This document shows, piece by piece, positions 1 through 36,454 of a stretch of 36,454 bases of DNA. A program made the translations under genes and the position numbers. Numbering within the stretch: the first letter of the stretch is position 1; every line of letters starts with the position of its first letter. Origin of the DNA: a virus (Duplodnaviria > Caudoviricetes); IMG/VR virus record IMGVR_UViG_3300030372_005063, positions 1-36,454 of that record; one strand, written 5' to 3'. The notes beneath the pieces were generated by a model, which saw only the letters and a program-made list of their open reading frames with translations, had not been told where the DNA came from and searched no databases.

Positions 1-2535
1 AATTGCGTTTAAAGCGCGGCGAAAGTTAGCCGCGTCAGCATCAGAAACAACTACCCGCTGCTCCCCGGTCATCGGGTCAATTGCGATTACCGAAGCTTTT
101 TGAGCTGCTGCCTTGGCAAGTTCTACTTTTTTAATTTGGTCGGCAATAATTTGCTGTTTTAGCATTGGGGCATCTTCAAGGGAGCCAAGGTTTTCCTCTA
201 GTCTTGCGGCCAGAACAGAGGGGTCTGAGATTGTTGAAAGCGCCTCTATCTCTTTGACAGTATCCTGCTCTGAGTCACCCGTAAGCTTTGCTCCGATTAG
301 ACCCATCAGTGAGGCCCGCTTAGACACCTTTAGGTCTTTGAACGGCGCTGCAATGTTGCCCATTGTGCGCTTTGTTGCATTAACCGCCCACTGGTCAATC
401 TGCTTATTAATTTCAGACTTCATTCGATGCGCGGTAATTCTTCGCCTAACTGCATCACCGGGGGCGGCTATGTTACGGATGTATCTAGCTGCGAGAGCAC
501 CGGGTAAGCCACCAAAAGCATAACCCCCAACAGTGGCAAACGTTTCTGAAACAAGACCAGGCTGTTTTGATAATCCATCTAATTCTTTTTTTGCTTCTTG
601 GAGGTATTTAAAATTAGACCATTTTTCTTTTAGCTTGCCAGAGCCCGCTACAAGGTTAGGGGCAACGTCGTCTATTTTTAACCCAACGCTTTTTGCTGCA
701 TCCAAGTAAGTGCTAAACGAATTAACGTATTCGTCAAACATTTGAGACTTATTGTACAGACGAGTTTCGTCTGCATGGAGCCCATTTATAAAAGAGTCTA
801 TCTTGTTGCTGTCTGCCATAAACTTGGGCGCACCTTTTGCCGCCGCTTTGTCTTTCTTCATAAATGCGGTGGTAAAATTTTTCTGATGCCCAATTAACTT
901 GCTCCATGCTGCGTTAAGCATGGCCTGACTATTTGCAGCTTCTTCTCCAAAAAAAGCTTTGTTCTGCAAAAACAGTTTTAAATCGTCAAAGCCAGCTAAC
1001 CCACGGTCATATCGAGACTGCTGTACTTTTAACTGATCAATAATTCTGAAGACATCTTGTGCAGAGCCGTCCAAAAGCTTGCCAGTCTGCTGCCCAAGAC
1101 GTGCAGTGTCGTATATCGGAGAGCCTTTCTTAAGGCGCGGCGGCATCATGTTGCTATAGACGTACTCGTCAGGTGTTCTTGCAAAGGCGTCAGGTGAGTC
1201 AGAATAATCCAATCTCCGGATGTCAATTTCAATGTTGCCCTCATCTGTCAGTCGGGCTTTGAATGCTCTGATGGGGTCATCGCTGTAAGTTGCCAGCCTG
1301 CCGTCTACAGCTTCAAACAATTCTTGACGCGATTTTTTTGCGGCATCAATTAGGTTGTTTGCAGCGGTTACCTGTGTAGGGTCACCAAGTCGCGGGATCG
1401 TGTCTTCAACCGATTTAATGTAAGTGTTAATAGTGTCGAATGCGGCATTTATGGTGTCGGCTTCGTTTGGTGGTTTAATCTTTGGCAGAATCACCCTGTA
1501 CTTTTCGTCTGTTACCGCCTTGGTTGTGCCGTGAACGGTATCAAACATATCTCCAACATGGTCGCGAGAAGCAACAGAAAGGTCTTTTCTTGTTTGTTTG
1601 AAGCCAAGGTAATCATCTAAAAAGTTAGGGTCGCGAGTCTTTGACAGCAGTTCGGTATCTAACCCTGTCATCGCTGCCGTGTACTTGTCCTTGAAGTCGG
1701 CTACTTTCTTGGCCAGACCTGTAGGGTATTTTGTCTTAGCTTGGGACTGAAACGCTTTTGCAACTACGGCAGCAGGAGCAGAAAAAGCAGCGGTTAAGCC
1801 ACCGCCCAGGAAGGCCGACGTAGTAATGTCGCCCATAATTTGCTCGGCGGTTTTGTCGGTACGGCCAAGAAGTTCTTCTGAGAAAGTCTCACCCGCACCG
1901 AACAAAGCACCTTCCACGCCACCGGCAGCCGCCATTCCTGGCGCTGCCCGCAGCATTCTGGAGCCCCCCACCGCGCCCTCGACACCAAGAAGCTTGGCAA
2001 CGCCTTTCTCGGCAGCGGCAGCAGACCGTGCAGCAAACCCGGCAGGAGTTTGGGCAATAGCTTTCTTGGCTGCGCCCTTAATCCCGGCCCCTGCTACCGC
2101 AGTGGTTCCCCCTGTAAAAACAGCAGGAAGCAACATCCCGCCAATTTCACCAACGCCACTGAGCACCGAGTTATACTCTTCAATATTTTGAAGCTCTTCG
2201 TCCGAGTATGCACCCATTTTCTCAAGGGCAACATCAGACAGTCCAAACGTTAAGCCTCGGCCAGCAGCAAGCAAAAGAGCCTCTACGTTCTTACCCTCAT
2301 ACTCTGCTTTTTCAACGCGCTCTTGACGGTCAGACGCTAGGTCATAGGTTGCGCCAGCCCTAACAGCCTCGCCAAAGTCTTCACCCAAAACACTGCCATA
2401 GCGACCATCAGACAAAGCTACCTGTACTCGTTCGCCTTTTGCAAAAACAAAATCGCCCGACGCATAGGCTTGTTGGACTTGCGCCTCGGGGACGTCAATC
2501 CACTCCTTTTTACTGACGCTGTACATTTTAGGCAT
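1..2535 (-). CDS. Large internal virion/DNA-ejection-type protein, >845 aa, truncated by window edge (not in ORF track)
   Basis: ATG at 2535 after GAAGGA; reads MPKMYSVSKKEWIDVPEAQ...AAGRGLTFGLSD...; Ala/Gly-rich; same frame still open at 60-1 (QRVVVSDADAANFRRALNAI); position after other ejection-type genes. Confidence 0.75.
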   Translation of the reverse strand, partial: MPKMYSVSKKEWIDVPEAQVQQAYASGDFVFAKGERVQVALSDGRYGSVLGEDFGEAVRAGATYDLASDRQERVEKAEYEGKNVEALLLAAGRGLTFGLSDVALEKMGAYSDEELQNIEEYNSVLSGVGEIGGMLLPAVFTGGTTAVAGAGIKGAAKKAIAQTPAGFAARSAAAAEKGVAKLLGVEGAVGGSRMLRAAPGMAAAGGVEGALFGAGETFSEELLGRTDKTAEQIMGDITTSAFLGGGLTAAFSAPAAVVAKAFQSQAKTKYPTGLAKKVADFKDKYTAAMTGLDTELLSKTRDPNFLDDYLGFKQTRKDLSVASRDHVGDMFDTVHGTTKAVTDEKYRVILPKIKPPNEADTINAAFDTINTYIKSVEDTIPRLGDPTQVTAANNLIDAAKKSRQELFEAVDGRLATYSDDPIRAFKARLTDEGNIEIDIRRLDYSDSPDAFARTPDEYVYSNMMPPRLKKGSPIYDTARLGQQTGKLLDGSAQDVFRIIDQLKVQQSRYDRGLAGFDDLKLFLQNKAFFGEEAANSQAMLNAAWSKLIGHQKNFTTAFMKKDKAAAKGAPKFMADSNKIDSFINGLHADETRLYNKSQMFDEYVNSFSTYLDAAKSVGLKIDDVAPNLVAGSGKLKEKWSNFKYLQEAKKELDGLSKQPGLVSETFATVGGYAFGGLPGALAARYIRNIAAPGDAVRRRITAHRMKSEINKQIDQWAVNATKRTMGNIAAPFKDLKVSKRASLMGLIGAKLTGDSEQDTVKEIEALSTISDPSVLAARLEENLGSLEDAPMLKQQIIADQIKKVELAKAAAQKASVIAIDPMTGEQRVVVSDADAANFRRALNAI

Positions 2536-2953
2536 CGTTTTGTTCCTTCAAATACTTTTCGATATCTACCGGATTACCGTCAATCCACAGCTCTGCGTGC
2601 AGGTGATACCCCGTCCCCCTGCCGGTTTTGCCTACGCCAGCAACGTGGTGCCCGGCTTTTATTTTTTGGTTTTCTTTTACCTTTAAACTCCCAGGCTCAA
2701 GATGCATATACTTAACCTCTCGGCCAAGCTTGTCTTTTATTTTAACAATAAAGCCAGTGTTTCCGCCTTGGTTTCCGGCGTATGTTACTTCTCCGTCAAA
2801 CATTGCTCTAACCGGCGTATTTCTTGGAGCAGCGTAGTCAGTACCTTTGTGTTGGTCTTTTTTTGCTCCTGTTACCGGGTGCGTCCTTTCTCCAAACGGG
2901 GAACTAACTCGAACTTTTTCCCCTACGGGGTGGCTAAGGGCTAGTCTGGACTT
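2528..2953 (-). CDS. M23 family zinc metallopeptidase (peptidoglycan endopeptidase) domain, 141 codons, probably reached by -1 frameshift from 2941..4521
   Basis: Frame reads KSRLALSHPVGEKVRVSSPFGERTHPVTGAKKDQHKGTDYAAPRNTPVRAMFDGEV...YMHL...GRGTGYHLHAEL; HxxxD and HxH zinc motifs; HxxxD lies upstream of the first start codon (2803). Confidence 0.88.
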   Translation of the reverse strand, partial: KSRLALSHPVGEKVRVSSPFGERTHPVTGAKKDQHKGTDYAAPRNTPVRAMFDGEVTYAGNQGGNTGFIVKIKDKLGREVKYMHLEPGSLKVKENQKIKAGHHVAGVGKTGRGTGYHLHAELWIDGNPVDIEKYLKEQNDA

Positions 2954-4521
2954 TTTTTTTGAGCCGATTCGTCTGCATTAACCTTGTCTCTGATGCGCTT
3001 AAATTCGTCGGTTTCCATAAATGAATCAATGTCTTCGGCGGTTATTTTCTTACCTTCACGGCCAGCCAATCCTTGATTAACTGAGTAATTAGCGTAGTCA
3101 TTTTGATTAAGGAGCCCTCCCCCTTGCGCGTTGATTGCGTCTTTAAGGTTTCCTTGGACTTGCCTAATTCTGTTTAAGCCCCGCTCTGTCCCGTTCTTTC
3201 CGAAGAATATCTTAAGGGTTGGCATTTGCATAAGTACGGCAGCTAAGTCTCTATCCGAGCCGCGAGCACCGCTGAAAGCCTTGTTGATAGACTGAGAAGC
3301 GTTAGAGACCTGCGCGTCAAAACGGCCTTGCAGATCTGTTTGAAATACGTCTCCGAGCCCCACGGCCTTAGCAAGCTCGCCCGCAGCAAGGCCAAATGTA
3401 CCCATGAAGCCTTTTACCTCGTCAGCAACTTCCAGGAATATGCCTTCAAGTTTTTGCACCGATGCGTCTGCTTGCTCAAACAATCTCAGAGTGTCGGCCT
3501 TCTTTCCCTGACCTTTCAAGGCTCGACCCTGAAGCTTTTGCAGTTCTACAAGTGTCTTAACCCTCGACTCTTCCATCCGGGCAATTGCCTCAAGGCCAAC
3601 TTTTTTATTAGCCATGTTTGGATATTTGTCGATAAGCGCTTGGGTTTGCATAATAGCAGAACGAAGACCCAGGACAGTTGTAGCTTTTTCAGCGGCGACT
3701 TCATTCCCAAAACGAGACAACATCCTAGCATAGACGTTGTTCTTGTTTTTAAGAACGTCTTTGCGTTTCATCATCTCAGCTTTTTGAGACTCAACGTCTC
3801 TAGCAATTGCGCCTTCAATAATTTTCAGTGCAGTGTTAGGCGTGCCGCCACGAGTAAACCCTTGAGCAAAAGCACCGAGAGCAATAGCAAACGCAGCAGC
3901 AACCTGGCTACCAAGGCTTTTGTACGCCCTGTTGGGGTCAATAGAGTATGACTTTAAGTCTTGCTCCGCGCTGGCAATTTCGTCTTCAACTCTCTTGGCC
4001 TCTAGTCGTTGGCGTTCCTGAAGCGCTTCAAATGCCCGGGCATCGGCTTGAGCAGATTCTTCCCTAAGCAGGCGAATGCGCTCCAGACCCTCCATAATTT
4101 CGTCTGTAGTGCTTGGCGGTTGCTCTGCTGGAGTTTCGTCTTTGCCCTCGCCCGGAGTTGTTGCCGGAATCGCTGGCTCTTGCGTTGTTTCTACCGCAGG
4201 CTCTACTTCGGTCCCTGTTGCAGCTACCGCTGGAGCTGCGGGAGCAACCGGGGGCGCTTCCCTCTTTGCTTGGCTAACCATTCGTTTTTGCTGTGGGGTC
4301 AGTTTTCGCGTTTCTTCAGCCGTAAGTGTCCCGCCTCTCGCAGCTTCAAGAAGTTTTTTTCTTTCTTTTTCTCTTTCTTTCTTATCGAACTCTTCGGCTA
4401 TTCGTGCCGTCTTAGCTTTTTCAGCCAAACGCTCTCGCCGCCCTCCTTGCCCTGCTTGGGGGGATGGTTCGGCATCTTCGTATAAGAGACTGGGGTCTGT
4501 TTTTTTATAAGCTCTTGGCAT
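2941..4521 (-). CDS. Putative internal virion/ejection protein, 526 aa (664 aa if frameshifted into the M23 domain)
   Basis: Helical, charged, Pro/Ala/Thr/Glu linker, hydrophobic segment VAAAFAIALGAFAQG; RBS AAAGGAG; position after tail genes. Confidence 0.65.
   Translation of the reverse strand: MPRAYKKTDPSLLYEDAEPSPQAGQGGRRERLAEKAKTARIAEEFDKKEREKERKKLLEAARGGTLTAEETRKLTPQQKRMVSQAKREAPPVAPAAPAVAATGTEVEPAVETTQEPAIPATTPGEGKDETPAEQPPSTTDEIMEGLERIRLLREESAQADARAFEALQERQRLEAKRVEDEIASAEQDLKSYSIDPNRAYKSLGSQVAAAFAIALGAFAQGFTRGGTPNTALKIIEGAIARDVESQKAEMMKRKDVLKNKNNVYARMLSRFGNEVAAEKATTVLGLRSAIMQTQALIDKYPNMANKKVGLEAIARMEESRVKTLVELQKLQGRALKGQGKKADTLRLFEQADASVQKLEGIFLEVADEVKGFMGTFGLAAGELAKAVGLGDVFQTDLQGRFDAQVSNASQSINKAFSGARGSDRDLAAVLMQMPTLKIFFGKNGTERGLNRIRQVQGNLKDAINAQGGGLLNQNDYANYSVNQGLAGREGKKITAEDIDSFMETDEFKRIRDKVNADESAQKKSPD
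2952..2960 (-). other. A9 slippery site (CAA AAA AAA AGT), candidate -1 frameshift or transcriptional slippage site
   Basis: Lies inside the only overlap (2977-2944) between the 0 frame and the open -1 frame. Confidence 0.7.
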
Positions 4522-4533
4522 TTTTTTGCTCCT

Positions 4534-5310
4534 TTAACCTATGTACGACCCGAGGGCTTTGCCGCCGCCGCTTCCGATAGTAGCGCCTGCTGCTGCGCCT
4601 GCCGGACCACCGCCCGCAAAAAATCCAATTGTGCCGCCAACTGCGCCAAGGATACCCCCAAGCACATTAGACCACAATGACCCACTTGCCTGCTCTTGCT
4701 GGAAGGCTAACTGCTGCATCGCAAAAGCTCGGTCTTCTGCTCTTTGCTGGCCTTGAATTAGTAACTGCTCTAGCTGGGCACCGGCTTCAAGACGGGCCTG
4801 ACGTGCGGCATCAGCAATAGCAGACTCGCCCTCTGTTTCTGACGCTTGAGCTGCCCCACTTGCTGCCCTCAACAAATCCGCAGCCTCAAAAGAGCCGCGA
4901 GCCTGAGCAGCGCCAAATCCCCGCTGTGCGCCTGAAAGAATTTTAAGCTGCCGCTCCGCTTCAATTTGCCCCGCTGTTTTTCTTTGGCCCTCGGCTACGT
5001 CGGCTAGGCGGCTGGCGTACCCAAATATCTTATCACCCTCAAGGCCAAACTCTCGACGGCGGCCCATCATCCGAGCGTAGCGGTCAGCCTGGATAGATTG
5101 GTTGCGGTTCTCTGCAAGCTTTGCTTCGTCGGGGTCAATGCCTTGCTGCTCAAAAAAATCTTGACGGTCAGCGTCAAAAGCTCCCTGATTCTCGGCATCC
5201 GTATAAAAAGGGTCATCTCCCGCAAGGGTGTAATCACCTAAATACTTATCACCAAAAACTTCACTGTCATCACGTTCTTCGGTCCCGTAATATTCTTTAT
5301 CCGTTGCCAT
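4534..5310 (-). CDS. Putative ejection/DNA-transfer protein with C-terminal glycine-zipper hydrophobic segment, 258 aa
   Basis: Acidic N-terminus, Gln/Ala helical core, C-terminal VLGGILGAVGGTIGFFAGGGPAGAAAGATIG; synteny. Confidence 0.6.
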   Translation of the reverse strand: MATDKEYYGTEERDDSEVFGDKYLGDYTLAGDDPFYTDAENQGAFDADRQDFFEQQGIDPDEAKLAENRNQSIQADRYARMMGRRREFGLEGDKIFGYASRLADVAEGQRKTAGQIEAERQLKILSGAQRGFGAAQARGSFEAADLLRAASGAAQASETEGESAIADAARQARLEAGAQLEQLLIQGQQRAEDRAFAMQQLAFQQEQASGSLWSNVLGGILGAVGGTIGFFAGGGPAGAAAGATIGSGGGKALGSYIG

Positions 5311-6062
5311 TACATGCCCCCTGACCCATATTTACCTGTAACATAGCTTTGCATTTCTTCGTCAGTTGCAAAGCGAGGGTTATCTTTTGGAGAAAGTGGC
5401 GGCAGGTCGGCCATCCACCGCTTATCTTTGTCCCGTTTTTTAATAAGCTCAACAAGCTCTTCTTCGGGGCTTGCTGGAGACACGAACCTACCTGCCCCGG
5501 TAGTGCCGCCGTACATTAATGCGTCCTCTTGCGCTTGGAGCTGAGAAACCGCGTTTTGACCCGATGGACCGCCGTACATCAAGGCATCGTCTTGGGCCTG
5601 AAGCTGAGAGATAACGTTGCCGCCAGTAGCGCCGCCGTACATCAGCGAGTCTTCAATAACAGAAGCACGTTCGGCATCGGTGAGAACAGGGGAAGAGTCG
5701 CGCATTCTTGTCTGGGCTTCTTTTTTCTCATCTTCTTCGGTTTCAGCCAAAAAGCTAATTAAGGCACCGACTGAATCAGCGGCAGCTCCAACTATGGCCA
5801 TCTTTTTCGCTTGTGCAGCTTGGTCTTTTTGCATTTCAAGCTGCGTCTTTCCTATATCGCGCCGCATCTCTTGCCCTGCGGCCTGCTCTAAAGCCCTGCC
5901 CTTGCCCATTACTCGGCGCAAATCCGCGTTTACTTCGCCCTGTGCAAGCTGGCCCATGATTTGGCTAGATACTCGCCGAGCAATCGCGTCCTTCATCATT
6001 TGGCCGCGAGCTTCTTGAGTAGCTTGCTCCCGTAACGCTTGAGATAAAAATGCTGATGCCAT
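5310..6062 (-). CDS. Putative internal virion protein with 21-aa internal repeats, 250 aa
   Basis: Stop/start overlaps with both neighbours; helical Gln/Ala-rich; synteny. Confidence 0.55.
   Translation of the reverse strand: MASAFLSQALREQATQEARGQMMKDAIARRVSSQIMGQLAQGEVNADLRRVMGKGRALEQAAGQEMRRDIGKTQLEMQKDQAAQAKKMAIVGAAADSVGALISFLAETEEDEKKEAQTRMRDSSPVLTDAERASVIEDSLMYGGATGGNVISQLQAQDDALMYGGPSGQNAVSQLQAQEDALMYGGTTGAGRFVSPASPEEELVELIKKRDKDKRWMADLPPLSPKDNPRFATDEEMQSYVTGKYGSGGM
5496..5654 (-). repeat. About 2.5 copies of a 63-bp coding repeat
   Basis: EDSLMYGGATGGNVISQLQAQ / DDALMYGGPSGQNAVSQLQAQ / EDALMYGGTTG. Confidence 0.85.
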
Positions 6063-9000
6063 TACAATGTCCTATCTGCTATCGTTTTAAATGTCGTTGG
6101 GTCTGGTCGTATTCCTACCTCAAAAGCAAAGCCGTCTATCTCTGCACCAGCGGTTGAGCCGGAAAGAGTAAGTAATAGCTGGATAGCTCGTGTCTTCTGC
6201 TTGCTTAGGTGCGCTCTGTAAATGTACGGCTCTGTGGGCGCGCTTGATACTGATTTTGTAAACGTTTCGCTGGTGTTGTCTGAGTAATCGTTTTTAATTG
6301 CCAGTGATAAATCATGGGCACCTACATATTCGCCCATAAGCATAACGCGGTAAACACGGTCTTTTTTCATTACTCCGGTAGAAGAAACAAAACCGGTTTG
6401 AATTGTGACGTTATAGTTCTGATTGCTTCCGGCGGTAGTGTGGTCCTGGAAAACACTGTCATCTTGCTCAAATTGCTTCCCGTCTACAGTTAAACGTTGA
6501 AACTTAGAGCCGTCAAAAATCTCATCAACTTGGTATTTTGTATCTGTGTAATCAAGGCCAAAAGTGTGCCACTGTTTAAGGTAATAATTATATATGCAAT
6601 AGACATCGGTGCCTGTAGCCGAAGGAGATACTGGCTGTAGCATTATGCGAATACTGCTATCGTCATCATGGCGTATCATACTAACAGCCAAGTTTGACCC
6701 AACAGTATCTTCAACCCCTGCCCCAATATAGGCGACTGACATATCCCGACCTACAAGATAAATGCCTCGGTCGGTTTGATAAAAAACACCTAAAGGAGAA
6801 TCAACATGAGCCGCGCCCAGCTTTGCACCCTGGTCATTTGCAAAAAGACGTGGAGGTCTAAAAGCACCTTCGCCGATTGCGTTAGGCCCTGACCCGGTAG
6901 TGTAGTAACCATTGTCTTCTGTGAATATAAGAAGATGGTCAAGGTTTGACTCAATCGCGGTTATCTTGCTGGGGTCGCCAGAAAGACCGACAGTAAACGG
7001 CCCAGTCGCAGGAAAAAAGGGCGTCGAGCCCTCTCTTATAGGAAGCGACAAGAAAACTTTGTCGTCAATCCCAGCAGCAAAAAGCTTGTTCTGGTGGCGT
7101 ATTAAATCAGTACACGAACCAATAAACCCGTTCGCAGGAGCACCGCCCTGCGTATAAATGACTAAGCCGCTTTCTGCAATCTTGGCGTAATCGGCAGGGC
7201 GGTCATTAAAAGTAACGTACATATTGGTCGGCGCTTCATCGAGCTTAACTGAGCCCGCATGATAGAAAACACTCCCGCCCTCCCCGTCGTTCCTATAAAG
7301 CTCGATCCCAATGTTTTCTTTTCGAGAAAAACTTGGGACATAAACCTGAACTCGATTATACGACATTAAGGCTACTTGAGTAACGTTCAGCTTACCATTT
7401 CCGCCTGAGCCACCGCTTAACAAAGTAATAACATCACTGCCTGCAACATAACCAGAACCAGGCTCTACAATACGGGCGTCAGTTATTCCGCCAGAACCAT
7501 TTACCGCAAGCACTTGGACAGTTGCACCTGTCCCGGCATGGGTCGAAGTTGTTTGATATACCTGATTTGCTACATAACCAGTTCCAGCGGTGTTTAAGGT
7601 AAAGGTGAACGCCAAGCCTGACGCAGTTGTAACTTCACTAATGTCAGATGGGCGCGACTCTATTAAGTTTCCTTTATCATCTGACCACACATAAACAGCT
7701 TGATACTTTATGGTTTTCCCAACGGGGTATCCTGGCGTTGAGCCATCAGCGGAATACGTTATGTGTGCGCGGTCAGTGGGGTATTGCTGTATTCGCCGGA
7801 TAGATGGGTAAGTTACAAACCCCTGCTCATATACTTGGTTGCCATCGTACCCGTGCAAAAATCCACCAGTACCAACCCAAGCGTTTTCTATGTCAGCCGA
7901 AGCAAGAGCACGGGCAGGGTCAAAATTAACTATAAACTCAGACACCCCGAAAATGTTATCGGGGTAATCCGATGTTGCGTAAGTTCCTGCCCCATAACTC
8001 ACGTAACCGTGAAACCTTGAGGCCCCGAAAACAAAAAGAGTGTCGTTATTCTTTGCTACTACTCTCTGGACCCCATGCCACAACCGTCGCGTTTCTCGAC
8101 CAAGAGCGCCCGAGCTTGCAATCCCATCTATCGACGAGTTAATTGACTCGTCATCTCCATTAGGGGGTGCAATGGTTGTCCACTCAGTCCCTAAACAACT
8201 AGCGCATTGCCCCGTTTCAAGGGCACCGATAAGTTCTTTTTCGGAGTTAATCAAAACAGAGTTGTTGCTCAGTCCCCTGTCAATTCGCTTTGTCTCGCTA
8301 AACTCAGGGTAAAGCGCGTTATCGTTTACCTGGGAAACAACACAGTAGAGCTTGCTGTTGTACCTGAAGAAGTCTGAAGTAACCGAAGCGTTGTAGCCCA
8401 CAACACCCCCGTTAGTAATGGATAGCGAAGAGCTGTTTCTGTTTAAGGTGTACTCTTTAATGTAGTGCAGTGGCACCATTCCAGGCCGCACCGCCGTAGA
8501 CGTGTACTCTGTCTGAGCTACCCCGTGACCAAGCGATTCATCAATTTCGCCTGTCAAGGTCCCGCTTACCGGATTATCACTTGCGTCTTCTGCCCACACG
8601 GTACAAAAAACTGTTACAGTATCCGCTGCGCTAGTTAAACATCCGGCTGTTCCGTTTAAAAGCCAAAGAGCCCCAGTAGAGCCGTCAGGATAACCGCTTT
8701 CATCAAGGGTATAAAGATGCGAGCCTGAAAGGTCGTCCTCCACAACAGCAAGCTGCACTCCTTCCGCCGCCCCTGACCCCAAAGCCGTAAAGCCCACAAC
8801 AATAGAATAGCTGGAGTCTGCTGCGGCATCGCTTAAATGGCGAATCATAATGCCCGAAGGAGTAAACTTTGTTATTGATGCACGAGCATTGTAAGAGCCA
8901 AACTGAGGCCCTGTTGAAATAGTCGCTTTTTGAGACGACCCAACAATGGCGCTTCCTGACCGATACAGATAAATCACCGACAAATCGCCGCCGTGCCCAA

Positions 9001-9859
9001 TGTATGCACAAACAGCGCCTTCGCTGTAAATGCGGGATGTGCAGGGGTCAAGCTCAAACACAGGGTAGTTGTCGTTAAGCCGAATAGCGGAACCCGAGCT
9101 ATCGTTAATAGCAAACCCATTGGTCGAGCTACCCTCGAACCCAGTCGTCAAAACCTCTGTAATGCTTGCACAGGCAAGCGTTCGATATCGCAACTCATGC
9201 TTATTTGCTGAGTCGTCATACCGCTGAAAAATAATATGAATTTTTCCGCCGCCTGTTCCCTCGGTAAAACATTGTGGCTGACCAAACTTGTACATGCACG
9301 CAATGTTACCTGTTGAGTTTGTGTCAACTCCAATCTCATTGGAGCCGATAAGCTCCCGGCTTATTAACGTCGCGCCTGTCTCAATATGAACAACATCGGC
9401 GTAAATTTTATATCTTTGAGTTGCGGTATCCCCGTCAATAAACTCGTACTCTTCCCAGACATACAGGCGTACACCGTTCTTTTCGGCTACCTGAGCGTTG
9501 CTTTGTCTTCGGTCAATCTGCTTTCGAACAATCTTGTTCTCAACGGTACAGGGCACATAGGTGCCCTTGTCCAGCAGCGATGTGCCGGTTACTTTGCAGT
9601 AAAGCTTTTCACCGTCGAGTATAAGAGTCTCATCCTGAAACTTGCTTATAGCCTTGCCGGACGCAATTGAGCTTCCGCCGATAACGTTTTGCTTGCTGTT
9701 TGTAGTAACAAACCCACCGCGTTTTTTTGCTCGGCCCTTTTTATCAAAAACGACATTATCCGCCTTTGTCAGTCCGTCAGGCGTTCTTGTGGCGTCAGAT
9801 GATTTCTCATCCATCCCAGCAGTCAAAGCAAATGATAGGGTTCGTTTTTGCAGTGCCAT
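6062..9859 (-). CDS. Large tail structural protein, probable nozzle / tail tubular protein B (P22 gp10 / T7 gp12 position), 1265 aa
   Basis: Start at ATG 9859 overlapping upstream TGA; beta-rich composition; N-terminal NVVFDKKGRAKKRGG typical of such proteins; follows adaptor gene. Confidence 0.65.
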   Translation of the reverse strand: MALQKRTLSFALTAGMDEKSSDATRTPDGLTKADNVVFDKKGRAKKRGGFVTTNSKQNVIGGSSIASGKAISKFQDETLILDGEKLYCKVTGTSLLDKGTYVPCTVENKIVRKQIDRRQSNAQVAEKNGVRLYVWEEYEFIDGDTATQRYKIYADVVHIETGATLISRELIGSNEIGVDTNSTGNIACMYKFGQPQCFTEGTGGGKIHIIFQRYDDSANKHELRYRTLACASITEVLTTGFEGSSTNGFAINDSSGSAIRLNDNYPVFELDPCTSRIYSEGAVCAYIGHGGDLSVIYLYRSGSAIVGSSQKATISTGPQFGSYNARASITKFTPSGIMIRHLSDAAADSSYSIVVGFTALGSGAAEGVQLAVVEDDLSGSHLYTLDESGYPDGSTGALWLLNGTAGCLTSAADTVTVFCTVWAEDASDNPVSGTLTGEIDESLGHGVAQTEYTSTAVRPGMVPLHYIKEYTLNRNSSSLSITNGGVVGYNASVTSDFFRYNSKLYCVVSQVNDNALYPEFSETKRIDRGLSNNSVLINSEKELIGALETGQCASCLGTEWTTIAPPNGDDESINSSIDGIASSGALGRETRRLWHGVQRVVAKNNDTLFVFGASRFHGYVSYGAGTYATSDYPDNIFGVSEFIVNFDPARALASADIENAWVGTGGFLHGYDGNQVYEQGFVTYPSIRRIQQYPTDRAHITYSADGSTPGYPVGKTIKYQAVYVWSDDKGNLIESRPSDISEVTTASGLAFTFTLNTAGTGYVANQVYQTTSTHAGTGATVQVLAVNGSGGITDARIVEPGSGYVAGSDVITLLSGGSGGNGKLNVTQVALMSYNRVQVYVPSFSRKENIGIELYRNDGEGGSVFYHAGSVKLDEAPTNMYVTFNDRPADYAKIAESGLVIYTQGGAPANGFIGSCTDLIRHQNKLFAAGIDDKVFLSLPIREGSTPFFPATGPFTVGLSGDPSKITAIESNLDHLLIFTEDNGYYTTGSGPNAIGEGAFRPPRLFANDQGAKLGAAHVDSPLGVFYQTDRGIYLVGRDMSVAYIGAGVEDTVGSNLAVSMIRHDDDSSIRIMLQPVSPSATGTDVYCIYNYYLKQWHTFGLDYTDTKYQVDEIFDGSKFQRLTVDGKQFEQDDSVFQDHTTAGSNQNYNVTIQTGFVSSTGVMKKDRVYRVMLMGEYVGAHDLSLAIKNDYSDNTSETFTKSVSSAPTEPYIYRAHLSKQKTRAIQLLLTLSGSTAGAEIDGFAFEVGIRPDPTTFKTIADRTL

Positions 9860-10173
9860 CAGAATATCCACAATGAAGCTGTGCAGGCTGTGCCTGAGCT
9901 TTTTAAAGCAATGTACTGACTGGGCGAAGTATTCGCGCCGTCGTCTACCTGTATCGTTGCCGTCGCGTTAATCGAAACAACAATAAAACCACTATAGCCT
10001 CTTTCCAGCCTGTGATAAATGCGCTGTACATCTGAAGCTGGAAACTCGATATCTTTAATTAAGCGGCCAGAAAGCAAGCCTTGCGACTGAAGACCATCGG
10101 CAAAAATCTCTACTTTGTCTTGAACCATCGTTAGGTCAGGGTCGTCTGTCTTGTGGCGCTCGTACTCAATCAT
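9859..10173 (-). CDS. Small virion protein, unknown function, 104 aa
   Basis: Tightly packed between adaptor and tail genes. Confidence 0.6.
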   Translation of the reverse strand: MIEYERHKTDDPDLTMVQDKVEIFADGLQSQGLLSGRLIKDIEFPASDVQRIYHRLERGYSGFIVVSINATATIQVDDGANTSPSQYIALKSSGTACTASLWIF

Positions 10174-10175
10174 GA

Positions 10176-10883
10176 CTAAACCAGATTAATGTAATCATCG
10201 AGGTATGAGGTAGTTCCAACGTTTACATCTGTAATCGAGTAAGACTCTCCAGCATCGCGCTTTCCTGAGACTTGCTCAAGACGTTGAAGCTGCTGCTGCT
10301 TTTGGACAAGGAGCACCTGAACATCGGACTCTTCTTTTTGCAGGCATTTTATAGCTGCGTCGATAATAACATATTCTTCGTAACCTTTCGCTACTTGCGG
10401 AGCTACAGCAACAATCTCTTCGTCGGTAGCTGTTGCGCTGAAGTAAGTAGGCTCTGGAACAAAGTGCAAGGTAGCCGTACCCGAAACTGTGGGGCTCGGG
10501 ATAAACTTAATCTTAGAACCCTGAATATGATAAAGCGTGTTTGTCACCAGAGAAGAAACAATCCCAGGCGAGTTATACATGGCCCGTTCTTGAAAGTGAT
10601 ACGGCTTTAACCTGTAATTAATCCCACCAACGTCAAAATCTACACCTAAAGCCTTGTAGAAAGTTGACGGCAGGTCAAAACTGCCCGTGCCGGGAAGCTC
10701 GTAAGTGGTTGAAGTTACATAGTAATCTTCAAACTTAGTGACTAAGATGTCATGAATTTCCGCCATTGCGACGTTAATATAGTCAACAACCTCGGCATCA
10801 GAGACAAAGGTAGAGCCAACCATATCCGCGCGTCGGCGAACTCCAGTAATTAAGTTTGCCAGCGTAAGGGTATTGTTCGGCAT
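10176..10883 (-). CDS. Head-tail adaptor/connector protein, 235 aa
   Basis: Start reassigned to ATG 10883 (MPNNTLTLANLITGVRRRADM...DAEVVDYIN) after GGGGATAGG; typical adaptor N-terminus; synteny. Confidence 0.7.
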   Translation of the reverse strand: MPNNTLTLANLITGVRRRADMVGSTFVSDAEVVDYINVAMAEIHDILVTKFEDYYVTSTTYELPGTGSFDLPSTFYKALGVDFDVGGINYRLKPYHFQERAMYNSPGIVSSLVTNTLYHIQGSKIKFIPSPTVSGTATLHFVPEPTYFSATATDEEIVAVAPQVAKGYEEYVIIDAAIKCLQKEESDVQVLLVQKQQQLQRLEQVSGKRDAGESYSITDVNVGTTSYLDDYINLV

Positions 10884-10895
10884 ACCTATCCCCCA

Positions 10896-10925
10896 AAGGA
10901 AAAGCGGGGACACGTAGCCCCCGCT
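10896..10925 (-). terminator. Intrinsic terminator after capsid gene cluster
   Basis: AGCGGGG-GCTACGTGT-CCCCGCT stem-loop followed by TTTCCTTT on minus strand. Confidence 0.75.
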
Positions 10926-10928
10926 CAA

Positions 10929-11111
10929 TTAATCCATCATGGTAGCCAAGTCGGACATCGCACTGACGACCGCATCGGCATCATTCTCTTGGATGGCCTT
11001 GAGGAATTTCTCCCCTGCCTCCTTCTTCATCAAGCCGCTATCATCCTCTTCCGGGCCGTCTTTTTTGGCCTTTTCAAGAATCATAAGGGCAAGATTACCT
11101 TTGCCTTTCAT
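10929..11111 (-). CDS. Hypothetical protein, 60 aa
   Basis: RBS AGGAG; packed in head operon. Confidence 0.7.
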   Translation of the reverse strand: MKGKGNLALMILEKAKKDGPEEDDSGLMKKEAGEKFLKAIQENDADAVVSAMSDLATMMD

Positions 11112-11124
11112 GGCAAGCTCCTAG

Positions 11125-11499
11125 CTAGGTTACACTGCTGTTTTTCAGGAATGCAATGAATTGAATTTCCTGGTCGTTGTCAGAATCACCAGTGACATCG
11201 TTATCACCTTGGTCATTACAAACAAACGACAATGTTTTAGCGCCATTTACATCATGAGCAGTTAACTCGATGTATCTTTCAGGACCACCGGTTCCGATAA
11301 CATGAGCATCACAATACAAAAGGTCACTGTACTTATCATCAAGCGTAATTGTAAAAACACCAGAGCTAATGTTGGAGCATGTGAAGCCAGTGCCTTCAGA
11401 TACCCCTGTCATTGTGCCATCAGTAAACGCAATGCGCCCACCGATAATAATGACAGCGCGCTCTAACGCTTTTACCGGTTTAAAGTCTCTACTAGCCAT
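11125..11499 (-). CDS. Probable capsid decoration/minor head protein, 124 aa
   Basis: Strong RBS GGAAGGAGG directly after the capsid gene; beta-rich. Confidence 0.55.
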   Translation of the reverse strand: MASRDFKPVKALERAVIIIGGRIAFTDGTMTGVSEGTGFTCSNISSGVFTITLDDKYSDLLYCDAHVIGTGGPERYIELTAHDVNGAKTLSFVCNDQGDNDVTGDSDNDQEIQFIAFLKNSSVT

Positions 11500-11526
11500 A
11501 ATTTAGCCTCCTTCCTATGAGTTAAA

Positions 11527-12756
11527 TTATGCCAATGCTACGCGGCAGTTGTATCCCGGAGCATTACAGGCTAGGTTGCCGTAGTAACCCATGCGCACCT
11601 CGTAGGCGTCTGCCGAATTTTCCCGCAACATCTGATTATTATCAAAGTCCAAGAACATTGGAGCTTCACCAAGAGTGTTGAGACTCCAGGTATCAAGCTG
11701 AACCATCCAAGCCAGATTTGGCTGACAGTTTTGATCCGGCACAATGTTAATGATTCCACGAGGACCGCGAAGCGCAATTGAAGCAAAGCCCATATCAACA
11801 TCGCGAGCTTTTACTTCGCCGTATACAACCTTGGAGCTAAGTGCCTTTTCGATGGTTGAGAATGTTTTAAAGTCAACGAAACAATAATCAGGAGCCCCGC
11901 CTTCTCGACTAACCAAAGAGGCCCCTTCAATAAGAGCTTCCTCAATTGGCAAAGCAGAACCATCAAAGCGCTGACCCGCTAAGCGAGAAGCGTCAGCGCT
12001 GCGGTCTTGACTAAAAAAAGTCTTGTTGTTCGCGTCAAGCACACGTGGAATCCATGCTTCAAATCCGCTAATTTTAGCGTTAATGTCGCCTTTTTGAACA
12101 AAAATATCTCCCGCAGTCATATCCGTAACCGTACCGCTTACAGTTACCTCTCCTGTCGAGCGATTTACGGCTGTTACTGTTACGTCACCGCTTTCCTGGT
12201 CACCAGAATCTGGCTTATCAAACCGCGAGTCTGTGGTTGTCTCGGTTAGGTTATCAAAACAGTTAAGGACCATTCCAACCTCGAAGTTTGTTACATCTTC
12301 AATGTTGCTCAGTGTAAAAACTTGGCCGTCAACGCTGCCGATTGTGCCAATACTGCCAGTGCCGTCTCGATACATGGAAATAGCCAAGGAACGGGTCAGG
12401 GAGTGCATTGCTCCATCAATTTCCATGGTGGCGTAGCGCAGGAAAGCATCGCTATCTCGCTCAGTCGCCTTAATGGACTCGCCGGTAATGCTGGCAAATG
12501 AGTAATCTTTAACACGTGTTAGAACAAAACGGCCAAGTGACGACGTAGAAGATACACCTTTGCCATTACTAAAGTCGGCACTACGGCGTTGCGGATTGCC
12601 ATAAATTAGCGGAATAGGCATGTTCTCACCACCGAACTGTGTGTATTTCGGCATAAGAGCAAGCATAGGATTATCTTTGTAAACCATGTTCGCTACGCGA
12701 AGCGGTTTGTAGTGTTCTTTTAGGGCCTGTGTGACCGTTGCGATATCTAAAGCCAT
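11527..12756 (-). CDS. Major capsid protein, 409 aa
   Basis: Follows portal and scaffold; size; C-terminal YEVRMGYYGNLACNAPGYN typical of HK97-fold capsids; RBS GGAG. Confidence 0.85.
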   Translation of the reverse strand: MALDIATVTQALKEHYKPLRVANMVYKDNPMLALMPKYTQFGGENMPIPLIYGNPQRRSADFSNGKGVSSTSSLGRFVLTRVKDYSFASITGESIKATERDSDAFLRYATMEIDGAMHSLTRSLAISMYRDGTGSIGTIGSVDGQVFTLSNIEDVTNFEVGMVLNCFDNLTETTTDSRFDKPDSGDQESGDVTVTAVNRSTGEVTVSGTVTDMTAGDIFVQKGDINAKISGFEAWIPRVLDANNKTFFSQDRSADASRLAGQRFDGSALPIEEALIEGASLVSREGGAPDYCFVDFKTFSTIEKALSSKVVYGEVKARDVDMGFASIALRGPRGIINIVPDQNCQPNLAWMVQLDTWSLNTLGEAPMFLDFDNNQMLRENSADAYEVRMGYYGNLACNAPGYNCRVALA

Positions 12757-12771
12757 CGTAATACTCCAAAA

Positions 12772-13656
12772 TTAGGGCGAACCCGCCCATTTGATCATAG
12801 CAGCGGCACGGCGAAGTGATTTTTCTTTGCTATCTAACGTGCTGCCGGATGTTTCCGTTTTTTTAGCAACGTCGCCGTTACTAAGTGTTTTCACCCGTTT
12901 CACTGCTTGCTCGGCGGCTTCTGGAGTCTCTGACTCTTCGCGTGGTTTATCTAACTCACGAAATCGTTCTTGTAGCTTTTTGCTACCTAAATAACGCTCG
13001 GCTTCCGCCATAAAGTGGTCCTCAACGAGCTTAGCGGCATCACCGTACTCAAGGACTTCTTTTGTAGAGTTGTAATGCTCCTGCATTACTTGCGCTACGA
13101 GTCCATAAGCGTCATGATGCTTCACCATCTCGAAGGTACTACCATCGTCTACGAAATTCTTAATGTTGTCAACCAACTGAGTATGAGCCGCGTTTACTTT
13201 GGCCTGCTCTGCTTGTTGACGTTGCTCATCATAAATCTTTTCAATCTTCTCAAGTCGGCTATTTAACCGCTCATTTTCAAGACGAAGTTTTTGCTCTTCG
13301 GTAGGATTGCCTTCATTAATGACTTGCTGCGTTAGGTCGTCATAACTGATTCCAAGCTCGCCAAGAAGTTTTGCGGGGTTTTCTTTTGCCAATCGCTGCA
13401 AGTCAGCTAGGCGTGTTGAGTTACCCTCAAACTGCTCTTTCTGTTTGGCAAAATTGGCAATCTCTTGCTCTTTCTGCCGAATAGCCCGCTCTTTGCGAGC
13501 AAGTGCTGCAAATTGGCGAGAAAAGTCAGGGCGCTCTGGCTCTGCTGGCTCTTCGGCGGCTTCAGCGTTTTCAGCCGCCTCTTCAGCCACCTCCTCCATT
13601 AGCTCCGCGCTCGGCGCTTCCTCAACCGCTGCTTCTTGTACTGCTTCTTCTGTCAT
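12772..13656 (-). CDS. Scaffolding protein, 294 aa
   Basis: Acidic Glu/Ala N-terminus, coiled coil, between portal and capsid genes. Confidence 0.75.
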   Translation of the reverse strand: MTEEAVQEAAVEEAPSAELMEEVAEEAAENAEAAEEPAEPERPDFSRQFAALARKERAIRQKEQEIANFAKQKEQFEGNSTRLADLQRLAKENPAKLLGELGISYDDLTQQVINEGNPTEEQKLRLENERLNSRLEKIEKIYDEQRQQAEQAKVNAAHTQLVDNIKNFVDDGSTFEMVKHHDAYGLVAQVMQEHYNSTKEVLEYGDAAKLVEDHFMAEAERYLGSKKLQERFRELDKPREESETPEAAEQAVKRVKTLSNGDVAKKTETSGSTLDSKEKSLRRAAAMIKWAGSP

Positions 13657-13673
13657 AATAACCCCTTGCGTTG

Positions 13674-15515
13674 TTACGCTGTTGGGATGGGAGCCGCAGC
13701 CATTTCAGCCGCAGCTACATCATCCGGCATTCCTGCCGGGGGTGCCCCTTGTTGGGGGGCGTCTGGTCCCGGCCCCATAGCCTCCATTGGCGGCGGCGGT
13801 GCCGCTTGTGCCTGCATTCTCGCAAGCAGTCCAATAGAGTCTTCGATAAATCGTCTAAATAAGTCCAGCCGAGTTTCTGGAACTTGGTTAATTTTGGCCC
13901 GAAGGTAAGCGGATTGCATCATCGCAATACCCATCGAAAGATTCATGTACGGCTCAGGCGGCTGGTAAATGCCTTTTTCAAGAATCCGCTCAATCATCAT
14001 GCTGAATATTTCTTGTGACGCCGTGGCCATACTGTTGACCGCTTCCAAATCAGGGTAATCAAGCAATGCACGAGCCTCTTGCTGCGTAAGCATTCCTGCC
14101 TGAAGCATCTCGATAACCTTTTGAAGCTTCGCCGCTGGCGTTGTAGGCAGAAGTGAGGTCGGGTAGACCTTCATCACATACTCATTATGCTCTAGGTTAA
14201 TATCGGACCATTTAATTTTTTCAATATCGTCATCGCCGTGACTAATGACCTCAAATGACTCACCACGAGCAGAAACCTCGCGCGCAATGTCAATCATTTG
14301 GTCAGCAGCATCCAAAAACAACTGCTCGTATGCTTTTGCGACCATTAAAAACCGCTCGGACTCGATATCTTGGAATTCTCGAAGCGCAACGCCCGATTCT
14401 AGGCCCGCAGGCTTCTTTGCGCCTGCTGCAAGCTGGCTTACACCCGCAATTTCGTATGCACGGTTAAATAACCGGTCTAAATGGCTAAAAATTTCACCAG
14501 AAACGGTTTTAGGGACAAAAAACTGCGGCGGAGTACCTGCATACTCAATTACGCCCCAAATTTCGTTGTTTATGTGCGCTTTTGAGATTTTAGAGCCACT
14601 TTCGACGAAAACCTTCGGTGTTGCAAGGTGCATCTGCTGTTGGATATTGCGCAGCAAGCGATTAATTTCTACCTGGATACCGGTAAGCTGTTCCGCTAAC
14701 CCTTGCCCAAAAAATCCTAACAGCCTATTAGTCCAACGTATAAACGCAAACGGAAACTCATCTCGTTCCCAAGAATCATCCATCAAAGTAGCGTTTTCTA
14801 TCGCAATAACGTGTCTACCATCTTTTGCGCCCTTAGAGCTTGGTAAGTGCCATGCCTCGATGCACTCAACTTGCTCGCTTGCTTTATACAACGAGTCATC
14901 ATCCTCGACTGAAGACGCATCGCGAATCTGGTCCTTAAATTCCGGGAATAGCGACGCCAAGACCTGCTTATCAACAACCTTGCGCTGAAACATCTGGCGA
15001 GGGTTACCGTATCGAGCTTCAAGGTCATCAACCACAATTTCATCTGGGAAAACTCGCTCACACTTAATCTCACCATCGTATTCAAAAATCTTCATGACGC
15101 CGGTACCAAACACGCAGGCATCGAGGAAAACTTTAGGAGCTACCCCGTAAATCTTTGACCCGTAAAACTGGCCCGAGGTAAACTTAGTTAAGCGCTTCGC
15201 TTTGCGCTGCATTTCCCAGTCGCCACCAGTTGTTAAATAAGTGGCCATCGGTTTAGCCTTAGCAACTCGAGCTGTAACAGTGTCACACATGGATTGAATA
15301 ATGTTTAGCGTGACTCGGTTTTTTGCGCTCGTCTTGGCTCGCTGGACCAAGTTACCGCTTCCCAAATCGCGATAACTAATGTTGCCGTAAAGACGTGCGT
15401 GGTTGATGTTGTTTGTCGAGTGATACCCTTGATTGTCCGTTAGGTGACCAACCACCTCAAAGACAAGATCGTGAGGGTTTTCTGATGCGCTCCACCAATA
15501 ATTATAATGTTTCAT
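13674..15515 (-). CDS. Portal protein, 613 aa
   Basis: Follows TerL; size; DACVFGTGVMKI, SGVALR-type motifs and Pro/Gln/Ala-rich tail typical of P22-like portals. Confidence 0.85.
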   Translation of the reverse strand: MKHYNYWWSASENPHDLVFEVVGHLTDNQGYHSTNNINHARLYGNISYRDLGSGNLVQRAKTSAKNRVTLNIIQSMCDTVTARVAKAKPMATYLTTGGDWEMQRKAKRLTKFTSGQFYGSKIYGVAPKVFLDACVFGTGVMKIFEYDGEIKCERVFPDEIVVDDLEARYGNPRQMFQRKVVDKQVLASLFPEFKDQIRDASSVEDDDSLYKASEQVECIEAWHLPSSKGAKDGRHVIAIENATLMDDSWERDEFPFAFIRWTNRLLGFFGQGLAEQLTGIQVEINRLLRNIQQQMHLATPKVFVESGSKISKAHINNEIWGVIEYAGTPPQFFVPKTVSGEIFSHLDRLFNRAYEIAGVSQLAAGAKKPAGLESGVALREFQDIESERFLMVAKAYEQLFLDAADQMIDIAREVSARGESFEVISHGDDDIEKIKWSDINLEHNEYVMKVYPTSLLPTTPAAKLQKVIEMLQAGMLTQQEARALLDYPDLEAVNSMATASQEIFSMMIERILEKGIYQPPEPYMNLSMGIAMMQSAYLRAKINQVPETRLDLFRRFIEDSIGLLARMQAQAAPPPPMEAMGPGPDAPQQGAPPAGMPDDVAAAEMAAAPIPTA

Positions 15516-15533
15516 TTTGAGACTCCCCGCAGA

Positions 15534-15740
15534 TTACACACCTGCCGAATAAAATAAATCTTCGTCGTATTGCTCTTCTTCAGATAAACTTTTAGCGCCA
15601 GCAGTTTCAGGAAACACTTGCAACTGAGCACTTGCCGGTCTTGGCTTATCCCATAGCTCTACTTCGATATCACCGACTCTTAACCGCTTTAAACCATGCT
15701 TTTTAGCGGCCTCGATTATTTCTTCTAGTTCAGCGTCCAT
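15534..15740 (-). CDS. Hypothetical protein, 68 aa
   Basis: ATG 15740 (MDAELEEII) overlapping TerL end; fills terL-portal gap. Confidence 0.65.
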   Translation of the reverse strand: MDAELEEIIEAAKKHGLKRLRVGDIEVELWDKPRPASAQLQVFPETAGAKSLSEEEQYDEDLFYSAGV

Positions 15741-17185
15741 TGATTTTCCCACCAAGCTTCATCTTCTTCGTTCATACCCTGCTCCACGCTTTCCCAAAGC
15801 TCACTCTCTAAAGCAGCATAATACTCAGGAGTTCCTTCCCTTGGAGCAATAGCTTTCTGCTTATACGTGTAGTGCTTGCTTTCGCGCCACGCATATAAAC
15901 ACGCATCAGCGAGGTGATTCTCAAAACGCGAATCTTCTTTTTTCCTGTCCTCGTCCCACTGGAGTAAATCCCACTCATCTAATAGCTCGCACCCTTCGTA
16001 GACCTTAATAAAACCACAATGAAGGTCTGAGTTCATAAGTTCAATATAGGACGCCTTGTTGCGCTTTTCTGCTGCGCGTATTGGTAGCTCGTAACGATAT
16101 CGAAATTCTTCTACAATAGACTTACCAAGACCCCCCGTGTCGGCGACCATGATAGTAAAATCGTAGTGAGAATCAAGCTCTTTAATTTTTTCGGCAATCT
16201 GTGCCGGTATCATCTTCGTCTCTTTGTAAGTGTCGACGATGTAAAAATCCGGCAGCTCTGGGCAATAGGCCCCTACGACAAAAGCTGTTGCGTCTTCGTA
16301 ACCTAAATCGACGCCTAAAATAAAATTAAAGTCATGCTCGTGATGTGGTACTTCGGTGTAGAAATTTTTGTCTTTGGTGTACCTGTAAATCAAAGAGTCA
16401 TTCGAGCGAATCCACTTGCCCCGCCACTCGCGCAAATAAACCGGGTGGTTCTCATCCCAGTGTTTTTGTTTCATCCGGCGCTTAAGCCATTGCTCCGCAT
16501 GGGGAATATGGGGGTTTTCCATGATAGTCCAATGATGATTACTATAACCCTGCGCTGGGTCAGTAGAAGCGCGGAAGAACATACCCGAACAAGCAGCGTT
16601 GGGCGTTCCAATCATCGCCATTGTGCCGTTGTGGTCAATCAGCGCCGGTTCAAGAACTTCTTCCACCAGCTCCTCAAGATGGCGTCCGAAACTTGCGGCT
16701 TCGTCAAGAATAACCAAGTGGTAAGCAGAACCCCGCAGCTTATCAATATCAGCTTCATCATTCGCACCCGTCAGAACAATCTGGCTCTGATTGGGCAACG
16801 TAGCAATAAGCTCCGAGTTATTAAAGTGCATCCCGATATGGTACTTGCGGTTGGCTCGTTTAAGCTCCATCCACATAAGACGCTTGGCGCTGTTTCGCGT
16901 CAGGGCAATATAGGCCGAAATGCTGTCGGGGTTTCGAGATGCTGTTTCAATAAGGTAATAGCAGGCCGCATAAGTTTTGCCTGCACGCCGGGAGCACAAC
17001 GCGGTCTTAAAAGAGGCTGGATCATTCATAAAAGCAAGCTGCTGCTCGAATAAATCCTCTTGCCACCGATAAGTTCGGTTTTCAGCGGTGCCTTTATCCT
17101 CTTGCAAGGCTTCAGGGTCGCCGAAACGCTTAATGTATTCCCTGACTACCGCTCGGGCGTCATGCTTGGGCGGTGATTTCCCCAT
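15725..17185 (-). CDS. terL: Terminase large subunit, 486 aa
   Basis: Walker A CSRRAGKT, Walker B LVILDEAA, motif GTP, nuclease motifs LGVDLG and HLADACLY. Confidence 0.95.
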   Translation of the reverse strand: MGKSPPKHDARAVVREYIKRFGDPEALQEDKGTAENRTYRWQEDLFEQQLAFMNDPASFKTALCSRRAGKTYAACYYLIETASRNPDSISAYIALTRNSAKRLMWMELKRANRKYHIGMHFNNSELIATLPNQSQIVLTGANDEADIDKLRGSAYHLVILDEAASFGRHLEELVEEVLEPALIDHNGTMAMIGTPNAACSGMFFRASTDPAQGYSNHHWTIMENPHIPHAEQWLKRRMKQKHWDENHPVYLREWRGKWIRSNDSLIYRYTKDKNFYTEVPHHEHDFNFILGVDLGYEDATAFVVGAYCPELPDFYIVDTYKETKMIPAQIAEKIKELDSHYDFTIMVADTGGLGKSIVEEFRYRYELPIRAAEKRNKASYIELMNSDLHCGFIKVYEGCELLDEWDLLQWDEDRKKEDSRFENHLADACLYAWRESKHYTYKQKAIAPREGTPEYYAALESELWESVEQGMNEEDEAWWENQWTLN

Positions 17186-17435
17186 TGCTCTTTACCTTTA
17201 CGGATTTCGGCTTTCTTCCGGCACGCCTGCGTGGTTCTTCAACAACCTCAAGATAAGAAATAGACGACATCGGAAGATACATTGTTCCATGCTTTTCATG
17301 AATCACAATAATACCGTTTTTGTTCGGTCCCCACTTAAGGGTAAACAATTGATGATTTGGTGCCTTTAGATTGATTGCAATCTTGTCAAACACTGGGCGG
17401 CAGTCATGTTTTAGCGTAAATCCTACAATTTCCAT
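17160..17435 (-). CDS. Hypothetical protein, 91 aa
   Basis: Overlaps both neighbours; basic C-terminus. Confidence 0.6.
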   Translation of the reverse strand: MEIVGFTLKHDCRPVFDKIAINLKAPNHQLFTLKWGPNKNGIIVIHEKHGTMYLPMSSISYLEVVEEPRRRAGRKPKSVKVKSNGEITAQA

Positions 17436-17932
17436 TTTCCATCCTCAAACTTGTCTACCCCGTTAGTCTCTCGTACCTGTGGGACATAGAAAAGATTATA
17501 CCTATCGCGGAGAGATTTATATACATAACCCTTATGGCTACAGACAATCGGCTCCCCCTGACGGTGTTCAAAGTACCTAAGTAGCAAACTTGCGAGCCCT
17601 AAACGCCGAAAAGCATCCTTAACATAGCAGTAATGCACTAAAAGAGGCCCTGTTTTGGTCCTGATTCCGCACATCCACGCAAAAATCTGATTGGGGTCGT
17701 CATCCATCACCGCCATAACGGTAACCGACTTCTCCATAAGGTTTCTTATGATTTTTCGGTGACTTTTATACAGAATGCCCCGGTGCTGGTCTTTGTTTTG
17801 GTCGGCGTAGCTTCGCAGCCAAGTGCTATATACCAAAGAAGCATCAGAAGAGCTTGCAAGGCGAACCAAGACGGGCAGTTTGTCGTTATCGCGTATAGGA
17901 TTGTAGGCAAGGGTCGCATGTGGCGTAGTCAT
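17423..17932 (-). CDS. GNAT-family acetyltransferase-like protein, 169 aa
   Basis: Acetyl-CoA-binding motif A: VHYCYVKDAFRRLGLASLLL; N-terminal VRLASSSD matches GNAT beta1. Confidence 0.75.
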   Translation of the reverse strand: MTTPHATLAYNPIRDNDKLPVLVRLASSSDASLVYSTWLRSYADQNKDQHRGILYKSHRKIIRNLMEKSVTVMAVMDDDPNQIFAWMCGIRTKTGPLLVHYCYVKDAFRRLGLASLLLRYFEHRQGEPIVCSHKGYVYKSLRDRYNLFYVPQVRETNGVDKFEDGKWKL

Positions 17933-18375
17933 TTAGATTTCCCCTCTAGTTTCTTATAGGCAATGTCGGCTAGGCGCTTAAGGTCATCGTCGGACATCTG
18001 TTCGAGCTGATTTTGCTCCCTAATCCCGTGCTCAAGATTTGCCAGTTGGCAGATGCTTCGAGTTAGTTGGCCGAAGTGCTGAGAATCGGCTTTGTCCATT
18101 CCGCCACCTGACACAGTTTGCCGCATCAGTCTTCGGGTCTCCGCATCGATAATGGAATACATATTTTCCATCATAGAATGCAGGCTCGGCAAAATATTGA
18201 CATCGATAAGGTCACGGGCGTCGCGGTTAATTTCTACAAAGGCACCTTCGGCCTCTATGTCTTGGTCGGCCTGCGCTAAAAGCTCTTCCCGGTCTTGTTT
18301 TCCGGCAGCGCCTTTGGATGCGGCTTTGTCGTACCGGACTTGGAGTTTTCCGGCGTTGTATATTTTTCTGCTCAT
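17929..18375 (-). CDS. Candidate terminase small subunit, 148 aa
   Basis: Start reassigned to ATG 18375 after AGGAG; helical; C-terminal LEQMSDDDLKRL resembles TerS tails; upstream of terL. Confidence 0.45.
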   Translation of the reverse strand: MSRKIYNAGKLQVRYDKAASKGAAGKQDREELLAQADQDIEAEGAFVEINRDARDLIDVNILPSLHSMMENMYSIIDAETRRLMRQTVSGGGMDKADSQHFGQLTRSICQLANLEHGIREQNQLEQMSDDDLKRLADIAYKKLEGKSK

Positions 18376-18378
18376 TAT

Positions 18379-18497
18379 GCACTCCTGTGCTCGTCCCTTG
18401 AAAGGGCACCAAAAGGTGGCGCGATGCTGGGAGTCAAGACATGGAGTAAACAAGCCTCAATTGGGGGTAGTTTGCAGGAACTACATCCCAACATCGC
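18379..18497 (-). promoter_or_regulatory. Structured leader RNA upstream of candidate terS
   Basis: 12-bp stem GCGAUGUUGGGA/UCCCAGCAUCGC enclosing GUAGUU/AACUAC hairpin, then three short hairpins, the last covering the RBS. Confidence 0.5.
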
Positions 18498-18541
18498 AGT
18501 GTAATCCTAAAAGATTTTTGGGGGTCGGCACAAGAACTATA

Positions 18542-19297
18542 TTAGCCGACAGTTCCCGACATAAAGAGAGTATAGTCCTGAGATGAGGTAACAGCGGTGT
18601 TGGAGTTTAATCCCGTAAAACCAGAAGCAATAATAAGTTCGTAATGAGCGACGTTTCCTTTAATTTTAGCCAGTTGACCGGGCAACGACACAATACCGCC
18701 AGCAGGTACAAACATATTGTCGCGAGAAAAAAACTGGATACCAATGGTTCCGCCGTCATCTGTTTCATTTGTTCCAAAGTCAGTGGCTGAAATAGTAACG
18801 CGATCAGTTCCGCTTGATGCCGTTGCAAAATCAGTAATTCTGCCAAAATCGTTATTGTTAGCAGACTTGGCACCGTAAACATTAAGGTGAGTAGCTCCTT
18901 TGTCGCCACCGTCTTGGTAGTCGCCTTTTTGGAAGCCGTTGGCTACGGGTGTAGTAATTTGGTTATTGCTGGCAAAAACGCAATTGCCAATAGTCGCGCC
19001 GCTAAGGTCAGCAATCAGGCGGTAGTATTGAATCAGCAGTTCACTGTCCGAGCGGTTATGCAGAATAAATGTGTTTACCCTGGTTAAGCCTTGAAGCGAC
19101 AGGTTGTAATAATCAAAGGCGTTATACAGGGTACTAGTTGAGCCAACCGTCGTATTCGCCTCAAGCCGACCATCGACACGAACAACTTTTTCATCGGTCT
19201 GGGTCTGAGTCGCGTTCTTCAAAGACACATGGGGGTCCGAGTAATCAGATGAGCGGCTGGATAAAGCTGAGATAATGGTTTTGACGTATTCGGCCAT
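18542..19297 (-). CDS. Hypothetical, probably virion structural protein, 251 aa
   Basis: Start reassigned to ATG 19297 (MAEYVKT) after AAAGGGG; Thr/Ser/Gly/Asn-rich beta composition. Confidence 0.6.
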   Translation of the reverse strand: MAEYVKTIISALSSRSSDYSDPHVSLKNATQTQTDEKVVRVDGRLEANTTVGSTSTLYNAFDYYNLSLQGLTRVNTFILHNRSDSELLIQYYRLIADLSGATIGNCVFASNNQITTPVANGFQKGDYQDGGDKGATHLNVYGAKSANNNDFGRITDFATASSGTDRVTISATDFGTNETDDGGTIGIQFFSRDNMFVPAGGIVSLPGQLAKIKGNVAHYELIIASGFTGLNSNTAVTSSQDYTLFMSGTVG

Positions 19298-19490
19298 GAG
19301 GTTCCCCTTTGGCAAAAGAATATTCTTAGCACAGGAAAAACACAAGGATTCTATTTTTGGCGCGGTGCGTCGGAACTGAATTTGAGGGGAGTGACGATGA
19401 GGGTATTTAACGTAAAGGGGGAAGGTCGGTCCGGGGGTAGGGTAGGGTCGCCTTTGGCCCCACATGTGCGGCAATGTGTGCAAGAAAGCA

Positions 19491-19611
19491 TTTAATGAAT
19501 GGCGGTTCACTTAATCGATCGGTTTAATGAATGGGGATTCAGTTTACCCTGAAGGGTTTAATGAATGGTGATTCATTTAACGCGTCGTTTCATGAATTGG
19601 GATTCAGTAAA
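19491..19611. repeat. Four direct copies of a ~24-bp palindromic unit TTTAA-TGAAT-N4-ATTCA-NTWAA
   Basis: Units start at 19491, 19523, 19557, 19588 (period 32, 34, 31 bp). Confidence 0.85.
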
Positions 19612-19617
19612 TAGGCC

Positions 19618-19645
19618 AAAAGAAAGCCCCGCTTGATGCGAGGCC
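19618..19645 (-). terminator. Intrinsic terminator closing the leftward early operon
   Basis: GGCCTCGC-ATCAA-GCGGGGCT followed by TTCTTTT on minus strand. Confidence 0.75.
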
Positions 19646-19664
19646 CTTGGGCTTAGTGAGCGGC

Positions 19665-19889
19665 TTAGTAGGTGGTCAGCTCACACCAGCGACCGCCCCT
19701 TAGATGTTCTACAGTCACCATATTGTCCATCCTTGCGCCGTCATCAAGACCTACACGGCTAACCCAGTACCTTAAAAGAGTACCCTCGCTGCTTGTCGTT
19801 TCAAGCTTCAAGTCGTCAGCCTGACCAACTGATAGGGTTTTGAGCTTCAAGAGACGGCTTCGGTTGTGGTGTACAATGCTTAATGACAT
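19665..19889 (-). CDS. Hypothetical early protein, 74 aa
   Basis: RBS AGGGGG; follows 47-aa ORF, precedes terminator. Confidence 0.7.
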   Translation of the reverse strand: MSLSIVHHNRSRLLKLKTLSVGQADDLKLETTSSEGTLLRYWVSRVGLDDGARMDNMVTVEHLRGGRWCELTTY

Positions 19890-19890
19890 A

Positions 19891-20034
19891 TCAAACCCCC
19901 TGTGCCGCGATAGCTGCGTTTAGGTCCAGGCGTGCGAATGCTGTTTTGATGTGGTGGACGCGGTTTTGATTGATTCGGCCCTCCACCTGCCATGTTAAGA
20001 CAAGCGCTTTTAGGTCGTTTCTGAGTTGTCTCAT
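19891..20034 (-). CDS. Hypothetical early protein, 47 aa (below ORF track cutoff)
   Basis: MRQLRNDLKALVLTWQVEGRINQNRVHHIKTAFARLDLNAAIAAQGV; RBS AAGGA, upstream AGCTAAC motif and promoter. Confidence 0.7.
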   Translation of the reverse strand: MRQLRNDLKALVLTWQVEGRINQNRVHHIKTAFARLDLNAAIAAQGV

Positions 20035-20069
20035 TGGATTATGTCCTTTTTTTTGAGTTAGCTTACCTC

Positions 20070-20097
20070 AACTTACCATAGTTAACGCCTGCGTCAA
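20070..20097 (-). promoter_or_regulatory. Leftward sigma70-type promoter with operator-like palindrome
   Basis: TTGACG-N16-TAAGTT with TGn extension; TGACGCAGGCGTTA. Confidence 0.65.
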
Positions 20098-20254
20098 GTA
20101 GATAATGTGGAAAGATAGCCAGAAAAGGAACATTCGAGGCAGAAAAGGCCCCTTGAGCATACAACAACCCTTTGAATGTGTATCATATGCTCAAAGGGTA
20201 ATAACGTTACTCAAATCATTGCGCTCAATTCCGCCCCATTTCAAGCCTAAAAAG

Positions 20255-20566
20255 CTCCAACCTATGAAGCTATGGAGTAAATGGAGCAATGAACAAACTT
20301 TCTTTTTCTATACTGTATAGCCTATAAGCCTAAATCCTATATCCCTAGTGATATCATACACTTACGCCATATCACTCTATTTTATTTGTATAATTAATAT
20401 TTAAAGCAATATTTACTACATCTCCATCATTCTGAGAATAACCCCAGTGTTTTTAAGTGCTTAAGTTTTTCAGCCTATGGAGATGTTATGGAGAAAACCC
20501 CTTACCTTATATTTTCCCTCATTTGCCCGCGTTCGTTTTTCTCCATTTTCTTCATCCTATGTTCAT
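20255..20566. other. Candidate replication origin
   Basis: Non-coding, AT-rich core (~20295-20415) flanked by direct and inverted ATG(G/A)A(G/C) hexamers. Confidence 0.4.
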
Positions 20567-20573
20567 AATAAAG

Positions 20574-20602
20574 TTGACGCTCGCGTCATAAACTAGTAAC
20601 TT
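20574..20602 (+). promoter_or_regulatory. Rightward sigma70-type promoter with perfect operator-like palindrome
   Basis: TTGACG-N17-TAACTT; TGACGC-TC-GCGTCA. Confidence 0.7.
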
Positions 20603-20637
20603 CGTTCATAGCTAACCAATCAACCAAAGGACACCAA

Positions 20638-20820
20638 ATGACCCACGTCAATTCCCTTCAATACTCCAAAGCTAACCAGGCTTGGTTATTTATCTCTGGC
20701 AATGCTGTGTTGAAGGTATCGCCGACTCTTGAAGGCATTGTTAACCGCTTAAAGACTGAAACCAAGTTGACGAGCGCTGAAATCCTGCGACTAACCAATG
20801 AAGCATTGGAGGCAAAATGA
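20638..20820 (+). CDS. Hypothetical early protein, 60 aa
   Basis: RBS AAAGGA; first gene after promoter. Confidence 0.7.
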   Translation: MTHVNSLQYSKANQAWLFISGNAVLKVSPTLEGIVNRLKTETKLTSAEILRLTNEALEAK

Positions 20821-21089
20821 TGAATCGATTTAAACGACGTGCAACAGCCCAACAAATCCAGCGTTTCTCTTATCGCTCCAACTCTAACTCAATGCATCTG
20901 CAAGAACTAAAATCGTTCTACTTGTGGAAAGCACTAAGGGGCTTACATGACGCCACAAGAAACGACCCCATAACGGGGAAAACTGTCGGCGTGTCTAATG
21001 ACCTGCACCGTACATTAGCTCGCGAGGCACATAAGGCAAAATATCGCCACCTTGCGGCCATGCCTCAACGCGTCGCACCGTTGCCCTGA
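20817..21089 (+). CDS. Hypothetical basic early protein, 90 aa
   Basis: RBS GGAGG; ATGA overlap with upstream gene. Confidence 0.7.
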   Translation: MMNRFKRRATAQQIQRFSYRSNSNSMHLQELKSFYLWKALRGLHDATRNDPITGKTVGVSNDLHRTLAREAHKAKYRHLAAMPQRVAPLP

Positions 21090-21109
21090 TAAAATAAATT
21101 ATTTTTATC

Positions 21110-21140
21110 TGTCAGATTTTAGCAGTCTTATTCGTCTAAC
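21110..21140 (+). promoter_or_regulatory. Candidate ECF-sigma-type promoter 1
   Basis: TGTCAGA-N16-CGTCTAAC, intergenic, AT-rich upstream. Confidence 0.55.
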
Positions 21141-21211
21141 ATTATGAACCCCATTGCCCACCTAGAGTGGGCCTTGTGGGTGGAGCTAACCTAATTATTG
21201 AAGGATTTATT

Positions 21212-21490
21212 ATGACAGAGACTTACCGCAAGGTTAAGGAATTGACTGGATGCAATACCCGCATTCTCAACTACAAATACTTAGGGCCGACCAATACTAA
21301 GGGAAGCCGAGTCAGAATTACCGACAAGCGCTTTCAGCGGTCTAAAATTGTTACGTTTGACGACCAATTTAGCACCGCGGCCGAAGTCGCAGTTGATTAC
21401 CTGCTTTCTCAAGGCTGGGATGTGGTGGGAACCAATAGCGATGTAAGGGTGATTATCATGGGTTCATGGGACTCAGATAAGCAGCTGTAA
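21212..21490 (+). CDS. Hypothetical phage protein, 92 aa
   Basis: Start reassigned to ATG 21212 after GAAGGA; KYLGPTNTKGSRV motif recalls a recurring phage hypothetical family. Confidence 0.75.
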   Translation: MTETYRKVKELTGCNTRILNYKYLGPTNTKGSRVRITDKRFQRSKIVTFDDQFSTAAEVAVDYLLSQGWDVVGTNSDVRVIIMGSWDSDKQL

Positions 21491-21542
21491 GACGCTTTAC
21501 CAGTCCCCTCGGTGCAAATCGGGGGGCCTGAATAAATCGTTT

Positions 21543-21572
21543 TGTCAGATTAGAAAATAAAGTTCGTCTAAC
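21543..21572 (+). promoter_or_regulatory. Candidate ECF-sigma-type promoter 2
   Basis: TGTCAGA-N15-CGTCTAAC, same two boxes as at 21110. Confidence 0.55.
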
Positions 21573-21598
21573 TCAGTAGAAGCAAAGGAGCTAACCTA

Positions 21599-21829
21599 AT
21601 GTTTGAAAAAGTTACTATTTGCCCGAATTGCAACGCGGGCATGTTTTCCACAACTAAAGCACGAGTAGAAGCCTACTCGCTTTTGAGTGGCAAGCGCTCA
21701 ACCGTGGCCATGCAAGGCCCTTGGACTTGCGGCGTATGCAAGGCCGACTTTCACGATGGCCTTGGCTTTGAAGGTGAGGTTGAAGATTTTGACGCAATGG
21801 TTCAAGCGGTTGAAGGGCTCAAGCTATGA
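21599..21829 (+). CDS. Small Zn-ribbon protein, 76 aa
   Basis: CPNC and CGVC pairs; RBS AAAGGAG. Confidence 0.75.
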   Translation: MFEKVTICPNCNAGMFSTTKARVEAYSLLSGKRSTVAMQGPWTCGVCKADFHDGLGFEGEVEDFDAMVQAVEGLKL

Positions 21830-22062
21830 GAATGTTTATTAGAAAATGGCAGGCATGGGGTTTGATGTTTCGTCAATTGTGGCGAGTGACCCCAGATGAT
21901 GCAAGGGGTCAGCTCTTACTTGAGTTGTTATTCGACCCCGCGAAAATTCAACAACGAATGGATGCGGAATACAATCACCAAATCCGCATGCGTGCGCTGT
22001 TTTCGAAGCGTGCGTCAAGTTCCGAAATGATGTTCAGAGCAATGCTCAAAAGGAGAAAGTAG
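21826..22062 (+). CDS. Hypothetical protein, 78 aa
   Basis: ATGA overlap with upstream gene. Confidence 0.6.
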   Translation: MRMFIRKWQAWGLMFRQLWRVTPDDARGQLLLELLFDPAKIQQRMDAEYNHQIRMRALFSKRASSSEMMFRAMLKRRK

Positions 22063-22064
22063 CA

Positions 22065-22304
22065 ATGACTGAGAAAACCATTCAAGGGACCTTCGGGTCT
22101 CAGTTCACCCCCTGCCAAGTGTTCGTGTGCGGCGCTTGGTACGTCGTAGAAGGTGGTTCAACCGTCAACCGTGCGGTGTGTCCGTCCGTCCTTGTCGACG
22201 GTGTTGATGTCGAAACCATTCAGGACATCGACTGCTTCACCACCTCAGAAGTCGATAGCTTAGAAGGGCTGGTCTCTGAGGTAGACGATTTTGTCTACGG
22301 TTGA
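22065..22304 (+). CDS. Hypothetical acidic protein, 79 aa
   Basis: RBS AAGGAG; followed by terminator. Confidence 0.7.
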   Translation: MTEKTIQGTFGSQFTPCQVFVCGAWYVVEGGSTVNRAVCPSVLVDGVDVETIQDIDCFTTSEVDSLEGLVSEVDDFVYG

Positions 22305-22321
22305 TTGGCTCTGCACTAATC

Positions 22322-22351
22322 AGGGCGGCCCTAATCGGGTCGCCTTATTTT
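22322..22351 (+). terminator. Intrinsic terminator
   Basis: AGGGCGGCCC-TAATC-GGGTCGCCTT then ATTTTT. Confidence 0.7.
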
Positions 22352-22362
22352 TGCCCACCCAC

Positions 22363-22391
22363 TTGACGCTTGCATCATGTCATGCAAGGAT
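22363..22391 (+). promoter_or_regulatory. Sigma70-type promoter with operator-like palindrome
   Basis: TTGACG, TGACGC-TT-GCATCA, weak TGn-AAGGAT -10 at N17. Confidence 0.55.
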
Positions 22392-22423
22392 AAGTTTAGA
22401 GCTAACCCATTCAGGAGAAAACT

Positions 22424-22627
22424 ATGATTCAGACAAAAATAATTAAAAAATCGGCCCCCTTCGGAGCATACTACAAGCTTCGTCTTTGTCTATCTGGTGT
22501 ATGGTACGAAGCCATAAACCAGAAAAGCGCCGAAAAAGACTGGGCATCCCGCGTTAATGAGCTTACTCGCTCCGGGCTTGCTAGTATTGACCTACAGGCG
22601 CAGCCTGAAAAGTGGCGAAAGATTTAG
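22424..22627 (+). CDS. Hypothetical protein, 67 aa
   Basis: Begins and ends in leader repeats. Confidence 0.75.
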   Translation: MIQTKIIKKSAPFGAYYKLRLCLSGVWYEAINQKSAEKDWASRVNELTRSGLASIDLQAQPEKWRKI

Positions 22628-22652
22628 AGCTAACCCAAATCAGGAGAAAATT

Positions 22653-22868
22653 ATGATTAAAACAACCGAAGACGAATTCGGGACACTTTATGTGATCAAT
22701 CATTCTCGCGTTCGGTTTACCGGCAATATTGCCGACGACGTGGCTGCCATGGAGAAAATCGAATCTCTGGATGATTGGCTATGGAATGAACTTGAATCTG
22801 ACGCAGCAATAACTGATTGCCGTGGGGATGTTGTTTACGCTGGCGCTGATATTCAGGACCACCTTTAG
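22653..22868 (+). CDS. Hypothetical acidic protein, 71 aa
   Basis: Start reassigned to ATG 22653 in leader repeat (MIKTTEDEFG). Confidence 0.75.
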   Translation: MIKTTEDEFGTLYVINHSRVRFTGNIADDVAAMEKIESLDDWLWNELESDAAITDCRGDVVYAGADIQDHL

Positions 22869-22892
22869 AGTTAACCCATTCAGGAGAAAATT

Positions 22893-23363
22893 ATGCCAAG
22901 AAAGAAAAGATATGAAGCCCGAAAGTCTAGCTTATACGGAACCGAGGTAGAAGTATTTGACCATTCAACCGGTTTTAAGTTAATTGCGAATTTTGGCGAT
23001 TTTTTAAACTACCAATATCCAAGCGACCATATCGAACGCTTGCCCGCTTATGTATTTCGGGACGTTTACGCTTTAGAGAAAATTCACGAGCAACAACTTG
23101 AAGCCAATGCCCTGAATACTGAGGTTATGGAAGAGCGTCTTCTGGTTCACTGCACTCACAACTCCGAAGTATCGGACGCAGTAAAATCCCAGTGCAGGCA
23201 AACTGTTTTCTCGCTGGTCCGCAAGTCTGCTCAAGTCCTTTACTCTCAATGGGACCACTATGGGGCGCCGTTGTGTCATGAGTCTGAGAAGCAAATGGTT
23301 GATTACCTATCCCGGCGCAAGTTTATCAGTCGGGTCATTCATTCAAATCTTAGCCAGGACTAA
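22893..23363 (+). CDS. Hypothetical protein, 156 aa
   Basis: Bounded by leader repeats. Confidence 0.8.
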   Translation: MPRKKRYEARKSSLYGTEVEVFDHSTGFKLIANFGDFLNYQYPSDHIERLPAYVFRDVYALEKIHEQQLEANALNTEVMEERLLVHCTHNSEVSDAVKSQCRQTVFSLVRKSAQVLYSQWDHYGAPLCHESEKQMVDYLSRRKFISRVIHSNLSQD

Positions 23364-23381
23364 CCCATTCAGGAGAGAACT

Positions 23382-23681
23382 ATGATTTTTTTAACAACTG
23401 ACACGTTGAAACCCGGTCAAAAACTTTCAGAGGCATGGATAAAGGACCCGCATATTTTGGGCTCCGGTCAAGCTGTGTGCTATCAAGCCGGTAATGGCTT
23501 AACGATTCAGGTCAGCCCGCGAGCCCGCTATCTTGAGATAAACCGCCCGGAATGGAAAACTCCCCTTTGCATCAAGCTAAGGCGCAACCCTTACGTGGAC
23601 CCTGATAGCCCTTTTAACGGGGATTACTGTCCTCGATGGGCAGGTCCGAGCAGGGTATTGGCTTATAAACTCATGACTTAA
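23382..23681 (+). CDS. Hypothetical protein, 99 aa
   Basis: Starts in leader repeat. Confidence 0.75.
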   Translation: MIFLTTDTLKPGQKLSEAWIKDPHILGSGQAVCYQAGNGLTIQVSPRARYLEINRPEWKTPLCIKLRRNPYVDPDSPFNGDYCPRWAGPSRVLAYKLMT

Positions 23682-23689
23682 TTCAGGAC

Positions 23690-23719
23690 TTGACGCGGGT
23701 ATCAATCCCGTATTACAAC
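23690..23719 (+). promoter_or_regulatory. Sigma70-type promoter with operator-like palindrome
   Basis: TTGACG-N18-TACAAC; TGACGC-GG-GTATCA. Confidence 0.6.
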
Positions 23720-23753
23720 AACCAAGAGCTAACTTTTAATTCAGGACAAAACT

Positions 23754-24032
23754 ATGAAAAATTTAAGAATCGATTGCGACATCAATCCGCCATCTTATTA
23801 CGGACTTGATTCAGGTCAGGCGTCTTTATGTGAGTTTACAGTCATGGTGGGCAAAAATTCATTCAGGTTGAACGAGTGGCTGAACACTGACGGAACGCTT
23901 GAGCAGGTTGATAGTCACATCAAGATTAATCAATCCGAAACATTCGCTCAGGTCGTGAGCGCTCTGAGCTGCACCGATGAAGAACTTTGGAACGAGCTAA
24001 TAAAGGCGGCGTGCGGCGAGGTCACGGCATGA
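23754..24032 (+). CDS. Hypothetical protein, 92 aa
   Basis: Starts in degenerate leader repeat. Confidence 0.75.
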   Translation: MKNLRIDCDINPPSYYGLDSGQASLCEFTVMVGKNSFRLNEWLNTDGTLEQVDSHIKINQSETFAQVVSALSCTDEELWNELIKAACGEVTA

Positions 24033-24208
24033 GAGGCAGAGTTAAAAAAAAGACAACAACAATCTCACATCCTATCTATGGCCATGTTGAATGGCTTGAC
24101 AGCAACGTCGAACAAAACAAAATCCTGGTAAGTCGTTATTGCGCGAAACACGGCGAGCACATTCAGGAGTGGATTGACTGGACATTTCCAACAAAGAAAG
24201 AGAGCTAA
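24029..24208 (+). CDS. Hypothetical protein, 59 aa
   Basis: Start reassigned to ATG 24029 (ATGA overlap, GAGG RBS). Confidence 0.6.
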   Translation: MRGRVKKKTTTISHPIYGHVEWLDSNVEQNKILVSRYCAKHGEHIQEWIDWTFPTKKES

Positions 24209-24211
24209 CCA

Positions 24212-24637
24212 ATGACTCGCCACGAGGATTTAATCCAGGCAGTTATCCAAGAGAGTGAATCAAAAGCCCGTAAACGCGGGTTCAGGAAAGCCTTACGTGA
24301 GGCCCTGTTAAGTGATGAGCATTCGGAACTGATTGAGTCGGAAGAGTTCGAGGTTTTAATTGTGCCGGATGCTTACTTTGTTCAGTCTCAAATCAGGACA
24401 GTGACGGCCTTTGAGGTTGAAGTATCTAATGTCTTGAGCCGTCGCAAGCTGGCGAAATATTTAAAACTGTATCAATTATTAGACTACCACAACTGGGCCA
24501 TTAAATTAATACGGGTGAACCGCGATGGAACCGCCCAAGCCTATGACCTCTTTGATTGCTATGCTGCAAGCCTTGAGCGTGAGGTTGACCTTTTAGATTT
24601 AATCCCCCTTAAGAAACCTTGGAGAATAGAAACATGA
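24212..24637 (+). CDS. Possible PD-(D/E)XK-like nuclease fold protein, 141 aa
   Basis: IVPDAYFV...TAFEVEVS pattern. Confidence 0.45.
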   Translation: MTRHEDLIQAVIQESESKARKRGFRKALREALLSDEHSELIESEEFEVLIVPDAYFVQSQIRTVTAFEVEVSNVLSRRKLAKYLKLYQLLDYHNWAIKLIRVNRDGTAQAYDLFDCYAASLEREVDLLDLIPLKKPWRIET

Positions 24638-24648
24638 CAGAGCTAACC

Positions 24649-25014
24649 ATGACAAGAATGAGAAAGTGCGGCCGTTGCGGGACATACGGCCACAACAAAA
24701 GAACGTGCAAGTTTTCGGATAAAGAAATTAAAGACTTAAAAGAGCGTCGAGAGAGGGGCTCGGCCATGATTAAGGAGCGCCGCGAAAGGGCGAGGGCTGA
24801 GGTAACAGGTGCTCTTGTGCGGGGGCTTAATGCGCTGGCGGAAATCGCCGGAGGGGATGACCACTTCTGGCTTGAGGGTGACGGACAAGGCGGCTTGTAC
24901 TTGGAGAATACAATGGGGATTCCCAACAATCATCTTGACTTTGACGGACCCGAAGCGGTTGCCGTTGTGGTTGCTGAAATTGCTAAAAAACTCGGAGACA
25001 ACGAAGATAATTGA
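24649..25014 (+). CDS. CCHC zinc-knuckle protein, ~121 aa
   Basis: CGRCGTYGHNKRTC = C-X2-C-X4-H-X4-C, followed by Arg/Glu-rich helix; start taken at AGCTAACC-ATG (uncertain). Confidence 0.7.
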   Translation: MTRMRKCGRCGTYGHNKRTCKFSDKEIKDLKERRERGSAMIKERRERARAEVTGALVRGLNALAEIAGGDDHFWLEGDGQGGLYLENTMGIPNNHLDFDGPEAVAVVVAEIAKKLGDNEDN

Positions 25015-25039
25015 CTGACAGGCTTCTCGCCTATACTTT
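25011..25039 (+). promoter_or_regulatory. Possible sigma70 promoter for helicase gene
   Basis: TTGACT-N17-TACTTT. Confidence 0.4.
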
Positions 25040-25086
25040 TATATTTCAATTTTAATGTGGGGCGCTGCGCGGCGCTGGGGAAAATT

Positions 25087-26481
25087 ATGAATGAGCTAAC
25101 CCGCTATGTATCAGATAGCTTGAGCGAGCTTACACCTTCATCCGGGAGTGACCCGGTGCTGGCTAGGCTTTTGATTGAGGTTTTAGAACGCAAGGGAGAA
25201 GGCTTTAAAACCGTCAGCACTGACGGAAGCTTTTACCTTTTTACGGGGATTCACTGGGAGCGCGTAACGCACGAGGTTCTCAAGAGTATGGCTCTGGAGC
25301 TAGATGGGCTATGGCTACCGGGGGAAAAGCCGAAGCGCCTCATGGTCAACCTGAAGAAGGCTGAATCTATAGCTAGGACCATGCTCCTGATTCATGAGAT
25401 TCGAAAAGAAAAACTCTTTGAGGACGCCCCTGCCGGGGTAGCTGCTGCGGATGGGTTCTGGACGATTGACGAATTTGGTGCTGAGATGTACGAGCATTCG
25501 CCGGATAATCTCTGCACTTGGTCCTACGATTTTGAGATTAACCCTCAGGTCAAGCCGGTCAAGTGGCTTCAGTTTCTCGATTCTCTTTGGCGTGATGATG
25601 ATGATAAGCAGTCGAAGATTGACGCAGCGCAGGAGTGGCTAGGGGCTTGCTTGATTGGCAAGGCTACGGATTACAGTCGCGCTCTCTTGTGTCTCGGTTC
25701 AGGTGGGAACGGCAAGAGCTTATTTATGAAGTGCGCCGAGCTTCTCTTTAATATCGAGCAAGTCACAAGTGCGAGCCCAAAGCGATGGGACCATGAGTAT
25801 TATGTCAGCACCCTAATAAACTCCCGTTTAAATGTTTGCGCCGAGCTGCCAGAATATAAAGCGCTGGAGGCCAGCGATATGTTTAAGAGCGTCATCTCTG
25901 GCGACAGGCTGAGCGCACGGCAACCACATTGTCCGGTCTACACTTTTATACCTCGGTGCGGCCACCTGTTTAGCGCCAACTCTTTGCCCTCAATCGGGTC
26001 GGGCGATTATTCGGATGGGTTCTTTCGGCGCTTCTTGGTCCTCTCCTTTAACCGCAGCTTTACAAATGATTATGCACTGGAGCGCCGCAGTCAGTCCGAC
26101 ATCATTGAGGAGATAGAGGCCGAGCGTCCCGCGATAGTGCACTGGGCGCTCGAAGGTGCCTCCAGGTTGCTTCGACGCGGTGAGTACACGCTGCCTCATT
26201 CTCATAGTGCGACGATTGTGCAGTGGCACGAGGATTCTGACCCGGTTAAGGATTTTGTAAAAGCGTGCTGCACTGGGGGCGAGAGTCGGCTGGCTGACTT
26301 GTATGACGCCTTCAAAGAGTACTGCTTGTCTACAGGCAGGCGGCACGGGAGCAGCAAGGCGATGGCTAAGAGGTTGCGCCTTCATGGGCACAATTCAAAA
26401 CTAAAAACAGCCGGTACGGTGTTTGATATTCAAACCAAGCTCCGCGCCGACTGGTCAGATTGTAATTCTTCAAGCTTCTAA
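25087..26481 (+). CDS. SF3 (D5/P4-family) DNA helicase, 464 aa
   Basis: Walker A GSGGNGKS, LNVCAEL, FKSVISGD, LFSANSLP, GFFRRFLV; start reassigned to ATG 25087. Confidence 0.9.
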   Translation: MNELTRYVSDSLSELTPSSGSDPVLARLLIEVLERKGEGFKTVSTDGSFYLFTGIHWERVTHEVLKSMALELDGLWLPGEKPKRLMVNLKKAESIARTMLLIHEIRKEKLFEDAPAGVAAADGFWTIDEFGAEMYEHSPDNLCTWSYDFEINPQVKPVKWLQFLDSLWRDDDDKQSKIDAAQEWLGACLIGKATDYSRALLCLGSGGNGKSLFMKCAELLFNIEQVTSASPKRWDHEYYVSTLINSRLNVCAELPEYKALEASDMFKSVISGDRLSARQPHCPVYTFIPRCGHLFSANSLPSIGSGDYSDGFFRRFLVLSFNRSFTNDYALERRSQSDIIEEIEAERPAIVHWALEGASRLLRRGEYTLPHSHSATIVQWHEDSDPVKDFVKACCTGGESRLADLYDAFKEYCLSTGRRHGSSKAMAKRLRLHGHNSKLKTAGTVFDIQTKLRADWSDCNSSSF

Positions 26482-26691
26482 TTCGTCAAGCCAAGCCTCT
26501 GGTGGAATGCCGCAGGCTTTCTTGAACTTCACAGCGAGTTCGAGGCTTGGCTTATACTTCCCACTCATTACCCTCGATGCGTGCTCTGGCGATATGTCCA
26601 CCATATAACTAATCTCATTCTGATTCTTGTCGTTCTTCTTCATGAACTGGCGGAGTTTCTTCACACCTTTGTTTGGTATCGCTTTCGTCAT
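26470..26691 (-). CDS. XRE/Cro-type HTH transcriptional regulator, 73 aa
   Basis: NQNEISYMVDISPEHASRVMSGKYKPSLELAVKF; RBS AAGGAG; no peptidase domain. Confidence 0.88.
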   Translation of the reverse strand: MTKAIPNKGVKKLRQFMKKNDKNQNEISYMVDISPEHASRVMSGKYKPSLELAVKFKKACGIPPEAWLDELEA

Positions 26692-27196
26692 ATCCTAGCT
26701 CCTTAATCAATTTTTGTGCTTCTTCAAAACCGTTGCAAACCTCTGCAACCCAACCGGCACGCCGCAAGCCCTCAAGCCATTCCTTTTGTGCGGCACTTAA
26801 TCTGCCGCCTTTTTGACGCTTGAGTTCAATCGCACAACCGGAACGGTGTAATTCTTCTTTGTCCGAGATGACCGAACACTGATTGAAGATGAGCACGTCG
26901 GGAACGCCTGACTTAAGACCTTCTGCCCTGAGCCTAGCCCCTTTGATTTGTGCGCCTTTTCCTCTTCCACCATGCCCTTCGTTTGGGACGTGGCACCAGA
27001 GCAGTCCGAGGCTGTCGAGATACTTGGCAAGTCTAACCTGCTCTTCCCTCTCGGTTGGGATGTCGGACTTTGCTCGTCGTTTCTTTTTCGGACCCGCACC
27101 ATCCCAGGCTTCTTGCAGACTGTTTTTGTTTTTTTCGCTTCTTGCATAAAAGTTACCTATCGCCTTCATAATCCTATCACGGTGTGCGTCGGACAT
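26615..27196 (-). CDS. VRR-NUC domain nuclease, ~193 aa
   Basis: EREEQ, HVPNEG, SGVPDVLI, AIELKRQKGGRLSAAQKEW; start probably ATG 27196. Confidence 0.88.
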   Translation of the reverse strand: MSDAHRDRIMKAIGNFYARSEKNKNSLQEAWDGAGPKKKRRAKSDIPTEREEQVRLAKYLDSLGLLWCHVPNEGHGGRGKGAQIKGARLRAEGLKSGVPDVLIFNQCSVISDKEELHRSGCAIELKRQKGGRLSAAQKEWLEGLRRAGWVAEVCNGFEEAQKLIKELGYDESDTKQRCEETPPVHEEERQESE

Positions 27197-27270
27197 TGAC
27201 ACCCCCATCAATCAAGTGGTAAGTTGTTTATGTCCTTCAGCGCCACTCTCGGCGCGGTTGGGTTAGCTCG

Positions 27271-27306
27271 AAGCGGCTGAGGTTTTTACACCTTAGCCGC
27301 TTTTTC
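27271..27306. terminator. Strong stem-loop, terminator-like on the plus strand
   Basis: AAGCGGCTGAGG-TTTTTACA-CCTTAGCCGCTT then TTT. Confidence 0.65.
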
Positions 27307-27681
27307 TTATGGCTCGTTTATCTCGTCAGCTCTAGCCTGAGCTATCTCCGCGCAGAGGTCAACATCCTGGCCCTTCACGTCCAAATATTCGCGTGCAAGT
27401 TCTACGAAAAGGGCACCAATCTCAGCCTGCACCTTAGTGTTGTTGTCGTCATTATTCCCGACCAATCCAAGAATTTTTTTCATGACAGGAGCGAGGTCGT
27501 CATTGTCCCAGATATGTGTAGACACGTCACAAATGTCATACTCTTCTGGCTTACTTGGGTCACCGATAAGGCGCTCAAACAACTGGTCATCATCGACATT
27601 GTACTCTGGGCAATCTTCACACGGTGGGCTGAAGTCTCCTGGGCCTTTTGTTTTTGAATAGTTGATGTGCTTTGCAAACAT
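27307..27681 (-). CDS. Hypothetical acidic protein, 124 aa
   Basis: AAAAGGAGCTAACC-ATG; about 28 Asp/Glu versus 11 Lys/Arg by hand count. Confidence 0.8.
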   Translation of the reverse strand: MFAKHINYSKTKGPGDFSPPCEDCPEYNVDDDQLFERLIGDPSKPEEYDICDVSTHIWDNDDLAPVMKKILGLVGNNDDNNTKVQAEIGALFVELAREYLDVKGQDVDLCAEIAQARADEINEP

Positions 27682-27715
27682 GGTTAGCTCCTTTTAAAAT
27701 AAATCAATTATATGT

Positions 27716-27748
27716 TTGACGGTAGCATCATAATGATGCTAACGTCAA
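27716..27748. promoter_or_regulatory. 33-bp inverted repeat forming two overlapping divergent promoters/operators
   Basis: TTGACGGTAGCATCA-TAA-TGATGCTAACGTCAA; plus TTGACG-N18-TAACGT, minus TTGACG-N18-TACCGT, both with TGn. Confidence 0.8.
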
Positions 27749-27776
27749 CAGCATAAGCTAACCGGAAGGATTTTTT

Positions 27777-28685
27777 ATGGAAAGAATTTTTGAAGAACTA
27801 CCCCGCGAGGAATGCATGGGCAGCACCGATGTTAATGCTGCCGCAGGCACCAACCGCTACAAGGGGCCTAACAAGCTTTTCCTTGCAAAGACAGGGCAAC
27901 CGCAGAAGTCTAACGCCTACATGGAGCTGAGCCTGCTTACCGAGGATGCCCTGCGCAAGATTACGGAAGTAAAGCTTGCGGCGTCTGGTATCGATGTCTG
28001 CCTTAAGGAAGGCAAGACTTTTTTCTGGCGAGAAGATGGCGTTAATTTTAGGACAACCCCGGACGGACTTGCCTACGCATCAAAGCGGCACCGAAAGATT
28101 CTGTACGCGGTTGAAATGAAAAACTCGTTCAACTCGCCGCGCTCGGACTACGGGGAGGAATGGAGCGAGGATGTACGAGAAGACTATTATGACCAGTGTG
28201 TTCAACACTGCGCCTTGACTCCTGCACCTGCCTGCCTGCTTTCTGTCTGGTTTCATCCTACTCAGTGGCCTGAGATGTTTATTGTCAAAGCAAACCCGGA
28301 ACGATGGGAAGAGCTAAAGGCGACAGGCAAAGCGTTCTGGAAGAATTACGTCGAGACGGGCATACCTCCAGAGCTGGACGAAACAGAGTGGGCACGCAAG
28401 GCCCAGCTTCGACGGGAGACTTGGGAGGACAAAATTCACGAGGTGCGTCAACCCGAGCGCGTTGTCCTCGCCGACCTTGAGAAGAAGAAAGTTGCCTACG
28501 ATAAAGCCGAGGACGAGTTTAATGCGGCAAGGAACGAGGTGGTAAAAATGGCCGCAGACTTAGGGGTTGAGTCTCTGCGGTATAACGATAAGAATGTCGT
28601 GACATTCAAAGAGAATAAAAATGGCGTGAGAGTTGCGCGAATCAATTACAAAAACTTTTCAGATTTAGGAGCCAACAATGACTGA
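27777..28685 (+). CDS. YqaJ/lambda-exonuclease-like recombination nuclease, 302 aa
   Basis: MGSTDV, RTTPDGL, AVEMKN, YYDQCVQH motifs. Confidence 0.82.
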   Translation: MERIFEELPREECMGSTDVNAAAGTNRYKGPNKLFLAKTGQPQKSNAYMELSLLTEDALRKITEVKLAASGIDVCLKEGKTFFWREDGVNFRTTPDGLAYASKRHRKILYAVEMKNSFNSPRSDYGEEWSEDVREDYYDQCVQHCALTPAPACLLSVWFHPTQWPEMFIVKANPERWEELKATGKAFWKNYVETGIPPELDETEWARKAQLRRETWEDKIHEVRQPERVVLADLEKKKVAYDKAEDEFNAARNEVVKMAADLGVESLRYNDKNVVTFKENKNGVRVARINYKNFSDLGANND

Positions 28686-29505
28686 CATGGTACGAGCCGC
28701 AGAGCTGGCACTTATTAGTAATGACCTCGGTGCCCTTGGGCCAGAGGAGCGTTTGGCTTACATGCGAAAAATTTGCGAGTCAGTAGGGATAAATCACCTC
28801 ACGCAGCCTTTTCAATATATCCGGCTAAACGGGAAACTCACTCTTTACGCAACCAAGGGGTGCACTGACCAACTAAGGGCAATCAAGGGCGTATCGATTG
28901 AGATTGTTGAAAACACTGTGCAGGATGACCAGATATATGTGCATGTTCGGGCAACGGTGCCGGACGAGCGACACCCTTCAGGTCTGAGGACCGATGAGGA
29001 TATCGGGGTGGTCAAAATGCGCGGGGGCGAGAATGGCATCAATGACCGAATGAAGGCCATCACCAAAGCCAAGAGAAGAATCACCCTTTCCATATGTGGC
29101 CTTGGTATGCTTGACGAGTCCGAAATTGAGACAATCCCAAAGGAGCGCGTTGAACGCATTGAGGCACCGGCAGAAGTGAAGGCTGTCCTGATGCCGCCGA
29201 AGAAGGAAAAGAAAACCAAGAAAGAACCCAAGCCAGCCAAAGCTCGCACCGCAGCAGCAAACAAGAAAGAGTTTGCCAAGGCTGTCAGCAGCTTCGAGAA
29301 GGCGGAAGTTACAGAGGAGCAGGTTTTAAAGTTCTTAAAAATCAAAAAAGGCTCGGAGTTTACCGAAGAGCTTCAGGCTGACCTTCGAATTGCCTTTAAA
29401 CTTGTAGCTCGCGGCCAGCACCCTAAAGGGCTGAAGCCTGAAACGGCTACTTGCTCCGCTGAAGTCCCAGCGCCCCCCGGCGATGACATGGCAGGAGTTG
29501 AGTGA
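28678..29505 (+). CDS. Single-strand annealing recombinase (RecT/Bet-like), 275 aa
   Basis: Paired with exonuclease; MKAITKAKRRITLSICGLGMLDESEI motif. Confidence 0.7.
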   Translation: MTDMVRAAELALISNDLGALGPEERLAYMRKICESVGINHLTQPFQYIRLNGKLTLYATKGCTDQLRAIKGVSIEIVENTVQDDQIYVHVRATVPDERHPSGLRTDEDIGVVKMRGGENGINDRMKAITKAKRRITLSICGLGMLDESEIETIPKERVERIEAPAEVKAVLMPPKKEKKTKKEPKPAKARTAAANKKEFAKAVSSFEKAEVTEEQVLKFLKIKKGSEFTEELQADLRIAFKLVARGQHPKGLKPETATCSAEVPAPPGDDMAGVE

Positions 29506-30296
29506 TGTTGGATTGGGCGCTTTGGTTTGCACATAACGGGTGGCCAATATTCCCGGCGCATGGGATTGTTGACGGCTCGTGTACTTGCCGCAAGGGACCA
29601 GAGTGTTCATCTCCGGGCAAGCATCCAGACACTCGGCGAGGGTGGAAGGATGCAAGCCTGGATCCAAGGCAGATTCGAGAGTGGTATGCAAAGAACCCAC
29701 ATGCGAATATTGCTCTGGCTTGCGGCAACATCACAGTATTGGACATAGACGGCGAGAAGGGCCGCCAGAGCCTTGAAAGCCTTCTGGATGACGATAGGGC
29801 TGCGTATCTCAGAACAACGCCCAGGGCACGCACAGGGGGCGGCGGGTGGCACCTTTTTTTCCAGGGCGTGGAGGTCAAGAATCTTGTAGGGATGAAGCCA
29901 GGGCTCGACATCAGAAGTCGAGGGGGGCACGTCATTCTGCCGCCATCGATGCACGCATCTGGAAGGCGATACTCTTTTGACCGCTGTCCCACAAGGCACA
30001 AGGTTCAGCTTTTTCCTGGCTGGCTTCTTCAGGTAGCAAAAGAAGGCGAGAGGGATAAGCCAAGAATCGAGACAGCGGTAAAGGCTGACCCATCTTGGGA
30101 CATCGATAAGATTCCAGAAATACCCAGCTACCGAAATAACACGCTGACATCTTTGTGTGGGACTATGTTCCGGCGAGGTAACAGCACGGAAGAAATTACA
30201 GCCACATTGATGGCTATTAACGAGGCAAGGTGTAAACCACCGCTAGACGCCTCAGATATTGAAAAAATAGTGTGGAGTGTATCCCGCTATCACTAG
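29505..30296 (+). CDS. Bifunctional DNA primase-polymerase (Prim-Pol) with PriCT-like C-terminus, 263 aa
   Basis: WPIFP, GKHP, VLDIDG, RTGGGGWHLFF, PPSMH, RNNTL. Confidence 0.92.
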   Translation: MLDWALWFAHNGWPIFPAHGIVDGSCTCRKGPECSSPGKHPDTRRGWKDASLDPRQIREWYAKNPHANIALACGNITVLDIDGEKGRQSLESLLDDDRAAYLRTTPRARTGGGGWHLFFQGVEVKNLVGMKPGLDIRSRGGHVILPPSMHASGRRYSFDRCPTRHKVQLFPGWLLQVAKEGERDKPRIETAVKADPSWDIDKIPEIPSYRNNTLTSLCGTMFRRGNSTEEITATLMAINEARCKPPLDASDIEKIVWSVSRYH

Positions 30297-30305
30297 GAGA
30301 TTTTT

Positions 30306-30674
30306 ATGAGTACAGGTGTAAACAAAGTAATATTAATCGGCAACCTTGGCCAAGACCCAGAAGTTAGACCCACCCCTAGCGGAACAATGACAACTTCCTT
30401 TTCAATGGCTACCTCAAGAACCTACAAGGACAAGACAGGGGAAAAACAACAAGAGACCCAATGGCACAAAATTATTACCTGGGGGAAGCTTGCGGAGTTT
30501 TGTGGTGAGTATCTGTCAAAAGGAAAATCGATTTATATCGAGGGTCGCATTGAATATCGGACATGGCAGGACAAAGAAGGAAACAAGCGCAACACCACTG
30601 AGATTGTAGCCGACACTGTGAATTTTGTAGGTTCAAAAAACGACTCTAATCATAGCCGCTCAGATAACTGGTAA
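30306..30674 (+). CDS. ssb: Single-stranded DNA-binding protein, 122 aa
   Basis: GVNKVILIGNLGQDPEVR...TQWHKI...GKLAE...YLSKGKSIYIEGRI...TTEIVA. Confidence 0.96.
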   Translation: MSTGVNKVILIGNLGQDPEVRPTPSGTMTTSFSMATSRTYKDKTGEKQQETQWHKIITWGKLAEFCGEYLSKGKSIYIEGRIEYRTWQDKEGNKRNTTEIVADTVNFVGSKNDSNHSRSDNW

Positions 30675-30692
30675 TAATAAGGAGCTAACCCA

Positions 30693-30953
30693 ATGAGAGA
30701 CTGTAAGATTGATGATGTTGAAGAAGTCGGCCCTAGCTATAGCTTAATCTTTGCTGTGGGGCTTTCAGTTGCAACTTTTGTTTATTCTATTTTTATGAGC
30801 AATCCCGAACTTCTTGCTCGGGTGCCCGGAGTGTCCCACTATCAAGGGCAGCACTACGAAAAACCCAATGAGCAGAAGCGGCTTGACGCGCACGCTGACA
30901 TTAGTGACGTTGACCGCGATGCGCTGCGTATGCTGCTGGAGGCGAACAAATGA
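30693..30953 (+). CDS. Small membrane protein, 86 aa
   Basis: TM segment LIFAVGLSVATFVYSIFM; AAGGAGCTAACC leader. Confidence 0.7.
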   Translation: MRDCKIDDVEEVGPSYSLIFAVGLSVATFVYSIFMSNPELLARVPGVSHYQGQHYEKPNEQKRLDAHADISDVDRDALRMLLEANK

Positions 30954-31222
30954 GCAAAAGAAGAAAAGCGGATTTGGAGCAAACCCAGCATATTATGAAA
31001 ACCCTTAACACTGTCGTTAAAGCTGCCGCTGACCAAGCTGGTGAGTTTTACTCGAACGAGCGAGTCGAGGGCAACGAGCTGGATGGGGAACTAATGGTTA
31101 TTTACACGCAAGCGATTGACCAATTGCGTGAGGGGTTTAGAATTTTAAGCACTGCTGAAGCAAAGCTTAAGCCCGTATCTGGCAAGAGCGAAAAGATTTT
31201 TGGAATTTTTAGCCGCGCCTAG
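30950..31222 (+). CDS. Hypothetical protein, 90 aa
   Basis: RBS GGAGG; ATGA overlap. Confidence 0.7.
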   Translation: MSKRRKADLEQTQHIMKTLNTVVKAAADQAGEFYSNERVEGNELDGELMVIYTQAIDQLREGFRILSTAEAKLKPVSGKSEKIFGIFSRA

Positions 31223-31257
31223 CGGTAATCAGCTAAACTTAAAAGCAGGAGGGGATT

Positions 31258-31395
31258 ATGCTTTTAGGGATGTTTTTTACAGTGGTTCTTGCCTTTTTGG
31301 GCTGGGGGCTTTGCTGCTCTAGCTACAAGAGGCGAGACTTAAATAGACGCATTGCGTTAGAACTAAATCGGGCTCGGGCCTGGGATCAGGACTAG
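31258..31395 (+). CDS. Small membrane protein, 45 aa (below ORF track cutoff)
   Basis: MLLGMFFTVVLAFLGWGLCCSSYKRRDLNRRIALELNRARAWDQD; RBS AGGAGG. Confidence 0.65.
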   Translation: MLLGMFFTVVLAFLGWGLCCSSYKRRDLNRRIALELNRARAWDQD

Positions 31396-31441
31396 ACGAT
31401 GGCGCAAACGTAACCACCACAAATAAAGTATTGAGCATAGG

Positions 31442-31864
31442 TCAGCGCGGCCAGTTGTATTTGAACCATCGCGCTGCCTTTGCTTTTTCTGGTGAAGAGC
31501 CACGAGTATCGAAGTGGACGAAGTTCTCGTATAGCCCCAGCCCGAAACCAGTGCCTAATCTGCGAGCTGCGTTCTCAAGTTCGATGTATAATCGCAACAT
31601 ATAAGCACCATGGCGCTTGGTCGCATTAACATAGGTGACATCGGCAGCATAAACCACGCCGTCACGAGGAAGGTGCCAGCTCTTCGATGCACCGCCAACC
31701 GCTTTATTGTGCTGCTCGCACCGGTACGATGAGTTGATTCTTAGTGGGCCAAGCTCTTTGCGTACGCTGTCAAGAACAGTAACGAGCGACTGTGCGGGGT
31801 TTGTTTTACCGCAGCAGTTACACGCAAACTCTGACGCCGAGAAATGTTGACCGACCTTACCCAT
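31442..31864 (-). CDS. Peptidase M15A-family endolysin, 140 aa
   Basis: HFSASEFACNCCG, INSSYRC...HN..VGGASKSWH, AAD, FVHFDTRG. Confidence 0.9.
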   Translation of the reverse strand: MGKVGQHFSASEFACNCCGKTNPAQSLVTVLDSVRKELGPLRINSSYRCEQHNKAVGGASKSWHLPRDGVVYAADVTYVNATKRHGAYMLRLYIELENAARRLGTGFGLGLYENFVHFDTRGSSPEKAKAARWFKYNWPR

Positions 31865-31952
31865 AGTAGCTCATCTTTTTAGGTTTTTTCTTTGGCTTCT
31901 TTTTTTTCGGCATTACTTTTTTCAGCTTTGGCTTCATTGGTTTTTTCATCAT
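31857..31952 (-). CDS. Hidden 31-aa Lys/Pro-rich microprotein overlapping the 229-aa gene
   Basis: MMKKPMKPKLKKVMPKKKKPKKKPKKMSYYG; RBS GAAGGA; stop overlaps endolysin ATG. Confidence 0.6.
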   Translation of the reverse strand: MMKKPMKPKLKKVMPKKKKPKKKPKKMSYYG

Positions 31953-32568
31953 CTGGTTTTCCTTCGTAAAACCACGCATCCGTGTGGCAATAATTAAGTC
32001 CGGTGTTGCTAAAATAAATTTCTTCACATGCTTCGTAATCAGGTGGACCTACTACCTTGGTAAGGCTTGGCTCTGTCCACAAGATACGATTGTTGGGCAT
32101 CGAGCAGAACTGGCCATTGTCGAGCGCCAAGATGTTTTGACTCTTGTGCTCCTTTGGAATGCTAGCACACGTGGGCATTAGCTCACCGCTCGCGTCAACT
32201 TGGTCCACAGTGCAAACGTATGTGCCGCTCACCAGCTCCTTGCCTACCCGCACCTTGGCATCGAGGTGACGCAAAGCATCTTTAACAATTGTCGTAATGT
32301 GCCACGCATCCATGTCCCAAAGTGCAAGCTCACCCTGGTCAAAGCGAAAGTCGCCTTCTTTGTCGTGAACAAATGCCTCAATCGGTAACTTGTCGTAGAG
32401 AGCGCCGTTCTCTAACAGCGTCTCAAAAAGAAGGGCTCGGTGTTTTTGCGTTTTAACGCTTACCCAATAACCTTTGGTAAATTCGCCGTGTCCTTTTTTG
32501 AAATTGTAGAGAAACTCGTTGCGAACGTAGACGGGCTCAAGAGGAAGGTTTGCAACAAGGAAGCTCAT
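31879..32568 (-). CDS. Conserved-looking phage hypothetical protein, 229 aa
   Basis: VANLP...VRNEFLY...GHGEF...GALYDKLPI...PNNRI recalls a family common in aquatic phages; ATGA overlap. Confidence 0.75.
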   Translation of the reverse strand: MSFLVANLPLEPVYVRNEFLYNFKKGHGEFTKGYWVSVKTQKHRALLFETLLENGALYDKLPIEAFVHDKEGDFRFDQGELALWDMDAWHITTIVKDALRHLDAKVRVGKELVSGTYVCTVDQVDASGELMPTCASIPKEHKSQNILALDNGQFCSMPNNRILWTEPSLTKVVGPPDYEACEEIYFSNTGLNYCHTDAWFYEGKPDDEKTNEAKAEKSNAEKKEAKEKT

Positions 32569-32807
32569 CGTTTCTTGCCCTTGTGCAGGCCATGCTTGGC
32601 GTGTTGCTTGCCCTTCTTTGTTGCCGCTCTTTTCTTTTTATTTGCTGCTGCCAACTTTTTACGTCCTGCCGCAGTGCTTTTCAACTTTCTGATAGTTGCT
32701 GCTGGCGCGTAAACCTCGCCCGTCTTGGAAGACTTTTTTCCTGATGCGGTGCGCCATTTTTGACTGGTCCATTCTTTAAGACTCTTCTGCGTTTTTTTTA
32801 GGGCCAT
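32565..32807 (-). CDS. Very basic small protein, 80 aa
   Basis: KSLKEWTSQKWRT...; Lys/Arg-rich; overlap-coupled. Confidence 0.8.
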   Translation of the reverse strand: MALKKTQKSLKEWTSQKWRTASGKKSSKTGEVYAPAATIRKLKSTAAGRKKLAAANKKKRAATKKGKQHAKHGLHKGKKR

Positions 32808-32998
32808 CAGCTTTTGTACCCTCCACCTGCGGCCTTGTACTGCTTGGCTAACATTTGCGCTTTACGTGCAGACCACTGACCGGGTTTTCCGCCCTTACCG
32901 CCTGCCTTAATCTTATTAAACAAACGCTTGCGCATTGTTGGCTTGGTGTAGTTGCCTGCCTCGTTTACGCGACTTTTTGCTTTTTTTCTAACTGCCAT
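32807..32998 (-). CDS. Very basic small protein, 63 aa (recalls DUF5872-like viral proteins)
   Basis: GQWSARKAQMLAKQYKAAGGGYK motif. Confidence 0.8.
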   Translation of the reverse strand: MAVRKKAKSRVNEAGNYTKPTMRKRLFNKIKAGGKGGKPGQWSARKAQMLAKQYKAAGGGYKS

Positions 32999-33002
32999 TT
33001 GC

Positions 33003-33266
33003 TCACCAATTTTTACAAGACCAGTATCTGGCCGTTAGCTTTGACGGGGGATTCGAGTCACACTTATGCCGTGCCCGGAACGATTTCTTGCGAGCTGGCA
33101 CGTTTTTCTTGATTTTCATGTTAGCGTCACCAAAGCGAATCATCTTTGTTTTGTCGCCAACTTTTGCGACAACAACAAACTTCTTTGGTCCGTTTGGCGT
33201 GCGCTTCGGTTTATTGTAGCGCGTAACTCCGGCGCGAACTAATTTTGGGTCTCGTTTCTTTGGCAT
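33003..33266 (-). CDS. Very basic small protein, 87 aa
   Basis: RFGD...RKKSFRARHKCD...ARYWSCKNW motif recurring in aquatic viruses; RBS AGGTGG. Confidence 0.8.
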   Translation of the reverse strand: MPKKRDPKLVRAGVTRYNKPKRTPNGPKKFVVVAKVGDKTKMIRFGDANMKIKKNVPARKKSFRARHKCDSNPPSKLTARYWSCKNW

Positions 33267-33267
33267 A

Positions 33268-33495
33268 TCACCACCTCATTTTTAAACCTGCCGATGCGGT
33301 CCAGTCTCCACTGTTTGCGAAGTCTCCACTAGCAAAGGCAAATATATCTCGGCCTAATGCAAGGTCAATATTACCAGTACCCCGGGCACCATTGCTATCA
33401 GCAACAACACCAAGAGCGAGGCTGATCGTATCTTCCTCCAGGCCCGACGCCCTCTCAATACCTGCCGCCACAACATCCCTTACTTCTCTTGGGAC
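33268..33495 (-). CDS. -1 frame extension (75 aa) of the 77-aa membrane protein; helix plus four beta strands, YadA-anchor-like
   Basis: VPREVRDVVAAGIERASGLEEDTISLALGVV...WTASAGLKMRW; begins exactly at G GGA AAG; fills otherwise empty 33268-33479. Confidence 0.7.
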   Translation of the reverse strand, partial: VPREVRDVVAAGIERASGLEEDTISLALGVVADSNGARGTGNIDLALGRDIFAFASGDFANSGDWTASAGLKMRW

Positions 33496-33713
33496 TTTCC
33501 CAGCGTCTGCACCGCCTCTGCTCCGGTCAAAGCCTTCTTTACCATGCCGCGTGAGTGGTTGTAGCTGGCACCCAACACGGCTGCTGCAACTGGTCCACAG
33601 ATTTTTACCCACTCACTATCTGCAAACACTGCTGCCAGTGCCCCACAAATTAAACCAGCCACAGTAAGTAAAAACTCACTACTCTTGAGGCCGTTAGTCT
33701 TACCCTTAATCAT
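33480..33713 (-). CDS. Small membrane protein, holin-like, 77 aa (148 aa if frameshifted)
   Basis: Two hydrophobic segments FLLTVAGLICGALAAVFA and ICGPVAAAVLGASY; RBS AGGGGG; lysis-region context. Confidence 0.65.
   Translation of the reverse strand: MIKGKTNGLKSSEFLLTVAGLICGALAAVFADSEWVKICGPVAAAVLGASYNHSRGMVKKALTGAEAVQTLGKSQEK
33495..33501 (-). other. -1 slippery heptamer G GGA AAG
   Basis: In-frame CTG GGA AAG, four sense codons before the stop; identical to lambda G/GT shift site. Confidence 0.75.
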
Positions 33714-34083
33714 TTCTTTCCCCCCTTTCAGCTAAAGCTCTGGCCATGCCGCGCTCTTCAGCTTCTTTGATTCGAGACTCTTCAATAATCTTAAACACGT
33801 TAGCACCCGTCTCAGTGCTTACTCTGTTGATGTTGTCCGTCAGAGTTTCAATGCGAGTGGACTTCTCATGCACGCCATCAATCTTGTCGTTGATTCGCTC
33901 AAGCGTCTGAGTTGTGCTCGCCATACACTCAACCATCTGCCCCATATTGCTATTCAGCTCACCCTGGTTAAGGTCAATCTGCACAGGCTTAGGACCACCG
34001 TTATTGAGCTTCTTATCGACAAGCTTTTCAATGACTTTGATTAAAGCCATCATTGTGCCGAAGAGCGCACCGGCTTCAATCAT
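33706..34083 (-). CDS. Membrane-anchored coiled-coil protein, possible lysis accessory, ~125 aa
   Basis: Start probably ATG 34083; hydrophobic N-terminus then heptad-like region. Confidence 0.55.
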   Translation of the reverse strand: MIEAGALFGTMMALIKVIEKLVDKKLNNGGPKPVQIDLNQGELNSNMGQMVECMASTTQTLERINDKIDGVHEKSTRIETLTDNINRVSTETGANVFKIIEESRIKEAEERGMARALAERGERND

Positions 34084-34096
34084 GCCGCTTTCCACG

Positions 34097-36454
34097 TCAA
34101 TCACCACCCTCAAGTTGCTCGATGCGGGCGGTAAGCTCCTGGACGGCTTTGATCAAAGGCACTACAAGCGTTGCATACTGGATGCCCATCTTGCCACTTG
34201 CTGCCTCATCGATGCCGTTAAAAGCTACGCCCAAAGATTCGACAGCAGCTTTGACCTCTTGAGCAATCAACCCATCGACACGGCTGGTGCTATCAAACTC
34301 ATCCTTAATAGCCTGCTGGGTATCAACATCAAAAGTTGCAGTCGAAACGGTCAACTCTTCTGTCCTTGTAAGATTACCCTCTTCGTCAAAAATATCTTGA
34401 GTTGTATTTCGTCCTACCTTGTACCGCTTTTCCCGAATCTCTTCAGGCCACTCAGCCGGGTGCTTTCTTGTAAAGCTGACAGGACGAAGAGCGTTGATAA
34501 ATTCTAAGCCTGCGTCGGCATCTTGAATGTTTTCCTTAATGCGTTCATCAGAATCTACGGTCCAGTCAACCTGAATATTGCAGGTTGCAATTGATGAGTT
34601 GCCAAGACGGATTTTATTGGGTCCATCAGTTACAGAACCATGACCAATTGCAATTTGGTTGTTGCCGTCAGTGTCAGTGGTGTCAGCTTCAGATCCTAAG
34701 AACAAGTTTTGCTGCCCAGTATCAAGGCCCAATCCTGCCCGATATCCGAAAGCTGAGTTTGACTCTAAAGCGCCGCCAGTCAATCCGGTTAAGCACTGGT
34801 AACCGACAGCGGTTGAATAAATTGAACTTGAAGCGTCAAGCGCTTCTTTTCCGATTGCAATCGAATCAGAACCAGTAAACGCAGACATAGCTGAGTGACC
34901 AATAGCTACATTGTTGGTTCCTGAGCAGGTCGCAGAAAATGAGCCTTTTCCGATAACGGTATTGGATGCACCTGTAGCGGCAGTTCCGGTACTGTGGCCG
35001 ATGTAAACACAATCGTCGCCCGATTTTCTTCCGCAGTTTGTTCCGATTGCGACTGAGTTTTGCGTAGAAGTGGCGTCATCAAGTGCGTAGGTGCCAATAG
35101 CAACATTGCGCTGCGCGTTTGTTATATCAAAACCAGAACCAAAGCCAATGATTACATTGTTTGCCGCGCTTGAAAGTGCCCAGTTGCCGGAGCCTCTTTG
35201 CGCAATAATGGTGTTTAAAACACCGTCTTCTTCAATTGCATCAAGAATACCCGCGTCCCCAATGGCGATGTTTCCTGCTGAGCCTTGAACGCCAGACGAT
35301 GAGCTTAGAGTTAAAACCCCGGTAGAGTTTACAGCCATGACCGATTTGCTATCCCCAGTCTTAACCGCAAAAAGTTCGCCGCCATCTGTTGTGCCACTTT
35401 TGCCGCTTCCAGTTGAGCCGGTAAAGTTTGAATCTAAGGTTAATGCTGTATCGCTTGCAATTGCAGCAACGGTATAGGTTCCCTCGCTGCCAATTTTAAT
35501 GGCCGAACCCACGTGCAACTGGGTTGTAAATACTGTGGAGCTACCGCTAGAGATTGCCGTGTCTCCGTTCGTTGCCGTAAATGTGCCGGTTAGTGCTGTA
35601 TCAATGTGGCCAACTGTTTCGACTTCAGCTGTTGCAGAGCAAGTGCCGAAACCGACGTTGCCCGTTGAACTGTCGATGCACTGTCTAACGGCGCTACCTG
35701 CTTGAACCCTGAAGTCTACGTTGCTGTTTAAAGTTGTGTTTGCGCCGGATGCCTCAACGGTAAGCACGCCCGAATCACGCTGGAAAGATGCTTGGGCAGC
35801 TACGCTGTCATTCCTTACATGCAGCGAGTTTGGACTCGTAATGTCGGCCAGATCTGTTCCAATTTTTAGGCAACCGGTATCCGTCAAAGTCATTGCTTTG
35901 ACCGGGGGTTCTGCCGCTGTGCTTTGTTTTGTATAGAAGCTTAGTTCACCCTTACCGCCTCCGCCCGTGTCTTTGTGAACAAGCGCAGAACCGCCGTAAG
36001 TATCGCTTGAGCTTGAAAGCAAAAACGCGGTTTCGTCATTGTCGTTAGATGAGCCTTGGAGAACTAAAGCATAGTTGTCAAAATCACCAAGGTCATCAGG
36101 TGTGCCTGATGTGTCGGCGGTGATAACGGTGCGGCCCTTAGCTTCAATATCTGTAGGCCCAATTACTAACATATCACTGCCAGCAGTTTTAAAAGCGATA
36201 GTGTTAGCCGTTTTAAGGCGCATCATTGTGTCAGTATCGTCAATGAAGCCCATCTCGCTACAAATTTGAAGCTCTGGCAGAGAGCCATCAACTTCACGAA
36301 TGATTAGCCCCGCGTTTTCAATTGCGCCGCCATCGCCCGCACCTACACCCAGCTCTAGCTGCTCGGCGTTGTCGGTGGTCGTTATTTTCATAAACTGCTC
36401 ACCCGCAGTGTCCTGAATTACGAGAGCCGTAGCGTTGTTGTCTGGAATTACATT
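34097..36454 (-). CDS. Tail fibre/spike with C-terminal intramolecular chaperone (peptidase S74), 5' truncated
   Basis: SDERIKENI...LRPVSF...GLIAQEV...YATLVVPLIKAVQEL; NxAIG repeats; frame open to window end. Confidence 0.9.
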   Translation of the reverse strand, partial: NVIPDNNATALVIQDTAGEQFMKITTTDNAEQLELGVGAGDGGAIENAGLIIREVDGSLPELQICSEMGFIDDTDTMMRLKTANTIAFKTAGSDMLVIGPTDIEAKGRTVITADTSGTPDDLGDFDNYALVLQGSSNDNDETAFLLSSSSDTYGGSALVHKDTGGGGKGELSFYTKQSTAAEPPVKAMTLTDTGCLKIGTDLADITSPNSLHVRNDSVAAQASFQRDSGVLTVEASGANTTLNSNVDFRVQAGSAVRQCIDSSTGNVGFGTCSATAEVETVGHIDTALTGTFTATNGDTAISSGSSTVFTTQLHVGSAIKIGSEGTYTVAAIASDTALTLDSNFTGSTGSGKSGTTDGGELFAVKTGDSKSVMAVNSTGVLTLSSSSGVQGSAGNIAIGDAGILDAIEEDGVLNTIIAQRGSGNWALSSAANNVIIGFGSGFDITNAQRNVAIGTYALDDATSTQNSVAIGTNCGRKSGDDCVYIGHSTGTAATGASNTVIGKGSFSATCSGTNNVAIGHSAMSAFTGSDSIAIGKEALDASSSIYSTAVGYQCLTGLTGGALESNSAFGYRAGLGLDTGQQNLFLGSEADTTDTDGNNQIAIGHGSVTDGPNKIRLGNSSIATCNIQVDWTVDSDERIKENIQDADAGLEFINALRPVSFTRKHPAEWPEEIREKRYKVGRNTTQDIFDEEGNLTRTEELTVSTATFDVDTQQAIKDEFDSTSRVDGLIAQEVKAAVESLGVAFNGIDEAASGKMGIQYATLVVPLIKAVQELTARIEQLEGGD

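Follow-up and report, generated by a model that had tools for sequence, protein, structure and literature searches.

A candidate frameshift fusion of a holin-like protein to a predicted outer-membrane anchor in the lysis region of a marine phage

Can a ribosomal frameshift turn a small holin-like protein into a device that reaches the outer membrane? The question is raised by three reading frames (A, B and C) that overlap within 450 nt of a phage lysis region. The window analysed here is the whole stretch of DNA, 36,454 nt long and a whole virus record from marine metagenomes; contigs of runs X1 and X2, possibly the source of the DNA, cover the stretch with 0 differences and 0 indels. Its genes include terminase, portal, major head, primase, SSB, tail fibre and an M15 endolysin. 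The order on the minus strand is tail fibre, a 135-aa gene with a hydrophobic stretch and a coiled coil, A (77 aa), B, three small basic genes, a 229-aa gene and the M15 endolysin, and a gene built like the coiled-coil one precedes A in most relatives. The features are as follows, with TAA anchor standing for the membrane anchor of trimeric autotransporters.

34097..36454, minus strand: tail fibre or spike with an S74 chaperone domain, from profile matches (context)
33706..34113, minus strand: upstream gene, a weak N-terminal hydrophobic stretch and then a coiled coil; likely start GTG 34095
33480..33713, minus strand: gene A, two-helix holin-like membrane protein, 77 aa (ORF, 221 homologues, helix build)
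33515..33518, minus strand: Shine-Dalgarno-like GAGG, 13 nt 5' of the shift site, likely stimulator (duplex -8.8 kcal/mol)
33495..33501, minus strand: slippery heptamer G_GGA_AAG, in frame with A (motif; XXXYYY form kept in 73/74 loci)
33268..33495, minus strand: ORF B, -1 frame, 75 codons, TAA-anchor-like (AlphaFold, Foldseek, column statistics)
33469..33471, minus strand: GTG start used by gene callers for a 67-aa B; not kept in the family
33354..33476, minus strand: ORF C, cationic, 40 aa, one hydrophobic helix, nested in B (A's frame, +1 relative to B; begins one codon past A's stop)
31442..31864, minus strand: Peptidase M15 endolysin (PF08291, E 3e-15; phrog_894 endolysin, E 3e-28)

ORF A (33713-33480, minus) ends CTG GGA AAG TCC CAA GAG AAG TAA, and the -1 frame runs on for 75 codons to a TGA at 33270-33268, 1 nt short of an ATG at 33266. 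A shift at the heptamer would yield an A+B fusion of 148 aa, and family fusions span 144-158 aa. An earlier note on this DNA, written from the letters, had placed the end of A, the in-frame G_GGA_AAG, the GAGG 13 nt upstream and the 75-codon frame where we find them, and had proposed a programmed -1 frameshift, with conservation of the heptamer and the offset among its checks. Both are conserved. A first pass over 100 sequences (99 loci and the window) gave 80 with both A and B, 54 of them distinct, the rest being 17 with B but no A match and 3 with A but no B match; all 54 distinct A+B loci show the -1 offset and an X_XXA_AAG heptamer. Two further scans brought the total to 140 loci, 138 with B, from which 21 truncated loci were left out and 76 distinct ones kept. 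A recognised upstream partner is present in 74 of the 76, the window counted in; of the other two, L135 has its upstream part cut off and L140 has a different upstream protein, which also overlaps B in -1, at an A_AAC_CCU read by eye.

B sits in the -1 frame of its upstream partner in 74/74 distinct loci, and the in-frame XXXYYY heptamer takes the form G_GGA_AAG in 37, A_AAA_AAG in 34, and G_GGA_AAC and C_CCA_AAG in one each, the exception (L099) having an imperfect site. Among 256 other ORF ends, none has X_XXA_AAG within the last 12 codons (0/256), so the heptamer at the end of A is not a product of chance. On a B tree of 26 representatives the heptamer type switches 7 times by parsimony, and well-supported branches force at least 2 switches. 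The variants found here are those listed as shift-prone in the available text of a frameshift review (PMC5009743). Judged by this conservation, a programmed -1 frameshift at the end of A is almost certain.

The contrary reading takes the heptamer as incidental and B as either an artefact or a small gene that starts independently, and it draws on the window itself. The GTG at 33471 has a TAAGG 6 nt upstream (-5.2 kcal/mol), gene callers start P0001 (67 aa) there, and databases list B proteins as 63-71 aa. The claim that B has no convincing start of its own therefore needs amending for the window, but it holds for the family, across which no start codon for B is conserved: alternative starts in relatives differ in position and mostly have weak Shine-Dalgarno sequences, and the B frames of L062 and L071 contain no start codon at all. 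Further, reading back from the heptamer, the -1 frame meets a stop within 5 codons in 9/26 clusters. A stand-alone product would also be without a signal peptide. With the heptamer counts set against the control ends, we regard an independent B as extremely improbable. No longer in-frame A+B fusions were found in a search that was weak, its candidates being crowded. One 131-aa protein, P0018, joins helix 1 of A to the B frame without helix 2; it is possibly an assembly error, and we set it aside as evidence because it is one sequence on one contig.

Two kinds of likely stimulator appear in turn. GAGG stands 13 nt 5' of the heptamer in 28/54 distinct loci. By cluster, it is found in 15/26, only 1/15 of which also has a hairpin of -10 kcal/mol or stronger, and such a hairpin lies 4-6 nt downstream of the heptamer in 10/11 clusters without GAGG; L087 is the sole cluster of the 26 with neither. 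The Fisher p of 2e-5 for this alternation overstates it, because the clusters are related. In one clade of A_AAA_AAG sequences (14 chosen, 13 distinct) 93.8% of hairpin cells are paired, with two-sided changes at only one pair. A 5' Shine-Dalgarno and a 3' hairpin are thus likely, from the sequence pattern, to alternate as stimulators; in the window the 5' GAGG is present and no qualifying 3' hairpin was found. Folding over 70 nt is unremarkable family-wide (mean z -0.65; 4/26 below -2). The GUCCC/GGGAU stem that had been put forward as the stimulator drops out: no spacer (0 nt) separates it from the heptamer, and its folding does not beat that of shuffled sequences (z = 0.12). A second GGGAAAG at 33716-33722 (minus strand), in A's ribosome-binding region, is not conserved in the relatives viewed.

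The spacing of the 5' Shine-Dalgarno resembles that of dnaX, and either stimulator, 5' Shine-Dalgarno or 3' hairpin, is dnaX-like. The lambda-type G/GT site and E. coli dnaX, as presented in the accessible part of PMC5009743, share the same heptamers near a gene end and the short major and long minor product. What differs here is that the shifted gene is a membrane or lysis gene; the words 'holin' and 'spanin' occur 0 times in that part of the review (300,000 characters).

The reading of the locus as a lysis device agrees with its lysis-cassette context, but as first set out it overlooked the nested ORF C (33476-33354). In 53/54 distinct loci C has an ATG or GTG one codon past A's stop, in A's frame, often preceded by AGGA or GGAG; the window's Shine-Dalgarno for C is weak (-2.9 kcal/mol). 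In the columns that encode C's hydrophobic helix, B is rich in T at third codon positions (mostly 0.5-0.85, where 0.3-0.45 is expected); past them it is T-poor. Resampling of B's synonymous codons reaches C's hydrophobicity at p < 0.02 in 25/26 clusters, against 5/90 tiles from window genes as a control. These codon patterns make it highly probable that C is a real gene. Family members have 36-66 aa, are basic, and have one helix, little periplasmic domain and no conserved Cys; the window's C has 7 K/R and no D/E.

C is missing in L099 and closed after 3 codons in L087, and because these two loci do without it we consider it likely to be accessory. It is likely a holin co-factor or a cationic membrane peptide. 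By size, it can be likened to two small cationic or single-TM accessory lysis proteins as described in the available text of their reports, the cationic, 56-aa disruptin gp28 of phiKT (10.1101/515445) and Lcc6 of LambdaSo (10.1101/2024.01.23.576932); gp28 is amphipathic, whereas C, which lies inside a frameshift extension, has a full hydrophobic TM-like helix. Of the A+B clusters, only L087 (3256-3588) breaks off C at 3 codons, and 1.7 kb downstream of its locus lies a lipoprotein-like ORF.

Gene A has the traits of a holin: it is small, lies beside an endolysin, and has two hydrophobic helices, of which helix 1 is strong and helix 2 marginal and Gly/Ala-rich, a short acidic loop, and a basic N-terminus and tail. 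There is no significant match to any holin family in Pfam or PHROGs, only weak leads (scores 0.81-0.82; relatives reach phrog_1129 at E 0.084 and PF23987 at E 0.024). A is likely a holin, an identity that rests on build and position and not on a family match. Two relatives of A have no B (L097:3989-4204 and L098:3995-4192, both outside the lipobox scan), and the A of L098 lies right after an M15 endolysin. L031 (3639-4069) has B, C and a slip site on a two-helix protein of the KSRKLW type, unrelated to A and weakly matching a holin (E 0.017); there the slip site is G_GGA_AAC, B has little helix and C has 54 aa. The module can move between holin-like families. L099 (3986-4390) has a distant A, an imperfect G_GAA_AAG and a short B (50 codons past A's stop), and then an amidase.

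Topology is the difficulty for any device that must reach the outer membrane. On a summed, position-independent insertion scale, helix 1 scores -2.2 to +1.1 and helix 2 +1.8 to +8.7, and in the 19 representatives tabulated (of 26) helix 2 is followed by three K/R. Under the positive-inside rule an acidic loop and a basic tail indicate N-in/C-in; this is therefore the predicted topology, with B cytoplasmic at first. The charge pattern suggests that the B tail is made in the cytoplasm, which bears out a caveat of the earlier note. The rescue offered there, signal cleavage at VFA/DSE, looks weak: the loop with the putative cleavage site varies among relatives (ASIEGNQ, LEQSQGDNQW, MGSGVFGDSE), the three K/R follow helix 2, and conserved signal cleavage in A is not evident by eye and hydrophobicity. 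Given the predicted C-in topology, the fusion proposed below would require either a mixed topology or a way through holin lesions.

What the shift would add is a predicted membrane anchor. AlphaFold models the B monomer as a helix (3-17) and four amphipathic strands, with 1/5 models confident from a 19-row alignment (pLDDT 86) and 5/5 at pLDDT 70-89 from a 38-row alignment. For both B models the top five Foldseek matches in the PDB are the Hia (three entries), YadA and AtaA anchors, all weak in absolute terms (E 2e-3 to 4e-2, TM about 0.5, rmsd 5-10 Å); weaker matches include soluble helix-over-sheet proteins, for example thioesterases and methyltransferases. Named top matches in a viral structure library are mostly phage YadA-type proteins, some of just 90-122 aa. 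These predictions support the TAA-anchor-like layout of a helix and four strands that had been read from the letters, but a YadA_anchor profile match failed to appear, B having no match to Pfam PF03895. VIA-align places B against TAA anchors at Z 5.4-6.6, below its noise guide of 8 and tied with complement, MACPF, gasdermin and CdiB sheets; the oligomeric beta-pores C5b8, GSDME and RCD-1 score Z 5.9-6.7. For A, B and C of the window, Pfam and PHROGs gave no family match beyond weak rows and a PDB sequence search no credible match. Atlas look-alikes of B, leads only, are PF24653 Phage_OMP (0.92) and a cluster that is 13% PF03797 (0.91).

The columns of the B alignment point the same way. Beta-signals follow the pattern G-x-x-hydrophobic-x-aromatic, and the window's B ends G-L-K-M-R-W; the last residue is W or F in 53/53 complete loci, and the Gly at -6 is invariant. 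Hydrophobic and polar faces alternate, W65 and G70 are invariant, F54 is kept in 34/38, there is an aromatic girdle, and conservation in B peaks in the last strand. In 28/53 loci the terminal AGG TGG also serves as the Shine-Dalgarno of the following gene, and the terminal aromatic is kept also where the codons have no such second role. The small-residue helix is kept in most loci and reduced or missing in L031 and L099. In a deduced register F54 would stand opposite G70, as in the Gly/aromatic mortise-tenon pair described for such barrels in the accessible part of PMC5542473. We consider it probable that B is an outer-membrane-type barrel whose tail trimerises to a 12-stranded TAA-type barrel, the trimer being extrapolated from the monomer fold. 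By prediction, B resembles a TAA anchor, short of established membership.

The neighbourhood is that of a lysis cassette. An endolysin-like gene lies <100 nt from B in 37/74 loci (18 M15, 10 phrog_33083-like and 9 amidase), and an endolysin is found within 2.5 kb of B in 47/48 loci that are long enough; the three families that follow the module are unrelated and exchangeable. As the earlier note had stated for the window, no lipoprotein o-spanin is evident: a custom regex, applied across loci to the plus strand, found no lipobox gene near the module. Beyond GG/C patterns in A, the scan gave two distant candidates; the GG/C patterns (18/74 loci, the window not among them) were rejected because they lie mid-helix. 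A short ORF at 17919 (minus strand) in the window, near the terminase genes, is weakly lipobox-like and probably spurious. In the available text of Kongari 2018 (PMC6139136), the surveyed phages that infect Gram-negative hosts include about 13% without a recognisable spanin, and section 15 offers, as a suggestion only, that an outer-membrane protein could act as an o-spanin.

We propose that most ribosomes stop at A and make the 77-aa holin, and that a minority slip and make the 148-aa holin-barrel fusion. The tail would reach the periplasm when the marginal helix 2 fails to stop transfer or, by an alternative route, would pass holin lesions after triggering, in which case timing would be automatic; this is the weakest step on either route. 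BAM would then insert the barrel via its C-terminal beta-signal while the N-terminus is still anchored in the inner membrane. BAM works without known external energy, according to the accessible part of 10.1101/2021.08.24.457559, so insertion after depolarisation is conceivable. Once the endolysin has removed the wall, the helix and linker folding through the barrel could pull the two membranes together until they rupture or fuse; we suggest such a winch because TAA helices traverse the barrel pore and, in the available text of PMC5670179, may form a hairpin in translocation. C would be made by re-initiation after A's stop, as an accessory.

We put at roughly 50% the probability that the fusion breaches the outer membrane by this tethered route, as a lipoprotein-free, single-chain spanin analogue suggested by sequence and prediction. 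A role in outer-membrane disruption by any route is moderately probable. That the locus represents a fourth class of phage outer-membrane disruption, a frameshift-dosed holin-autotransporter chimera with BAM and autotransport folding as its winch, holin timing and a nested cationic peptide, we advance more tentatively.

Against the spanin-like reading stand the charges that leave the tail on the wrong side, the weak fold scores, the missing YadA_anchor and holin family matches, the second use of the terminal AGG TGG and the relatives of A without B. Moreover, YadA-anchor proteins appear to occur in T4-type and other phages, and a phage barrel therefore need not serve lysis. The fusion could be a non-lytic, frameshifted mini-autotransporter, with helix 1 as signal or anchor and a surface passenger or receptor masking as its role (superinfection exclusion, aggregation). 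The fold of B, the phage-encoded YadA-anchor proteins of as few as 90-122 aa and the marginal helix 2 would all suit it, as would the statement, in the accessible part of PMC5670179, that the last 80 or so residues are enough for a TAA trimer to fold and localise. The cleavage site is not conserved, however, and the module belongs to a late operon, next to endolysins of three interchangeable families. The window proteins that were scanned showed no integrase, so nothing points to a lysogenic stage. We judge this reading unlikely.

Likewise unlikely is a scheme with no membrane fusion, in which the barrel would weaken the outer membrane either by forming an open or larger oligomeric pore or by jamming BAM as a beta-signal decoy, and C would add disruptin-like cationic damage. 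The VIA ties with C5b8, GSDME and RCD-1, the conservation of the last strand, the reduced or missing helix in L031 and L099, and a window C with the cationic character of gp28 (10.1101/515445, available text) are consistent with it. A small-residue helix kept in most loci is what a plugged TAA lumen would lead one to expect, and C, with a full hydrophobic helix unlike the amphipathic gp28, is missing in L087 and L099. If the fusion instead stayed in the inner membrane or cytoplasm, B could be a module for oligomerisation or antiholin action by which the timing of the holin is tuned; the predicted C-in topology and the thioesterase and methyltransferase matches would fit. The terminal aromatic, the Gly at -6, the aromatic girdle and the alternating polarity are outer-membrane traits, and these, with the Phage_OMP and PF03797 atlas leads, make a cytoplasmic B quite improbable.

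How does the proposed single-chain spanin analogue compare with known systems? It shares its position in the lysis cassette with the spanins lambda Rz/Rz1 and T1 gp11. In the accessible part of PMC6139136, the embedded lambda Rz/Rz1 pair likewise has a nested +1-frame gene, and the u-spanin T1 gp11 is likewise one chain with predicted inner- and outer-membrane anchors. The polarity is opposite to that of gp11, the inner-membrane anchor here being N-terminal and the outer-membrane anchor C-terminal; in contrast to Rz/Rz1, the nested gene here encodes an inner-membrane-type peptide and not the outer-membrane part; and there is no lipoprotein, the lipobox Cys being absent. With type Vc autotransporters (Hia, YadA, AtaA, UpaG) and phage YadA-anchor proteins, the tail shares the predicted helix and four strands and the C-terminal aromatic. 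The differences are an identity of 11-19%, the lack of a Pfam match, of a conserved signal peptide and of a head or stalk passenger, and a two-helix membrane protein on the N-terminal side, to which the frameshift joins the tail. The arrangement is thus neither a spanin by the lipoprotein definition nor a TAA by Pfam membership.

No description of the arrangement was found in the literature, as covered by titles, the starts of abstracts and few subscription papers. Its novelty lies in an arrangement of parts of known kinds, for which we infer the function. The locus is a small (450 nt), concrete candidate for an outer-membrane protein acting as outer anchor. If the proposal is true, programmed frameshifting extends from tail and capsid genes to lysis, phages without lipoprotein spanins have a new way to break the outer membrane, and a minimal membrane-tethered autotransporter becomes available for the study of BAM. 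In annotations the system is hard to see, since gene callers shorten B and mostly overlook C.

The window module had no match among 50,697 GenBank phages or in GTDB genome contigs, and so the host was not found. Searches with SSB and terminase gave distant matches only; the best SSB among the matches listed, from Geoalkalibacter at 52%, is too weak to name a host. Around the module, a run of tiny Lys/Arg-rich genes 3' of B (32565-33266, minus strand) varies freely in set and order among relatives, and the 229-aa gene just before the endolysin (31879-32568, minus strand) matches phrog_3704 (label ferredoxin, E 2e-56). The virion module contains a 91-aa metallo-endopeptidase or endolysin-like gene (2528-2803, minus strand), possibly a second wall hydrolase.
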